Source of the DNA: Longimicrobiales bacterium
GTDB taxonomy: Bacteria > Gemmatimonadota > Gemmatimonadetes > Longimicrobiales > Gaopeijiaceae
Assembly (NCBI GenBank): GCA_965198065.1
Contig: CBDAON010000003.1
Location: forward strand, 1 to 64,000
DNA: 64,000 nt
Direction of reading: 5' to 3'
Shown in pieces: positions 1 through 64,000 of this stretch (position 1 is the first letter of the stretch; the number at the start of each line of letters is the position of its first letter). The position numbers and the translations under genes are program-made. The notes under the pieces were generated by a model. It worked only from the letters and a program-made list of their open reading frames with translations. It was not told the origin of the DNA and did no database searches.

Positions 1-303
1 GAACCGAGCTCGGACGCCGTCGTCACGAGGAAGTCGAGCTCCTCATCGGCATCCTTCAGCTTCTTCCTGTGGGTGATCCGCTGCGGGGCTTTGAGGACGA
101 ACGTGAAGCCCGCCGGTACCCGGGCCGCCCATCCCGAGACGAGCTTCGGCGTGGGCATGCGATAGAAGGTGCTGTTGATCTCGACGCTGTTCAAACGCTC
201 CGCGTAGTACGAGAGCATCTTGCGGTCGGGAAGGTCCTCGGGGTAGAAGATCCCCTTCCACTCCTTGTAGGAATTACCCGCTCGTCCCGACCCACGCGGT
301 CAT
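1..303 (-). CDS. DUF72 family protein, N-terminal part (runs off window; 1-nt frameshift near 275)
   Basis: Manual translation gives MTAWVGTSG/YSYKEWKGIFYP...VEINSTFYRMP...FVLKAPQRITH, which are typical DUF72 motifs. Confidence 0.85.
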
Positions 304-470
304 CGCGACCCCGCAGTCCCTCGCTCTGGAACCGCCTCGTTGACGGACATGAGAACGGTAACCTAACATCCCCTGCGCACCCGAACGAGCCACTGAGGGG
401 CGCACCCAAGCAAGTGGCTGGAAGCACTCGCTCCGGCGTGCCGGCGCGGACCTCCCAAGGCAGCTCCCCC

Positions 471-1211
471 ATGGAATGGATCACCTCCCCGGAAGCGTGG
501 ATCGCGCTCGCCACGCTCACGATCCTCGAGATCGTCCTCGGGATCGACAACATCGTCTTCATTACGGTCCTCTCGGACCGCCTGCCCGAGGACCAGCAGA
601 AGCGAGCCCGGCGGGTCGGGCTATCGCTCGCGATGGGGACCCGGATCCTCCTCCTCCTCTTCCTCGCCTGGATCCTGGGGCTCGTTCAGCCTCTGTTCAG
701 CGTGTTCGGACACGTCTTCTCGGGGCGGGACCTCATCCTCGCCGCCGGCGGCGTCTTTCTCCTCTGGAAGGCCACGCACGAGATCCACGACAACCTGGAG
801 GGGGAGGAGGAGCGGGCGCGGGGACGGCCGCGAGCGACGCTCGGCGCCGTCCTCGTCCAGATCGCGCTCCTCGACATCATCTTCTCGCTCGACTCCGTCA
901 TCACGGCGGTCGGGATGGCCGACGATCTCCCCGTTATGGTCATCGCGATTGTCCTAGCCGTCGGCGTCATGATGGTGTCGGCCGACGCGATCGGCGGGTT
1001 CGTGGGCCGCCACCCGACCGTCAAGATGCTCGCCCTCTCGTTCCTCCTCCTGATCGGCATGTCCCTGGTGGCGGACGGCATGGGGCTCCACATCCCGAAG
1101 GGCTACATCTACTTCGCGATGGGCTTCTCCATCTTCGTCGAGATCCTGAATCTCCGAATCCGAGAGAGGCGGGGCGAGCCCGTGAACCTGCAGGGTCCGG
1201 CGTCCCTCTGA
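471..1211 (+). CDS. TerC family integral membrane protein
   Basis: LEIVLGIDNIVFI and DIIFSLDSVITAVG motifs; ATG at 471. Confidence 0.93.
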   Translation: MEWITSPEAWIALATLTILEIVLGIDNIVFITVLSDRLPEDQQKRARRVGLSLAMGTRILLLLFLAWILGLVQPLFSVFGHVFSGRDLILAAGGVFLLWKATHEIHDNLEGEEERARGRPRATLGAVLVQIALLDIIFSLDSVITAVGMADDLPVMVIAIVLAVGVMMVSADAIGGFVGRHPTVKMLALSFLLLIGMSLVADGMGLHIPKGYIYFAMGFSIFVEILNLRIRERRGEPVNLQGPASL

Positions 1212-1273
1212 GGGGGCTGCCACGGCGGCCCGGCGACCAGGGGGCGGCGCGGGGCGCCGCGTCCGGGCCTCCC

Positions 1274-2950
1274 CTAAAGAAGGTCGGCCAGCTTTCGCAC
1301 CTGTGGGCTCACGACGAGCGCGACGACACCCGCACCGGCAGCCACGACGGCGACGTTCCCGAACAAAGCCGAGGGCGAGAGGGTCTCCAAGCTTCCCGCC
1401 ACCAGCCCCGCGAAGAGGTTCCCAAGGGCCACGGCGATGAACCACACGCCCATCATCTGACCCACCCGGTTCCTCGGGGCGAGCTTAGTCATCGAGCTGA
1501 GGCCGACGGGCGAGAGGGCGAGCTCGCCGCACGTGTGGAGAAAGAAGGTCACGATCAGCCACGTCATGCCCACCCGATTCGTTTCCGTGGCGTAGGACGC
1601 CCCCCAGGCGAGAACGAAGAAGCCGGCCGCGAGCCCCAGAAGCCCCAGGGCGAACTTTACGGCGGTCGAGGGATCCGCCCGGCGCGTCGCGAGCCACTGC
1701 CACATCCAGCCGAAGACGGGAGCGAGCGCGACGATGAAGATCGGGTTCACGTTCTGGAGCCAGGTCGTCGGCATCTCCCACCCGAGGATCACGCGGTCGG
1801 TGAGGCGCTCAGCGAACAGGTTCATCGAGGAGCCCGCCTGCTCGAAGCCGGACCAGAACACGGCACTCAGAAGGAAGAGCCAGAAGATGACCATGTACCG
1901 CTTCCGCTCCGGCGACACGCCTTCTCCCCTGGAGAGGAGAAGCCCCAGCGCCAGGGCAATGAACGAGCCGAGGGTCGCGACGACGGCCCAGCGCCCCGCT
2001 ACGGCCGGCTCCGAGAGAACAGCCGCCAGACCCACCGCCGAAATCGCAAAGACGAGCGAGAGGGCGATCGCGACCCGGGCGTCGAAGACGAGGAGCGCGA
2101 AGAACAGGGTCGTGACGAGGAGGATTCCGTAACCGAGCCACGTGGCGAACGACTCCAGCGTGACCGGGAGGACGCCCCCGACGGAGAGCCAGGCGAACGC
2201 GGCCGAGGCAACCCCAACCCCACCGGCCGTGAGGTAGAATCGCCGGCGACGGCCGCCAAGCACCACCGCGTCCTCCCCCGTTTCCAGCTCCCCCGCTCCT
2301 CCCAGGTGCTCGCCCCCGAGCCGGTACTGGATGAGGCCCAGCACCATCCCGAAGCCGGCCACCGAGAACCCCCAGTGCCAGCTCACGGTCTCGCCCAGGG
2401 TGCCGCAGATGAACGGCCCCAGCACGGCCCCGACGTTGATTCCCATGTAGAAGATTGAGAACGCGGCGTCTCGCCGGGCTCCCAGCTGATCCCGCCGGGG
2501 CCCCGCCGGCTCGTCCTGCGGGTTCGGGTACAGCTCGCCCACCATCGTGCTCACATTGGGCTTGAGGAGCCCTGTCCCGATTACGATGAAGACGAGGCCG
2601 AGGAAGAAGCCCACCTGATCGGGCACGCCTACGAGTGGCGAGGCCATCGTGAAGTGGCCGAGCGCGATGACCACGCCTCCGGCGAACACCGCGCGTCTCT
2701 GCCCCCACAGGCGGTCGGCCACCCACCCGCCAGGCAGGGCGAAGAGGTACACGAGCGAAGTGTAGAGGCCGTAGATCGCGCCGGCGCGCGCGTCGTCGAA
2801 GCCCAGACCGGGATTCGCGCCCGCAGCCGGTGCCGTCATGAAGAGGATGAGGAGCGCGCGAAGCCCGTAGTAAGAGAAGCGCTCCCACATCTCGGTGAAG
2901 AAGAGGACCCGGAGCCCGCTCGGGTGGCCGAGGAACGCTCGTTCGCTCAT
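1274..2950 (-). CDS. POT/PTR family proton-dependent oligopeptide MFS transporter
   Basis: GHPSGL..LFFTEMWERFSYYG, GTGLLKPN and FYMGINVG motifs. Confidence 0.93.
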   Translation of the reverse strand: MSERAFLGHPSGLRVLFFTEMWERFSYYGLRALLILFMTAPAAGANPGLGFDDARAGAIYGLYTSLVYLFALPGGWVADRLWGQRRAVFAGGVVIALGHFTMASPLVGVPDQVGFFLGLVFIVIGTGLLKPNVSTMVGELYPNPQDEPAGPRRDQLGARRDAAFSIFYMGINVGAVLGPFICGTLGETVSWHWGFSVAGFGMVLGLIQYRLGGEHLGGAGELETGEDAVVLGGRRRRFYLTAGGVGVASAAFAWLSVGGVLPVTLESFATWLGYGILLVTTLFFALLVFDARVAIALSLVFAISAVGLAAVLSEPAVAGRWAVVATLGSFIALALGLLLSRGEGVSPERKRYMVIFWLFLLSAVFWSGFEQAGSSMNLFAERLTDRVILGWEMPTTWLQNVNPIFIVALAPVFGWMWQWLATRRADPSTAVKFALGLLGLAAGFFVLAWGASYATETNRVGMTWLIVTFFLHTCGELALSPVGLSSMTKLAPRNRVGQMMGVWFIAVALGNLFAGLVAGSLETLSPSALFGNVAVVAAGAGVVALVVSPQVRKLADLL

Positions 2951-3181
2951 TCCTCGCGGCCGGTCAGCCGTGTGCACCGCTCGTCGTCCGTCCGTCATCC
3001 GGGTCCTCTACTGAATGGCTCAGCGGCCATGAAGGCCTTGAGGATGTCCCGGCTCCGCCGAGTAGAGCAAGCGTCTCCGTTGACAGAGCTCGCGGCTCAT
3101 CGCCCATTGATCCGATCACAAACGTCCGACCCGGCCGCGTCGCCCGGCACGCGACGGTCAGACCGTGACCCCGAGACCCCA

Positions 3182-4273
3182 ATGACCTGTCCGAACAATC
3201 GGCTGGTAGCCCTCCCGATTCTTGCCCTCGCGGTCCTCACGTTCCCGGCCTGGGATCTCGGCGGCCGGGCAGCCGGGCAGACCATAACTCCGGAGCCGGA
3301 CGCCCTCGAGCCTGTCGGCCTCCCCAACCCCTACATGACCCATCCGACTTGGGGAACCCTTCCTGCCGGCCGCTCCTGGGGACGGGTCAGCGGAGTCTAC
3401 GTAGACCCCGCGGGCGAGACCATTTGGGTCTTCGAGCGGTGTGGGGGGGACAACTGCGTGACATCGCACGATCCCACCGTGCTCCAATTCCGCTACGATG
3501 GCACCCTGATCCAGAGCTTCGGTGCGGACATGTTCGTCCGGCCCCACGGAATGTTCGTGGACCAAGAGGGGAATGTCTGGGTGACGGACGGACGGGCGGC
3601 CCGCGAGGCTGAGCTCGCCCAGGCGCCGGACGCGGCTCGAAAGGGAAACCAGGTCGTCAAGTTCAGCCCCGATGGTGAAGTGCTTCTGGTCCTGGGCACT
3701 CCCGGCGTCACCGGAGACCCGCCCGATGCCCTGAACCAGCCGAATGACGTGATCGTGGCGCCGAGCGGGGAGATCCTCGTCTCGGAGGGTCACTCGGCGG
3801 CAGGCCCGCACGGCCGCATCTCGCGCTTCTCTCCCGACGGCAGATTCCTGGGCACGATCGGAGAGTTCGGCCCCGGACCCGGTCAGTTCCGCGTGCCTCA
3901 CGCGATGGCGTTCGACTCACAGGGGCGCCTGTTCGTCGCGGATCGTGGGAACAGCCGCATCCAGATCTTCGACAGCGATTACCGTTTCGTGGCCGAGTGG
4001 AGCCAGTTCGGCCGTCCGAACGACATGTTCATCGATGAGAGCGATAGGATGTTCGTTCTCGATTCGGAGTCAGGGGACGAGCGGAATCCCGGGATGCGCC
4101 GGGGCATCTATATCGGGAGCGCGCGGGACGGGCAGGTCAGGGCTTTCGTTCCCGGCCACCAAACGGACAATCCCCTGGGCACGATCGGGGAGGGGATCGC
4201 CGTGGACCCGGCGGGATATATCTACGTGGGAGAGGTCTCCATCAGCGGCATGACGATGTTCATGCCGTACTGA
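3182..4273 (+). CDS. Secreted NHL-repeat beta-propeller (PAL-like) protein
   Basis: Signal peptide; RPHGMFVD, PHAMAFD and VADRGNSRIQIFD NHL motifs. Confidence 0.85.
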   Translation: MTCPNNRLVALPILALAVLTFPAWDLGGRAAGQTITPEPDALEPVGLPNPYMTHPTWGTLPAGRSWGRVSGVYVDPAGETIWVFERCGGDNCVTSHDPTVLQFRYDGTLIQSFGADMFVRPHGMFVDQEGNVWVTDGRAAREAELAQAPDAARKGNQVVKFSPDGEVLLVLGTPGVTGDPPDALNQPNDVIVAPSGEILVSEGHSAAGPHGRISRFSPDGRFLGTIGEFGPGPGQFRVPHAMAFDSQGRLFVADRGNSRIQIFDSDYRFVAEWSQFGRPNDMFIDESDRMFVLDSESGDERNPGMRRGIYIGSARDGQVRAFVPGHQTDNPLGTIGEGIAVDPAGYIYVGEVSISGMTMFMPY

Positions 4274-4328
4274 TCGGAAAAGAAGCTCGTCGCCCGCGTC
4301 CGGAGCGACACGGGCTCGCCCCTGAGAG

Positions 4329-4370
4329 CGAAGAGGGGGCCGGCGCTCCCGGGCGCCGACCCCCTCTTCG
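4329..4370. terminator. Hairpin between convergent NHL genes (probable bidirectional terminator)
   Basis: CGAAGAGGGGG...CCCCCTCTTCG inverted repeat. Confidence 0.6.
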
Positions 4371-4402
4371 TCCACGAGGATCCGATCCTCGAGCGCCTGC
4401 GA

Positions 4403-5554
4403 CTACCGCCTCGTCGACTTGATCACGGCGCCGCCCCCGGAGACGACGGCTCCGAACACGTTACCGGCCCGATCCACGGCCACGCCCTCGGGGTTCGACC
4501 CGTTGGCATACGCCTGCACCACCCCCGTAATCCGGAAGTCCACGATGCCGTCGAGCAGGCTCCCGACGCGGATGCCCGTGCGCCATCCCGGGTTCTGCGT
4601 GGTGCCGAACTCGGACTCGGAGTCGGCCACGTAGACCGTGTTGTTGTCCGTGATGTAGAGTCCGCTCGGGCGACCGAACTGCCGGAGTTCGCCGACGTAG
4701 GTGCCGTCCAGCTCGAGGATCTGGAGGCGGTTGTTGCCCCGATCTGCGACCACGAGCCGGTTCATTCCATCGATGTCGACCCCATGAGGAGTGCGGAACT
4801 CGCCGGGACCCGATCCCAGCTGCCCGAACGTGCGGACGAAGTTGCCGTTCCGGTCGAAGACGGCGATCCGGGCCACCGCGTCCGGTGCAGCATTCAGGCC
4901 CTGCCCGCCGTGTCCGTCCCCGACGTAAGCGTTCCCCAGCGCGTCGGTCACGACGTCGTTCGGGGTGTTGAGCAGCGCGCCCGTGCCGTCCCCCCCTTGG
5001 CCGGGCGTCCCCAGCGTGAGGAGGAGCTCGCCTGTCGGGCTGAACTTGTAGACCGCGTGCCCCTTGCCCGCCGTCGCGGGGTCGTCCGGACTCGGCCCGC
5101 GTGCGTCGGCCACCCAGACGTTTCCTTGAGCGTCCGCGTGGAGCCCGTGCGGGAAGAGGAGCATCCCTCCGCCGAACGCTGCCAGCACGTTCCCCTCAGG
5201 GTCGATCTTCAGGATCGGATCCAGGTCGGATCCGGCGCACGAGTTTCCGCCGCAGCGGTCGATGGCCCAGAGGTGTACGCCGTCGGGATCGACGTCCACG
5301 CCCGCCGTGGACCCCCAGGTGCGCCCATCGGGGAGCCTCACCCAATTGTCCACGCTCGCGTAGGGATTCGGCAGATCGTTCATCGCATGCATGTTCGGGA
5401 TCCGATCCAGGACCTGAGTTCCCGGAACCGGAACGCCCGCTGCCGGCGGCGGGAGATCCGGCGCCTGCGCAGCGAGGGCCGAGGGCAATGCGGCGAGCGC
5501 AAAACCGAGGGCGAGAGCCGCCACTCCCGTGAGACGGCGGTTACGCAGGGTCAT
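4403..5554 (-). CDS. Secreted NHL-repeat (PAL-like) protein
   Basis: Signal peptide; FPHGLHAD, TPHGVDID and VADRGNNRLQI motifs. Confidence 0.85.
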   Translation of the reverse strand: MTLRNRRLTGVAALALGFALAALPSALAAQAPDLPPPAAGVPVPGTQVLDRIPNMHAMNDLPNPYASVDNWVRLPDGRTWGSTAGVDVDPDGVHLWAIDRCGGNSCAGSDLDPILKIDPEGNVLAAFGGGMLLFPHGLHADAQGNVWVADARGPSPDDPATAGKGHAVYKFSPTGELLLTLGTPGQGGDGTGALLNTPNDVVTDALGNAYVGDGHGGQGLNAAPDAVARIAVFDRNGNFVRTFGQLGSGPGEFRTPHGVDIDGMNRLVVADRGNNRLQILELDGTYVGELRQFGRPSGLYITDNNTVYVADSESEFGTTQNPGWRTGIRVGSLLDGIVDFRITGVVQAYANGSNPEGVAVDRAGNVFGAVVSGGGAVIKSTRR

Positions 5555-5680
5555 GGCATCCTCCGTGAGGTTCGGTTTCCATGGCAAAGAGATCCCCATC
5601 ATAGTACCACCCCCGGGCCAGGTCGAACATGAGACCGGCCGAAAGATGGGGCCCGATCCACGAAGGGACGTGGGCCCGGA

Positions 5681-6778
5681 TCAGCGCCTCGTCGACTTGA
5701 CCATTGCGCCGCCCCCGGAAACGATGGCTCCGTACAGGTTCCCCGCGGCATCCACCGCCACGCCTTCCGGATTCGAGCCCTCTGGGTACGCTTCGACGGT
5801 GCCGGTGACACGGTACCGCACGATGCCGTCCCTCAGGCTCCCCACGCGGATCCCGTTCTCCCAGCCCGGATTCCGCTCCTCGTCGAACTCCGATTCGGAA
5901 TCCGCGACGTAAATCGTGTCGTCATCGGTGATGTAGATGCCACTCGGGCGACCGAACTGGCGGAGCTCCCCGATGTAGGTGCCATCCGTCTCCCAGATCT
6001 GGAGGCGATTGTTCCCCCGATCGCCCACGATGAGGCGACCCTGCGAATCGATGTCCACCGCGTGCGGCGTGCGCATCTCACCGGGTCCAGCGCCGAGGCG
6101 CCCGAACGAACGGACATACCGGCCGTTCCGGTCGAACACTGCGATCCGAGCGACCGTGTTGGGCGGCGCGTTGAAGTTCTGACCGCTGTGCCCGTCCGCG
6201 ACATAGATGTTGCCCTGCGCGTCCGTCACCACGTCGCACGGCTCGAACAGGAGGGGGCCCGTGCCGTCACCCGACCTTCCGGGGGTGCCGAGGGTGAGGA
6301 GCAGCTGCCCCTCCGGGCTGAACTTGTAGACCGCGTGTCCCTTCCCGGCCGTGGCCGGGTCGTCCGGGCTCGGTCCCCGCGCGTCGGTCACCCAGACGTT
6401 CCCCTGCGCGTCGACGTGGATCCCGTGGGGGAACAGAACCATACCGCCTCCGAACGAGGTTACCACGTTCCCCTGCGGATCGATCTTCAGGAGCGGGTCG
6501 AGGTCCGACCCCGCGCAGGAGTTGCCGCCGCACCGGTCGATGGCCCAGAGGTGCACCCCGTCGGGGTCGATGTCCGCGCCCGCAGTAGAGCCCCAGGTCC
6601 GTCCGTCCGGGAGCTGGACCCAGTTGTCCACACTCGCGTAGGGATTCGGCAACTCGTTCAAGGGCTGGATGTTCGGGATTCGATCCAGCACCTGGGCCGC
6701 GGCCCGATCAGGAGCCAGGCCCATGAGAGCGACGACCGCCGCCGCGAGAACTGCGAGTCCCCGTGTCCAGAGTGTCAT
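5681..6778 (-). CDS. Secreted NHL-repeat (PAL-like) protein, close paralogue of 4403-5554
   Basis: Long near-identical stretches shared with the neighbour (LPNPYASVDNWV.LPDGRTWGSTAG...). Confidence 0.85.
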   Translation of the reverse strand: MTLWTRGLAVLAAAVVALMGLAPDRAAAQVLDRIPNIQPLNELPNPYASVDNWVQLPDGRTWGSTAGADIDPDGVHLWAIDRCGGNSCAGSDLDPLLKIDPQGNVVTSFGGGMVLFPHGIHVDAQGNVWVTDARGPSPDDPATAGKGHAVYKFSPEGQLLLTLGTPGRSGDGTGPLLFEPCDVVTDAQGNIYVADGHSGQNFNAPPNTVARIAVFDRNGRYVRSFGRLGAGPGEMRTPHAVDIDSQGRLIVGDRGNNRLQIWETDGTYIGELRQFGRPSGIYITDDDTIYVADSESEFDEERNPGWENGIRVGSLRDGIVRYRVTGTVEAYPEGSNPEGVAVDAAGNLYGAIVSGGGAMVKSTRR

Positions 6779-6853
6779 GACAGCCTCCTCCGTCCTCGTC
6801 GGGGGGGTGAAAGGAAGACTCCCGCCCATGATATCACCCGTCCGCCTGTCCGC

Positions 6854-7120
6854 CTACCCGAACCGCTGGAGGGCGCGCTCCCGTGCTTTCCGCGCCACCA
6901 CTTCCCGGTTCCTGGGCCGGGCGGTGATCGTGAGCGAGCGGATCAGCTTCGCGGCGACCGTCGTTACCTCGCCCACCGCGGTGTTAAAGACCTCTTCGTT
7001 CACATTCGAGGGGCGGTTCTGGCCGGAGAGCTTCCGCACGAACTGGAGGGCCGAGGCCCGGATCTCGTCGTCGGTGGCCGGCGGCTCGAAGTTGGCGAGC
7101 GTCTTGATGTTCCTGCACAT
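6854..7120 (-). CDS. DUF2277 family protein
   Basis: MCRNIKTLANFEPPATDDEIRASALQFVRKLSG signature. Confidence 0.9.
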   Translation of the reverse strand: MCRNIKTLANFEPPATDDEIRASALQFVRKLSGQNRPSNVNEEVFNTAVGEVTTVAAKLIRSLTITARPRNREVVARKARERALQRFG

Positions 7121-7183
7121 GGGTCTCCCTCCCTCCTCAACGTCCTTCCCGCGCCTGTGGCGGCACGGGTACATTGCCGCTCC

Positions 7184-7810
7184 ATGCATCAGGGAAGGCG
7201 AAAGCTGATCGTCGTGGGCGCGGTGGTTCTCACCCTGGTTGTCGCGGGTTTGCTGCTTTTCCGCCAGATCCCAGACAACGTCTCCGCGCCCCTCTTCGTA
7301 CTCGTCGTGGTCGTCGAGGTCGTGGTCGCCCCGATCCCGGGGGGTGCGATCGGATATATGGGCGCCGCCAGGTTCGGCTTCGAGCGGGCCTGGCCGCTCC
7401 TCTACATCGGGAACGTGATCGGCACGACCCTCGTGTTCTGGCTGGCCCGCCGCTTCGGCGCGCCGCTCTTCGAGGAGAACGTGACGGAGCTGACGCGTCA
7501 GCGCTACGACGCGATCCTCAGGGGGCACCCGCTCCTCCTCTGGATCTTCTACGCGATCCCGATAATCCCGGTGGACATGCTGAGCGTCCTCGCGGGCCTA
7601 TCGCGCATGCGGGTGCGCCGTTTTCTCCTCATCGCCTACTCGGGCTACTTCTTTTACACGGGGATCGTGGCCTACGTGGGCGCCTTCGTCGCCGACAACA
7701 TCGGCGTCACCGAAGCCATGTCCGTAATCGGCGCGGTCTTCCTGTTCATGGTCGCGTGGTGGCTCTGGCGCGAGCAGAAGGTTAGGAACAGCGGAGATGC
7801 GGGCCTGTGA
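7184..7810 (+). CDS. TVP38/TMEM64 (DedA/VTT domain) membrane protein
   Basis: EVVVAPIPGG, IGTTLVFWLARRFG and IPIIPVD motifs. Confidence 0.85.
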   Translation: MHQGRRKLIVVGAVVLTLVVAGLLLFRQIPDNVSAPLFVLVVVVEVVVAPIPGGAIGYMGAARFGFERAWPLLYIGNVIGTTLVFWLARRFGAPLFEENVTELTRQRYDAILRGHPLLLWIFYAIPIIPVDMLSVLAGLSRMRVRRFLLIAYSGYFFYTGIVAYVGAFVADNIGVTEAMSVIGAVFLFMVAWWLWREQKVRNSGDAGL

Positions 7811-7822
7811 CGGCGACCGCGA

Positions 7823-8826
7823 TCACCCCACCTCGAGCGTCTCCCCATGTGCCGGGATCCACAGGCGCTCGGCGGGCAGGCCCTCGGCAGCCCAGGCCCG
7901 GGTCGCGCGCCTCGGCGGCTCGTCCATCGGCTCGTCCGTGAGCTTGAACGTGCCCCAATGGATCGCGCCCATGACTCCGCCCTCGGCGCCGCCCAGATCG
8001 AGGAAGGCCCGCACGGCCTCCTCGGGGTTGAGGTGGACCAAGCGCATGAACCACCTCGGCTCGTAGGCCCCGATGGGAAGCAGTACGACGTCGAACGGAC
8101 CGGCGCGCGCTCCGATCCGGCCGAAGTCCGGATGGTAGCCGCTGTCCCCGGCGAACAGCACGCGGTGGCGGCCTGCGGATCGCGAAGCCGCACCAGAGCG
8201 AGCGGTTTCGATCGAGGGGACTGCGCGCGCTGAAGTGACGAGCGGGGGCAGACGTGACCGTGATGTCGCCGATGCGCACGGCCTCCCACCAGTCGAGCTC
8301 GTGCGCCTCCTCCACCCCCTCGCGCCGGACCGCCGCGCCCAGCCCGAGCGGGACGATCCAGGGGCGCTTCGGGGAACCGGCCGGCCAGCGCACCGGCGGA
8401 ACCCACATCGAAGTGGTCGTAGTGATTGTGCGTGAGGAGGACGGCGTCGATTGGTGGCAACGCCTCGAGCGCGACGCCCGGTGGCACCCACCGCCTCGGG
8501 CCGGCGAACCGCACGGGAGACGCACGCTCCCCGAACATCGGGTCCGTGAGGAAGTTGCACCCGCCCGTCTGGATCAGGGTGGTCGCGTGGCCGATCCACG
8601 TTACCGTCAGGACGCCGTCCGGAGCCCGGGGGGTTCGAAAAGTCGGCCCGACTCTTCGGAACACGGACGGGTCGGGGTCCGCCGGTACGCCGCGGACGGC
8701 ACGCTTGAGCCACCAGCGGAAGACCCCCCCGACCTTCTGGGGTTCGCTGTCCGTCCAGGGGTTGCGGAAAGTCCCGTCGGGGTTCCGGTGTAGCCCCTGC
8801 GTCGGGCTGGAGTCCGAGATTACCAC
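7823..8826 (-). CDS. MBL-fold metallohydrolase (NAPE-PLD/RomA-like), split by two frameshifts
   Basis: WIGHAT and THNHYDHFD, then PARHFSAR, then FAGDSGY, LPIGAYEPRWFM and IHWGTF, spread over three frames. Confidence 0.85.
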
Positions 8827-9090
8827 CAGCTGGTCGCTTTCACGGGCTGGTCACCTCGGGGCCGGGTTGCGCATGACGAATACGCTAAGACTTCAGGTGC
8901 GCTCGAGGTCAAGGGTCTTCGTCGATGCGGGGGAGATCAAGGGGCACGCCGGGAGCACGGGATCCTCCAGCCCCGGGGCGCCCGTGCTGCGTGGCATGCG
9001 GAGGATCTCGGGCGATCGGTTGCGGTAGGAGCCACGCGGCTCCGATCTTGGAGGCAATCCGTCGGGGCCATAGACAGCGAGAGGAAGCCC

Positions 9091-10299
9091 ATGCGGCTGG
9101 AGGGCCCAACCCCATCCGATCGCACCCCGGGCGCCCCGGTTCCCCCCCGGGTCCTCATCGTCTCCCTGGGCGCCCTCGCGGTGGCCGTCGTGTGGGCGGC
9201 CCTTCCGCCGGACGTGCTGAGCGATTACCGGACGCTCACCTGGGCGCTCGCGCTGATTCCCGCGTTCTTGCTGGCCCACCATCGGAGATGGCATCGCATC
9301 TCGGTCGCGCTGGCTGCCGGCATGGCCCTCCTCGCGTTCTCCCCCATCCTCGCGCTGTCCCTCGACGTGCCGGTCCCCGATTGGCCGTTCACGGTCCTGG
9401 TCCTCTCGGTCTACATCGGTATCGCGCTCGGCGGCGGGTGGTTCTCGGAGCTGCGGAGCGCCCACGCCGAGCTCAAGCGCTCACATGAGGAGCTCCAGCA
9501 GACGCATCTGCGGATGATTCGCACGAACCAGCTGGACGTCACGGGCCAGCTGGCGGCCGGGGTCGCCCACGAGGTGAAGAATCCGCTCACGACTGTGCTG
9601 ACCGGCGTCGAATACCTGCGAGCGTATGGAGAGGTCCAGGATCCGAAGGTGAGGGTCCTCTTGGACGACATGTGGGTGGCGGTGAAGCGCGCCGACTCCG
9701 TCGTACGCGGCCTCCTGGACCTTTCCCGCGAGCAAGAGCTCTTCTGGAAAGAGCACGACCTGAACGAGCTGGTGGAGCGGACCCTTCGGCTGGTGAAGCA
9801 CGACGTGGATCGACGCCACATCCGCGTGGTGCGGGCGCTGGGCACGGGGCTCCCGAGGGTCACCCTCGACGGCTATCGGATTCAGCAGGTGCTGATTAAC
9901 CTCATCACAAACGCCGCCGACGCCATGTCCGAGGGCGGAACGCTCACTCTACGGACGTCCGAATCCGCGGTCACCGTTGGATCGGGCCCGAGCGAGGCGG
10001 CGACGACCGGAAGGAACCGTCGCGGTCCTGTGCCTGGGATAGCCATCGTCGTCGAGGACGACGGGACCGGGATTCCCGACGAGGCCCTGGAACGGATCTT
10101 CGAGCCGTTCTTCACCACGAAGGGCCCCGGCGAGGGCACGGGCTTGGGCCTCACGGTCGCGCGAAGGCTGGTACGGATGCACGAAGGCACACTCACCCTG
10201 GAGAATCTCCCGATAGGGGCGCGAGCCACCATCCGCCTGCCCCTCCAACCCCAAGGAGTACAGCGTGCCGGACGCGAAGCGGATACTACTGGTGGATGA
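9091..10299 (+). CDS. Membrane sensor histidine kinase
   Basis: AHEVKNPL H-box; NLITNA, DDGTGI and FFTTKG..GTGLGL boxes. Confidence 0.92.
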   Translation: MRLEGPTPSDRTPGAPVPPRVLIVSLGALAVAVVWAALPPDVLSDYRTLTWALALIPAFLLAHHRRWHRISVALAAGMALLAFSPILALSLDVPVPDWPFTVLVLSVYIGIALGGGWFSELRSAHAELKRSHEELQQTHLRMIRTNQLDVTGQLAAGVAHEVKNPLTTVLTGVEYLRAYGEVQDPKVRVLLDDMWVAVKRADSVVRGLLDLSREQELFWKEHDLNELVERTLRLVKHDVDRRHIRVVRALGTGLPRVTLDGYRIQQVLINLITNAADAMSEGGTLTLRTSESAVTVGSGPSEAATTGRNRRGPVPGIAIVVEDDGTGIPDEALERIFEPFFTTKGPGEGTGLGLTVARRLVRMHEGTLTLENLPIGARATIRLPLQPQGVQRAGREADTTGG

Positions 10300-10661
10300 C
10301 GAGGAGACGGTGACGCGGACCCTTGCCCTCTTCCTCGAGGCCGAGGGCCGCTACCAGGTCCAGACCGTTAACGACCCGGCGGAAGGCGCGGGAGATCGCT
10401 CTCTCGTTTCGCCCGGACCTCATGATCCTGGACGTCATCATGCCGCACATGGACGGGGGAGATCTGGCCGCGCAGCTCACCGCCGTGCCCGCGCTGGAGG
10501 GTGTCCCGGTCATCTTCATGACCGCGCTGGTCAAGGAGGCGGAAATCGGGGCTCAGGGCGGAGCCATCGGGGGACGCCCATTCCTCGCCAAGCCCGTGGA
10601 GTCCGCTGACCTTCTCGCGGTGATCGAGTCCACCCTCGGCGGGGAAGAGACGCCGCACTGA
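10265..10661 (+). CDS. Single-domain response regulator (frameshift near 10382)
   Basis: ILLVDDE in one frame; PDLMILDVIMP...FLAKP in the next. Confidence 0.85.
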
Positions 10662-10743
10662 CGGCGCGGCGCACTCGAAGACCCGCCCCGCCTACGAGCC
10701 GCGAAGAAGACCCCCGCCCTGAGGGCGAATCCCGCGCAGGGCC

Positions 10744-12960
10744 TCAGCGCGTCCGACGCTCCCGCCCCTCCTTCGCCAGGATCTCCGCGACCGCGTTCGG
10801 CGCCAGGGGCTGGGAGTAGTGGAACCCCTGCCCCTGGCCGCATTGGAGGCTCTGAAGCCTCTCCGACTGCTCGGCCGTCTCGATGCCCTCCGCTACGACG
10901 CCGATCCCGAGGTCTCTCGCGAGGGTGATCACGGCCTGGATCAGGGCGGGCTGCTCGGCTGCCCCATCTATCTGTTGGATGAACGACCCGTCGATCTTCA
11001 ACGTCGAAACGTGGAACCGCTTGAGGTAGGCGAGGGAGGACGTCCCGGTCCCGAAGTCGTAGATCTGAACGCGCACGCCGAGCTCCCGGAGGGTTCCGAT
11101 CGTGACCGCGTTGGCGTCAGCCCGCTCCATGAGGGCAGCCTCGCTGATCTCCAACTGCAGATTTCCGGGATCGAGCTCGGCCGCCTGGACGATCTGCGAG
11201 ATTCGAGGCACGAGGTCCGGCTCCATGAGCTGGCGTCCCGACAGGTTCACACTAACCGTCGTGTCAGCCGCCCCGGGGAAGCTCCGGATCCAACCCGCCA
11301 TCCGCTTGCTGGCTTCCTCGAGCACCCACCAGCCCAGGGGCACGATGAGGCCCGTCCTGTCTGCCAGGGGGACGAACGCGTCGGGCTTGAGCTCCCCCCT
11401 CACGGGGTGATCCCACCGCACGAGCGCCTCGAGGCCCGTCACCCGCCCCGTGTCCAGCGCCACCACGGGCTGATAGACGAGGCGGAGCTGGCCCTTCTGC
11501 AGCGCGCTCTTCAGGTCGCCCTCCATCTGGAACAGGGCGACCGCCCGGGCATGCATGCTCCGGTCGTAGACCTCGAAGAGGCCGGCCCCCCGTGCCTTGG
11601 CCCGATACATGGCCGTATCCGCGAAGTGAATCAACTCGTCGGGCGACGAAACCTCGTCGTCGCTGACCGCGATCCCGATGCTGGCGCTAGTCCGGACCGA
11701 GTGCCCCTCGATGTCGACCGGCCTCGCGAGCAGCTCCCGCACGCGCTCGGCCACCCGGGTCGTATCGGCCGAGTCCCGTAAGTCGTCGAGAAGGACGCAG
11801 AACTCGTCTCCCGCGACACGCGCCGCCACGTCACCGGGACGGATCGCCTCCCGGAGCCGGCGGGCGACCTCGGCCAGGAGCTCGTCACCGGCCGCATGGC
11901 CCAGGGCGTCGTTTACCTCCTTGAAGCCGTCAAGGTCGAGGAACAGGAGGCCGAACCGGTACCCCTCGCGACGCTTGAGCTGCTGGAACGCCCGCTCGAG
12001 AAGATCCGCGAGGAACGCCCGGTTGGGTAACCCCGTGAGCGAATCGTAGAGGGCCTCCTTGGCCAGGCGCTCCTCCACCGTCTTGCGCTCTGTGATGTCG
12101 GTGAGCGCGCCGGCGATGCGATAGGGGTGACCTTCGGGGCTCCGCTCGGCGATTCCCCGAGCCTCGACCCATCGGTACTTCCCGGAGCCGTCAAGAACGC
12201 GATGCTCACACTGGAAGCGGGACGTCTCCCCGTCCCGGTGGGCTCGAAGCTCCGTCTTGAGGCGGGGCAGGTCCTCGGGGTGGACCCGGCTAAGCCAATG
12301 GTCCGGCGAGTTGCCGATCTGGTGCTCGCCGTACCCGAGCATCGACTTCCATCGAGCCGAGTAGAAAATCTCGCCGGCCTCGAGATTCCAGTCCCACAGC
12401 CCGTTGTCCGCACCGCGCATCGCGAGCGCGTAGCGCTCTTCGCTCGCCTGGAGCGCCCCCTCCGCTCTCCTGCGCTCTGTGATGTCCTCGCACGTGGTAA
12501 CGATGCCGATCGGAGTTCCCGTCCGGTCGCGGAGCACGTCGGACATGAGGTGAACCGGGAACGAGCTCCCGCCCCGCCGCAGGTTCACGCTCTCCCGCCG
12601 CCACCGCTTCATCTTGGCGATCTCGTCCAGGGACATCGGCTTGGCTCGTGACGCGGACGCATAGACCCGAACGTCGGCGTTCAGGAGCTGCTCCTTCTGG
12701 TATCCGTGGTTGGCCGCGTCGGCCGGATTCACGTAGACGATGCGCCCCTCGAGGTCCGTGACGGTCACGCCGAGCTGCATCGTTTCGACGACCTGCTCGA
12801 GGTGGCGCAGCGACGGGGTCGCCTTGGAGTCGGGCTCCGTCAGCGGCAGCGCCGGAGACGGTTCCGTGGACGGCGGCGACCCGGACCTTCGGCCGAGGAC
12901 GTAGCCGAGCGCAAGCGCGCTCGGGACCCCAACCAGAAGAAGAACTACGGGGAGAAGCAT
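10744..12960 (-). CDS. PAS-PAS-GGDEF-EAL c-di-GMP signalling protein
   Basis: Two PAS domains; YDSLTGLPNR, AGDEF and EALVRW motifs. Confidence 0.93.
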   Translation of the reverse strand: MLLPVVLLLVGVPSALALGYVLGRRSGSPPSTEPSPALPLTEPDSKATPSLRHLEQVVETMQLGVTVTDLEGRIVYVNPADAANHGYQKEQLLNADVRVYASASRAKPMSLDEIAKMKRWRRESVNLRRGGSSFPVHLMSDVLRDRTGTPIGIVTTCEDITERRRAEGALQASEERYALAMRGADNGLWDWNLEAGEIFYSARWKSMLGYGEHQIGNSPDHWLSRVHPEDLPRLKTELRAHRDGETSRFQCEHRVLDGSGKYRWVEARGIAERSPEGHPYRIAGALTDITERKTVEERLAKEALYDSLTGLPNRAFLADLLERAFQQLKRREGYRFGLLFLDLDGFKEVNDALGHAAGDELLAEVARRLREAIRPGDVAARVAGDEFCVLLDDLRDSADTTRVAERVRELLARPVDIEGHSVRTSASIGIAVSDDEVSSPDELIHFADTAMYRAKARGAGLFEVYDRSMHARAVALFQMEGDLKSALQKGQLRLVYQPVVALDTGRVTGLEALVRWDHPVRGELKPDAFVPLADRTGLIVPLGWWVLEEASKRMAGWIRSFPGAADTTVSVNLSGRQLMEPDLVPRISQIVQAAELDPGNLQLEISEAALMERADANAVTIGTLRELGVRVQIYDFGTGTSSLAYLKRFHVSTLKIDGSFIQQIDGAAEQPALIQAVITLARDLGIGVVAEGIETAEQSERLQSLQCGQGQGFHYSQPLAPNAVAEILAKEGRERRTR

Positions 12961-13123
12961 TTAGTCCCCTCACTACGGGTGTGCCGAAGCGCCTGACCGC
13001 CAGGCGGAATCGAGCGCTGCGGGGACACGGAATCCATGCCCGCCCGGACCATCATTTTTGGTCACAATACGGGGTCAATGTCAAGGCCCGAACCTGTTGA
13101 AGGGCCGGCGGGATCCCCGGGCA

Positions 13124-14272
13124 TCACCAGCTCACGCGCAGGCCCGCGATCCAGGAAACCCCGGAGTAGGTGCCGCCGTCGTCGAGATGGTCCCGCATAT
13201 CCGCCCTCTGGACCCCGGTTTGCAACTTGAGGCTGTGTCCGAAAAAGTAGCGGTTCGCCCCGATGTAAACATCCTGGTAGCCATCCCCCCGCCCGGACAC
13301 GACGCGGTTCTCGTAGCTCGGGACGCGCACGCCGTTCGCGTCGTCGCTCCGGACGAGCGTGTAGCGGCCCACGAGCTGGAGCCTTGTCGTCAGGTCGAAG
13401 TACGGCATGACGACGACTCCCCAGAGATCACTTTGGCCCAGATAGCCGAACCCCACGGATATGTCGCCTCGAGCTCCCCAACGCCCCGCTTCGAACCGGG
13501 CATTCAAAGATCCCACGTGCCGGAGGGCCCGCGTGAACGTGTTGTCCGAATCGGGAGACTGGTACAGGTAGCTGGCCCCCACGGAGGCCTCCTCCATCTC
13601 GAGGACCTCCGCCGCATCGTAGCCCAGAGAGGCAATCCCGAACACGCCGCCGCTGAAGTCTCCGAGCTCCCGGTTCCTCCGTCCCGACGAGAACGCGCCG
13701 ACTTGATACGCCCAGCGAGAGCGCTCCACCGAGAGGCTTACGCCTGGCATGTATTCCTGAGAGAACCACAGGTTATTGCTGAGATTGTTCCGCTCGGGCG
13801 TCAGAAGCTCGTTCGAGGATGTCGAGCCATCTGTGGTGAACGACACACCCTGCTTCCCCAGCGTCACAGTCGTTCCCCCGGCCCGGCTCCATTCGATGTT
13901 CAGGTCGGTGAAACGCAGGTACAGGGGATCCGCTTCCTGGGGGTTCAGGTCCACTTCCGCGTGAACGGTCAGCTGCCGAAGAACACCCGCACGGACGCCC
14001 AAGCGCAGGCGCCGAACGTTCCACTCGCGCTCCGACCCCTGATCAGCGTTCACCACCGCGTAATCCTGCTGGAAGCGGCCCTTGAAGAGGATGCTCTGAA
14101 CGAACGGGTTCGTATCGTCGCGGTACCACTCCCCAAGACGCCAGATTAGTTCGTAGATGGACTCCCCGGCCCCGGCCTGGGCCTGGGCCGGCTGACCGTG
14201 GAGCGTCCCCAGTCCCGTCAGGATCAACCCCTGGAGCATCCAGGTTCCCCGCCACGTGCCCGTCCCGCGCAT
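13124..14272 (-). CDS. Phosphate-selective porin (OprO/OprP-like)
   Basis: Signal peptide, VRRLRLG, TPER, amphipathic strands, C-terminal W. Confidence 0.75.
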   Translation of the reverse strand: MRGTGTWRGTWMLQGLILTGLGTLHGQPAQAQAGAGESIYELIWRLGEWYRDDTNPFVQSILFKGRFQQDYAVVNADQGSEREWNVRRLRLGVRAGVLRQLTVHAEVDLNPQEADPLYLRFTDLNIEWSRAGGTTVTLGKQGVSFTTDGSTSSNELLTPERNNLSNNLWFSQEYMPGVSLSVERSRWAYQVGAFSSGRRNRELGDFSGGVFGIASLGYDAAEVLEMEEASVGASYLYQSPDSDNTFTRALRHVGSLNARFEAGRWGARGDISVGFGYLGQSDLWGVVVMPYFDLTTRLQLVGRYTLVRSDDANGVRVPSYENRVVSGRGDGYQDVYIGANRYFFGHSLKLQTGVQRADMRDHLDDGGTYSGVSWIAGLRVSW

Positions 14273-14434
14273 CGCACCTCCCTCTCTCAGACGATTGAGT
14301 CCGGGGCCCTGCCCTCACTTTATCCCGGATGCGTAACGAACCGTTTCTCGGATACGTAACAAACGGGCGACGTACATCAAGAGTCCCTATCGGGATATCT
14401 TCCTCGCAGGGGGGAATAAACCTCGCGAAACGAA

Positions 14435-15472
14435 TTGCTCGTTCCGGAGGGACCGTTGAGATCGAAGACGCGGCGCGACAGCCGCGGTCTCCGGGGAGCC
14501 TCGAGTGCCGTCCTGCTGCTCGGCTCCCTCTGGGCCGCCCCGCCCGGGGCCGCGCAGGCTCCGCTCGGGCCGCTTCGGACCGCGGAGCAGAACCCGTTCT
14601 ATCGCCTCTTCTACGTGCCGGACGCGGAGGGGGCGGATGTCATCGGCGCGGGCAGGACCCGGATCGAGCTGTCCAGCTCGTACTCGAGCGTCTTCGAGCA
14701 CAGCGCGAGCGCCAATCACCTGCAGCTCTTCGACATGGAGCAGCTGACGAACGCCGTCACTGTGCGCTGGGGGGTCGGGCCGACGCTCGAGCTGGGGGCG
14801 CGGGCCGACCTCTACACGGCCTGGGGCGGGTTCCTCGACTCGCTCATCTCCGGCCTCCACGACGCGCTCCAGGTCTCGGACGCGGGGCGACAGAACCAGC
14901 CCGAGGGCCAGTACCGCTTCTTGCTTTTCCATGGCGGTCAGAACGTGCTCCTCGACGTTCCCCAGCGAAGCCTCAAGCTCGAGGAGCTGAGGGCGTTCGC
15001 GAAATGGCAGTGGTACGGGTCGGGGGGCGGGCCGCTCTCGATGTCCCTAAAGGGCGTCCTCCGCCACTACGTTGGATCCGTCGACCCCGGCCGGACGGAC
15101 GCCGCGCTGGCCATCCTCGCCCGCCTCTCTCGGGGGAAACCCACCTCCATGGGTATGTTGGGGCGACGAGCCTCAGCCCGCCACGCCGGTTCACGGAGCT
15201 GGTGCCGGACCTGGCCACCCCACCTGTCCGTGCTCGCGCAGCTCGTTGGAGGCAGCCGCTACGTCCAGGGATTTTCGGTCGCCGACCTGAACTCGATCCC
15301 GATGAACGTGGCCGTGGGCCTGGCCGGAGCGACCGAGACGGGGTGGGCGTGGCAGCTGAGCTTCGCCGAGGACATTCCTCCGCGGAGCCCCTCGGTGGAC
15401 TTCATCGTGGACCTCGAGATCAGCCGAACGCTCGGGGTCTCTGGCGAAGACGGGGACGCGCCGGCGCCCTGA
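14435..15472 (+). CDS. DUF3187-like outer-membrane protein (apparent internal indel ~15140-15230)
   Basis: Signal peptide; EQNPF, WGGFLDSLISGLHD and SFAED..PSVDF motifs. Confidence 0.6.
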   Translation: MLVPEGPLRSKTRRDSRGLRGASSAVLLLGSLWAAPPGAAQAPLGPLRTAEQNPFYRLFYVPDAEGADVIGAGRTRIELSSSYSSVFEHSASANHLQLFDMEQLTNAVTVRWGVGPTLELGARADLYTAWGGFLDSLISGLHDALQVSDAGRQNQPEGQYRFLLFHGGQNVLLDVPQRSLKLEELRAFAKWQWYGSGGGPLSMSLKGVLRHYVGSVDPGRTDAALAILARLSRGKPTSMGMLGRRASARHAGSRSWCRTWPPHLSVLAQLVGGSRYVQGFSVADLNSIPMNVAVGLAGATETGWAWQLSFAEDIPPRSPSVDFIVDLEISRTLGVSGEDGDAPAP

Positions 15473-15688
15473 TCTGGTCTAGCGAGGGAGCTCGAGTGGC
15501 CGATTCCGCTCTCCGCGGGACCCACGGACACCCCGACACCCCGACCAACAGGCAGCCCGAGCGACGGGCACGAATTTCTTGAAGTGGGGGCACGAGTGGG
15601 CGTAAGTTCCTGAACGAGGTGTTGGTCGCGGCATCCCGCCGGTCCCCGGTGACGGCCGCGGTGGCTCGGTGTACGGAGGATAGAGACC

Positions 15689-18121
15689 ATGGCCCAGTAC
15701 CGGTTGATCGGAACCAGCCAGACCCCGAAGGACCTGCGCGCGAAGGTGACGGGGCGAGCGAAGTATGCAGAGGATTTCCGAGCGGACGGGATGGCGTTCG
15801 CGAAGCTCCTCCTGAGCCCGGTCCCCCGCGGGCGGGTGCGTCGCCTGGACGTGAGCCGTGCGCTCGCGATGCCGGGCGTCTTAGCGGTGCTCACGGCCGA
15901 CGAGCTCAGTAGCGGGGGCGGGGGAGATGTGCCCGCCAGCGAATACCAGGGCGTGGAGCCGGTTCTGACCAACAACCCGCTTTACGTCGGACAGCCGATG
16001 GCGGCCGTGGCGGCCGAGAACGAGACCCTCGCCGCGGAGGCCGTAGCGGCCATCCAGCTGGATATGGAAAGGCTGCCGTTCGCACTGGATCCCCTGGACA
16101 CGCTTCGGGAAGGTGGGCCGAACTCGCTAGAGGTCGGGAACGCGTACGCCAGCGGCGAGCTGGGCGAGGTGAAGTGGACGGCCGAGCAGATGGCCGCGCT
16201 CGAGGGTGAAACCTTCCCGGAGATCGACTTTCCGGGCCTTTCGGGCTGGGAGGTAGGGGACTGGCAAGCCGCCTTCGCGAACGCGGACTGGATCGTGGAG
16301 CAGCCCATCGTCCACCAATCGCAGACCCATCACCCGATGGAGCCCAGGAGCGCGATGGCGTACTGGCAGAACGGGAGGTGCCACCTCCACTGCTCGGCGC
16401 AGAGCACGGCCAGGACCGCGGCCGGACACGCCGCGCGCCTGGGGCTCGATCAGGAGGATCTGGTCCTCGTGGCCCAGTACTGCGGAGGCGGCTTCGGCAG
16501 CAAGGGAGCCGGATCGGTCACGGATGTGATCCCCGCCCTCCTCGCCAGAAAGGCGGGACGGCCGGTGATGCTCCGCGTAACGCGCGACGAGGAAACGTAT
16601 TTCGGCAGGGCGCGCGCAGGGATGGCCGGCTGGGTCAAGATGGGCTTCCGGACAGGCGGGCGACTGGTGGCGCTCGATCTCCTGCTGATCCAGGACGGCG
16701 GATCGTACGGACAGCGCGGGGACTTCCGGTCCGCCGCCTCCATCGCGTCCTTGGCCTATCAGCCCGAGACCATGCGGTTCCGGGGCATCTCTGTCGTCAC
16801 CAACACGCCCCCTCGGGGCGCGCAGCGCGGTCCGGGAGGCGCCCAGAGCATCACGATGCTCGGTCCGGTGATGGACCGCGCGGCCCGGGAGATGGGCGTG
16901 GACCGGGCCGAGATCCTCTACCTGAATGCACCTCCGGATCAGGCGACGTACCAGCCCGGGTCCAGCCGGGTCACGAGCGCCTACGTGAAGGAGGCGATCA
17001 AGCTGGGCCGGCAGCTGTTCCGCTGGGAGGAGAAGAAGGCCCTGAGCGGGCAGGTCAATGGCTCGAAGGTCACAGGGGTGGGGGTGGCCATCAGCCCCTA
17101 CTCGGCGGGGAGCTCGGGGTACGACGGGCTCCTGATCATCCGCCCCGACGGGAGACTCACGATCCACACCGGGGTCGGGAACCTCGGCACGAGCTCTGTC
17201 TTCGACACGTCGATGGCCGCGGCCGAGGTACTCGGGGTGCCGTGGGAGGAGGTGGAGGTCGTGTGGGGAGACTCGAGCCTCGGACTTCCCTGGAGCGCCA
17301 TGCAGGTCGGGAGCCAGACGACCCACGCTCACACGCGGGCCAACTACGCCACCGGTCTCCGCGCCAAGCGTCTCCTCCAGGAAGTCGCGGCCCGGGATCT
17401 GGGCGGGCCACCCGAGAGCTACGAGCTGGGGGGCGGCCGCGTCTTCCGGAGTGGCGATGCTTCCGTCGGGATGACGTTCGCTCAGGCGGCGCGGCGGGCA
17501 ATCGAGCTGGGCAGCCGCTACGACGGTCACGAGCTTCCCGAGAGCCTGAACGAGATGACGGTGCGGGCCGTCGAGACGCATCTCGTGGGTCAGGGGCTCG
17601 TGGCGGCGGCGACCGACGAGTTCTCGCACGAGGGCTCCAGCCGCTCGACCGTTGTGGCATTCGCGGTGGTGGACGTGGACCGGGAGACCGGTATGGTAGA
17701 GGTCCGGGAGCTCACGGCCGTGGCGGATTGCGGGACGGTCCTGAACCCGCGGAACCTCAAGGCTCAGGTGGGCGGTGGCGTGTTGCAGGGGATGAGCCAG
17801 GCCCGGTTCGAGACGTGGAGCTACGACCCTCGTTGGGGAGTCAACCAGAACCGGCGGCTCCATACGGCGAAGCCCATCACACTTCAGGACACGCCGCTCG
17901 AGTACGAGTTCGCCGCGGTGGACATCCCGGACCGCGAGAACCCGGTCGGATCCCGGGGGATCGGCGAGCCTCCGGTGGGCGCGGGCGCGGCGGTCGTGCT
18001 CTCGGCCATCTACGACGCGATCGGGGTCTACCTCAATCGGACGCCGCTCACGCCAGACAAGATCCTGAACGCGCTGGAAGGCGGCTCACCCGGCTACACG
18101 TCGCTCCAGATGCACGTCTGA
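15689..18121 (+). CDS. Xanthine dehydrogenase/aldehyde oxidase family molybdopterin-binding large subunit
   Basis: KVTGRAKYAED, GGGFGSK, QVGGGVLQG and SRGIGEPP motifs. Confidence 0.92.
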   Translation: MAQYRLIGTSQTPKDLRAKVTGRAKYAEDFRADGMAFAKLLLSPVPRGRVRRLDVSRALAMPGVLAVLTADELSSGGGGDVPASEYQGVEPVLTNNPLYVGQPMAAVAAENETLAAEAVAAIQLDMERLPFALDPLDTLREGGPNSLEVGNAYASGELGEVKWTAEQMAALEGETFPEIDFPGLSGWEVGDWQAAFANADWIVEQPIVHQSQTHHPMEPRSAMAYWQNGRCHLHCSAQSTARTAAGHAARLGLDQEDLVLVAQYCGGGFGSKGAGSVTDVIPALLARKAGRPVMLRVTRDEETYFGRARAGMAGWVKMGFRTGGRLVALDLLLIQDGGSYGQRGDFRSAASIASLAYQPETMRFRGISVVTNTPPRGAQRGPGGAQSITMLGPVMDRAAREMGVDRAEILYLNAPPDQATYQPGSSRVTSAYVKEAIKLGRQLFRWEEKKALSGQVNGSKVTGVGVAISPYSAGSSGYDGLLIIRPDGRLTIHTGVGNLGTSSVFDTSMAAAEVLGVPWEEVEVVWGDSSLGLPWSAMQVGSQTTHAHTRANYATGLRAKRLLQEVAARDLGGPPESYELGGGRVFRSGDASVGMTFAQAARRAIELGSRYDGHELPESLNEMTVRAVETHLVGQGLVAAATDEFSHEGSSRSTVVAFAVVDVDRETGMVEVRELTAVADCGTVLNPRNLKAQVGGGVLQGMSQARFETWSYDPRWGVNQNRRLHTAKPITLQDTPLEYEFAAVDIPDRENPVGSRGIGEPPVGAGAAVVLSAIYDAIGVYLNRTPLTPDKILNALEGGSPGYTSLQMHV

Positions 18122-18225
18122 CGGGAGTCGCGCCTGCCGGGCATTGAGGCGGCCGCTTCATCGACGGACCCCGCGACGGCCCGCCACGGAGCCTGCCGCG
18201 ACCCGACGACGACGGCCCCCCCAGC

Positions 18226-19005
18226 TTACCGCGGGATCCGGTGCCAGCTGCGCGTGGGCGAGCGCGGCTGACGCCATCCATGGTACGGATGCTCCGCCAG
18301 GAGGCTCGGGTTCCGGAAGAGCCAGATGAGCAGCGCACCCGCTCCGAATCCCCCCACGTGGGCCCAGAACGCCACCCCACCGCCCTCCGCCCCCTGGGTG
18401 GCCAGGCCGCTCAGTAGCTGCACGACGAACCAGTAGCCCAGCATCAGCACGGCCGGGACCGCAATCGTCCGGATGAAGAAGCCTAAGAAGATGAGCATGT
18501 GGACGTGCACGCGCGGGTACAGGAGCACGTAGGCACCCATGACCCCGCCGATCGCGCCCGAAGCGCCGACCATCGGAACCGGGGACGCCGGATTCGTCGC
18601 GACCTGCACCCCCCCGGCCGCGAGCCCGCAAAGCAGGTAGAAGACAACGAAGCGGGCGTGGCCCATCGAGTCCTCCACGTTGTTCCCGAAGATCCCGAGG
18701 AACCACATGTTCCCGATGAGGTGCATCCAGCTGCCGTGCATGAACATCGACGTCATCACGGTGTGCCACGCGAGTCCGCCGCCGAGAACGCACTCGGCGC
18801 CGGGTCCGAGCTGGAGCCGCGTGCCCGACGGGACCGACTGGAGGAGCTCGCCCGGAATGAGCCCGAGCCGACAGATGGAGCTCGAGAGGAGCGGCTCTGA
18901 GCCAGCCCCCTGAAGCAAGACCCACGCCGCGACGTTGAGCGCGACGATACCCCAGGTCACGACCGGGGTGAGGATGGGGGGATTGTCGTCCCGGATCGGA
19001 ATCAT
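18226..19005 (-). CDS. Rhomboid intramembrane serine protease
   Basis: SMFMHGSWMHLIGNM, GASG and WAHVGG motifs. Confidence 0.93.
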   Translation of the reverse strand: MIPIRDDNPPILTPVVTWGIVALNVAAWVLLQGAGSEPLLSSSICRLGLIPGELLQSVPSGTRLQLGPGAECVLGGGLAWHTVMTSMFMHGSWMHLIGNMWFLGIFGNNVEDSMGHARFVVFYLLCGLAAGGVQVATNPASPVPMVGASGAIGGVMGAYVLLYPRVHVHMLIFLGFFIRTIAVPAVLMLGYWFVVQLLSGLATQGAEGGGVAFWAHVGGFGAGALLIWLFRNPSLLAEHPYHGWRQPRSPTRSWHRIPR

Positions 19006-19036
19006 TCAGGAAGCCCCGGCCCAGCCCACCCGCTCG

Positions 19037-19627
19037 TCAGGGCGTTCGCACGAAACGACCCGTGAAGATGCCTCGGGCCAACACCTTCCCTTCCATGGCC
19101 GCCGTGACCGCCGCACGGTCGGCATCCATGGGCAGATCCAGCGGGGCGTTCAGCGCATAAAGGGTGAAGGTGTAGTGGTGCATCGGCGGCACGGGGGCAC
19201 CGGGTCCCCGGTACGGCTGGACCTGCCACGCACCCTGAGGAAGAGTGGTGGACTGGGCGGCTCCGGCGCCCTCTGAGAGCGAGGTGGCAGTCCCCGGAAT
19301 CTTCACGACCATCCAGTGCAGGATGTCCCCGCTCACCGAGAGGGCGGGACGCACCGGCTCCGGGTCGTTCATCAGCAGCACGAACTCGGCGGTCCCCTCC
19401 GGAACGTTCGTCCACGAGAGAGCGGGGGATAGTCCTTCGCCCCCGGCGTGCCGCGAGGGGATTACCCCGCCGTCCGGCCAGGCGGTGCTGGTCAGCGCGA
19501 GGCCCGGTGGCCTCACTCCCCCTCCCCGCCCACCCCCTCGTCCCTGGAACGCTTCGACCTCACCGGGGGCGGTGGTGAGCGCCAGCGCAGAGGCCACCAT
19601 CAGCGCGGTCACGGTCCTGGACGTCAT
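19037..19627 (-). CDS. YbhB/YbcL (PEBP) family protein
   Basis: SPALSW, DPE, HWMV and YRGPGAP..HHYTFTLYAL motifs. Confidence 0.9.
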   Translation of the reverse strand: MTSRTVTALMVASALALTTAPGEVEAFQGRGGGRGGGVRPPGLALTSTAWPDGGVIPSRHAGGEGLSPALSWTNVPEGTAEFVLLMNDPEPVRPALSVSGDILHWMVVKIPGTATSLSEGAGAAQSTTLPQGAWQVQPYRGPGAPVPPMHHYTFTLYALNAPLDLPMDADRAAVTAAMEGKVLARGIFTGRFVRTP

Positions 19628-19761
19628 CTCGCAAACCTCCTCTGGTCGAACGCGTCGTTGTGAGCCCGGGCGTTTCTGAGCGCCTCCAATGTAATGCGAG
19701 CGCGCGCCCGTGCGGCACGTGATAGATTCCTGAGCGACTCCCAGGCAAACGATGGCACGCG

Positions 19762-20526
19762 ATGACACTCCTTACTTTAGTCCGTCAGAGCACCCGGTCG
19801 AGGACGCCGCGGCTCTTGATGTGGGGCGCCGTGCTCGCTCTCCTGGCTGCCCCCTCTTCCGGTAGGGCGCAGTCTGCCGGAACGGGGAGCGCCGAGGATG
19901 CCGCCGCTCTCCCGGAGGCGATTCCGCTGTTCCCACTTCCCGACGTCACGCTCTTCCCCGGCGTGGATCAGGAGTTCCACATATTCGAGCCGCGCTACCG
20001 TGCGATGGTGGCGGATGCCGTGGAGGGCGACCAGGTGATCGGCGTGGTGATCCTTCGCCCCGGGTGGGAGGGCGACTACGAGGGGAACCCGCCGGTCTTC
20101 GAGATCGGGGGCGCCGGTACGATCGAGAGCTACGAGCGGTTGCCGGATGGGCGCTACGACATGGTGGTGAGGGGATTCGTGAAAGTCCGCATCCTGAGCG
20201 AGGACACCAGCGGGCCCTACCGCGTGGCACGGGTGGAAGCGATTCCCGAGACGACGATTCCTGTCGAGGATCGCGCTCGGCTGAGCCAGGAGCGCGAGCG
20301 GCTCTTGGAGCTCGTTTACTCCATCTTCCCCAATGCGCAGCTACCGGCAGGCCTCACCGACGAGGTGTTCGTGAACCACCTGGCTCAGTTCGTCCCGATC
20401 GATCCAGGCGATCGGCAGGCCCTGCTGGAGCTGGATGGCGTGCTCGATCGCTCGGAGGCCCTGATCGACCTGCTCGAGGCGATGCGTCCGACCTCCCAGG
20501 CGCTCGCGGGCGCTGGCGCCCGGTAG
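19762..20526 (+). CDS. LON peptidase substrate-binding domain protein
   Basis: IPLFPLP..LFPG...HIFEPRYRAMV and LPDGRY motifs. Confidence 0.9.
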   Translation: MTLLTLVRQSTRSRTPRLLMWGAVLALLAAPSSGRAQSAGTGSAEDAAALPEAIPLFPLPDVTLFPGVDQEFHIFEPRYRAMVADAVEGDQVIGVVILRPGWEGDYEGNPPVFEIGGAGTIESYERLPDGRYDMVVRGFVKVRILSEDTSGPYRVARVEAIPETTIPVEDRARLSQERERLLELVYSIFPNAQLPAGLTDEVFVNHLAQFVPIDPGDRQALLELDGVLDRSEALIDLLEAMRPTSQALAGAGAR

Positions 20527-20637
20527 CCCGAACCCAAGAGGTGGGGCGCAATCGTACTTGACGGACTCTCCACCCGCTCCCCACCGTACGACACAGCCCA
20601 CATGAGCTGCTGCGCTCGCCACCGCGGAGGATCCGCC

Positions 20638-22842
20638 ATGAGACTTCTAGACCTTCATCCCCCACGCGCCCTGAGGGCGATCTGCGCCTGCGCGGCCGCG
20701 ACCCTGGCCGCGTGCTCGACCGACGGAGGCGTGCCCGAAGCTCCGGATCTACGGATCGAGAGCCTCTCCACCCGCCCCTATCTGGTCACCGGAGGCGACG
20801 TGCTGCTGAGCGTCGAGCTCGGGCCCGGGGTGGCGGCGGAAGGCGTGGAGATCCTCGCCAACGGACGAGACGTGACGAGCCACTTCCGACCCGTCGAAGG
20901 CAGCGGACGGCTCGTGGGCCTCGTGTACGGGCTCCATGAGGGCCCCAACACGGTCGAAGCTCGGATTCCCGGCGGCGCCGGAGCCGAGCTCCAGGTTACC
21001 AACTATCCGATCTGGGGCCCCATCATCTCCGGTCCGCACGAGTCGCCCTTCCTCTGCCAGACCGAGGAGTTCACGCTCGCCACGGGATCGAATCTCGGCG
21101 CGGCGCTGGACGAGCACTGCTCCGTCGAGACCCGCGTGGACTACGTGTACTTCTCGACGTCGGACGACGACTTCAAGCCTTACACGGCCGCCGCAATGGA
21201 CGTGGCGCAAGTCACCACGCTCGATGGGGAGGCCGTTCCGTTTATCGTGCGCGTCGAGACGGGGACCCTGAACCGCGCCATCTACCAGAGCGCGCTGCTC
21301 CACGACCTGGCCGACCCAACCCCCGACCCGTGGACGCCCAGCCGGGGTTGGAACGGCAAGCTCGTCTACACGCACGGAGGCGGGTGCCGGAGAGGATGGT
21401 TCCGCCAGGGCAGCGGCACGGGCACGGTCCTCAACCAGGGGCTGCTCGAGATGGGGTACGCCGTCACGTCGGCTTCGTTGAATGTCTACGGCAGCAACTG
21501 CAACGACCTGCTCGCGTCAGAGACGCACATCATGGTGAAGGAGCGGTTCGTCGAGGCGTACGGTGAGCTGGTCTACACCATCGGTACCGGGGGATCGGGG
21601 GGCTCGTACCAGAGCCATCAGACCGCTGACAATTACCCGGGAGTGTTCGACGGCATCATGGTGTCCTCGAGCTTCCCGGACGTGACCTCGGCCACGATCT
21701 TCACGCTCGCCGACGCCCGGCTCCTGCACCACTACTTTACGAACGTCGTGCCCGGCCTCTTCACCCGTGAGGAAGAGCAACTGATCTCCGGGTTCGGTTC
21801 CTGGGGGAGCATCGCGAACCTGAGCGCCGGAGCGGCGCGGATCGACCCGACGTACGAGGAAGGTGTGCCCGACGAGGCCCAGGGCGCCGAGGTGAGTCTC
21901 CCGGAGCTCGAGCCGATGCGCTACAGCGAAGCGAACCCCCATGGAATCCGCGCCACGGTTTACGACCACACGGTCAACGTCTACGGCGTCGACGCCGCCA
22001 CCGGCTTCGCGGCCCGGCCCCTCGACAACCACGGCGTACAGTACGGGCTGGCCGTGCTGAACCGCGGCGAGATCACCAAGGAGCAGTTCCTCGCGCTGAA
22101 CGGGGACATCGGGGGGTTCGACGCCGACCTGAACCACGTGTCCGACCGGCACCGGGCCGATCCACAGGCGGCGAGGCGTGCTCTCGACACCGGGCGGATC
22201 CTGAACGGCGGCGCGGGGCTCGCCTCCACCCCAGTCATCGATTACAGGAGCTATGGGGACGACCGTGAGGGTGGCGACATCCACATGATCGTGCACCAGT
22301 TCACGACGCGCGCGCGGCTCCAGAAGGCAAACGGCCACGCAGCCAACCACGTGATGGCAATCGGGGGGGAGTGGGGCTACACGGAGGACCGGCCGGACCT
22401 GGGCGTGCTCTTCCGACAGATGGACGAGTGGCTCATGAACCTCGTGGAGGGTGACGAGCTGGGGCCCCGGGCCGAGCGAGTCGTGGGAGCCAAGCCTGCC
22501 GGCCTCGTCGATCAGTGCTGGGACACGCGGGGAGCGGAGCGGGTCAACGTGCAGGAGCCCCTCTCCTTCGAAGGGAACGGAACCTGCGGCGATCTTTATC
22601 GGCCGTTCCCCACTGCACGCCACGTCGCGGGGGCCCCGCTGACCAACGACATCGTGAGCTGTCGCCTGAAGCCGCTCGACCCCTCGGACTACGAGGTCAC
22701 GTTCACCCCCACCGAGTGGGCCGAGCTAGAGGCGATGTTCCCGGAGGGCGTCTGCGATTGGAACCAGCCCGACGCCCACAGCGAGGGCTATCAGGGAACG
22801 TGGCTCTCGCTCGGCCCGTCGGACGTCAATCCGGCGCGCTGA
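20638..22842 (+). CDS. DUF6351 (tannase-like) lipoprotein
   Basis: Lipobox LAAC; RVETGTLNRAIY, WNGKLVYTHGGGC, GGSGGSYQ and FPEGVCDW motifs. Confidence 0.75.
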   Translation: MRLLDLHPPRALRAICACAAATLAACSTDGGVPEAPDLRIESLSTRPYLVTGGDVLLSVELGPGVAAEGVEILANGRDVTSHFRPVEGSGRLVGLVYGLHEGPNTVEARIPGGAGAELQVTNYPIWGPIISGPHESPFLCQTEEFTLATGSNLGAALDEHCSVETRVDYVYFSTSDDDFKPYTAAAMDVAQVTTLDGEAVPFIVRVETGTLNRAIYQSALLHDLADPTPDPWTPSRGWNGKLVYTHGGGCRRGWFRQGSGTGTVLNQGLLEMGYAVTSASLNVYGSNCNDLLASETHIMVKERFVEAYGELVYTIGTGGSGGSYQSHQTADNYPGVFDGIMVSSSFPDVTSATIFTLADARLLHHYFTNVVPGLFTREEEQLISGFGSWGSIANLSAGAARIDPTYEEGVPDEAQGAEVSLPELEPMRYSEANPHGIRATVYDHTVNVYGVDAATGFAARPLDNHGVQYGLAVLNRGEITKEQFLALNGDIGGFDADLNHVSDRHRADPQAARRALDTGRILNGGAGLASTPVIDYRSYGDDREGGDIHMIVHQFTTRARLQKANGHAANHVMAIGGEWGYTEDRPDLGVLFRQMDEWLMNLVEGDELGPRAERVVGAKPAGLVDQCWDTRGAERVNVQEPLSFEGNGTCGDLYRPFPTARHVAGAPLTNDIVSCRLKPLDPSDYEVTFTPTEWAELEAMFPEGVCDWNQPDAHSEGYQGTWLSLGPSDVNPAR

Positions 22843-23233
22843 GCGCGTTCCTGCGGGAACTGTCGCGGTCGGGAACGCACGGCGCTTCCAACGGGCCGGA
22901 GCGGGTAGCTCCTGAAGCCCGGCCCTCCCAGGTTCGGGAGGGCCGGGTGAGTTGTGCCGCTGGACCTCCTCAGTCGGTCACGTGGACGGCCTGTATCTCG
23001 AGGAAGTTTCTCACCTCGTTCCCCACGAAGACGCCGCCCGTCTCAGGCGCCTGAGCCCGCCGTCGCCGGCCGGCCGAGAGTCCGCCTCCGAGCCCCCGCC
23101 GGGAGCATACTCTCAGGCCACCTTTCCATTCTGTCGCATAACCCCACATTCACGGTCGTCAGCGCGCCCGGTGCTCGGTGACGGGATGGTCGTCGGCGCG
23201 CGGTGCCGGACGACGGGATGGAGGCCCCAGGGC

Positions 23234-25468
23234 ATGAGCTCCAACGCTCGAGCGGAACAAGCCCCGACCCGGGGACACGGATTCGGCACCTGGCCGGTGT
23301 TCCTGGCCAGCGTGAGCACGATCCTCGGCGCCATCATGCTCCTCCGGTTCGGCTACGCGGTGGGGCACGTGGGGTTACTTGGGGCCCTCGCCATCATCGC
23401 CCTGGGACACCTCGTCACGGTCCCGACGGCGCTCGCAATCGCCGAGATCGCGACCAACCGGCGAGTCGAGGGGGGCGGCGAGTACTTCATCATCTCCCGA
23501 TCGTTCGGAACCACAATCGGGGGGGCGATTGGGATCAGCCTCTACCTGTCCCAGGCGATTTCGGTGGCGTTCTACATGATCGCGTTTGCGGAGGCCTTCT
23601 CGCCGCTCGCGGGCTGGTACCAGAACCTGACCGGATCCCCGCTCGATCCGCGCATCGTGTCACTGCCCGCCACCCTTGGGCTCGTCGCGTTCGTTCTGAC
23701 GAAGGGAGCGGACCTGGGCATCAAGGCGCTCTGGGCCGTGGTGGGGATCCTCGGGATCTCCCTCGTCACGTTCTTCCTCGGGAGCCCGCCTCCGGACATC
23801 GTGCCGGAAGGGCTCTCCCTGGTCTCTCAGCTGGAGGAGAGCGACCCCTTCATCCTCGTGTTCGCCATCGTCTTCCCCGCCTTCACGGGAATGACCGCGG
23901 GCGTCGGCCTCTCGGGCGACCTGGCCAACCCCCGCCGTTCGATCCCACTCGGCATCATGGCGGCGACGTTCACGGGGATGCTCGTTTACGTGCTCCTCGT
24001 TATCAAGCTGTCCACGTCGGCCAGCTCCGAGGCCCTGGCGACCGACTATCTGATCATGGGCCGAATCGCGCTCTGGGGCCCGATCATCCCCATCGGGTTG
24101 GCCGCGGCCACCATCTCCTCGGCCATCGGCTCGATCCTGGTCGCGCCGCGCACGCTACAGGCCCTCGCCAAAGACCGCATCGTGCCCTTCGAGCGAGCGA
24201 ACCGATTCCTCGCCGCGCGTGTGGGCGAGAAAGACGAGCCACGGAACGCAACGTTCGTGACGTCGGCACTCGCCCTCATCTTCGTCACTCTCGGCAACGT
24301 GGACGTCGTGGCGAGGATCGTATCGATGTTCTTCATGGTCACCTACGGAGCGCTCTGCGCGATCTCGTTCCTCGAGCACTTCGCGGCCCGGCCCTCCTAC
24401 CGCCCCAGCTTCCGATCGAAGTGGTACCTGAGCCTCACAGGCGCGGTGATGTGCCTGATCCTCATGCTCCAGATGGACCTCGTGTTCGCGCTGGCGGCCA
24501 TCGTGACCATGTGTGGGCTGTATGTGCTGATCCGCCGCGGACGCGGTGGCGCGAACGATCTCGGAGCGATCTTCCAGGGGGTGATGACGCAAGCCACCCG
24601 CTACCTCCAGATCCGGCTCCAGAAGAGCCCGCCGAGCGACTGGCGGCCGAGCGTGATCACGATCTCCCCGCGAACGTTCGATCGCTCGTCTCCCGTCCAA
24701 CTCCTCGAGTGGCTCTGTCACCGCTACGGGTTCGGTACTTACCTCCACCACATTCCGGGCATGCTGACCCCGGACACGTTCCGGGAGAGCCGTGTCGTGC
24801 AGGAGCATCTGGTGCGGGCCGAGCGCGAGCGGAGGGGCGCGATCTACATGGACACGATGGTCAGCCCGTCCATGGCCTCCGCGCTGGCGCAGAGCCTCCA
24901 GATGCCCGGCGTGTCCGGAATGGAGAACAACACGATCCTCTTTGAGCTCGCGGACCACGACGGGGACGAGGTCGTCCAAGAGGTCCTGGCCGGGCTACGC
25001 CTCTCCGCGGCCTCCAGGATGAACCAACTCGTGCTCCGTCACGGGGACAACTTCTTCGGGTCGCACAAGAGCATTCACGTGTGGCTCACCTGGCACGACA
25101 CCCGAAACGCCAACCTCATGATCCTCCTGTCGTACATCCTGCTCGGACATCCGGACTGGCGTGAAGCCGAGATCTCCATCTTCGCCGCGTATCCCCGCCA
25201 GGAGGCCCGGGAACGAACAGAGCAGCTGAACGAGATGATCTCGGGCGGCCGTCTCCTCATCAGCGAGAAGAACGTGCTCGTGATCGGCACGGATGACCGC
25301 ATCGACTTCGAGCAGCTCGTGGAAGCCCGCTCGGGGGAAGCGGACCTCGTGCTGGTCGGGTTCACCGACGAGCGACTTGAGCGGCGGGGCGCCGACCTTC
25401 TGAAGCGGTTCCCGGATCTCCGGGACGTCCTCTTCGTCTCGGCCGAGGAGAGGATCTTCATCGAATAG
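23234..25468 (+). CDS. Amino-acid permease / SLC12-like cation-chloride cotransporter
   Basis: GGGEYFIISRSFG, FAIVFPAFTGMTAG..LSGDL..P..SIPLG and WRP motifs; large cytoplasmic C-terminal domain. Confidence 0.85.
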   Translation: MSSNARAEQAPTRGHGFGTWPVFLASVSTILGAIMLLRFGYAVGHVGLLGALAIIALGHLVTVPTALAIAEIATNRRVEGGGEYFIISRSFGTTIGGAIGISLYLSQAISVAFYMIAFAEAFSPLAGWYQNLTGSPLDPRIVSLPATLGLVAFVLTKGADLGIKALWAVVGILGISLVTFFLGSPPPDIVPEGLSLVSQLEESDPFILVFAIVFPAFTGMTAGVGLSGDLANPRRSIPLGIMAATFTGMLVYVLLVIKLSTSASSEALATDYLIMGRIALWGPIIPIGLAAATISSAIGSILVAPRTLQALAKDRIVPFERANRFLAARVGEKDEPRNATFVTSALALIFVTLGNVDVVARIVSMFFMVTYGALCAISFLEHFAARPSYRPSFRSKWYLSLTGAVMCLILMLQMDLVFALAAIVTMCGLYVLIRRGRGGANDLGAIFQGVMTQATRYLQIRLQKSPPSDWRPSVITISPRTFDRSSPVQLLEWLCHRYGFGTYLHHIPGMLTPDTFRESRVVQEHLVRAERERRGAIYMDTMVSPSMASALAQSLQMPGVSGMENNTILFELADHDGDEVVQEVLAGLRLSAASRMNQLVLRHGDNFFGSHKSIHVWLTWHDTRNANLMILLSYILLGHPDWREAEISIFAAYPRQEARERTEQLNEMISGGRLLISEKNVLVIGTDDRIDFEQLVEARSGEADLVLVGFTDERLERRGADLLKRFPDLRDVLFVSAEERIFIE

Positions 25469-25486
25469 CGGGGGCACGCTGAACGC

Positions 25487-26133
25487 TCAGGTTGACAACG
25501 GGAGGTCCGAGATGACCTGCTGTATCTGCTTGTCGTCCGGCGGACGTCGGTCGGGCGGCCAGGACCGGCTTCGGAGGGAGTAGCTGAAATAGCTGGAAGG
25601 GGGAACCCACTCCGGGTCCCTATCTTGCCCCTCACATCGACCCGGGCGAAGACGTCCAGGTCACCCGAGCCTGGAGTGTGCCCGATCGCCACTGTCCGGT
25701 GATCGGGCGGAATCTGGTAGTACGTCCTCTTCGTGGGACCGAACTCGACGATGGCACGAAGCAGCTCATCCATGGAGCTGGACGCTCCTGAGCTCTGGAG
25801 AGCGTCACTCATGTGCCGGCACACCCGCCCGATCGCGTCGGGCTGGAGCTCGGCTCGACGGCTCTCGAAGTCGGGGCAGTTACAGGTGAGGGCGCCCAGG
25901 TTTACCGAATAGCTCACCTCACTCTCCGGGCCGTCCGATACGGAGACGGTTGACGCGAACGCCACCGGGCGGGGAGGAAGCGAGGTGATCACCTTCACTC
26001 CCTTCCGCCCTCGCACCTTCACGCTCGTGCGGCCCGGCTCGCCGTCGCCGTCCCTGTCTCGGTACACGAACAGCCGAACCGTGAGCCAGAGCAGGAGAAG
26101 AGCGAGGATCGCCAGGACGGGATCGGTCGGCAT
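25487..26133 (-). CDS. Membrane-anchored protein with SWIM-type zinc finger (frameshift near 25610)
   Basis: N-terminal TM helix; YSVNLGALTCNCPDF...VCRH. Confidence 0.6.
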
Positions 26134-26316
26134 GGCTCACGGCCCTCTCGGGGCGCGGTCTCGAAGGCCCGGCACCGGTTGCGAACGCAAGGAGATAGCC
26201 CCCCGCGGAAGGCCATCCGCAACCAACTTATGGGATCGGCCAGGCTGAAACTACCGACCCCCCGTCATGCTGACGCAAAACGAGTGGGGCCCGGGGGAGG
26301 AAGCGGGCTCACCCCC

Positions 26317-27333
26317 TCACCCCCCTGGCGTGAACACATCCACCAGGTCCAAGAGCTGATCGTTCTCGTCCCGCCCCCCAAACAGGTACAACCGCCCTCC
26401 CGCCGCCGCGCCCTTCAGCCCATGTCGGAAGGCGGGGGCGTCTGCCAGACGGGTCCAGCTATCTGTGGCGGGGTCATAGACCTCCGTCGCGTTGGGCGGG
26501 AATGCCTGGGAACCCCCTTCCGCGGCCGGCCCGGTCGCGTAAATCTTCCCGTCGATCACGCCAATCGCGACCATCCCCCTGATGAACCTCATGGGGGCGA
26601 GATCGACCCAGGTGTCGGTCTGCGGATCGTACCTCTCGACGTGCGTGACCCCTCCCTGTGGCTGGGGCTGTTCCCCTCCAATGGCGTAGAGAACCCCGGC
26701 CACAACTGCGACCTCGCCGTCCGTACGGGGACGGTTCAAGTCCGCCGCAGAGGTCCAGCTGTTGGTTCCCGGGTCGTAAACATCCACCCACGAGAGGCTG
26801 TTGTCCCCCGTCTGCCCTCCGACCACGTAGATCTTTCCCCCCAACAGGCCCGCCTGCGGGCCGTGACGCGCCCGGGGCATTGAGGCCCAGGTGGTCCAGG
26901 TATCGGTTGCGGGATCGTACCTCTCGTTCGTGTCCAGCGGCGGGCAACACCCACCGAGCAAGAAGATCTTCCCGTCCACAACGGCGGTCGCCATTTCGTT
27001 CCTGGCGGTCGGCATCGTAGCTCCTGTGCTCCAGGAGTCGGTCAAGGGATCGTAGATCTCGACAACCGAGATCTCGTTGGCTTCGGCTCCCTGCCCCCCG
27101 AAGACGTAGATTCGCTGGTTCACCTCCGCCGTTCCGACAACCGACCTGGGCGTGGGCATGGGCGTCCCCGTCGCCCAACTCCCGCAGCCCACCTCACAGG
27201 CGTTCGGGTCCTCAAGCTGCTCGCCTTCGCCGACCTCTTCCCCTCCCGTCGGCCCGCTGCTGTCGCACCCGCCGAGGGCGACGAGGGTGAGCAGAAGCAG
27301 GAAACTCCGGGCCATCCTTTCCGGGGGGCTCAC
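26317..27333 (-). CDS. Kelch-repeat lipoprotein
   Basis: Lipobox LGGC; six GG...YDP..W Kelch repeats. Confidence 0.9.
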   Translation of the reverse strand: MSPPERMARSFLLLLTLVALGGCDSSGPTGGEEVGEGEQLEDPNACEVGCGSWATGTPMPTPRSVVGTAEVNQRIYVFGGQGAEANEISVVEIYDPLTDSWSTGATMPTARNEMATAVVDGKIFLLGGCCPPLDTNERYDPATDTWTTWASMPRARHGPQAGLLGGKIYVVGGQTGDNSLSWVDVYDPGTNSWTSAADLNRPRTDGEVAVVAGVLYAIGGEQPQPQGGVTHVERYDPQTDTWVDLAPMRFIRGMVAIGVIDGKIYATGPAAEGGSQAFPPNATEVYDPATDSWTRLADAPAFRHGLKGAAAGGRLYLFGGRDENDQLLDLVDVFTPGG

Positions 27334-27376
27334 TGTGCCATCCTCCCTGCCCCAACTCTTCGAAGAACGTTCTGCG

Positions 27377-27928
27377 CTAGAGAGCTGAGAGCCACGGTGA
27401 GTTAAGGACGTGCAGGATTAGAACGGTGCCCACGATCGCGAGCGGCCTGCCGCCGAACGACTGATCAGCCTTCGACCGCCGCCAGTAATACCCGAGAAGT
27501 GCGGCCACAAGGCCCAACTCCAGGAACCACCACCCGACCGGTAGCGACCTCCAAAGCCCCATTCCCAAGTGCACCTCGGAACGGGGCCATAGGGCCAGGT
27601 CAGCAGGGTGCATAGGGAGGTCCAGGATGAAGTGGGAGAAGACAGCGGCACACATCACGATCATGACCCTGCCACCAAATCGAAGAAACAGGAGACCGAA
27701 CATGACCGACAGGACCACAGAGCTCAGTAAAGAATGGGACCAGTCGATGTAGTCCAAAGAAAATCCAGGAGACTGGCCAGGGGTTAGCGAAACCCGTTCG
27801 ATACCTATCAGCACGAGTGGGCCGAAGAGGATATCAAGCACCCCAACCCCCAGGAGGATGCCCCAGGTCGGAGCCTCGGGGACCTTACCTTTCAGGGCCA
27901 ACCCAGCCGCAAAGTGCCCGGCGTACAC
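27377..27928 (-). CDS. Membrane protein, metal-dependent hydrolase-like
   Basis: MYAGH, WSHSL and SHFILDLPMH motifs with TM segments. Confidence 0.65.
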   Translation of the reverse strand: MYAGHFAAGLALKGKVPEAPTWGILLGVGVLDILFGPLVLIGIERVSLTPGQSPGFSLDYIDWSHSLLSSVVLSVMFGLLFLRFGGRVMIVMCAAVFSHFILDLPMHPADLALWPRSEVHLGMGLWRSLPVGWWFLELGLVAALLGYYWRRSKADQSFGGRPLAIVGTVLILHVLNSPWLSAL

Positions 27929-28326
27929 CTCAGTGGTCCTTAATGTTTTGTGCGAGGCCGGTCTAACCAGGCCAGGATCGGTACCGGTACCAAGAACGAA
28001 ATCAGGACGAACAAAGCAAGGCCAACGGGCGTCATTATCGCTCCCAGCGGATCTCGCGCACGAGGCGCTTCAGAGGATTTTCGGAGGATCGCTCTTGATC
28101 CCGCACTGCTAGAGGAGACGGGAACTGCGCCCGCCGTGAAGCTAAGCCACAAAGTGCTCGACGATTCGGCGTGCTGCAAGAAAATGAGGAGACCACTACG
28201 CGTCCAGAGACAGGGGCAGCGGAGAACCGGCCCCCCTCCTTGGGTCCCATCCTAGAGACCACGTATTATTACGTTTGAGTCTCTCGTAGGGGTGCAAGTC
28301 TTGTCTCGGAGAGGAGACCAAGCACG

Positions 28327-29274
28327 ATGGCGAAGATTATCGCGGTGATGGGTGCGACAGGTGCCCAAGGTGGGGGGCTTGCGAGGGCCATCCTAGGAGA
28401 CCGAAACGGTGAATTCTCAGTTCGCGCGGTGACCCGCGATCCTCAGTCTGACAAGGCCAAGGCATTGGCTGCCCAGGGGGCCGAAGTGGCGAGGGCGGAT
28501 CTCGACGACCCCGCAAGCCTCCGGGCCGCGTTCATGGGAGCATACGGAGCGTTCTGCGTGACCAACTTCTGGGAGCATTTCTCCGGAAAGAAGGAAACCC
28601 AGCAGGCTAAGGCGATGGCGGAAGCGGCTCACGCCACGGGTATCCAGCACACGATCTGGTCCACATTCGAGGATACGCGGGAGTCTGTGCCGCTCGACGA
28701 CGACCGCATGCCGACGATCCAAGACGAATATAAAGTCGCCCACTTCGACGCTAAGGCGGCGGCGAACCACTTCTTCACCGATCTAGGCGTCCCGACAACG
28801 TTCCTCCTGTCCTCGGGTTACTTTGAGAACCTGATCTCGTTCGGGTGGGGACCACAGCGGGGACCGGACGGTCAACTCATCGTGGTGTTCCCGCTCTACG
28901 AAGTAAAGATGCCGATGATCGCGGCCGAAGATATCGGAAAGTGTGCTTTAGGAATTCTCAAGAGACCGGGCGAGTACATCGGCAAAACCGTCGGCATTTC
29001 CGGCGAGCACGTGAGCGGTGTTGAGATGGCCAGTGCGTTGTCAGAAGCCCTCGGAAAGACCGTCACCTATCAAGCCGTCCCACCGGACGTCTACCGCGGG
29101 TTCGAGTTCCCGGGCGCCGAGGACGTGGGGAACATGTTCCAGTTCAAGCATGACTTCGCGGATCTCTACCAGGGCAATCGGAGCGTGGAGGAGAGTCGCA
29201 GGCTCAATCCTGAGCTTCTCGGCTTCAAGGAATGGCTGCGTCATAACGCGGACCGGATTCCCGTGCCGGAATAG
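28327..29274 (+). CDS. NmrA/HSCARG family NAD(P)-binding protein
   Basis: GATGAQGG, FCVTNFWE and HFDAK motifs. Confidence 0.9.
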   Translation: MAKIIAVMGATGAQGGGLARAILGDRNGEFSVRAVTRDPQSDKAKALAAQGAEVARADLDDPASLRAAFMGAYGAFCVTNFWEHFSGKKETQQAKAMAEAAHATGIQHTIWSTFEDTRESVPLDDDRMPTIQDEYKVAHFDAKAAANHFFTDLGVPTTFLLSSGYFENLISFGWGPQRGPDGQLIVVFPLYEVKMPMIAAEDIGKCALGILKRPGEYIGKTVGISGEHVSGVEMASALSEALGKTVTYQAVPPDVYRGFEFPGAEDVGNMFQFKHDFADLYQGNRSVEESRRLNPELLGFKEWLRHNADRIPVPE

Positions 29275-29323
29275 GGTGCGGCCAAGGCTGGAGGGATGGG
29301 GCCAGATCCTCGGGGGAGGCCAC

Positions 29324-29740
29324 ATGACTGGAAGACCGCTGGTTCGTGCGATCGCGGTGCTGTGAGTGTCGCTCGCCATCGTCGGATGCGGAGACGACGG
29401 TGTTGGCCCTGAGAACTCCTTCACGGGACGGTACGATCTGATCTCGGTCAATGGTGAGAGCGTGCCATATGTGATGGCCCAGGTGGGTAACCACGCGCTG
29501 GAGATGACGGCCGGATTCCTTCAGCTAAACAACGACGAGACGTTCAGCACTGCGGGCACTTTCCGTGAAACTGTCGGTGGGAGCGTCTCGACGTACCATC
29601 AGCCGGCCTCAGGGTCTTGGACACGAACCGGCGATCAGGTGAGCCTAACCTACTCGAATGGCAGCGTGGACACGGCGGTGGTCAGCGGGAACCAGCTCAC
29701 GGTCACATCGGACGGGGTGTCCTTCGTCTTCCGTAAGTAG
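29324..29740 (+). CDS. Lipocalin-like lipoprotein (signal peptide split by a frameshift)
   Basis: RBS GGAGG and ATG at 29324; IVGC lipobox in the next frame; GRYDLISVNG. Confidence 0.55.
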
Positions 29741-29878
29741 CGTGAGATATGGTCCCCCGCGCCCGCGGCCTCCGTATTTGCCGGTCGATCGGCTTGTGGC
29801 ACGTTAGACTGCTGAGAAGCAGCAGAATAGGTAGCTAGGCCGCTCCTCAAGAGTGACTCCATCCGAAAGGGGACCTGC

Positions 29879-30514
29879 ATGAGCGCAGCTGAGAGACCCA
29901 GCATCAAGCCGACACCCGACGGCCCCTACCTGGTGAAGGGCCTGCAGCGCCTCTCCAACCAGAGGGGACCCATCGAGGCCCGTGATACGATGGCGCTCTG
30001 TTGCTGCGGGGGGTCGGCCAACAAGCCGTTCTGCGATGGAACACATGCGAAGATTGGATTCTCCTCGGCGAAGCTCCAAGACCGCGTACCGGACAAGCGA
30101 GAAGACTACACTGCTGGGAAGATCACCATCCACGACAACCGGGGGATTTGCGCTCATGCCGGGCGTTGCACCGATGGACTTGCCTCCGTGTTCCGCTTGA
30201 AGCAGGAGCCGTGGATCGAGCCCCAGGGGGCGACCGCAGATCAGATTGTCGAGACTATCCGGAAATGCCCGTCCGGAGCGCTGAGCTACACGGTCGATGG
30301 CGAGGAGCACCGGGACCGCGAGGGCCCTCCGGCGATCCTCGTGTCACCGAACGGCCCTCACGTCGTTACGGGTGGACCGGACCTTCTCGACACGCCGCGC
30401 GGACAGGGTGCTTCGCTGGAGCATTTCACACTCTGTCGGTGCGGCGGATCGAAGAACAAGCCGTTCTGCGATGGTTCGCACTGGTACAACAACTTCTGTG
30501 ACGACGAAAACTGA
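29879..30514 (+). CDS. CDGSH iron-sulfur domain protein with (4Fe-4S) ferredoxin-like middle domain
   Basis: Two C.CGGS.NKPFCDG.H motifs plus CAHAGRC...CPSGAL. Confidence 0.9.
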   Translation: MSAAERPSIKPTPDGPYLVKGLQRLSNQRGPIEARDTMALCCCGGSANKPFCDGTHAKIGFSSAKLQDRVPDKREDYTAGKITIHDNRGICAHAGRCTDGLASVFRLKQEPWIEPQGATADQIVETIRKCPSGALSYTVDGEEHRDREGPPAILVSPNGPHVVTGGPDLLDTPRGQGASLEHFTLCRCGGSKNKPFCDGSHWYNNFCDDEN

Positions 30515-30795
30515 GCTAAGTGATTCGAAAGGAGCGGCATAACAGGCGATTGCTGCAGTCTAGGCGGTCGTACCGTAGCCTCGACGCCAATCTGTGCTCC
30601 GCGTATTCTGTGAGCGAGGCTCTCGGCGCTGGGTCGGCGTTCGGTGCCGATGACCAACTCAAAAATCGGCCCGGCGACTCACGGAGGCGTCTGTCATGCG
30701 TGCCACAGTGTTGCTAGCCGGCGGTGAACTGCGCGATACGATCTGCCCACCCAGGCGTGTAGCGCCCGACTCATCATCCAACACAAGCGCAACAC

Positions 30796-31338
30796 ATGCG
30801 AAGACTCCTGATCGCAACATCCTTTGCGGTGACCGCAGGGCTGTCCGTGCCCGTATCTCACCTTCAAGCACAGGCGGACGAGCCCTTCGAGTTTGCCCTG
30901 TTCAGCCCGATTCAGATGCGCGGCCCGGACACGGCCATCAACGTGTTCCGGTTGTCCCTGCTCTATGGAGAGAACGCATCGGTCAAAGGCCTCGACGTAG
31001 GCGTTGTGTCTCGGAACACGGGCGGAGAGTCGAAGGGGCTCCAGTATTCTGTCGTAGCCTACGTGCAGGGAGACTTTGTCGGGTGGCAAAACGCGTGGCT
31101 CGTTGGGGTGGTTGATGGGACTTTCACGGGTCTTCAAGGGCCGGCGGGTTATAATCACGCCGCTGCTGGAGAGGTCTTTCAGGTGGGGCTGGTAAACACT
31201 GCGGACGACGTGTCAGGCTTTCAGCTCGGGGTCGTGAACATCGCGGAAAACCTGAACGGCCTTCAGATCGGTCTCGTGAATATAATTGAGAGCAAGACGA
31301 CCTTCTCGTTCCTGCCCATCGTGAACTGGTCCTTCTAG
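30796..31338 (+). CDS. LA_2272-like surface repeat protein, copy 1
   Basis: Signal peptide; G.Q.G.VN.A repeats; FLPIVNWSF end. Confidence 0.75.
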   Translation: MRRLLIATSFAVTAGLSVPVSHLQAQADEPFEFALFSPIQMRGPDTAINVFRLSLLYGENASVKGLDVGVVSRNTGGESKGLQYSVVAYVQGDFVGWQNAWLVGVVDGTFTGLQGPAGYNHAAAGEVFQVGLVNTADDVSGFQLGVVNIAENLNGLQIGLVNIIESKTTFSFLPIVNWSF

Positions 31339-31403
31339 CTGCTCAGTCGAAGGAGGAGTCCCGAGCTCGTGTAGCGCGCGACTCATCATCTAACACAGGC
31401 GCA

Positions 31404-31949
31404 ATGATGAGAAGACTCCTGATCTCAGCATCCCTAGCGGTGACTGCCGGGTTGTCCGCACCCGCATCCCACCTTCAGGCCCAGACGATCGAGCCCTTCG
31501 AGTTTGCCTTGTTCAGTCCACTTCAGATACGCGGCCCGGACACAAACATCAATTTCATCCGGTTGTCGTTGCTCTATGGAGAGAACGTGTCGGTCAGAGG
31601 CCTCGACGTGGGCCTCCTATCTTGGAACACGGGCGGAGAGTCGGAGGGGCTCCAGTATTCGCTCATAGGCTACGTGCAGGGAGACTTCGTCGGGTGGCAA
31701 AGCGCCTGGCTCGCCGGAATAGTTGACGGGACTTTCACGGGTCTTCAAGGACCGGCAGGCTACAATCACGCCGCCACCGGAAGAGTCTTTCAGATAGGGT
31801 TCGGAAACACCGCTGACGACGTCTCAGGCGTTCAGTTCGGGCTCGTTAACGTCGCTGAAAACTTGCGCGGCGTTCAGATCGGTCTCATGAACATCATCGA
31901 AAGCAAGACCACGTTCTCGTTCCTGCCGATCGTGAACTGGTCCTTCTAG
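31404..31949 (+). CDS. LA_2272-like surface repeat protein, copy 2
   Basis: Tandem paralogue of 30796-31338. Confidence 0.75.
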   Translation: MMRRLLISASLAVTAGLSAPASHLQAQTIEPFEFALFSPLQIRGPDTNINFIRLSLLYGENVSVRGLDVGLLSWNTGGESEGLQYSLIGYVQGDFVGWQSAWLAGIVDGTFTGLQGPAGYNHAATGRVFQIGFGNTADDVSGVQFGLVNVAENLRGVQIGLMNIIESKTTFSFLPIVNWSF

Positions 31950-32002
31950 CTGCTCTGTCGAAGGAGGAATCCCAGCGCCTGCTTTGCAGAGAGGAACGCA
32001 AG

Positions 32003-33041
32003 ATGAGAGTCAGAGGATACGCTGCCCACGGTCCGGATCAGGTGCTCGAGCCCTTCGAGTTCGATCGACGGTCGCCGGGCGCGAAGGACGTCGAGATCCG
32101 GATCGAGTACTGCGGCATCTGCCACTCGGACATCCACTTCGCCCGGAACGAGTGGGGCATGAGCACGTACCCCTGTGTGCCCGGACACGAGATAGTTGGG
32201 CGCGTGACAACGGTCGGCAGCCGCGTGATAGACTACGAGGCCGGCGACTTGGTGGGCGTCGGATGTCTCGTGAACTCGTGTCGGATCTGCGGAAGCTGCA
32301 AGGAAGGCCTCGAAAACTTCTGCGAGAGGGGCTTCACCTTGACCTACGGCAGCGTGGGCGGCGACGGCGTGCCTACGTATGGGGGATATTCGACCCATAT
32401 CGTGGTGGACGAAGACTTCGTGGTGAGAGTGCCGGACGGCCTCGACGCGGCGGCCACGGCGCCGCTCCTTTGCGCCGGCATCACAACGTACTCGCCCCTT
32501 CGGCACGTTGGCCTTTCGAAAGGTGACCGCATCGCGGTACTCGGGCTCGGCGGCTTGGGGCACATGGCGGTCAAGCTTGCTCACTCGATGGAAGCTGAGG
32601 TGGCGGTGTTCAGCCGATCGCCTTCGAAGGAGGCAGGCGCGAAGAGCCTCGGCGCCGACCACTTCATCCTGACCGCCGCGCCCGATGCCTTCAATTCATA
32701 TCAGGGGCATTTCGACTTCATTCTCAACACGGTCGGAGCGGAGCACGACCTAATGGGACCGCTCAATACCCTCCGCCGAGACGGGACCATGATCATGGTC
32801 GGCGCGCCCCCCAACGCCCTTCCCCTGCCGACAACGCCGCTCCGCATGGGACGTCGGACGATCATGGGATCCTTGATTGGGGGGCTTCAAGAGACGCAGG
32901 AGATGCTGGACTACTGTGCGGATCATGGGATCGTCAGCGAGATCGAGAGGATCGGCCCGACCCAAATCAACGAGGCCTACCAAACGCACTCTGGCCTCGG
33001 ACGTGAAGTTCCGGTTCGTCATCGACTGCAAGCAGATGTGA
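32003..33041 (+). CDS. NAD(P)-dependent zinc alcohol dehydrogenase (CAD/YahK-like; frameshift near 3' end)
   Basis: CGICHSD, GHEIVG and GLGGLG motifs; the expected tail VKFRFVID lies in a shifted frame. Confidence 0.92.
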
Positions 33042-33125
33042 CAGAGTTAGGCGTCTCTTGATCTTGGACGGTCAATTGAAGTACGGAGAAACGATCGCAG
33101 CGTCGTAGCAGAGCTCCTGGAAAGC

Positions 33126-33302
33126 TCGCGGCGCGCTCGCGAACCAGACTCCGTTCTCGAAAATGGGCCGCCTATTCAGCTAACCGTCCTTTCGATCAGC
33201 GAGCTGTTGAGACAGGAGGGCGACCTGCAACTCGACTCGCTTGATGTCCCCTGCTAGGGCTAGGCGTGCCATCTCGAGCCAGTACCAGACCTTAACGGCC
33301 GT
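33126..33302. repeat. Copy of the DUF6768 gene 3' end and downstream sequence (direct repeat of 33806-33982)
   Basis: Near-identical sequence at an offset of 680 bp. Confidence 0.9.
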
Positions 33303-33375
33303 GCCTTCGCAAGCTCGTGCCCCGCACGAGCGAGAATAGACCGAAGTCAGCTTCTGGTCCAGCTCGGTCAGCTCT

Positions 33376-33729
33376 CTAGGCGGCCACACCCTTGGGGTTC
33401 GCACCGTATTGATTCTCACCCGGCTGGCTGTCAAACAGCATGAGCACAGAGAGCCAGATCGCCCCAATGATCGGGATGAGACTCAAGAGGAACCACCAGC
33501 CGCTTCGGTCGGTGTCATGCAATCGCCGCACCCCGACAGCCACGCTCGGCGTTGCGACGAAAAGCCCAAAGAACAAGGCCGCCACTGAGCCAACCTCCGC
33601 CGGCAAGCCGAGGGTTAGGAGGATCTGCACGGTGGTGTTGACCAGCACAAACGTCCAGTACTCCCTACGGCGAGCCCGTCCAGAAAACACGAGGTACTTC
33701 GTCAGAGCTTCGAGGTACCAGTGCATCAT
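33376..33729 (-). CDS. DUF805 family membrane protein
   Basis: FSGRARRREYW, VRRLHDTDRSGW and GENQYG motifs. Confidence 0.93.
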   Translation of the reverse strand: MMHWYLEALTKYLVFSGRARRREYWTFVLVNTTVQILLTLGLPAEVGSVAALFFGLFVATPSVAVGVRRLHDTDRSGWWFLLSLIPIIGAIWLSVLMLFDSQPGENQYGANPKGVAA

Positions 33730-33859
33730 CCGCCTCCTCTAACTTCGCCTTGGTTCGCCTCCCCGCCGCGGCACTGCGGCTGCAGATGCAACGTCGTGCC
33801 TTTGATCGCGGCGAACTCACGAGCCGGACCCCGTTCTCGGAAATGGGCCGCCTATCCAG

Positions 33860-34258
33860 CTAACCGTCCTTTCGATCAGCGAGCTGTTGAGACAGGAGGG
33901 CGACCTGTAACTCGACTCGCTTGATGTCCCGTGCTAGGGCTAGGCGTGCCATCTCGAGCCAGTACCAGACCTTGATCGCCGTCACTGTTCCCAGGCACAA
34001 AGCAGCCGCGCCACCCCAGATCAACATGGAGAGCTGGTCGCTCGCTTGGAGAAACCGCAACACTGAGAGTATCGCCGCGCCGAAGAACAGAACGTTCGCG
34101 GCTACGCCGCCGATGGCCACGAGACGTCGACGACCACGGAAGGTCTCGGAGAGAAGCTCTGCAGTCGATTGTTCCCCGAAGTGATCAAGCAGCTCCACAT
34201 CGTCCTTACCCAGTGCTTCTTGGATGAGGCGGTCCAGTTCTTTCGTGGGCTCCGTCAT
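33860..34258 (-). CDS. DUF6768 family membrane protein (probable anti-sigma partner)
   Basis: Two TM helices; KVWYWLEM...IKRVELQV; translationally coupled to the ECF sigma gene. Confidence 0.7.
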   Translation of the reverse strand: MTEPTKELDRLIQEALGKDDVELLDHFGEQSTAELLSETFRGRRRLVAIGGVAANVLFFGAAILSVLRFLQASDQLSMLIWGGAAALCLGTVTAIKVWYWLEMARLALARDIKRVELQVALLSQQLADRKDG

Positions 34259-34803
34259 ATTTCCTCCGTGAGGATGGTGCGAAGGGCGGCTCGTGCGTGG
34301 AAGAGTCGAGACTTGACGGTCCCAACCGGGATCGAGAGAGCCTCAGCGATGTCTCGAAGGGACATGTCTTCCAAGTATAACCAGGTCAGGATGAGGCGTT
34401 GGTCGGGCTCGAGCTGCGCGATGCTGTCGCGGATCTGCGCAACTGTTCCCTTCGCCGTGACCGCTTCATTGGCCGTTTCAGGCGGTGGTGCGGCGACTGA
34501 AGCTCGGCGCGAACTTGCTCGCGACGCACCCAGTCTCTCGCCTTATTGGCTACTATCCGATACGCCCAGGGGCGGAATCGTGTGGGATCGTCCAGCGTCG
34601 AGATTCCCTTGATTATCGCCATCCAGCTTTCTTGGGTAATGTCACGAGCCGCGTCGGCATTCTTGGTGTACCGAAGGCCATGGCTAAGCAGACGAGGCTG
34701 CCATCGTTCGACCAGACGCCGGAATGCGTCGGGCTCGCCAGCCTGGCATTGTTTGGAGCACCAGGTATTCATCGATGACCTCAGAGGGCCTTCGGTTCTT
34801 CAT
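34255..34803 (-). CDS. ECF RNA polymerase sigma-70 factor (frameshifted)
   Basis: AFRRLVERWQ, DITQESW and FRPWAYRI, then LSIPVGTVKSRLFHAR in another frame. Confidence 0.85.
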
Positions 34804-34950
34804 CTAAGCTTAGAGTCGTAGCAGCCCGGCATTTAGTTCAAAGCACGCGGCGCAGGGATGATCACAGAGCGTTCGACCTGACCGTTCCTGGGTGGAGAGC
34901 TGGCGAGTACCAGTTGTTCCCCGTACCCGGTCATCAGGAGTAATCCACTC

Positions 34951-35142
34951 ATGAGAGTCGTATCGAACGTCGTCGGCGTGTTCTTGATCCTGATCGGGGC
35001 GATCTGGTTCCTTCAGGGGATCAATATCCTGCTCGGCAGTCCGATGAGCGGCCAGCTGCAGTGGTCGGTCTGGGGAATCCTCGCTGCCGTCGTTGGCGTG
35101 GGTCTGCTCATCTACGCCAACAGGAGGCGGGACCCTGTTTAA
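34951..35142 (+). CDS. Small two-TM membrane protein
   Basis: RBS AGGAG; WFLQGINILLGSPMSGQLQW. Confidence 0.7.
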   Translation: MRVVSNVVGVFLILIGAIWFLQGINILLGSPMSGQLQWSVWGILAAVVGVGLLIYANRRRDPV

Positions 35143-35214
35143 CCCAGACGAACGCTCCCTTTCGCAGCAAGACTCCAAGCCAGATTGCAGAGACCCTCAG
35201 GGGGGGACGAGCTC

Positions 35215-35568
35215 GTGAGCCAAGCAGAACAAGACCGTCGTGTGGACTACATCGAGTTCCGGACCAAGAACATTGAAGAGACCAAGAGGTTTTACTCACA
35301 GGTTTTCGCCTGGGAGTTCACTGATTACGGTCCCGATTACACGAGCTTCACGGACGGTCGGCTAGGTGGTGGTTTCAGTGTAGCACCGGAAGTTCAGGCA
35401 GGCGGTCCATTAGTCGTGCTTTATTCCACGAACCTGGCAGAGATCGAAGCCCGAATCACCGAGAGCGGGGGCCAGATCGTCCAGGAAACATTCGAGTTTC
35501 CAGGCGGACGCCGATTTCACTTCACCGATCCTAGCGGAAACGAGTTGGCAGTCTGGTCAGATCAATAG
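35215..35568 (+). CDS. VOC/glyoxalase family protein
   Basis: DYIEF, FTDYGPDY and FPGGRRFHFTDPSGNELAVW motifs. Confidence 0.92.
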   Translation: MSQAEQDRRVDYIEFRTKNIEETKRFYSQVFAWEFTDYGPDYTSFTDGRLGGGFSVAPEVQAGGPLVVLYSTNLAEIEARITESGGQIVQETFEFPGGRRFHFTDPSGNELAVWSDQ

Positions 35569-35569
35569 A

Positions 35570-35772
35570 ATTCGGCCAAGCTGACTCACGCGTTGGGGAC
35601 GGTGGCGGAAGGTAAGATTGCTGACCTGGTGCTGCTTGGTGCCAACCCCTTGGAGGACATCCGCAACACAACAGAGATCCGAGCGGTCGTTCGCGACGGC
35701 CGCCTCTATGACCGAGCCGCTCTCGACCGCATGCTGAGCGAGATTGCCCAAAAAGCTGAAGGCTCTCGGTGA
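35570..35772 (+). pseudogene. Amidohydrolase C-terminal fragment
   Basis: LGTVAEGKIADLVLLGANPLEDIRNT..I.AVVRDG with no N-terminus. Confidence 0.75.
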
Positions 35773-35941
35773 AGAAGCAGCCAACGCAGCATACTGGCCC
35801 CGGTGAGCGGTAACGCCTGATGGGTACTGAAACCCGCGACATGGTTTACAGAAGGGGAGGAGGTACTCCCCAGAGACGCGGGGGTCCTCGGTCCTCCGCG
35901 GGGCGGTCGGGACCCTCGCCGGCGGAGCCACCGCGGCTCTA

Positions 35942-37159
35942 CTAGTAATACCAGCTCAGGCCAAGCTGCGCGTAGCTATCCTTGCGGAAGAAGTAGAACG
36001 GGTCCTCCAGGTCGGCGTTCGTCACCGCCCTGATCTCGAAGTCGGCGGTGAAGCTCTCACCTACTCTCCGGCTCGCCTCCACCAGCCAAGACACCGTGGC
36101 CAGATCGACGTCGAGGACCGCGCCAGCGAGAATCGCCGTGCTCTGCACGTCGTTCAGGGCGAAGCGCCCGCCCATGAAGAGATCGTTGTCGAACACGGAT
36201 ACCGCAACGAGCGGCTGGCTGAAGTCCGACGTCCTCGTGTCGTGGCTGTATTCGGCGAGGAGGCCGATGTCGAGCCCCGAGTTGCCGACGTTGCCCAGCG
36301 TGAATTCGAACCCGCCGGTAAACGCTTGGAAGCGATCTCCCTGGCCGCTTCGCGTGATCGCTTCGACCTTCCAAGCCCACGCCCCTTGGATGAGTTGAGC
36401 GTCGACGCTCAGCTGGTGGACTTCTTCGTACACAGGAGCGAAGCCGGTCGGGTTCTCGGCGGTCCCGACGACCTGGAAGCGTGGATCCCGCGCCGTTCCG
36501 TAGAAGCTCGAGACCCCCAGATCCAGCGGACCGAAGTAGTGGGACCAACGGGCTGCAACGCCCAAAGTCCTCTCGATTTCCGCAGCGTCCTCGTCAATGA
36601 GGAGTGGGAACCGGAATCTCCCCTCCGCACCGGGGAACGTCCGCTCGCGGAAACGCGGCATCAGATAGACGTCGATCGTCCCCCAGTCGGCTAGCCACGT
36701 CCCATGCACCGCGGGCTGACCTAACTTGTCTTCGCCGTCGCTGTTCTCGACCTGGTCCGTCTGATTCACGACGTCGACCAGGTGCTGAGACTCGGTTACA
36801 CCCCAAAACGTGCGGACGAGTCCTGCCTCGAGCTCCCACTTCTCGCCGTAGGTGCGCCAGTACGCCTCCCGCAGGTCTACATGCGTCCGCTCGGAGTCGC
36901 CCCCGTCGAGACGCATGAAGGGCGCCAGCGTAAAGGCGTGCTGCCCGTCCGATGTGGACCAAAAGAGCTCGGGCTCGAGCGTCACGCTTCCGAACGCGTC
37001 GTGCTAGCCCGGATACAGCCCGCCCGACGGGAAGGCGCGTCCCTCCACGGTCGCCGCGCCCGAGAAAAGGTCCTAGCCGCTTACCTCCGGCGCTCCTGCT
37101 CCGAGCGCGAGCGCGATCAGCGCCGCGCTGCGGAGCGGACGTCTCGGCCAGGTTCGCAT
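35942..37159 (-). CDS. Outer-membrane protein associated with the MMPL/LolA-like operon (frameshifted 5' region)
   Basis: DLREAYW, FWGVTES.HLVDVVNQ and EDKLGQP motifs; C-terminal aromatic residues. Confidence 0.7.
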
Positions 37160-37169
37160 GTCGGCAGAC

Positions 37170-37982
37170 CTACCGGGCCCGGCGCAACGCGCTTTGGTCG
37201 AAGTCACGATCCGTCAGGCCCGTGCGGAACTGGTAGTTCGTGAACGAGAGGGTCGTGCTCTTGCCGGTCTGGTGGTTCACCATCTCCATCCGGTCGGCCC
37301 GCCAGTACTGGTCGAAGTACTGCTGGTACTCGTGATAGGTGAGGGTCTTGAGGAGATCGTTCTTCCGGTCGTAGAAGTCGACCTTCTGGAGGCGGTACTC
37401 GGCCTGGTCGTACCAGACGACCTGCCGCGTATAGCCGGAGTCCTCGTCCGTCGGGACGCGCTCGATCACGTACAGCGGGACCCCGTCCACGGTCTCGGCG
37501 GACATGAAGTCGTAGGTGTACTTCTCGACCTCCTGCGACGAGATGTCCTCGTACGCGAACTCACTACCCATGAAGGGCCCGGACCGGTTGTTCGACGTGA
37601 TCCGCTTCACCCGGCGGAGCGCGGGTAGGTAGAGCCACTGGTCATCGGGGCCCTGCCGATGCGTGTAGTTCAGAAACGCGGTCCCGGCGACGTCCCTGGG
37701 CTCGTCGAAGATCACCAGCGTCTGGTCTCCGTCGCCGTCGACCTCGAGCGTCAGGTTCCGCATCCGGCGGGAGCTTTCGTCGCCGTTCCGATTCCGGAGC
37801 AGCATCGTCAGCTCGGACGTCACGTCGTTGAAGCCCGCGTCACGCTGATCGGCCTCCTGCGCAACTTCGATGCCGGTAGGTACGCTCCTGTCCTGTGCGA
37901 CCACCGGTCCAGCACCCAGCGCGATCGCTACTGCGAGCCCGGCCAGCAGCGCCTGTGTCCTCATCTTCATCATGTCAGTCAC
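37170..37982 (-). CDS. Outer membrane lipoprotein-sorting protein (LolA-like)
   Basis: DDQWLYLPALRRVKRI...FMGSEFAYED motif. Confidence 0.9.
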   Translation of the reverse strand: MTDMMKMRTQALLAGLAVAIALGAGPVVAQDRSVPTGIEVAQEADQRDAGFNDVTSELTMLLRNRNGDESSRRMRNLTLEVDGDGDQTLVIFDEPRDVAGTAFLNYTHRQGPDDQWLYLPALRRVKRITSNNRSGPFMGSEFAYEDISSQEVEKYTYDFMSAETVDGVPLYVIERVPTDEDSGYTRQVVWYDQAEYRLQKVDFYDRKNDLLKTLTYHEYQQYFDQYWRADRMEMVNHQTGKSTTLSFTNYQFRTGLTDRDFDQSALRRAR

Positions 37983-38032
37983 CTCGAAGTTTCAGTTGAG
38001 TCGTAGGGTCAGTTCGTGTGTCGGTGGCCCGC

Positions 38033-40382
38033 TCAAAGAGCGGGGGTGGGCTCGGTCTCAGGAGCCGGTGCCGGGCTGTACGACGCCACCCTGTCGATAG
38101 CCATCAAGAGCGGCGGCAAGAACAGGAAGTCGACCGCGAGCGCCAACGCGATCGTGATCGCGGTCATCTTCCCCATGTCTGCGTTCATACCGAACGCCGA
38201 GGTCGCCAGAATCGAGAAGCCGATCACCAGGATCACCGACGTCACGGCGAGCGCCCGGCCCACCGTCGTAAACGCGTAGCGGACGGCGTCCTGCGGGTCA
38301 AGGTACCGTTCCCGGCGTGCCCTCAGGTACTTCGTCATGAAGTGAATCGAGTCGTCGACGACGATTCCAAGCGTCATCCCGATGACGATCGAGAGGCTGA
38401 GGTTCACAGTTCCGGATGCGATGCCCCAAATACCGATCTCCTGGAAGGAGGTTCGGGATGAAGCTCAAGAGGCCGAGGCGCACGGACCTGAGCGCGAGTA
38501 CCATCAGCGCCGAGATCAACACCAGCGCTAGCGTCGAGCCGATGAGCATGCTGCGAATGTTGATGCCCGAGATGTATGCAAACATCACCAACGGCCCGGA
38601 GCCTACCGAGTGCATCGACGTGGGCACGTTGGCGGCCAGCCACTCTTCGCCCGATTCCACGAGGCCGCGAACCTCGCGCGCGCTCACGTTCTCGAGCGTC
38701 ACGATGAAGCGCGTGGCGGACTTGTCCACGTTGATCTGGTTGTTCAGATCGAGCCCGTACGGAAGTGACATCTCGTAGAGGAGCAGATACTGGGCGGCAA
38801 GCTCACGACTTTCCGGGAGCGCGTAGTATGACTCGTCGTCGCCGTGCATGTTCTTGTTCAGCCGCTTCATGACGTCCGTGAACGTGCTCACGTGCATTAC
38901 GCCCGGCTGCTCCCGATACCACTGCGCGAAGTCCTCCACGGTCGCGAGGTAGGCGGGGTCGCTGATCGAGCCGCTCTCCGCGCCCGCGAGCGAGAACTCG
39001 ATGTTGTAGATCCCGGTCAGGTTATCGGCGATGAAGTCGGTGTCCGTTCGGAAGGCGATGCTTTGGTCGAAGTACTCGACGAAGCGGTCGTCCAACTCGT
39101 TCTGAGGAATCATGCCTACGAGCAGGACTGTAAGCGCAGCGGACCCCCAGAGCAGGGGGCGCCGCTTCGCGATCACCATCTCCGCGATGCGCTCGTACAA
39201 TGTAGACGTCGCTTTCTGCGGCTTGGGCGTGCGAACCGGTAGAACCGCCACGAGCGCCGGCAGGAAAGTCACCGACAGAACGAACGCCGCTGCGATGCCG
39301 GCCGCGGTCATATTGCCGAGGTGATTGAACGGCGGGACGTCGCTGAAGTTGAGGCTCAAGAAGCCGATCACCGTGGAGAGCGAAGTGAGGAAGACCGGAG
39401 TCATGTTCACGCGCACGGCCTCCACGATCGCGTCGTATTTGGACAGACCCGACTGCATCCCCTTCAACATCGTCACGAGGATGTGTATCGAGTCGGCGAC
39501 CGCGAGAGTCATGATGATCGTCGGCGCCTGCGCAGAGGGTGGCGTCAAGCCGATCCCGAAGAAGCCCGCGAAGCCCATCGCCACGACGACGGAGAGCATC
39601 ACGAGAAGCATCGTCGCAATCGAGGTGCTGACCGATCGCATTGTGAAGATCATCACGAGGAACATCGCGCCGAACATCAGCGGCATGAGGATCGACAGCT
39701 CGTCGACACTCACCTCTTGGAAGGCGCTGTTCAGCATTGCGAAGCCCGTGAGGTAAATCGTCACGTCGGGGTGCCGCGCGCTGACCTCGTCGACCACCTG
39801 ACGGGCGGCTTCCGCCACCTGGATGGGTTCGGTCGGATCCTCGCCGGGCAGCTGGAGGGTCACGTTCACGCCCGTGACCGTTGCCGCCTCGTTGACGAGG
39901 CGACGGGCCAGGAAGGGCTCAGCAACCGCCACTGCTTCCGCGGCCGCCCGTTCCTCTGCCGTGCTCGCCGCGACGTCCTCGACGAGGTCCTCGACGAGCA
40001 GATCGTCTTCGATCGCGCTCGTATGCTGGAAGTTCGTGACCGCGTCGACCCGGATCGCGTAAGGGAGCTGCCAGCCCGCCTCGGTCAGCTCCTCTACAGC
40101 GAGCAGGCTTTCCTCAGAGAAGGCCTCACCGTTGGCCGGCTCGACGACCCAGAGGACGTTGTCGTTCTTCGTGTAAACGTTCTGAAGCTCTTCATACGCG
40201 CTGAGCTGCGGGTTCTCTTCGCCGAAGAACGCAGAGTAGTCAGTGTCGAAGAAGAGCCCGGTCGCGCCGCTCCCGACGCCACCCGTCACGACCAGCGTGA
40301 GGAGGATGATCGGCCAGCGAAAGCGAATCATCTGGCGGGCGAAGGCTTCGACACGCAGATCCCACGGTGTTCTCGGGGCCAT
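38033..40382 (-). CDS. MMPL/RND family transporter (frame break near 38430)
   Basis: TLAVADSIH and PNLLP motifs; GIVVDDSIH in the second ORF. Confidence 0.88.
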
Positions 40383-40496
40383 CGAGAGGGTCCTTTTCTA
40401 GGTGGCTCGCGCCGGGGGCGGGCTGCGCCTGGCGCGGCTCGTGGCTATTCGTGAATTACGTGCAAAACGATGAGTGGAAGGCCAGGAACCGGACGG

Positions 40497-41120
40497 TCAT
40501 CCGATCTTCCCGGCTGCGGTCGGTCTCAGGGTCTCGAGGTAGCCCCCGAGGACGCGCATGGTGCTTCGTGCGACATCGACGTCGCGCGCGGACTTGGCGA
40601 GTCCTGCCGAGCCCGCCATCGCGGCGACGAGGAACGTTCCGATCTCGGACGCGTCGACGTCCGTACGGACCGTGCCCGCGGCCTGGCCCCGCTGGAACGC
40701 CTCGGCGAACACCCCTCTCCACCGGGCGTAGAGGGCCTCGATCTGTTCGCGGAAGTCGGCGTCCGTGCTCGAGAGCTCCTGAGCCAGGTTGTTCAGCGGA
40801 CACCCGCACGCGACGGCTTCCGGCGTGAGCTCGTCGAGCTTCGAGTCGACACACGACATGATCGCGCCGATCGGATCGTCTGTGCTTGCAAGCGGTCCCA
40901 CGAACGACTCGACGACCAGCTGCCGAATCATCGAGTCGATCATGGCCTGGGCGAGCCCCTTCTTACTGCCGAAATGGTGATAGAGCGCGCCGCGCGTCAC
41001 GCCAGACCGCTCGACAACCCGATCCATGTTCGCGGCCCTGTAGCCATGCTCGTGGATCTCGACGAATGCAGCCTCGAGCAATCGCTCCCGGGTGCCCTCG
41101 GGGTCTCTTGTCCTGACCAT
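40497..41120 (-). CDS. TetR/AcrR family regulator
   Basis: TRERLLEAA...GVTRGALYHHFGSK HTH; GCPLNNL. Confidence 0.92.
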   Translation of the reverse strand: MVRTRDPEGTRERLLEAAFVEIHEHGYRAANMDRVVERSGVTRGALYHHFGSKKGLAQAMIDSMIRQLVVESFVGPLASTDDPIGAIMSCVDSKLDELTPEAVACGCPLNNLAQELSSTDADFREQIEALYARWRGVFAEAFQRGQAAGTVRTDVDASEIGTFLVAAMAGSAGLAKSARDVDVARSTMRVLGGYLETLRPTAAGKIG

Positions 41121-41151
41121 GCCGTACTCCTCAACAACTGCCATCCTGAGC

Positions 41152-41179
41152 GTTACATACATATCCGTGTGTATGTAAC
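41152..41179. promoter_or_regulatory. Palindromic operator upstream of the TetR operon
   Basis: GTTACATACA-N8-TGTATGTAAC, with TTGACA on the minus strand at 41189-41194. Confidence 0.7.
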
Positions 41180-41639
41180 TGACGCCCGTGTCAAGGGGGG
41201 GTAGGTCTTCGAATTCAATGCTCGGGAGAACGGGCAACGATTGAGTAGGTCTACTCGCCCCCCGAAAGCTGCTCAGTTGTGCTCAACGTGTTCATATGTG
41301 TTACGTGATTTCTCTATGTGTGGCCAGCGGGGTCAGTTTGAATCGTGACGGTCCTGGGGTCAGGCTGATGGGCGCCCTGAATCCCCCAACCCCTACTTCG
41401 CGTAGGTACGTCTAAGTCGGCGGGCAGACCCGGGGACGAGCTCCGGGCCGCAAAATCCTCGGCTTCGGCCGATGAACACGGGGGGGCATCATGAAACGCG
41501 CACCAGGCGAATCTGATCGAAGCGGGGATGGTGGACGTTCCAGTGGGTCGGCGTGATCGCGGCCTACGTAGGTATCGTGAGCTTCCTCGTCTACACCGTC
41601 AGCGAGGCGGTGAAGCAGATCACGTGATCGTAACTTCAA

Positions 41640-41683
41640 TGGGCGCTGGAGGATTCGAACCTCTGACCTCCTGCTTGTAAGGC
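41640..41683 (-). tRNA. tRNA-Val(TAC) 3' half only (att-site remnant)
   Basis: GCCTTACAAGCAGGAGGTCAGAGGTTCGAATCCTCCAGCGCCCA; no D-arm or 5' acceptor strand. Confidence 0.85.
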
Positions 41684-41707
41684 CCATCGCAGAGGGGCCG
41701 AACTACG

Positions 41708-43774
<2,067 letters not shown>

Positions 43775-44036
43775 GCAAGTAATCGCATAAATCCAACTCG
43801 GGCCGTACGACATCCTGCCGCGTTTGAACAGCGGGAATCAGGCCCTCAACAGCGGGGATGAAGAGCGGGAATCCTCTCGCCGACACCCCCCATAGACTGC
43901 CCCTTCTGGGTCCATGCTAGAGACCCAGGCGCGTGGGTTCCCGTGGCCGAACGTGACCGCAAGCGGGGCACGCGAGCCTCAAAGTCTACCGCGACAGCAG
44001 GAGCGCTCTGGCCGGATTACTCCGCTGAGCCGCGCC

Positions 44037-45359
44037 CTACGCGATCCCCTCCAAAACCGCGCGACTCACCGCGTCGTACTCGTTAGGCAGCGGCACGGGC
44101 CGGTTCGCATCACGGCTCTCGACGCCCCGGAGCTCGTTATCGTGATATCGGACCTTGAAGTCCGTGAACTTGAGGCCGCTCGCCGTCGAGATCACGACCG
44201 TGCGGTCCGTCTTCGAGATCTCCCCTCGGTGGACCAGCTTCTTCAGGGCCGCAAGAGCCACGCCCGTGTGCGGACAGGCGAAGGTGCCGGTGCGGTCCGC
44301 GGCGGCCGCGGCCTCGGCCAGCTCGCTTTCGGTGGCCTGCTCCACGACGCCGTCGAAGGCCTCCAGGGTTCGGATGGCGCGGTGGATGCTCACCGGGTTG
44401 CCGATCCGGATCGCGCTGGCTTCGGTGCGCTGGGCGGTGATGGGCTCGTAGCTGTCCCAGCCGGCCTTGTACGCCTGGTACAGGGGGTTCGCGGCCGCGG
44501 CCTGGGCGACGCAGATCCGGGGGCGCTTCGTGATGATGCCCAGCGACTCCATCATCGAGAATCCGGCTCCGAGCGCGGACACGTTCCCCAGGTTACCGCC
44601 GGGGATGACGATCCAGTCCGGCACCTCCCAGTCGAACTGCTGGGTGATCTCGATGCCCACGGTCTTCTGGCCTTCCAGGCGGAGCGAGTTCATCGAGTTG
44701 GCCAGGTAGATCCCCGGATCCTCGGCCAGCTTCTGGACCATTGCCATGCACCCGTCGAAGTCGGTGTCGATCGCGCATACGAGCGCCCCGTTGGCCAGCG
44801 GCTGGACAAGCTGCGCTGTGGTCACTTTCCCGGCCGGGAGCAGCACGACCGCCCGAATCCCGGCGGCCGCACAGTAGGCGGCTAGTGCTGCCGAGGTGTC
44901 CCCCGTGGAAGCGCAGACAATCGCGCGGATCGGCTTCCCGTCGCGGATCATCTGGCGCACGACGCTCACCAGGACGGTCATCCCGAGGTCCTTGAACGAC
45001 CCCGTGTGACTGTTCCCACACAGCTTGAGCCAGAGATCGGAGAGCCCGAGGCCCTCGCCATACCGCTCGGCCCAGAAGAGGTTCGTGTTCCCCTCGTGGA
45101 GCGAGGCGATGCAGTCGTCGCGAAGGTACGGCATCACCCATTCCTTCTTGCCCCATACGCCGCTCCCGTAGGGCCACTCGGTGGTGTTCGTGCGATTGTC
45201 GATGAGCCGCATCCAGGCGGCCGGGCTGCGGTCGCGCAGGGCCTCGATGTCGTGCTCGACCTCGAGGAGCTCTCCGGTGGTGGGCGAGCGGTAGATCACC
45301 TGGTCGACCGGAAACGTCTCTCCGGTGGACGGGGCGCGGTATCGGCAATTGTAGGTCAT
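44037..45359 (-). CDS. thrC: Threonine synthase
   Basis: [38 protein letters not shown] and PGGNLGN motifs. Confidence 0.93.
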
Positions 45360-45544
45360 GGGCAGGGTGGGTGTGATCGGACGGTCGCGGGAACGTGATC
45401 CGCGCGGGGGCACTGGACCGTCCAAGATATTTCGCTTGCTCCCGACGCAATACTCCCAAGGGACGCCGACCATCCAGACGGGTGGGGCTCATCGCGCGGA
45501 AGGCCGTTATCGGTAAGGCTCCGGGCTCTGACAGCACCGGAGGA

Positions 45545-45643
45545 GCCACGGCCCTCTTCGACGCACAGTCGAACCATCCGGACCTCCTCCGCGACGACCC
45601 CCGATACCAGGCGTTACTCGAAGAGGCGGGGATTACGTGGTGA
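45545..45643 (+). pseudogene. C-terminal remnant of a TPR/TolB-like kinase or cyclase protein
   Basis: DLLRDDPRYQALLEEAGITW* tail with no N-terminus. Confidence 0.45.
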
Positions 45644-45792
45644 GGTGTCCATCCCGCGACCTAGCGCAGCGGCGAGGCAGGCTGCGAGAACGAGCTTCGG
45701 GAGGGGAGTAACCGACACCCCTAACCGACACCCCTCTAGAGGCAGGTCGTGCGGGAAGCCCGAGAGGCCATGTGCGAGAAGGGTTTTGAGAG

Positions 45793-45837
45793 TGGGCCTT
45801 GGAAGACTCGAACTTCCGACCTCACGCTTATCAGGCG
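45793..45837 (-). tRNA. tRNA-Ile(GAT) 3' half only (att-site remnant)
   Basis: GCCTGATAAGCGTGAGGTCGGAAGTTCGAGTCTTCCAAGGCCCA; 5' half absent. Confidence 0.85.
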
Positions 45838-46061
45838 CATCCCGCGTCGGGGGAATCCGGCAAGAAATAGTCCAAGTTAAACTAGGACTGCACGATCTGC
45901 CGCACTTGCCGTTGGCCGATGGCTGATTGCAGCGTACCGAAATAGCGGGAAAACGGCATTTGAATGGCGGGAATCCCAGTCGTATCAGATCCCGTGTCCC
46001 TCAGACGCCGAATTGGCGAGGATGATAGTCAAGGTGTCTCCAGCAGAGCAGACCCCATTCC

Positions 46062-46493
46062 TCAACCCGAGACTTGCCCGAAGACCGGATGTGTACCCCA
46101 CTTTTCCGAAGAATCTTTCTGGCTCACACGGTCCACCAAGGCATGGAGTGCCGCGACGTCGTCACGCCATTCAGCTGAAGACGTCATCAACATCTCTGGG
46201 GGCGCGCCGATCCATGCTCTCGGCCACGGCAGCCAGTGGACCAAGACTCGTCGTAAGCATCTGAACCTGAGGAGTCCCGGTGTCACCTTCACTTCCCGAG
46301 TGCCGAATCTGAGCCGGAGCGGTCCTGCATGCACCTTGAGATCGCCGAGTGCGACCCGTAACTGATCGGCGGCGTGGCAGACCATCTCTCTCGCAGTCAT
46401 AGTACCCCATCGCCGGATGCTCTCTGGCGAAAATCGGGCGATTCGTGCGTGGATCGCCGCTCGCGCCGATTGTCCGAACAGGGTAGTGCTCAT
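46062..46493 (-). CDS. DUF1569/DinB-like protein (3' end probably frameshifted)
   Basis: RRWGTMTAREMVCH and HPVFG motifs. Confidence 0.7.
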   Translation of the reverse strand: MSTTLFGQSARAAIHARIARFSPESIRRWGTMTAREMVCHAADQLRVALGDLKVHAGPLRLRFGTREVKVTPGLLRFRCLRRVLVHWLPWPRAWIGAPPEMLMTSSAEWRDDVAALHALVDRVSQKDSSEKWGTHPVFGQVSG

Positions 46494-46839
46494 GAGCCTT
46501 CAGCGCCTCCAGTGAGCGCCAGGTGGTGTTTGTATTAAGTTGTGGCGTTGCTTCCGGGGTCGGTTAGGGGACTAACATAGGATGTGGTACCGCTCTTGGG
46601 GGCAGGTCACTTGACGATGACGGATACGATTCCGTACAAATTCATTATCGCTTCGTCGGGCGTTGATTCTTACTTGTTCTTTTTCCTCCGTTAGGTTCGT
46701 CTCTCCATCGATCACATATCTCCATTGCTCAAAGGTCTATCACCAGAAAGGCCTGTGCCTGCCGAACTGGCCAAGTGTGGCCTGAATCGCCGGGGATCCG
46801 TTCGCCGCGCGCACCCACTTTTGTGGATCCGTCCTCCGG

Positions 46840-47418
46840 CTAGGTCTGCGAAGGCGACCGAAGCCACTGCTGTCCGGGCAGGTGCAGGGGCTCCGACAGG
46901 CGGTCGAGAAGCGCTGCTGGATCCGCGTCCGTCATGACGATGGCGCGATTGTCGTGCCGGATGAAGCCTTCGTCGACGGCGCGATCGAACAGCGCAAGGA
47001 GCGGATCGTAAAAGCCGCCGACATTGAGGAGGTCGCAGCGCTTGTGATGAAGGCCGAGCTGCGTCCAGGTGACCGCCTCGCAGAACCCTTCGAATGTGCC
47101 GAATCCGCCCGGCAGAGCGATGAATGTGTCCGCCAGCTCCGCCATTACGGCCTTGCGTTCATGCATGGAGCTCACGACTCGCAGGTCTGGAAGGCCGCGA
47201 TGGGCAAGTTCGCGTGCGACGAAGGCGTCGGGAATGACCCCGATGGCATGCCCGCCGGCGGCCAGTACCGCATCGGCCAGAATGCCTATCAGCCCCACGC
47301 TGCCGCCGCCGAATACGAGGCCGATACGGCGTGCGGCCAGCTCGCGAGCGACGCTAAGCTCGAACTGACCGAACACTGCTGTGTTCTGGGACGTTTCCTC
47401 AGACACCTGATGCCACAC
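46840..47418 (-). pseudogene. LOG family (TIGR00730) protein with aberrant N-terminus
   Basis: VFGGGSVGL, MHERKA.M and ALPGGFGTF motifs; the usual N-terminal VFCGS strand is missing. Confidence 0.8.
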
Positions 47419-47491
47419 TATTTATGGTGTCACTAGCCGGTCGTTCCCCTCGTTACATCCCTCGTTCTGAAACAGATTCCAGAGAACCTCA

Positions 47492-48057
47492 CACGCCGAC
47501 CGCGGACTGATCCGGACCGATTCGCGTCGCGCCGACCGCCTCCCGGGTGCATCTGCCACACCGACCGTGGATCCCAGGGTGCTCGATTGCTTCAGCCGCT
47601 ACGCCTGGGGCCGGCTCTACACAAGCAAGCTCCCGCTCACGGCCGTGCAGGTGATGCACAACGACGTGCTGCCCTTCTTCGACGAGCACCGGGTCCGGGT
47701 GAAGACCGTACTCAGTGACAACGGCCGCGAGTTCTGTGGCCGTCCGGACCGTCACCCCTACGAGCTGTTCCTTCAGCTCGAGGACATCGAGCACTTGAGG
47801 GTGAAGGGCCGCACCACCTGGTACGAGACCCTCGAGGAGATGCAGACCGACCTGGAGGCATACCTCGAAACCTACAACCGCAAGCGTCCGCACCGCGGCC
47901 GAGCCATGGAGGGGTCGTACGCCGTATCAGGTCTTCAAGGCCGGTCTGCCGGCCGCCGGAAAGGCCGCAAAGGCCAGGAAGGAGGAGCCGAAGACGAAGG
48001 CAGCCTAGACACAGCTCCGGCGAGGGCCAACTGTCAGGTCATTACCATCTCTGTACA
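47492..48057 (+). mobile_element. IS481-family remnant (internally deleted transposase 3' part plus right end)
   Basis: LSDNGREFCGRPDRHPYELFLQLEDIEH and YNRKRPH motifs; terminal TGTCAGGTCATTACCATCTCTGTACA. Confidence 0.8.
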
Positions 48058-48155
48058 CACAATCGTTGGAAACTTACCTGTATTCGGATCTCAGATCGTT
48101 CCTGCTTGTTTATGAATTTGACCTTTGATGTTACAGTCAGGACGATTCGTCCCGC

Positions 48156-48617
48156 TCACTTCCTTGAGGATTCCCGGAATTCTTCTTCACCCCAGTCGGC
48201 TTCTGCGAGTACCCTTATCCGGTTCCACTCGTACCGATATACCTCGGACTTTTCGCTACCCTTTCCCTCTCCCTCTAGCCATACCTTGTACTCGGGAAAT
48301 CTCCCTTCGTAACACCTTCGGCCTTCCTCCTCCTCTTTACCTCTCGTGAGCCGTACTCGACCCCACATTTGTATTCCATCTTTCCAATCGTCCCATTCCT
48401 GCCGCGAGTCGTACACTGCCATTGCAGCTTCTCTCTCTCCTCTTAGCAGGTCACCATGTCCACTTCCCCTCACTGAGATAAAATACACGTTTAACCCCTC
48501 GTCGGCCGCGATATATGCCGTAAACACATGAGGTGTTCCGTCTTTATGGGTAAGCCCAATCGTCGCTAATTTTACTCTTCCTAGAATTTCCTCGGCTTTC
48601 TTCTCTATTTCTGTCAT
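48156..48617 (-). CDS. Pyridoxamine 5'-phosphate oxidase-like FMN-binding protein (AT-richer segment)
   Basis: LATIG...DGTPH...YFIS...H and GIQMWG split-barrel pattern. Confidence 0.7.
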   Translation of the reverse strand: MTEIEKKAEEILGRVKLATIGLTHKDGTPHVFTAYIAADEGLNVYFISVRGSGHGDLLRGEREAAMAVYDSRQEWDDWKDGIQMWGRVRLTRGKEEEEGRRCYEGRFPEYKVWLEGEGKGSEKSEVYRYEWNRIRVLAEADWGEEEFRESSRK

Positions 48618-49501
48618 ACTGTCATTCCCCCGTCCACCGGCAGCGAGATTCCGTTAATTCCGCTGCTTTCTTCTGCCGCCAAGAAAGCTGCCGCCCATGC
48701 TACTTCTTCGGCCCTGATCAACCGCTTGATCGGCAAGTCTTCGATCACTTCTGTCAGGTACTGCTCCAATCCCTCCGTGCCAGCTTGCTCTGCTTCCCGC
48801 GTATCGAGCACCTGAAATAACTGTGCCAGCCACGGTCCAAGATCGGCGCCGTCCTTGCCGGTGCGTGTCTCGAGAAAATCGAAGAAGATGTCGCGCGGCT
48901 CGAAGATGCCCGTGTCGTCGGCGAACAGGCAGAACACGATCCGCACCAGGAACCGTTCCAGGTCGTGGCCTCGGTAGCCCGCGGTGCCGAGCGCATCGTG
49001 AAGGCGCCCGACGAGCTCAGCAGCCTTGATGTTGACGGGGTCTTGGTCACGGAAGCTCCGGCGCTGCACTCCCAGGATGAAGCCGAACGCCTCGACATGG
49101 CTGGGCAGGTCAGCGAGAGCGAAGGCAACCGTCTCCCGCTCATCAAGATCGTGGAGCTCGAACGTCTGGAAGTCGCTCACCAAGATGTAGCGGGGGCGAT
49201 CGGCCTCAGCGAGCGCATCAAAATACTCTCCGGCCTGTCCGTAAGCTTTATCAAGATCGCGCCCGGCGCTCTTCTGTTCGACGATCAGGACGCCCGGCCA
49301 GAACAGGTCGATGAAGCCGGAGCTATTGTCCAGCTTGGCGACATGCTCCTCGTACCGCGCGACGTTTCGCCGCCGGACGTCGAATACCTCGAAGAAATCG
49401 TTGTAGAAGCTCTGCGTCTCACCTTTCTCGTATGCCGCATCTCGCCACTCATCGGCGAAGGATGCGGCGCGCACACGCACTTCGTTCCAGGACAGACGCA
49501 T
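48614..49501 (-). pseudogene. MmeI-like type IIL RM N-terminus fused to an SDR oxidoreductase C-terminal tail
   Basis: EKGETQSF, IDLFWPG..IVEQKS and RIVFCLFADDTGIF, then LPIKRLIRAEEVA...LPVDGG. Confidence 0.8.
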
Positions 49502-49593
49502 CAGCCACGCCGCCTCTTGCACCCATCATGGGTCGTGGCCCGACCTTGGGCGGACCAACGGTGAGCGTCGGCATGGCCTCCTGGGCTGCGGTA

Positions 49594-49914
49594 CTAGCGG
49601 GATATTGGATCACGGGACCTCATATCATCCAGCCATCCGCTTTCCCGCCGCGCTTGCGCGAGCTCATAGCTCGCCTGCATCCGCATCCAGTGATCGGCGG
49701 CACCCCAGCCAATAGCCTCTAAAGCCAGCGCCATGTTCGCGGACACCCCTGCCTTACCGTTCAGTAGACGCGATAGCGTCCCCCGCTCGCACCCCAGACG
49801 CACGGCCGTCTCGGTCACATTCCATCCGACCTCTTCCATGCTCTCACGGATCAGTTCGCCCAGGTGCGGGGGGTTCAGCATCGGACCTACACGCTCGCTG
49901 TCGGTGTCGTTCAT
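49594..49914 (-). CDS. higA: HigA family antitoxin
   Basis: PPHLGELIRE...LSRLLNGKAGVS..MAL...WMRMQASYEL. Confidence 0.9.
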   Translation of the reverse strand: MNDTDSERVGPMLNPPHLGELIRESMEEVGWNVTETAVRLGCERGTLSRLLNGKAGVSANMALALEAIGWGAADHWMRMQASYELAQARRESGWLDDMRSRDPISR

Positions 49915-49933
49915 GCTCTGTCCTCCTTTCCGG

Positions 49934-50206
49934 TCAGTGATAGTCGACCAAGTCCACATCCACGGCTTCGCCGTCCTCGAAGCGGAACACCACGCGCCAG
50001 TTGCCCGATACGCGCACACTCCATTGGCCCGCTCGGCTACCCTTCAACGGATGCAGCCGAAAGCCAGGCGCGTCAGCGCTACCGGGATGCGTCGCTTCCT
50101 GCAGCCGGAATAGAATGCGTCGAAGTCGTGGCACCAGATCCGCCGGCAGCCGAGCCCGCTTGTCCTGCTCGTGCAGCGCCCGCAGTCCCTTGTGCCTGAT
50201 CTTCAT
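49934..50206 (-). CDS. higB: HigB (RelE/ParE family) toxin
   Basis: IRHKGL...RLHPLKG...WSVRVSGNWRVVFRF...VDLVDYH. Confidence 0.92.
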   Translation of the reverse strand: MKIRHKGLRALHEQDKRARLPADLVPRLRRILFRLQEATHPGSADAPGFRLHPLKGSRAGQWSVRVSGNWRVVFRFEDGEAVDVDLVDYH

Positions 50207-50319
50207 AGATCTACTGTAGCGCGTCGCGTTACGCGCCGCCAGCGTTCCCCAAGTTTTTCGAAAGCCTGAATTGCCGAAGGCTTTGCGGCGCGATCTGGTC
50301 GGCTCCCGGTTCCTCCCCG

Positions 50320-50480
50320 GTCCTGAGCCAGTCCAATGTAGTCGGCCCATGCCTGCGTCATTTGTCGCCCCTCGGGCAGAAACGCGGTTCGGTTGTAGGC
50401 CCTTCCGCGTTGGGATCCCTCACCGCGTGGGTCAGCTGGTGCTCGATGAAATCCGGCCCGGTTGCGGTGCGGATAGCCCG
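50320..50480 (-). pseudogene. P4-like integrase C-terminal fragment
   Basis: IEHQLTHAVRDPN / RAYNRTAFLPE.RQMTQAWADY. Confidence 0.7.
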
Positions 50481-50639
50481 CGTTCGGGAAGACGTAGCGG
50501 CCATGCCCAGGCAGAGGGCGAACTCGAGAGATGGTCGTTCGGCTACCTGTCCACACACGTCTCACGCAGTCGCATGGATTCCCGGTCGTGAAGAGGGGTA
50601 TAATGAGGGGATCAAGGCGACGATCTGGCCGGGGCGGTC

Positions 50640-51182
50640 GAGCATCCGGATCTCTGCGACGCGGCACTCTCCTACCTGCTCGAGCGGATGCGCTTGGAGG
50701 TGGAGGACCCGTCCGAGGCGGCGCGGCTGAAGCTGATGGTCGTGGACGAAGCCTGGCGCTACCTGCAGGACCCCGCCGTGCTGAATTACTTGGCCGAGGC
50801 GGCGAAGACGTGGCGGAAGAAGAACGCCGCGCTGGTCCTGGCCACGCAGTCCGCGGTGGACGTCACGGCCACGCCCGGCGCTGTGGCGCTCCTCGAGTCG
50901 ATCCCGACCAAGCTCTTCCTCGCGAACCCCGAGCTCCCCGACGAGATCGGGGCGCTGTTCCGGCTGAACGAGTCTGAGCTGGCCCAGGTCCGGGGCCTGA
51001 TCCCGAAGCGCGAGCTCTACCTCCGCCGCCCGGACGGGGCGGCGGTGCTCCGGCTCGAGGTCGATCCGGAGAGCTACTGGCTCTACACCTCCTCGGCGCT
51101 CGATGCCGAGGAGCGCGCCCGGGCCATCGTGGTTCTCGCGAGCCGAGACGATCCCACCCCCACCCCCAACGCAAGGAGCTGA
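50640..51182 (+). pseudogene. VirB4/TrbE ATPase C-terminal fragment
   Basis: Walker B VVDEAW, KTWRKKNA, ATQS and PTKLFLANP motifs. Confidence 0.8.
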
Positions 51183-51188
51183 TACGCC

Positions 51189-51902
51189 ATGCGACCACCA
51201 ATAACACCCCTCGTTCTAATCGCGCTTCTCCTGGCTGCCCTCCCTGTTGCGGCCACCGCGCAGCAGGAGAACGACGACGCGTTCCTGCGGGTGACGGTCC
51301 CCGAGGAGGGCGAGGACCGGATCCACCGGCTGCGCACCCGGGTCCGCCACACGACGGTCATCGTGCTGCCGCCCGGCGAGAACATCCTGGACTTCGTGGC
51401 CGGCGACTCGGAGTACTGGCATCTGACGGGCGCGGCGAATGTCGCGTTCCTGAAGCCCCTCGCTTCGGACGCGGCGACCGACGACGCCCGTGCTGTGTTC
51501 GTCTACGCCGAGCCCGGCCACGAGACCGCCACCGCGCTCCGCTCGTGGGGCGATGCGCACCGGCGGCTCTGGGATGCGCTCAGGGAGCGGGGCCGATCCG
51601 TCGAGGTCGTGGCCGTCGTCCGCACCCCCAGGGAACTCGGACGGGCACGGACGATCCTCGGGAACTGGGCCGAGGCGCCCGCCGCCTCTGGCGCCGTCGA
51701 TCCGGCCCGCCGCGAGATCGCCCGGATCGAGCAGGCGATCCGCGGCATGGACGACGCGGTGATCGACAAGCATGGCGGGCTGCAGGGCTGCCTCGAGCGG
51801 ATCGTCGAGCTGGAGGACCGGCTCCGTTCCGCGCGCCCCGGAACGACGATCGACGGGTTCGCGGCATGGCGTTCGAGCCGGCTTCCCGGAGGCACATCTT
51901 GA
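51189..51902 (+). pseudogene. VirB9/TrbG N-terminal fragment fused to an unrelated C-terminal fragment
   Basis: Signal peptide and TTVIVLPPGE.I...AGDSEYW...FLKP, then an abrupt switch near 51480. Confidence 0.6.
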
Positions 51903-51963
51903 CCGCCGGTCGCCAGGGGCCGACGCCGATCCGGAGCTTGCGGCCGTGGACGGGAGCGACCCC

Positions 51964-53322
51964 CATAAGCGCTAACTTGTTTGCATTGCCATGGTGTTGT
52001 ATAGTGAGGGCATGAGCAGAACCGTGACAGAGGCGCCGACAAGTGAGGACTGGGACCTGCTAGTATCGTTCTTCCCGAGCAACTGGCAGGAGCTGGCAGC
52101 GGAGACGGGAGCGCTGCGAGGGTTGCGCAAGGACAAGTCGCCGGAGAAGCTGCTGCGGACGCTGCTGATCCATCTCGGATGCGGGCATTCGCTGAGAGAA
52201 ACGGTCGTGCGGGCTCGGCAGGCGAGCTTGGCGGATCTGTCGGACGTGGCGCTGCTGAAGCGGCTCCGGAAATCGCGGGACTGGCTGTATGCGTTGTGCG
52301 TGGAACTGTTCCGGGAGCACGGCATCGCGGTCTCGTCGGACGGGGGCTTCCAAGTGCGGGTCTTGGACGCCACGACCGTGCAGGAGCCGGGCCGGACCGG
52401 ATCGTTGTGGAGGCTGCATTACAGCGTCAACCTGCCTTCGTTGGGCTGCGACTTCTTCAAGCTGACCGGGACGGAAGGGTCCGGGGCGGGCGAGTCGTTC
52501 AAACAGTTTCCGATCCGTCCGGGTGACTACGTGCTGGCCGACCGGGCCTACTCGAACGCGGCCGGGATCCAGCATGTGGCGATGGCCGGCGGTCACGTAA
52601 CGGTGCGGGTGAACACCGGGACGCTGCCGCTGGAGACCGCGGACGGTCAGCCGTTCGAGTTGCTGACAGCCGTGGAATCCCTCGAGCGGCCTGGACCGGT
52701 CGGCGCATGGGCGGTGCGCACGGCGGCCAAGGCCGGCCCCCCGGTCGCAGGCCGAATCTGCGCCGTGCGCAAGACCGACGAAGCGATCGCGGCCGCGCAC
52801 GCCAAGATCCGCAAGACAGCCCAGCGCAAGCAAAGCCAGGTCCGGCCGCAAACCCTGCATTTTGCCCGCTACGTCATCGTCTTCACGACCTACCCCCCGG
52901 AGGAGTTCTCGCCAGCCGACGTTCTGGAATGGTACCGCCTACGCTGGCAGGTCGAGCTGGTCTTCAAGCGCTTCAAGTCCCTGGCCCGCCTCGGACATCT
53001 GCCGAAGTATGATGACGAAAGCGCGCAGGCCTGGCTGTACGGCAAACTGCTCGTGGCACTGCTGGTCGAGAAAGTCGTGCGCCACGCCGTGGCTATTTCC
53101 CCCTGGGGATACGACGTCGCGACAACGTCAGCCCCGCAGCCCTTGGCGTGACTTCAAGTTCGCACTCCACCAAGTCGCACGGGCCATCGAACCGGAGTTC
53201 TCTCTCGAAAAGATGATCCGCGAGTGGAGCAAGATCTCGGCTTCCCTGGCCGAACCTCCAAGGCAGAGACTCAACCAGGTGGACCGCCACTTCCCGATAA
53301 ACTACACAAGTTAGCGCTTATG
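51964..53322 (+). mobile_element. IS4-family insertion sequence with intact ends
   Basis: IRs CATAAGCGCTAACTTGT / ACAAGTTAGCGCTTATG; 11-bp TSD GGAGCGACCCC at 51953-51963 and 53323-53333. Confidence 0.9.
52012..53151 (+). CDS. IS4-family DDE transposase
   Basis: LDAT, ADRAY and YRLRWQVELVFKRFKS (YREK) motifs. Confidence 0.92.
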   Translation: MSRTVTEAPTSEDWDLLVSFFPSNWQELAAETGALRGLRKDKSPEKLLRTLLIHLGCGHSLRETVVRARQASLADLSDVALLKRLRKSRDWLYALCVELFREHGIAVSSDGGFQVRVLDATTVQEPGRTGSLWRLHYSVNLPSLGCDFFKLTGTEGSGAGESFKQFPIRPGDYVLADRAYSNAAGIQHVAMAGGHVTVRVNTGTLPLETADGQPFELLTAVESLERPGPVGAWAVRTAAKAGPPVAGRICAVRKTDEAIAAAHAKIRKTAQRKQSQVRPQTLHFARYVIVFTTYPPEEFSPADVLEWYRLRWQVELVFKRFKSLARLGHLPKYDDESAQAWLYGKLLVALLVEKVVRHAVAISPWGYDVATTSAPQPLA

Positions 53323-53609
53323 GGAGCGACCCCCCGTCTCGGCATGCCTCGATCGGCATCGGGGAGGATCGGCATGGGCACGCCCATGCCACCCTCCCCG
53401 GCGGGGTCGCTCCCGAATCAGGTATCCGTGCCGGAAGGCCGTTCAGCGCCGCTGCGGGGCGGCGGATCGCCAGTTCGCCAGCTGTCCAGCCGGTGTGTCC
53501 GCGCTACCGCAGAGGACCGGGCGCGGACCCGCGGAGAACGCCAGACCGTGGGCTGCCGGGAACGTCGAGCCATGAGTCGGCGTTTCGGATCCCCGGAGAC
53601 GTTGGGATG

Positions 53610-53715
53610 AGGTAAAGCCCCGGTTCGAGAGTTCCGGGCTCGATCTCCTCCCCGGCCTTGAGCCGGTCCAGATAGTCGGCCCAAGCCTGCATCATGTGTC
53701 TACGCTCGGGCAGCG
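53610..53715 (-). pseudogene. P4-like integrase C-terminal fragment
   Basis: LPERRHMMQAWADYLDRLK. Confidence 0.65.
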
Positions 53716-53739
53716 GCGGGTCGCGCATCCGTCGAAACC

Positions 53740-54108
53740 TTGCCCGCGACTTGGCGGAGACAGGCCAAGGCGCTCCGCCGGTACGGGGGCGAGACTCCGG
53801 CCGTGGCGCTCGAGAGTTGCGCGGCCGAGCTCGAGACCACGCTCCGGGAGCGGGACGAAACCACCCTCTCCCTGACGGAGGCCGCCAGGGAGAGCGGCTA
53901 CTCCGCGGACCACCTCGGCCGTCTCGTCCGCGACGGTAAGATCCCTAACGTCGGAAGGCCCGGCGCGCCCAGGATCACCCGCAGGCACCTCCCCCGGAAG
54001 CGAATGGCCCAAGTGCCCGCCAATCCGCCGCTGGTCAAGAAGCCTTCCCCACGCCAGGTTTCAAACGCGCAGATCGTGCAGTCCATCATCGAGAGAGGAA
54101 TCGAATGA
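53740..54108 (+). CDS. HTH excisionase-like protein coupled to the integrase
   Basis: LSLTEAARESGYSADHLGRLVRDGKIPN; stop overlaps the integrase start. Confidence 0.7.
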   Translation: MPATWRRQAKALRRYGGETPAVALESCAAELETTLRERDETTLSLTEAARESGYSADHLGRLVRDGKIPNVGRPGAPRITRRHLPRKRMAQVPANPPLVKKPSPRQVSNAQIVQSIIERGIE

Positions 54109-55268
54109 TGGCACGCACGAAACGAAGCCGGCGCAGCTATGGCACCGGCGAATGGGGCCGGAACCGGGTACGGGTCTTCCCGGATCCCAAGACCGGCCTG
54201 TTCCAGATCGAGTGGCGCGAGCGTGGGCGCAGGCTGAGCCGGTCGCTCAAGCACCGCGACTGGGCTCGGGCGAAGAAGCAGGCGGACGAGCTTGCCGCAG
54301 GCTTCGCCGGGCCGGTGATGGAAGGCAAAGCGGAAGCCGAGCCCGAGCCGCTCACTCTGGAGACGCTTTTTGACATCTACGGTGAAGAGGTGACGCCCAC
54401 CAAGCGTGGGCAGTCGCGGCTGCACGACAGGGCCGCGACGGGGATGTTCCTCGGTTGCTTCGGCAGGGACCGGAAGCCCGCAACGCTCTCCCAGCGCGAC
54501 TGGGACCGGTTCATCCGAGAGCGTAGGGCGGGCAGGGTTGGCCCGAGCGGCAAGCTGGTATCCGACCGGATGATCGAACGGGACCTCAAGTTCCTGATCG
54601 CGGTCCTCAACTGGGCCGCAAAGTCCAGGGACGAGCAGGGCCGCCTGCTTTTGGAAGCGAATCCCCTGAGAGGACTGAAGACGCCCAAACAGAAGAACCC
54701 GGCCCGAATCGTCCTGGCCGAGGAGGAGTACCAGGCGCTTCTACGGGTGTCCCGGCAGGTCGACTGGCGGTTCCGCGTCGCGCTCGTCCTCGCCCACGAG
54801 ACGGGACACCGCATCGGCGCAATCCGCAAGCTCTGCTGGTCGGACATCGACATGGAGGGCAGAACCATCCGCTGGCGCGCCGAACACGAAAAGTCGGGCT
54901 ATGAGCACCGGACACCGGTGACCGCCGAGGCGCTTGCCGCCCTGGAGGAGGTGCGAAAGAGGAATCCCGGTATCGGGCACGCGCCCGTGCTGCCCTCGCC
55001 GCAGGATCGCTCGAAGTGCGTGGGCTCCTGTCAGGCGTACGGGTGGTGGCACAAGGCGGAGGGGCTCGCGGGGCTTGAACCCAAGCGTGGGAGAGGCTGG
55101 CACTCCCTGAGACGAAAGTTCGCCTCCGACCTCATGGACCAGCCGCTCAAGGTGCTCTGCGAACTCGGCGGCTGGAAGGAGGCCAAGACGGTGCTGCAGT
55201 GCTACCAGCGGGCCGACGAAGGGCAACTCCGGAAGGCCCTAGATCACCGCCGCAGAGTTCGCGCCTGA
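54105..55268 (+). CDS. Tyrosine recombinase/integrase, intact
   Basis: ETGHRIG (R), K, HSLRR (HxxR), GGW and Y catalytic pattern. Confidence 0.9.
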   Translation: MMARTKRSRRSYGTGEWGRNRVRVFPDPKTGLFQIEWRERGRRLSRSLKHRDWARAKKQADELAAGFAGPVMEGKAEAEPEPLTLETLFDIYGEEVTPTKRGQSRLHDRAATGMFLGCFGRDRKPATLSQRDWDRFIRERRAGRVGPSGKLVSDRMIERDLKFLIAVLNWAAKSRDEQGRLLLEANPLRGLKTPKQKNPARIVLAEEEYQALLRVSRQVDWRFRVALVLAHETGHRIGAIRKLCWSDIDMEGRTIRWRAEHEKSGYEHRTPVTAEALAALEEVRKRNPGIGHAPVLPSPQDRSKCVGSCQAYGWWHKAEGLAGLEPKRGRGWHSLRRKFASDLMDQPLKVLCELGGWKEAKTVLQCYQRADEGQLRKALDHRRRVRA

Positions 55269-55321
55269 GCCCAATCAGCGGGAATCAAACGGCGGGAATC
55301 CAGTCCGAAATGCCCGTAAGT

Positions 55322-56488
55322 TTAATTACCCCAAGCAGATGCAAACCTGTCGACTTCTGCCGCCTCGACCCTGTTCTGTACCACATGTGCGAGGGCCGCT
55401 TCGATGACCTCGCGGGGATGATCCGTTTCCTCGGCCGCCCAGTCCCGGAAACTGGACCTGAAACCGTGTGGAACGGCCGCGATCCCATGCTTCCGGAACA
55501 TCCGGCGCAGTTGCTTCTCCTCGAGCTGCTTACCGACTCGATTGGGAAACAGATACGGACTGGTTCCCTTCACCAGCGTCCGTGCCCCGTCCAGAATCTC
55601 CAGTGCACGACCACACAGCGGGACCCGGTGCTCGCGGTTCGCCTTCGTCCGCCTGGCCGGGACAGTCCACACACCCTCGTCCCGATCAATCTCGGTCCAC
55701 TCCGCCCACCGCACCTCACCCCATCGTGCCGCCGTCAGCACCAGGAACTCGAACGCCAGCCGGACGGCCAGCGGCACCGTTGATGCCCGCGCGGTCTGGA
55801 TGGCCGCGGCCACCTCTCGATGCGGCAGCGCCCGCATGTGCTGCACGACGTCACGCTGGGGACCCAGGACCGGGTCGATCCGGTTACAGGGGTTGTCGAT
55901 CCGGAACTCCATCGCCACCGCCCACTCCAACACCGCGCGGATGCGCTGCCGCAACCGCCGGGCGGTGTCCGCCTTCGTGTGCCAGATGGGAGCGAGGATC
56001 TCCAGCACGTCGGCGCTAGTGACCTCCGAGACCGGCATCTTCCCGATGCGCGGGAAGGCGTACCGCTCGAAGGTCAAGATCCACTCGCGGCCGTGCACCC
56101 GACTTCGCCAGCCGGCTTGCTTCTGTTCTACTACACGCGCGGTGGCTTCGGCGAAGCTCGGTACGCCCTGCCTACGACGCTTCTCGGCAAGCGGGTCGCC
56201 GCCCTAGCGGGCCAGCTTACGGTTGGCCAGCGCCTTTTCCCGGGCCTCGGCGAGGGAGACCAGCGCGACGCTGCCGAGCCCGAGCTCGCGGCGCCGACCC
56301 CGGATGACCAGGCGCTGAATCCAGCTTCGGGTTCCGCTTGGCTGGACGAAGAGGTACAAACCGTTGCCGTCCGCGTGTCTTCCAGGCGGGGCAGTGCGCA
56401 CGAAGGCGGCCGACAGGGCCTTGTCTGGATGGCGGCCCTTGGGCTTGGTTTTCCGCGGCGGAGTGGCCTTGTTCGTTACAGTAACCAT
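55322..56488 (-). pseudogene. P4-like (Arm-DNA-binding) integrase with internal stop/frameshift and truncated C-terminus
   Basis: GRHADGNGLYL, ELGLG, LTAARWGE, HGFRSSFRDW and EAALAH motifs; TAG at 56204-56206. Confidence 0.85.
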
Positions 56489-56636
56489 CCCCGCATAATA
56501 TAGGGGATGGAGGCGGATATCAATGGATGTTGTGAGCGGAGTGCGTTGCTAGTCTATGCTCGTAACTTACTGTTATAAAAGTCAGTTATGGACTTAACTG
56601 CGAACTGTGTACTTGACGCAAATACGGATACCTTGA

Positions 56637-57056
56637 ATGGGTGACAGACCGGCGCATCCACAGGTTTGGGCAAGAGTGAACGCCCATGTAGATGAAGGTG
56701 TGGCGGATCTCATATCCGCCCTCTCAAGATTCAAGGGCCTACGTACCCTCGAAAGCTGTCAGGGTGAGCCAGACGGTGCGGCCTGGGCATGCTTCGTGGT
56801 GGGAGCAAACGTGGGGTGGAGGCCGCTAGCGGATCTCGTGTTGGGTTACCTGGGACCGGCTTTGGCCTCAGACCTTGGAGACATGGTGGACCTTTCGATT
56901 CACGCTACGGAAGCGGGCGGGGCGCAGGGAGAACTCACGGTGCGCTCGGAAGCGATGAGCGACACCGTGAGCCTCCTGCTCACACTATCGGCTGATTGGC
57001 AGCCTAGAGCGGCTTACCAAACGTGCGAGTGTTCTTGTGACACGTCTTACACATAG
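56637..57056 (+). CDS. Hypothetical protein (transposon cargo)
   Basis: 139-aa ORF containing VDEGVADLISAL...TLESCQG; family not identified with confidence. Confidence 0.6.
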   Translation: MGDRPAHPQVWARVNAHVDEGVADLISALSRFKGLRTLESCQGEPDGAAWACFVVGANVGWRPLADLVLGYLGPALASDLGDMVDLSIHATEAGGAQGELTVRSEAMSDTVSLLLTLSADWQPRAAYQTCECSCDTSYT

Positions 57057-57234
57057 CCAACAGGTTTCCGAGGCCGTCACCGCCACCGCGGGTGCGGTGG
57101 TGGGCATGCCAGTCGGAACCGTGCAACCCGTGCTTGCAACGACCAGTGTGGTGCGAGCACACCGACATGGTGCACTCGCAACGTCCGCCTGCACGAATAA
57201 AGAGAAGGCGTCGAGTATCATTGGAAACAGCCAT
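57004..57234 (-). CDS. Small HNH endonuclease
   Basis: RAGGRCEC...HAHH...GGGDGLGNLLAMCKTCH; RBS GAGGA. Confidence 0.8.
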   Translation of the reverse strand: MAVSNDTRRLLFIRAGGRCECTMSVCSHHTGRCKHGLHGSDWHAHHRTRGGGDGLGNLLAMCKTCHKNTRTFGKPL

Positions 57235-57294
57235 TGTAATGCGTCCTCGATTTGGAAAATGAATGTGAATGAAAGCACGTTTCAAAACGCCTTC

Positions 57295-57342
57295 TTAAAC
57301 GACGTTTTAAACGACGCATTAAATGGCGTTTTAAGAGCACTT
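57295..57342. repeat. Four tandem degenerate 12-bp repeats
   Basis: TTAAACGACGTT TTAAACGACGCA TTAAATGGCGTT TTAAGAGCACTT. Confidence 0.7.
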
Positions 57343-57405
57343 TCTTTTCGTGATTCTTTTCCTCGACGCAATTACACGATATACTTTATCTGTAAATGCG
57401 TGAGG

Positions 57406-57508
57406 TGCGGACGGCCGGAGTCGAACCGACACGGGGCGTCAAGGGTCCGAGAGAACCCGCCCCACCAGCTTCCAAAGCCAGCGTGTTTACCAGTTTCGCC
57501 ACGTCCGC
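57406..57508 (-). tRNA. Non-canonical tRNA: Leu-like type II body, anticodon TGG (Pro), ~34-nt variable region
   Basis: Acceptor GCGGACG/CGTCCGC plus A73; D region GGCGAAACTGGTAAACAC; anticodon arm CTGGC-TTTGGAA-GCTGG; T arm GTCGG-TTCGACT-CCGGC. Confidence 0.85.
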
Positions 57509-57570
57509 CAAACGCCTGGGGGCAGCCTTACGGCCACCCCCAGGAAGACCCCGGTTACGGGGTTAGGATT

Positions 57571-57582
57571 TTATGGCGGCAT
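57571..57582 (-). other. SD-led minigene ATG CCG CCA TAA (Met-Pro-Pro-stop)
   Basis: AAAGGAG-atcacc-ATG CCG CCA TAA, followed by hairpins at 57548-57563 and 57515-57544. Confidence 0.7.
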
Positions 57583-57662
57583 GGTGATCTCCTTTCTGGC
57601 GTGTCAGCGCCGGTTAGGGTGAGTGGTGCGCCCCCATCGTCGGAAACGGCGGTGGGGGTCTG

Positions 57663-58127
57663 CTATTCTAGTCCACCGATCTCCTCTTGCTGTGCACCTC
57701 CCGGCCTCGTCCATTCTCGGAGACCGTATTCGCCGGTATCAACCCGAATGAACTGGCCACCCTCCTTGTGTGATCGTCGGAGCATAGCGCCGAGGCTGTT
57801 GGCTAACTTCCTTCGGCCTTTCGCATACGGAAGTCCACGCTTCAGTAATGCGTCGGCGATATCTCGTGGTTGCATCGGTTGGCGGACCTCAAGCAAGCAG
57901 GACTCAGCAACCCCCTGTAGGGTAAGGCGGGGATTACTGTACCGACCGCCGTTAATAGACGGGGGTGCCTCGGACGCCTCCTCGGTTATGGTAGCCGGTG
58001 CTTGCGCTTCGGGTTCGCTCAGGTACTCGAACAGTATCTCTCGCGTGTTGCGGAGCTTGCGGGCGCGAGCTTCGTGGAATTGGATATCGCGATCAAGTCG
58101 CTGGATTAGGTCCATGTCGCTGGGCAT
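57663..58127 (-). CDS. Coiled-coil plus winged-HTH (HARE-HTH-like) protein
   Basis: N-terminal heptad segment; PMQPRDIADAL...FIRVDTGEYGLREW. Confidence 0.7.
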   Translation of the reverse strand: MPSDMDLIQRLDRDIQFHEARARKLRNTREILFEYLSEPEAQAPATITEEASEAPPSINGGRYSNPRLTLQGVAESCLLEVRQPMQPRDIADALLKRGLPYAKGRRKLANSLGAMLRRSHKEGGQFIRVDTGEYGLREWTRPGGAQQEEIGGLE

Positions 58128-58269
58128 GTTCGCATCCTACCCTAAAGGGGTTAATGTGACCGAAGTTAACGGCAGCGTGCGATCTTTGCTAGGGTGTAGT
58201 GAGGACAACGCGACGACAGGCCGATCTTGCTTGTGGAATCAGTGTTAATCGTATTATAGGAGGACCCAT

Positions 58270-58461
58270 ATGGAGGCCGAAGAAAAGCCGACACCGGACA
58301 ATAAGAAAACCGGTCCTGACGCAGATCGCGTGAAGCTCGAAGGAGACTGGGAGGATGCGGTGAAGAAGGCCCTGAAAAAGAAAAAGCCCCCCGAGGGCTG
58401 GCCGCAGGAGGACGAGCAGAGCGGGGAGTCTGTCAGTGATTCAGGATCGGACAGAGACTGA
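58270..58461 (+). CDS. Small charged protein of the kind seen beside IS1595 transposases
   Basis: Strong RBS AGGAGG; RVKLEGDWEDAVKKALKKKKPPEGWP. Confidence 0.7.
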   Translation: MEAEEKPTPDNKKTGPDADRVKLEGDWEDAVKKALKKKKPPEGWPQEDEQSGESVSDSGSDRD

Positions 58462-59193
58462 GTGCCAGCCACCTATCGAATGCGTGTGTGCCCTTACCAC
58501 TGGCCCGAGTTGCTGGTCGAAGCGCTTAAACCGGGGGTTGTTCATGCGCCTGTACCAGTAGATCGCTGCGATGGTTCTGCCGATACCGTCTGCCGCTTGA
58601 ACCCCATGATACCACTCCGACGGTACGAGGAGGGGGATCTCTGTAACGCGAGCGTCGGCTGTCCGAAAAACAGGGTCCGAGTAAATAAGACTCTGAGCGG
58701 ACGCAAGAACGCGCGTATTCTGAGTCTCGGTGCGGCGGTCCATTATCACCACCCCCCGGCCCACACGCGATCCTGCTTTGTCGTTAAGATATTTTTCAAA
58801 CCTACGCAGTGTACTTTGCATGAGGCTGGTATAAAGCCCGGAGTAGGAGTGGTTCGCACGAGTAGAGTCTTTCTTGACTCCGTTTGCAAAAACGGCGCCA
58901 CCGCACGAACCAACCAACCCGAGCACCTGAGATATAAAGCGGATGTCGCGTCGCGTTCTGAGCGTCTTCGCTTCAAAGCGTTCCGGGCGGATACCGTGCA
59001 AGGTCTTGGCGCGAGATATTTCCCTGCTATAGAAACGACACTTCAAGCGGAAATAGGACCGGTCGAAGTCACGCCACCGTTCGCCAGGAATGACAAATCC
59101 CGCAAAACCGAAAAGCGGGTGGTGCTGGTGTCGCGGATCGGTGGGATCATAGGGGCCTGGATGACCGAATTCATCGAGGTAGAGAAGGTACAT
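58441..59193 (-). CDS. DUF3800 domain protein (predicted RNase H-like fold)
   Basis: MYLLYLDEFGH N-terminal motif, IMD, and C-terminal SEWYHGVQAAD. Confidence 0.88.
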   Translation of the reverse strand: MYLLYLDEFGHPGPYDPTDPRHQHHPLFGFAGFVIPGERWRDFDRSYFRLKCRFYSREISRAKTLHGIRPERFEAKTLRTRRDIRFISQVLGLVGSCGGAVFANGVKKDSTRANHSYSGLYTSLMQSTLRRFEKYLNDKAGSRVGRGVVIMDRRTETQNTRVLASAQSLIYSDPVFRTADARVTEIPLLVPSEWYHGVQAADGIGRTIAAIYWYRRMNNPRFKRFDQQLGPVVRAHTHSIGGWHSVSVRS

Positions 59194-59199
59194 GGAGGC

Positions 59200-59290
59200 A
59201 TGCCCCGGTACAAAATACACAGAGCCCGCGCCGAAGCGCGAGCCCTGGGGAACTGCTTGACCCAAGCATCCGGAGACACAAGGGCTGGCA
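59200..59290 (-). ncRNA. Candidate structured RNA leader upstream of DUF3800
   Basis: Hairpin TGCTTG/CAAGCA; CAGGGCTCGCGC-TTCG-GCGCGGGCTCTG followed by TGTATTTT. Confidence 0.55.
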
Positions 59291-59384
59291 GTATTACAAC
59301 AGATTGCTATACACAGTATAGCCTGTCAAGGATCCCCTTTGAAGGACTCCTGGGTACTCCTGGGTACTCTGGGGGGAACTTGGT

Positions 59385-60365
59385 TCATGGATGACGATAC
59401 ATGAGCCGCTTCCCCTCGGAGCCCCGGATAGCGGTCTTGATCCTTTCTCCGTCGTCAATCTTGCGAGTATTCCACCGAAACTCGAACTCGGACACGTAAC
59501 GGTGCAGATGCTCTTTGCTGACGTGGTGGAAGGTCCCCATGACGCCCCTCTTGAGAAGGGCAAAGAACCCCTCAACGGTGTTCGTTGTGGCGAGCACGTC
59601 CCCGTCCATGCGTGCATACTCGTTCTGCGAGTGACGAACCGTGTGATGCCCGTTGGCAAACTCGCGTCCCACTGGTATGTAATGCCTGGCTTCGTCAGTA
59701 TGGAGCCGAGCCGCTTCTGGGTCCACGTTCTCCCGAAGGTTGCTAGCGAGGTTCGCAGAGGTCACGTTCGTTACGACCTTGGCGCGCGCCTCTCCGTCCC
59801 GCTCGACGATGGCAATGACGGGCGTCTTGTTGTCCATACGGCGAAACCCACGCGGACGACGCTTCCCGCGCACCGAGCGGGGGCGGATTTTTCCACCGAC
59901 GAAAGCTTCATCCGCCTCGACATCGCCAGTAAGTGGACCGCCCGTGTTGGCTGCACCATTCATCGCGTATCGGACCCGGTGCATGAGGAACAAGGCGCTC
60001 TTGTACGTGAGGCCGGTTTGCCGTTTGATCTGCAAAGCGGACACGCCCTTCTTGCTGGAGCACGCCGCCCAAAACGCAAAGCACCAATGCCGCATGGGAA
60101 TCCGGCTGTCCTCCATGATGGTTCCGATGCGGACCGTGAACTGACGGGCGCACCCACGGCACCGCCAGAGGTACCGGGCGTTCCGCTCACCGGTATTCCG
60201 ATCCTTCATCATGTAGACATCGACATCGCCACAACGGGGGCACGACGGCTCCCCCTCCCAGCGCATGTCTTCGAGGAATTCGACCGCTGTGTCTTCGTCG
60301 GCACAGGCCATTGGGATGGCCCCGACGATGTCCGATTTATCGCCCGCGATCTTCGACATTTTCAC
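59385..60365 (-). CDS. IS1595-family transposase
   Basis: Zn ribbon CPRC..CRGC, KGVSALQI HTH, VEADEAFVGG, HTDE, NTVEGFF and HLHRYVSEFEFRWN motifs. Confidence 0.95.
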   Translation of the reverse strand: MKMSKIAGDKSDIVGAIPMACADEDTAVEFLEDMRWEGEPSCPRCGDVDVYMMKDRNTGERNARYLWRCRGCARQFTVRIGTIMEDSRIPMRHWCFAFWAACSSKKGVSALQIKRQTGLTYKSALFLMHRVRYAMNGAANTGGPLTGDVEADEAFVGGKIRPRSVRGKRRPRGFRRMDNKTPVIAIVERDGEARAKVVTNVTSANLASNLRENVDPEAARLHTDEARHYIPVGREFANGHHTVRHSQNEYARMDGDVLATTNTVEGFFALLKRGVMGTFHHVSKEHLHRYVSEFEFRWNTRKIDDGERIKTAIRGSEGKRLMYRHP

Positions 60366-60486
60366 TCACCTTTGGAGGCTTGAATTCACACTCTAAAGAT
60401 AAGGGATGTACGTGTTTGCGTCAAGTATCTAGTTCCGACTTAACTGGACGATACTGTACACCGGTCCAGATAGTCTGCCCATTCCT

Positions 60487-60942
60487 GGGTCGTGCGTGGC
60501 TGCCCGAGCACCCGGCACGCTCTCCTCTCCGACGCCCCGAGCTGCTGACGTACACGCACCACACAACGTCGTCGGCCCTCGGGGCTCAGAAGTTTCCCTT
60601 GGCCGCTTCCTCCACGATCAGCTTGTCCAGTGTCAAGTCCGCCACTGCTCGCTTCAGGCGCCCGTTCTCGCGCTCGAGCTCCTTCAGGCGCCGTGCCTGG
60701 CTCACCTTCATCCCGCCGTACTCCCGCCTCCACCGGTAGTACGTCTGCTCGGTGATGCCGAGCTCCCCCCTGATCAGCTTCACGGATTTGCCGCCGGCCA
60801 GACCGACCTCTGCCTCCCGCACTGCAGTGATGATCTGCTCCGGAGTGTGTCGCTTCCTTCCCATCCTGACCTCCTCGCTGAAAAGCTTCGGACCAGGTCG
60901 ATCCTAACATTGCACCTGGTCTCGTTTCAGCGGGTCAGGTCA
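60487..60942 (-). mobile_element. IS3-family remnant (IRL, orfA 60586-60864, truncated orfB)
   Basis: TGACCTGACCC.. end; RLKELERENGRLKRAVADL; AAGGGAAAC slippery site; SERRACRVLGQPR then a break. Confidence 0.85.
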
Positions 60943-61203
60943 GGTTCGTTAATTGATACGGTCACCTTGCCCGTCCGGCCGTGATACGTAAGCAGCCGGT
61001 TTGGCTCACGAATGCCGGCGACACTAAGCATGAAGTCGGTGACGGCTAGGGAAGCGACGACGCCGTTGGCATGCATCGGCACGCAAGATTGGAGGGATTC
61101 GCCGAGTCACGGCCCGCGCGTGCGACACGTCGACTCCGCCGCGCACGGAGGCTGAACCCGAAGCCGATATACGGGGGACATCAAGATTCCCGTAGACCGG
61201 GGC

Positions 61204-61917
61204 TCAGATCTTGCGTCCTACCAGGAGAGTGTGTGGGCGATCCTGCCAGATACAGTCAGCCTGGAATTTGGCTTCGCGCATGGCCGCGAGTTCGTCGTCG
61301 ACTGAAAAGTAGGTGTCCTCCGCCGACCACGCGGCGAAGTGCTCATAGGCGCGCTGTTCGTCAATGCCGCACGACACCAGGTGGGCGGCCCATCGACGGT
61401 ACGACTGCTCGCGCGCCCCCGCCGGGTGTGCGCTGATGGCCACGTCGGTGTTCACGAAGACGCCACCGGGGCGGAGCACCCGGTAAATGCGTGTATAAAG
61501 CGTGAGTTTGCGTGCCATGGTGGGAACGTGGTGCAGAGCCAGGGCCGTAGCCACGGCGTCACACGTGGAGAGTGGCGCCTCGAACGACCGCCGGCGGACA
61601 CGAGCGCGGGTCCCAAATCGCTTGAGCCGAAGGCGCGCCTGGGCCAGCATCTCAGGATCGATGTCGATGGCTTCAACGGCACCGACGCGTTCATGGTCCA
61701 GCATCGCTTCAGCCAAGGCGCCCGTTCCCGCGCCGAGGTCAAGCACCAGGGTTGGGCGAACACCAGCGATTTCGTTGGCAGCCCTCGCCAAGCCTTCTTC
61801 GTAGCCTGGGATGAACGTGCGGATGGTCTCGTCGTAGGCATCAATCTCAAGGCGAAGATGATGGCGGACAGAGTGGCTCATCAGCTGATCGTAGGTCAAT
61901 GGTTCATAGACGCTCAC
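61204..61917 (-). CDS. Class I SAM-dependent methyltransferase
   Basis: VLDLGAGTG, ALHHV and VLRPGGVF motifs. Confidence 0.88.
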   Translation of the reverse strand: MSVYEPLTYDQLMSHSVRHHLRLEIDAYDETIRTFIPGYEEGLARAANEIAGVRPTLVLDLGAGTGALAEAMLDHERVGAVEAIDIDPEMLAQARLRLKRFGTRARVRRRSFEAPLSTCDAVATALALHHVPTMARKLTLYTRIYRVLRPGGVFVNTDVAISAHPAGAREQSYRRWAAHLVSCGIDEQRAYEHFAAWSAEDTYFSVDDELAAMREAKFQADCIWQDRPHTLLVGRKI

Positions 61918-62464
61918 GTGCGGAGCTTCGACAGCGGTTACGTTACGCAGTCACCACAGCATCATGAAAAACGCACTAGACGTGGCCATGCGAAAGGCCT
62001 GAGCGCCTCTCCCCCAGAATCGTCGATTCTTGGCCCCGGCGGGGGGCCGACGTTGCACTCCGGCCATCCCGCCTTTGGGGTCGCTCAGGATCAATGGTTC
62101 CCTCCGTGAAGGGGTAAAACCTTAGTCGGAAAAATGATCGATAAGTCCCGTTTATCGCGCAGGATACGTCCCCCACCTCCTCACCCCACCGTCCAGCCAT
62201 GAGGCCACGCGGGCGTCTCTAGGAGCCCCCGAAGAGTTCTGAGGACACGCGAAGCGGTCCGCCGAACCCAGCGGTTTCTGGCCCCCCACGATCCATCCGT
62301 CGCCTCGCGTCCTCAAGCAATGCTCGCCTACAATCCAAAGAATATGACCGAAGACGAACGAGAACACCTGCTCAGCACAGCTTGGACCCGCTGGTGGAGT
62401 TGCCGCTCGGACGGACATCTCCTAACTCTTTGTATATCAGGTGTTCTTGGGCTTTTATGGAGCG

Positions 62465-62822
62465 CTACAGAACGTCAATAGATGCGTCGATCTCACCGAA
62501 CACGCCGTGCGCAATGAGTTCTCTCGTGTTGGCGACCGCAGCTTCAGGTTCGTAGCCGTCGTCGCGCACCAGAAGCCGGAGGGAGCGACCGTGCACGCCA
62601 CCCTGCTGGTTGGCTTCCTCGAAGGCCGCGCGGATGCCCAGGTTCATGTCCCGGCCCAGTTGGCCCGCGGGACCGTTCAGCGCAGCCGACTGGCCGAAGA
62701 CGATGGAATCCGGGAATACGCCCTCCCCGCCGGATCCCCCTTCCTGGGCGCGGCCGCCACCCGCCGGCAGGATGCCGCCGGCCACGGCCAATGCGCCAAG
62801 GGCGAAGCGGTAGCGGCCCATC
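62465..62822 (-). pseudogene. Branched-chain amino acid ABC substrate-binding protein, N-terminal fragment
   Basis: FGQSAALNGPAGQLG...GGVHGR..L...DDGYEP, then truncated. Confidence 0.75.
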
Positions 62823-62871
62823 ACGGCGAATTTCCCAGGTACCGGATGGTCAGGCAGGTGATATCGTCGGA

Positions 62872-63932
62872 CTAGGGTGCTTCGCCCGCGTGTTCCTGCA
62901 CCGCCTTGACCACATGGTGGTTGATCGCCTCCGCGCTCGACCCCGCGCACTCCGCCAGGACCCCGTCCAACTTTTCCTCTCCGAATTCGACGCTGTTTTC
63001 GTCCATTGCTTCCGTGACGCCGTCCGTGTAGAGGAAGATGGCGTCACCCGGATCCAAGTGTACGGATCCGCTCGGGAAGTCGAACGACGGCACGACCCCC
63101 AGAACCAGTCCCGAATCGCAAACGAGCTGCTGAACCTCGCCGGAAGCCTTGACCACGAAGGGAAGATTGTGCCCGGCGTTCGCATAGATGGCTTGCCCGG
63201 TTGCGGGGTCGAACTTGGCGTAGAACACCGTGACGAACATCGCCTCCTTGTTCTCCTCTCCGAGGAGCCGATTGACCTCCTCGAGGCACTTCGCGGGGTC
63301 GCTCTCCCCAATGGCGGTCCCCTTCAAGAGTGTCCGGCTTACCAGCATGAAGAAGGCGGCCGGCACACCTTTACCGGATACGTCCGCCACCACGACCCCC
63401 TTCCGTCCGTCCTCAAGTTGGAAGAAATCGTAGAAGTCACCGCCGACATATCGAGGGCCGGAGTCATCCGGTCCTGCATCCGGGCTGCCACCCCGAGCTC
63501 CTTGCGTAGGGCCACGAGTTCGTCTCTCGACCGAAGCGCATCCCTCATCACCCGCAGGTGTTCGAGGGTCTTCGCGATCGTGGTGTCCAGATCGTCGAAA
63601 TCGATCGGCTTGGTCACAAAGTCGAACGCGCCACGGTTCATGGCGGTCCGAATGTTCTTCATGTCCCCGTACGCCGTGACGATGACCGCACGCAAATCGT
63701 AGTTCAGCTGGTTCAACTGCCCGAGGAGGGTCAGTCCGTCCATCTCGGGCATGTTGATGTCCGAGAGCACCATGTCCACGTCAGAGTGGGTCCCGAGCTG
63801 CTCCAGGGCCTGAACTCCATTCTGGGCGAAGACCAGATCGAACTCGCCGGAGCGGACCCGGCGGCGGAATTTCTGTCGGAGTAGCAGCTCCAGATCAGGC
63901 TCGTCGTCTACTACGATAATCTTCGGCATCAT
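62872..63932 (-). pseudogene. Response regulator-SpoIIE/PP2C phosphatase fusion with frame breaks
   Basis: VVDDEPD..SDINMP..VTKP, then GGDFYDF, ADVSGKG, ANAGH and YTDGVTEA in shifted frames. Confidence 0.8.
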
Positions 63933-64000
63933 GGACCCGGCTGAGGTGAATCGTGTCATCGAGAGAGTACGTCGGGCAAAACGGAATCTGGGGAAGAACC

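Follow-up and report, generated by a model that had tools for sequence, protein, structure and literature searches.

The question raised by this locus is what a minigene of four codons, two hairpins and a tRNA with a proline anticodon on a leucine-type body might do together as cargo of a transposon. The window, i.e. the whole stretch of 64,000 nucleotides that was analysed, carries the module on the minus strand, and the positions given for its elements in the earlier note proved exact. A Shine-Dalgarno sequence (SD, 57589..57595) is followed after a 6-nt spacer by the minigene ATG CCG CCA TAA, encoding Met-Pro-Pro-stop (57571..57582), then by a first hairpin (57548..57563), a second hairpin of 13 bp with a GUAA loop (57515..57544) and, after a gap of 6 nt, a tRNA gene (57406..57508) with the anticodon UGG at 57474-57472. 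The first hairpin is present, but its fold has a stem of 6 bp and a 4-nt loop (57563-57548) in place of the 5 bp and 6-nt loop that had been described. One more hairpin on this strand (57631..57658) is placed by fold and coordinates directly after the stop codon of the winged-helix gene upstream. The leader has a fold z score of -4.75, and none of 200 shuffled sequences reached the same stability. The SD-Pro-Pro-stop motif has one match in the window and 14 of 100 window shuffles also have one; in the window alone it is not rare enough to convince. The minigene stop codon is covered with zero differences by a DNA contig (run X1) and by two contigs from RNA libraries of another study (X8, X9), and is thus not an assembly error. 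On the minus strand, the stretch from the winged-helix gene to the tRNA showed no promoter or U-tailed terminator. Three AT-rich repeats spaced by 12 nt, which form an inverted pair (57285-57332), separate the tRNA from the HNH-like ORF and are a possible operator or promoter.

The module belongs to a transposon of the IS1595 family with passenger genes, 3.8 kb in size (56601..60436), which is delimited by inverted repeats, an empty site and GC content. The arms of the inverted repeat are 33 nt long (56594-56626 and 60411-60443), a 10-bp direct repeat flanks the element (56591-56600 and 60437-60446), and the exact ends are uncertain within 10 bp. Members of the IS1595 family typically make an 8-bp target duplication. 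The joint of the empty site, 56590 to 60437, is present in run X1 and in run X4 from another study, and in X1, which may be the source sample, the depth is 95.5 at the joint and 8.7 for the element. A paralogous empty site is located on contig C4, the GC content is 57% in the transposon versus 67% in C4, and the element is single-copy in the assembly. The transposase of 326 aa (59385..60365, minus strand) contains an ISXO2-like DDE domain (PF12762, E 1.6e-35) and a zinc ribbon (PF12760, E 2e-11), which are found here together with the terminal inverted repeats, the target duplication and the empty site of an IS1595 element, presumably of the ISXO2-type subgroup.

The passenger genes on the minus strand are a DUF3800 gene (58441..59265, PF12686, E 1.4e-08), a gene for a winged-helix protein with a C-terminal HARE-HTH domain (57663..58127, PF05066, E 1.1e-06) and a small HNH-like ORF of 76 aa (57004..57234, PF01844, E 0.041, below the cut-off). 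The plus strand has a 139-aa ORF of no known family (56637..57056), with a homologue beside the HNH gene in the related locus L160, and a 63-aa ORF (58270..58461), divergent from the winged-helix gene and matching no Pfam family, with a Lys-rich Pro-Pro stretch and tblastn hits in 11 of 114 related loci among the matches listed. A layout similar to that of the winged-helix protein is found in 19 hand-picked upstream ORFs with 13–25% identity, and it is a candidate repressor of the cassette. A protein search with this ORF matched only itself, and the 291-nt module, compared as DNA with 151 genomes, gave outside its own genome just three weak matches of about 40 nt. PADLOC recognised none of the winged-helix, DUF3800 and small ORFs. 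An HNH homologue is found in one of the 114 loci among the matches listed, 80 of these having long flanks; the HNH-like ORF is no constant partner of the RNA module, its link to the module was rejected, and the proposed control of read-through into this gene is not supported. Elsewhere in the window Rfam detects group II intron domains (41708-43748, minus strand).

The tRNA scores 41.4 bits on Rfam RF00005 (cut-off 29) and is missed by default ARAGORN. It is a class II tRNA of the 7/5 type, with a 7-bp acceptor, a 5-bp T stem and a variable region of 34 nt, and it has A73, A15-U48, G18G19, A20a, G1-C72, G3-C70 and A37; the D stem contains a C11-A24 mismatch, and the CCA end is not encoded. According to the available text of PMC9976931, whose rules derive from E. 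coli, leucine identity lies in A73, A15-U48, G18G19 and A20a, the anticodon not being read by LeuRS, and proline identity lies in C1-G72, G15-C48 and G37 besides G35, G36 and A73. Judged by these E. coli rules the window tRNA has the marks of a bacterial tRNA-Leu, and it lacks those of tRNA-Pro, with G1-C72, A15-U48 and A37 in place of C1-G72, G15-C48 and G37. It is therefore likely to receive leucine and to decode proline codons, a prediction from sequence. The host has three Pro and five Leu tRNAs of its own, and CCA is its rarest Pro codon (7.9%).

A search of GTDB genomes with a pattern for a Leu-type D arm combined with UGG gave at least 114 loci, with about 150 estimated (locus numbers are preceded by L). 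29 of the 114 were dropped by eye, being intron-bearing ordinary Leu genes, integration-site remnants or single odd copies, and at least 85 were kept, from Acidobacteriota, Pseudomonadota, Planctomycetota, Verrucomicrobiota, Gemmatimonadota, Chloroflexota and other phyla. An IS1595 transposase adjoins 45 of the 61 kept loci with long flanks but only 1 of 19 dropped ones, among the matches listed. The letters of the D loop and the anticodon are fixed by the search pattern and thus no evidence. Positions 73, 48 and 72 lie outside the pattern, and in the 78 copies readable by the parser (77 loci among the matches listed, and the window) A73 is found in 75, U48 in 77 and G72 in 7, with C1-G72 in 6. 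When the window copy was aligned with 39 of the 77 readable loci, 97.9% of the cells were paired and 21 of 24 pairs showed a compensatory change; by this covariation the fold is under selection, and the charging is predicted from the marks it carries. When loci were anchored on the transposase, with the anticodon unselected, Pro anticodons dominate among the long-arm cargo tRNAs, accompanied by a few copies with UGC, GGA, UUA, CAA, GAG and GUC, and UGG is also found on Ser-type and short-arm bodies. A scan of viral contigs for AGG, CGG and GGG anticodons gave four loci, two of them already known and two without an IS1595 transposase.

Other irregular tRNAs were seen along the way. Ochre-anticodon (UUA) tRNAs on Ser- or Leu-type bodies are present in L020:1430-1625, L351:5189-5804, L046, L069, L084 and L096, and two of these loci adjoin IS1595 transposases. 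Polycistrons of irregular tRNAs (L242:3397-3804, L018:93-272, L236:3771-3934, L243:44-232, L154, L222, L138) contain Ser bodies with CAA, GAG or UGG, Arg-like bodies with GCU, and short-arm UGG bodies. In viral contigs (L052, L055, L059, L068, L071, L087, L095, L100 and others) a Leu-like D arm is combined with a GUU (Asn) anticodon in 15 matches; many of these start with U, and they are perhaps a phage tRNA-Asn type. In L384:5149-5331 the ends of a Leu-type tRNA are located around a long insertion, with an IS1595 transposase adjacent.

For the minigene, SD-led ORFs of at most 6 codons with Pro-Pro were sought at most 200 nt upstream of 84 tRNAs. Among the matches listed, such a minigene precedes 12 of the 84 (shuffle mean 0.14, maximum 2 in 500), one starting with two AGA/AGG codons precedes 5 (shuffle mean 0.016), and 67 have neither type within 200 nt. 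The same scan found none in the 29 dropped loci, in 54 viral tRNAs with a Leu body and other anticodons, or in 12 viral Pro-anticodon copies. The forms are MPP, MPPP, MKPP, MKPPP, MRKPP, MEPP and MPPPSS. Two further Pro-Pro minigenes were reached from the transposase side (L239, L324) and, one locus reached by two routes being counted once, the 12 among the matches listed, these two and the window give 15 leaders in about 12 unrelated sequence groups. In addition, L397 has a Pro-Pro minigene downstream of a degenerate tRNA, and L318 a Pro-Pro-Pro minigene with a hairpin and no tRNA. Over the whole transposase-anchored loci there are 12 Pro-Pro minigenes versus 5–11 in 10 shuffles, which is chance level, indicating that the signal is positional. 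The commonest codon is CCG, 16 of the 37 Pro codons, where the host CGG tRNA competes. Roughly one element in seven carries the minigene as an extra. Of the conservation that the earlier note had asked about, recurrence of the SD-minigene before homologous tRNAs is borne out and universal presence is not, and the suggested co-variation of minigene codons with the anticodon does not hold in strict form, as among these matches UGG tRNAs stand behind Arg-Arg minigenes or behind neither type. The pairing of a Pro-anticodon tRNA with a minigene recurs in unrelated bacteria, and the tRNA therefore likely puts leucine at proline codons.

The five Arg-Arg cases (L156, L160, L164, L166, L169) are SD-led ORFs of four codons reading Met/Val-Arg-Arg-X-stop, with AGA/AGG codons and hairpins, 113–133 nt upstream of the tRNA, and show the layout of archaeal CreT in proteobacterial loci. 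No cargo tRNA with an Arg anticodon was found in these five loci. As an AGR-AGR minigene fills the same place in 5 of the 84, the slot seems to take toxin-like minigenes. A structured spacer of 100–150 nt with similar stem ends separates minigene and tRNA in L126, L136, L137, L153, L184, L204, L214 and L239, and in those loci that were scanned Rfam found no family besides tRNA.

The codon usage of the transposase follows the tRNA. The window transposase has CCA codons at residues 18, 144 and 326, which are all three signature sites of the family, namely residue 18 (CCA in 27 of 31 Pro), the linker before the first catalytic motif, and the site after GKRLxY (36 of 37 Pro). At the conserved prolines 40, 43, 90, 160 and 182 CCA is rare (0–3 of 30–45). 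In 51 elements with a tRNA, 28.6% of the 584 Pro codons are CCA, versus 10.6% of 539 in 61 elements without, one of which was later found to have an AGG tRNA; the A-ending codons for Ala, Thr, Val and Gly show no such difference. In the transposase-anchored set at least two signature CCA codons are present in 22 of 24 UGG elements versus 5 of 47 without, the signature sites having been defined on a set overlapping the test set. Three AGG-anticodon loci from two lineages have CCU at the signature sites and no CCA under one definition of the site windows; under a second definition two of the three count one CCA. Five elements chosen by CCA before the upstream DNA was seen all had a Pro-anticodon tRNA upstream (three intact UGG, one degenerate UGG and one CGG), and two of nine other stretches in the same comparison had UGG tRNAs. 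CCA-bearing elements showing no tRNA are L021, L029 and L036. A test on six independent pairs, taken from a quick tree, gave three with the link and one against, or with other windows about four with and none against (p 0.125), which is not significant.

In tRNA-free relatives the codon three places after the Tyr of GKRLxY ends in T in 34 of 54, against a GC3 of about 0.69, whether it encodes Pro, Ile, Thr, Ala or Ser, and a constraint at the DNA level is therefore possible. Position 18 in 39 tRNA-free homologues is D in 9, A in 8, N in 4, L in 3, with others in the rest, and such variable residues at the signature sites point to selection on the codon. The thought that signature CCA must become Leu because homologues need Leu was rejected, as position 18 varies and no Leu/Pro column emerged. 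Across the family the job of the tRNA is probably to decode CCA codons kept at tolerant sites of the transposase.

Two sponge metatranscriptome runs of one study (X8, X9) each contain one contig bridging minigene, hairpins and tRNA with zero differences (57405-57628 and 57416-57623, depth 3.6 and 6.5). In both the depth bins are zero over 56541-57386 and 57669-60347, an uncovered part that is no evidence, and runs X5–X7 hold just short pieces of relatives. The contigs reveal neither strand nor termini, and DNA may be carried along in an RNA library; they place the module in RNA libraries without proving a discrete RNA of 220 nt.

What is observed comprises the layout, the transposon, its transposase with CCA at fixed sites, the family of tRNAs and the repeated occurrence of the minigene. 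The reading that we tentatively favour on these is an RNA cargo of IS1595, in which a CreT-type stalling minigene would be checked by a leucine-charged tRNA reading proline codons, and the wider role of this tRNA would concern the transposase. A single RNA would start downstream of the winged-helix gene or be produced jointly with it, and cleavage by RNase P at the 5' end of the tRNA would leave an SD-minigene RNA with a protective 3' hairpin. Ribosomes would stall at Pro-Pro-stop, host LeuRS would charge the tRNA, and leucine at either Pro codon would lift the stall, so that the cell would be poisoned if the tRNA or continued expression of the cassette failed, e.g. by phage attack on tRNAs. 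Insertion of leucine at proline codons would disarm the toxin and probably also tunes the transposase. With LeuRS marks present and ProRS marks absent the antidote would recode Pro to Leu rather than refill tRNA-Pro, and of the toxin/antidote pair proposed earlier the CreT-type toxin layout is retained and the refilling of sequestered tRNA-Pro is dropped, the tRNA body being of the leucine type. The main results against the favoured reading are the Arg-Arg class, which a tRNA reading Pro codons cannot defuse, and the large number of tRNAs that have no minigene; with 5 of 84 behind Arg-Arg and 67 behind neither among the matches listed, a strict toxin-antidote pairing is disfavoured. The L318 minigene without a tRNA, the CCG-rich minigenes and the D-stem mismatch of the window tRNA also count against it. 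A tRNA usually outlasts an mRNA, which is the wrong way round for classical addiction.

Instead of a toxin, the minigene could be a cis-acting leader that meters the tRNA, pairing with its 5' strand and blocking its folding or processing unless a ribosome stalls; the leucine-charged tRNA would shorten the stall, and this feedback would limit the mistranslating tRNA and tie transposase output to translation stress. We hold this to be unlikely, if worth serious weighing. With the footprint of a stalled ribosome blocked, the modelled probability of the window acceptor stem rises from 0.00 to 0.87, but C-rich Pro codons pair readily with G-rich tRNA in any case. Similar pairing is predicted in L182, L206 and L208, whereas 11 of the 15 Pro-Pro leaders show no modelled rescue and in L137 the footprint lowers tRNA folding; as a family rule the pairing was rejected, being found in just 4 of 15 loci. 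The leader would fit the location of 15 of 16 tRNA-linked Pro-Pro minigenes 51–149 nt upstream of the tRNA, the minigenes of L126, L137, L153, L182 and L184, which overlap the final codons of the ORF before them, and the uncut leader-tRNA contigs in RNA libraries, but Arg-Arg leaders would not sense a UGG tRNA, and the L397 minigene lies downstream. The sensor in the earlier note survives in this modified form, with control of tRNA folding modelled in the 4 loci and control of the HNH gene unsupported. Slightly less likely again is that minigene and tRNA are two independent translation poisons, silenced by the winged-helix protein and serving abortive infection or addiction, the tRNA being no antidote. 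Two CreT layouts swapping in one slot whatever the anticodon, several other mismatched tRNAs in cassettes, and a winged-helix-like ORF upstream in many loci agree with this, as do the missense allo-tRNAs, whose induction kills E. coli and which sit near toxin-antitoxin genes (PMC5389517, available text). The transposase codons speak against two poisons because they track the anticodon, which suggests a working role for the tRNA, and so do the leader-tRNA sequence in RNA libraries and the lack of PADLOC matches given above.

We consider it improbable that the tRNA is charged with proline and refills a tRNA-Pro pool drained by the minigene, as a sequestration/antidote pair. The tRNA does have G35, G36 and A73, used by ProRS (PMC9976931, available text), six of 78 family members among the matches listed have C1-G72, CCA is the rarest Pro codon of the host, and tRNA oversupply rescues archaeal CreT in the accessible account (PMC8501985). 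Yet the window copy combines a long variable arm with G1-C72, A15-U48 and A37 where proline marks would be G72, G15-C48 and G37, the Pseudomonas toxin, as far as the preprint is available, works without rare codons, and three Pro tRNAs are already provided by the host. Most improbable of all is a chance or vestigial, untranslated feature of the spacer. The motif appears in 14 of 100 window shuffles and most family members are without a minigene, but 12 of 84 against 0.14 expected, in unrelated leaders and always with SD, frame and stop, argue against chance, as does its absence from all 29 dropped loci and all 54 viral tRNAs with other anticodons, both among the matches listed.

A wider version of the favoured reading is a private IS1595 code, in which the cargo tRNA would put leucine at CCA, the transposase would keep CCA or CCU so that its output depends on the tRNA, and the minigene would be both a sensor and a toxin disarmed by recoding. 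This is a doubtful proposal, but if true it would be an all-RNA toxin-antidote pair whose antidote acts by mistranslation, and a likely source of the CreT toxins taken up by CRISPR loci. CreT-type minigenes are here placed outside CRISPR loci on mobile DNA in many phyla, which offers a source for them. The module gives a direct handle on the mechanism of the proline-codon toxin, since nature here supplies a tRNA expected to turn Pro-Pro into Leu. The matching codon retained by the transposase is also a first explanation, open to test, for the presence of mismatched tRNAs in transposons, which has lacked an answer since 2017. Cultured carriers among the matches are Mesorhizobium sp. M1322 and Sphingomonas sp. 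JC676.

Among known systems the closest to the minigene is the CreT 'proline-codon toxin' of P. aeruginosa (Wang et al., bioRxiv 10.64898/2026.06.02.729485, a 2026 preprint). In its available text the arrest of P. aeruginosa exceeds five logs and requires the SD, the mini-ORF of 15 nt, the GC hairpin and both Pro codons before the stop, with Ser and Leu mutants named in a legend. A 3-nt deletion after the ATG, which leaves Met-Pro-Pro-stop, is still toxic, added spacing ahead of the hairpin is tolerated, the hairpin protects the RNA, and no rare codons are used. The window module shares the SD, the two consecutive Pro codons directly before the stop and the GC-rich hairpin, and the claimed likeness to CreT is upheld by this tested layout, as the source describes it, and by the recurrence of the minigene before homologous tRNAs. 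The Pseudomonas toxin is located in a type I-F cas locus and silenced by the CreA guide, with no tRNA gene described in the available text, whereas the window minigene is in a transposon without cas gene or CRISPR repeat and next to a Pro-anticodon tRNA. Haloarchaeal CreT (Cheng et al. 2021, PMC8501985) has in the accessible text the same SD, start codon, two like codons and stem-loop, and the four-codon AGR-AGR minigenes of five related loci among the matches listed have the Haloarcula layout; there, a rare host tRNA is drained under CRISPR repression, whereas the window has Pro codons and an adjacent tRNA with a mismatched body. The window module has the SD, the mini-ORF of two like codons and the downstream hairpin of CreTA. 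No cas gene is present among the ORFs of the element, and the host CRISPR arrays are on contigs C1 and C4. Three host repeats match the element at best in 16–18 of 28–29 positions, at which a very degenerate CreA could escape, and the 43 host spacers fit 57561-58300 no better than they fit control stretches. Control by CreA was rejected on this comparison of repeats and spacers, and the module, CreT-like in build but with no cas gene, repeat or matching spacer, is not CreTA.

The tRNA is closest to the allo-tRNAs (Mukai et al. 2017, PMC5389517), which in the available text share the long arm, the mismatch between anticodon and identity and the vicinity of transposon or toxin-antitoxin genes, and mistranslate in E. 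coli. They have an 8/4 or 9/3 branch and Ser or Ala identity, where the window tRNA has 7/5 and Leu marks, with A73 and G3-C70 in place of G73/U73 or G3:U70. The available text of PMC5389517 mentions no link to minigene or transposase codons, no UGG tRNA, no IS1595 and no ISXO2, and the presence of allo-tRNAs near transposons has precedents there and, in its available part, in PMC7609411. In the openly accessible literature nothing was found on the UGG family, IS1595 minigenes or the codon link. Other natural tRNAs with mismatched body and anticodon are reportedly the Streptomyces tRNA-ProA/ProX, which are said to act in the reverse direction by putting Pro at other codons, and the eukaryotic nev-tRNAs of nematodes; to our knowledge neither is transposon cargo with a minigene. 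With other IS1595 elements that carry passengers (family assigned by Pfam) the element shares the ISXO2-type DDE transposase with zinc ribbon, the terminal inverted repeats, the short direct repeat and the passengers. The parts of the system, CreT, allo-tRNAs near transposons and passenger-carrying IS1595 elements, thus have precedents, and the window element differs from other IS1595 elements in that its cargo is a translation-acting RNA cassette and the codon use of its transposase tracks the anticodon of the cargo tRNA.

Follow-up and report, generated by a model that had tools for sequence, protein, structure and literature searches.

An intact IS1595-family transposon of 3,838 bp (56600-60437) lies in the window, the whole 64,000-nucleotide stretch of DNA analysed here, and its inverted ends and 8-bp target duplication enclose a tRNA gene with a leucine-type body and the proline anticodon UGG. 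The transposase gene of the same element carries the matching codon CCA at codon 18 (60314-60312) and codon 326 (59390-59388), both on the minus strand. We consider it somewhat probable that the tRNA, which is likely charged with leucine, inserts leucine at these two codons, the active transposase being a minority recoded product.

The tRNA gene has all the features that the earlier note had described: the leucine-type body, the proline anticodon, the long arm and a CCT end. RF00005 from Rfam matches on the minus strand at exactly 57508 to 57406 with 41.4 bits (gathering score 29), whereas ARAGORN with default settings did not call the gene in the window. A relaxed ARAGORN run was set aside, as most of its 42 calls were spurious and the structure it gave for the tRNA at 57406..57508 was wrong. 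The acceptor stem comprises 7 bp with G1:C72, followed by A73 and then CCT in place of CCA. The D-arm (GCG-AAACTGGTAAA-CAC) is of the leucine type with a C11.A24 mismatch, and A15:U48, G18G19 and A20a are present in the core. The anticodon stem (CTGGC/GCTGG) includes two G.U pairs and holds the loop TTTGGAA, with UGG and A37. The variable arm forms two helices with a 3' bulge (-18.2 kcal/mol when folded alone), and the T-arm is regular. Folded in isolation, the gene does not take the cloverleaf as its minimum-energy structure, which is no better than that of shuffles (z -1.45); the evidence for the cloverleaf is thus the covariance match and the relatives. The main contig of the host encodes three proline, five leucine and four serine tRNAs of the ordinary kind, and a normal tRNA-Pro(UGG) is present, so the window tRNA is an extra, single-copy gene.

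Relatives were searched for with a pattern in which a proline anticodon has to follow a leucine D-arm. It matched 12 viral loci, 82 genome loci and at least 120 metagenome loci. In 85 parsed matches (genome scan plus window) the anticodon was UGG 71 times, AGG seven times and CGG six times, and a full-cloverleaf filter was passed by 55/71, 3/7 and 3/6 of these, respectively. The metagenome matches listed (at least 120) contributed 72 new, distinct and passing genes, while 48 were left out because they were duplicates, had been counted before or did not pass. The resulting set contains, among the matches listed, 135 distinct UGG genes from many phyla. In 59 aligned relatives, 18/20 pairs have changed on both sides, which was reached by 0/500 shuffles, and covariation is found in all 12 pairs of the 7/5 acceptor branch; compensatory changes in homologues, a point raised in the earlier note, are therefore present. 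The aligned rows were pre-filtered for pairing, and the figure of 98.9% paired is inflated for this reason. A37 was fixed by two of the search patterns; where the pattern left the position free, A37 occurs in 11/12 viral loci and 8/11 UGG genes picked by their transposase. A BLAST search with the 301-nt region over 100 relatives returned only two weak tRNA matches. The odd tRNA is a real, conserved family.

This conservation bears on two of the alternatives. It is highly improbable that the gene encodes a non-translating tRNA-like RNA, be it a processing signal or a decoy for anticodon nucleases, as the earlier note had considered, or that its anticodon is an assembly error. While 84/99 distinct phage-contig matches are tRNA-like elements without a regular anticodon arm, the anticodon of the window tRNA is common to the 135 listed relatives and covaries with transposase codons, and such covariation needs decoding. 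A sequencing slip is contradicted by the same 135 listed relatives, which keep the leucine-type body, UGG and compensatory stem changes. Decay, the other doubt raised at the outset, is excluded at the level of the family by these listed relatives. It is unlikely, though compatible with any other reading, that the family is functional and the window copy alone weakened or decaying. This copy is the sole one with C11.A24 (1/135 listed), belongs to the 3/135 listed relatives with two G.U pairs in the anticodon stem, and sits in an element that is single-copy in the host genome. Yet the ends, the target duplication, the transposase, both CCA codons and the minigene described below are intact, and with the family model, which it helped to build, the copy reaches 74 bits, inside the span seen for unrelated loci. 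A weak tRNA may, moreover, itself keep mistranslation low. The oversized variable arm emphasised in the earlier note is real in the window but optional in the family, in which it measures at most 20 nt in 85/135 and at least 27 nt in 50/135 listed relatives.

Other leucine-bodied or tRNA-like genes were seen along the way. A search pattern that accepts every tRNA of the leucine type with a long middle was rejected, as it found mostly other tRNA-like elements (regular anticodon arm in 15/99 distinct matches). About 1,300 viral stretches (e.g. L004-L123) have a leucine D-arm and a T-arm, mostly without a regular anticodon arm and often behind a GAAA hairpin. Nine viral contigs (L140, L141, L143, L144, L167, L170, L183, L194, L220) carry phage Asn (GTT) tRNAs with U1:A72, G73, a leucine-type D-arm and a variable arm of 29-31 nt, and seven more (L152, L169, L193, L221, L225, L249, L257) carry long-arm tRNAs with a leucine-type D-arm, A73 and Gly (GCC, ACC, TCC) or Ala (AGC) anticodons. 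Within the host's phylum, alanine anticodons (CGC, AGC) likewise occur in tRNAs with a leucine body (L553, L554, L557, L559, L560, L562, L567-L569). Leucine-bodied tRNAs of this phylum with other anticodons, mostly alanine, had an IS1595 transposase in 0/10 stretches examined.

Which amino acid does the tRNA carry? Bacterial LeuRS relies on A73, A15-U48, G18G19 and A20a, and ProRS on G72, G37 and G15:C48, according to the available part of PMC9976931. The conserved positions of the family are those of bacterial LeuRS and unlike those of ProRS: among the matches listed, A73 is found in 132/135 and U48 opposite A15 in 135/135 UGG relatives (A15, G18G19 and A20a being fixed by the search pattern), and G1:C72 in 122/135, whereas C1:G72, and with it the ProRS determinant G72, occurs in only 8/135. 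The window tRNA shares G35, G36 and A73 with tRNA-Pro, but has G1:C72, A37, A15:U48 and a long arm instead of C1:G72, G37, G15:C48 and a short variable loop. Its anticodon, UGG, is not one of leucine. The serine identity elements G73 and G2:C71 are missing; among the matches listed, G73 occurs in 1/135 relatives and C2:G71, a SerRS antideterminant, in 114/135. From these positions, the window tRNA is most likely leucylated. Within the missense proposal of the earlier note, leucine at proline codons thus emerges as the best supported version, and the serine version finds no support. The carrier transposon, the matching transposase codons and the Pro-Pro minigene, which are the chief findings here, were not noticed in the earlier note. 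The host has a bacterial LeuRS; its single ProRS, encoded on another contig, belongs to family I (eukaryote/archaea-type, 563 bits), with family II below the cut-off. In the available part of PMC11229370, the family I ProRS of Bacillus thuringiensis suffers only a 9.6-fold loss on G72C, so that some prolylation of the window tRNA is possible and the earlier argument from C1:G72 against proline identity is weaker than stated.

Siguier et al. are said to have described the IS1595 family in 2009 as having a DDE transposase with a zinc ribbon, short inverted ends, an 8-bp target duplication and passenger genes. The window element has a transposase, terminal inverted repeats, an 8-bp duplication and cargo (Table 1). 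It differs from other passenger-gene elements of the family in that its cargo includes a missense-type tRNA matched to transposase codons, which our literature searches did not turn up. Genes loosely similar to the winged-helix gene lie upstream in relatives too, and the HNH-like protein (57004..57234) gave no Pfam match.

Table 1. Features of the IS1595-family element and its tRNA (window positions).
Feature	Position	Strand	Basis or remark
Terminal inverted repeat	56600..56626	+	8-bp target duplication ACTTAACT at 56592-56599
Open reading frame inside element, 139 aa, no family	56637..57056	+	
HNH-like zinc-binding protein, 76 aa, downstream of tRNA, variable cargo	57004..57234	-	HNH among Atlas neighbours (score 0.98; family on 33% of the first cluster)
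Four 12-nt-spaced repeats, possible operator sites, in the AT-rich gap that separates tRNA and HNH-like gene	57285..57337	.	
tRNA gene, leucine-type body, UGG anticodon, A73, CCA end not encoded	57406..57508	-	Rfam, sequence, relatives
Variable arm of tRNA, 34 nt	57464-57431	-	
UGG anticodon of tRNA	57474-57472	-	
Two hairpins between minigene and tRNA (57563-57548; 57543-57516, 12-13 bp with GTAA loop)	57516..57563	-	
Shine-Dalgarno AAAGGAG (57595-57589) and minigene ATG CCG CCA TAA (57582-57571), Met-Pro-Pro-stop	57571..57595	-	sequence
Hairpin just past stop codon of winged-helix gene	57631..57658	-	
Winged-helix protein (HARE-HTH), 154 aa, likely regulator, same strand upstream of leader	57663..58127	-	PF05066 E 1.1e-6
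Lys/Pro-rich small protein, 63 aa, recurrent in these elements	58270..58461	+	cluster in 8 loci; motif matches; Atlas score 0.90, unnamed clusters
DUF3800 protein, variable cargo	58441..59265	-	PF12686 E 1.4e-8
IS1595-family transposase, 326 aa, intact	59385..60365	-	NF033547 182 bits (cut-off 75); PF12762, PF12760
Terminal inverted repeat	60411..60437	-	8-bp target duplication ACTTAACT at 60438-60445

The association of tRNA and transposon recurs. An IS1595 transposase lies near 40/69 tRNA relatives, and in 23 of those 40 loci, ends with an 8-bp duplication enclose both; a transposase match was also found in 37/72 new metagenome loci among the matches listed, many of these loci being short. 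When picking was based on the transposase only, a close match was present in 18/400 other genomes of the phylum. The 19 loci picked by transposase alone comprised 11 with a leucine-type UGG tRNA, one with CGG, one unclear and six with none; one of these six, L526, carries two serine-type tRNAs. Seven plasmid IS1595 loci gave no match with the family tRNA model. In a quick tree, the neighbours of the window transposase include named Gemmatimonadota records as well as genomes from the class and family to which the host belongs, so that the host is likely a member of this phylum. Over a dozen further matches to IS1595 transposases are present in the host itself.

Several further observations concern these loci and the surroundings of the element. 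Tandem irregular tRNAs with serine-type bodies and CAA, TTA or TAA anticodons lie beside related transposases (L524:4493-4672 and L526:5330-5525), and in another host IS1595 element, on contig C4, a second tRNA-like stretch comes after an irregular tRNA that scores 32.8 bits with Rfam (L487:1385-1560). The element is embedded in a dense mobile region (48600-56500 and 60440-60910) containing an MmeI-like fragment, an HTH antitoxin-like gene, conjugation gene fragments, a DDE transposase and two integrases (55322-56488, with a stop that breaks the frame); to the right of the element lies a short IS-like fragment. Farther away, a group II intron (41708-43748) contains a reverse transcriptase/maturase gene (41867-43270, minus strand).

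The codon pattern was analysed in 51 transposases that lie beside UGG tRNAs. At residue 18, CCA is used 21 times and CCT four times, with no CCG or CCC; at residue 139, where the window transposase has GCC, CCA accounts for 17/22 proline codons, and at residue 326 for 31/31. Across these three fixed sites, 69/78 proline codons are CCA, as opposed to 8/172 in five other conserved proline columns. At least one CCA is present at the three sites in 44/51 transposases and none in 7/51, and neighbouring codons show no local A bias. With a median identity of 45-53% and a third-base identity of 0.36-0.39, the transposases are so distant that shared recent ancestry does not explain the CCA pattern, though kin are not independent. 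When the C-terminal site was anchored by its motif, CCA appeared in 27/43 genes and no other proline codon in any; the remaining 16/43 have Ala, Gln, Ser, Thr, Gly and, only twice, Leu. Overall, 176/591 proline codons of UGG-associated transposases are CCA versus 10/103 in a comparison set that is imperfect, since an irregular tRNA is present in L487 and a tRNA-like gene of the leucine type, with TGC, in L475. No fixed CCA was found in the small-protein and winged-helix genes. An overlapping antisense gene, in which CCA would be read as TGG, is unlikely, as antisense stops lie within 25 codons in 9/21, 7/17 and 13/31 cases. In long GC3-rich host frames, CCA is the rarest proline codon (5.6%). 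There is strong sequence evidence that the window tRNA decodes the message of its own element's transposase.

In line with this, the codon changes with the anticodon. Four of the eight loci with an AGG tRNA have a transposase, and 4/4 use CCT at the C-terminal site; in a quick tree these elements fall in two separate places, once as a close sister of a UGG/CCA element. The AGG tRNAs are of uneven quality, with poorly paired anticodon stems in L290 and L497 and an atypical T-loop in L332. Among eight ochre-type loci, the one with a transposase (L473) has TAG exactly at the C-terminal site. The leucine-bodied ochre (UUA) tRNAs themselves (L463-L473) are eight distinct genes, all with A73, and only that of L473 adjoins an IS1595 transposase. 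The element with a CGG tRNA (L277) has CCT rather than CCG at residue 18, where four UGG elements also have CCT. L526, which is without a UGG tRNA, keeps Pro18 by CCG; this supports the link between codon and tRNA but shows that proline is tolerated at residue 18.

Whether leucine would suit these sites can be judged from a sister clade of 120 proteins, found via another host IS1595 transposase, irrespective of cargo. At the C-terminal site, leucine stands in 110/120 of them, as counted by motif because the column alignment is misplaced there. Residue 18 is I, V, M, L or F in 119/120 and proline in none. The leucine and other hydrophobic residues at these two sites count for leucine as the fitting residue. 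Residue 139 is proline in 106/120, so leucine is not the native residue at this third site. Among the 120 closest homologues of the window transposase, 119 have proline at residue 18. A search for CCA or CCG in leucine columns of the consensus of these close homologues gave 0/98, which is uninformative because they carry the same prolines. In the predicted structure (mean pLDDT 91.5), residue 18 lies with high confidence within a helix (12-22), whereas residue 326, the last one, is poorly resolved; no solved structure for a relative was found.

That proline is native to residue 139 in the sister clade, and to residue 18 among close relatives, also leaves room for the opposite effect, in which leucine inserted at CCA damages prolines required by the transposase and so limits the activity of the element. 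Insertion sequences commonly limit their own transposase. We regard such a brake as distinctly unlikely, since the most conserved prolines avoid CCA (8/172) and leucine resembles the sister-clade residue at 18 and 326. Another reading is that the codon match sets translation speed or supply rather than the amino acid, with a proline- or leucine-charged tRNA relieving a pause at the rare CCA codon, in the way that Streptomyces bldA for UUA is a precedent for supply control. The proline native to residue 139, the proline kept at residue 18 in L526, the family I ProRS together with G35, G36 and A73, and the rarity of CCA in the host all fit this idea. It nevertheless has to contend with leucine determinants that are nearly fixed and G72 in only 8/135 listed relatives, with a host that already has a normal tRNA-Pro(UGG), with a C-terminal proline that is never encoded by another codon in UGG elements, and with a stop codon at this very site in the ochre-suppressor element. 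On balance we judge it unlikely.

In the scenario that we favour, the tRNA gene would be expressed and its product charged with leucine by the host LeuRS. The leucylated tRNA would then compete with tRNA-Pro(UGG) at CCA codons, and the fraction of transposase that receives leucine at both sites would be the active form, leucine activating rather than inactivating the enzyme. As CCA is the rarest proline codon of the host, damage to host proteins may stay limited. Alternatively, the host proteome is the target, and stall-induced Pro-to-Leu mistranslation serves as a toxin (addiction, abortive infection) or as a polyproline rescue, with the transposase codons a side effect. Pro-Pro minigenes and the toxin-antitoxin-like or SecB-like cargo of some elements would suit this role. 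SecB-like genes lie directly upstream of the tRNA in L283 and L309, an arrangement like that of toxin-antitoxin-chaperone modules. Natural missense tRNAs, furthermore, are toxic in E. coli (available parts of PMC5389517 and PMC10404621). An element with a toxin tRNA should, however, avoid CCA, yet the UGG-associated transposases use it more than the comparison set does (176/591 vs 10/103), and EF-P and TrmD are present in the host, for which we had considered, and rejected, the loss of either. We therefore deem action on the host proteome improbable.

Upstream of the window tRNA lies a minigene encoding Met-Pro-Pro (Table 1), which begins six bases after AAAGGAG and ends 62 nt before the tRNA. 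We defined such minigenes as a ribosome-binding site, ATG and Pro-Pro in a frame of at most 25 codons, at most 400 nt upstream of the tRNA. They occur in 14/69 loci, with 1.13 in shuffles (maximum 6, 100 runs), none on the reverse strand and two downstream. This was replicated in the metagenome loci, where 10/72 of those listed have one (shuffles 1.03, maximum 3, 60 runs). Pooled, 24/141 relatives among the matches listed carry a minigene versus about two expected, and 117 are without. The prolines lie in frame 13 times and in the other two frames once and twice. L525, whose transposase is 60% identical to that of the window, has the same minigene codon for codon. In 14/17 strict minigenes the stop directly follows the prolines, which are encoded by CCG (23), CCT (12), CCA (5) and CCC (3). 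The mixed codons and the position of the stop point to a sensor of any stalling at Pro-Pro; when EF-P is missing, ribosomes stall at consecutive prolines (PMC5021804), and control by leader peptides is known, including mgtL (PMC12360218; both sources in their available parts).

The minigene of the window can pair with the 5' end of the tRNA (-21.6 kcal/mol), and covering it raises the predicted acceptor pairing from 0.000 to 0.51 in the window and from 0.04 to 0.96 in L525. The switch in the window is weak, as 20/60 shuffles of the minigene stretch also give at most 0.05. No common folding switch was found among 17 leaders, and no minus-strand terminator was called in the window leader. How the leader works is thus a guess: a ribosome stalled on the Pro-Pro minigene might free the 5' end of the tRNA or let transcription continue, and the stalling would thereby raise tRNA output.

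In the full texts searched, which include few subscription journals or bioRxiv supplements, we found no description of a tRNA of the leucine type that has a proline anticodon and is carried by a transposon. The closest parallel is provided by the allo-tRNAs of Mukai et al. (PMC5389517), which, in the available part of that report, likewise combine a long variable arm with a mismatch of body and anticodon identity, act in missense or nonsense suppression and sit near toxin-antitoxin and transposon-related genes. A published UUA allo-tRNA shares its anticodon arm with the leucine-bodied ochre tRNAs of L463-L473. The acceptor branch of allo-tRNAs is of the 8/4 or 9/3 type, and their identity is mostly that of Ser or Ala (PMC5389517; review PMC7609411, available parts); the window tRNA differs in its 7/5 branch, leucine D-arm and A73. 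In the portion of the PMC5389517 supplement available, neither a UGG anticodon nor a window-like sequence was found, and the available text describes neither a codon match in a neighbouring transposase nor a leader peptide. The tRNA-ProX of Streptomyces and Kitasatospora (PMC10404621; review PMC11415595, available parts), natural bacterial dual-identity tRNAs that mistranslate sense codons, go in the opposite direction. They join a Pro body to an Ala, Asn or Thr anticodon, usually beside a dedicated ProRS, whereas the window family has a leucine body, a transposon as carrier and a suggested target gene. No synthetase was seen among the listed cargo of the tRNA-bearing elements.

Two known modes of control are also comparable. 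In the IS1 and IS3 families, programmed frameshifting yields the active transposase as a low-frequency recoded product. The minority recoded transposase proposed here would be alike, but the change would be from sense to sense and made in trans by the element's tRNA, with no cis signal. The leader recalls the mgtL, tnaC, speFL and hisL attenuators, in which a short upstream frame with stalling codons precedes the regulated gene (available parts of PMC12360218 and PMC5021804), mgtL depending on proline codons (PMC12360218). Here too, in-frame stalling codons stand behind a ribosome-binding site and are enriched in relatives. In contrast to the attenuators, as far as the available parts of these sources go, the regulated product would be the tRNA that reads the sensed codons, and the minigene has only 3-6 codons with the stop usually right after Pro-Pro.

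Taken together, we tentatively propose, as a possibility of almost even weight, that many IS1595 elements use a widespread private code, in which leucine-charged UGG, AGG and, in one case, UUA tRNAs are matched to sites in their own transposase and the active enzyme arises only by recoding, while in the subset with minigenes transposition is tied to stalling. If this is true, a selfish element would, by a single tRNA acting in trans, give a sense codon another meaning in its own gene. This would represent a new control of transposition and a natural example of ambiguous decoding for which the target can be named. Many IS1595 transposases would then be mis-predicted at key residues, and tRNAs of this kind would have been missed or called tRNA-Pro. 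The elements would further supply natural suppressors that insert leucine, together with a minimal sensor of stalling at Pro-Pro. As a source of missense and ochre tRNAs that is itself mobile, they would also bear on the origin of codon reassignments.
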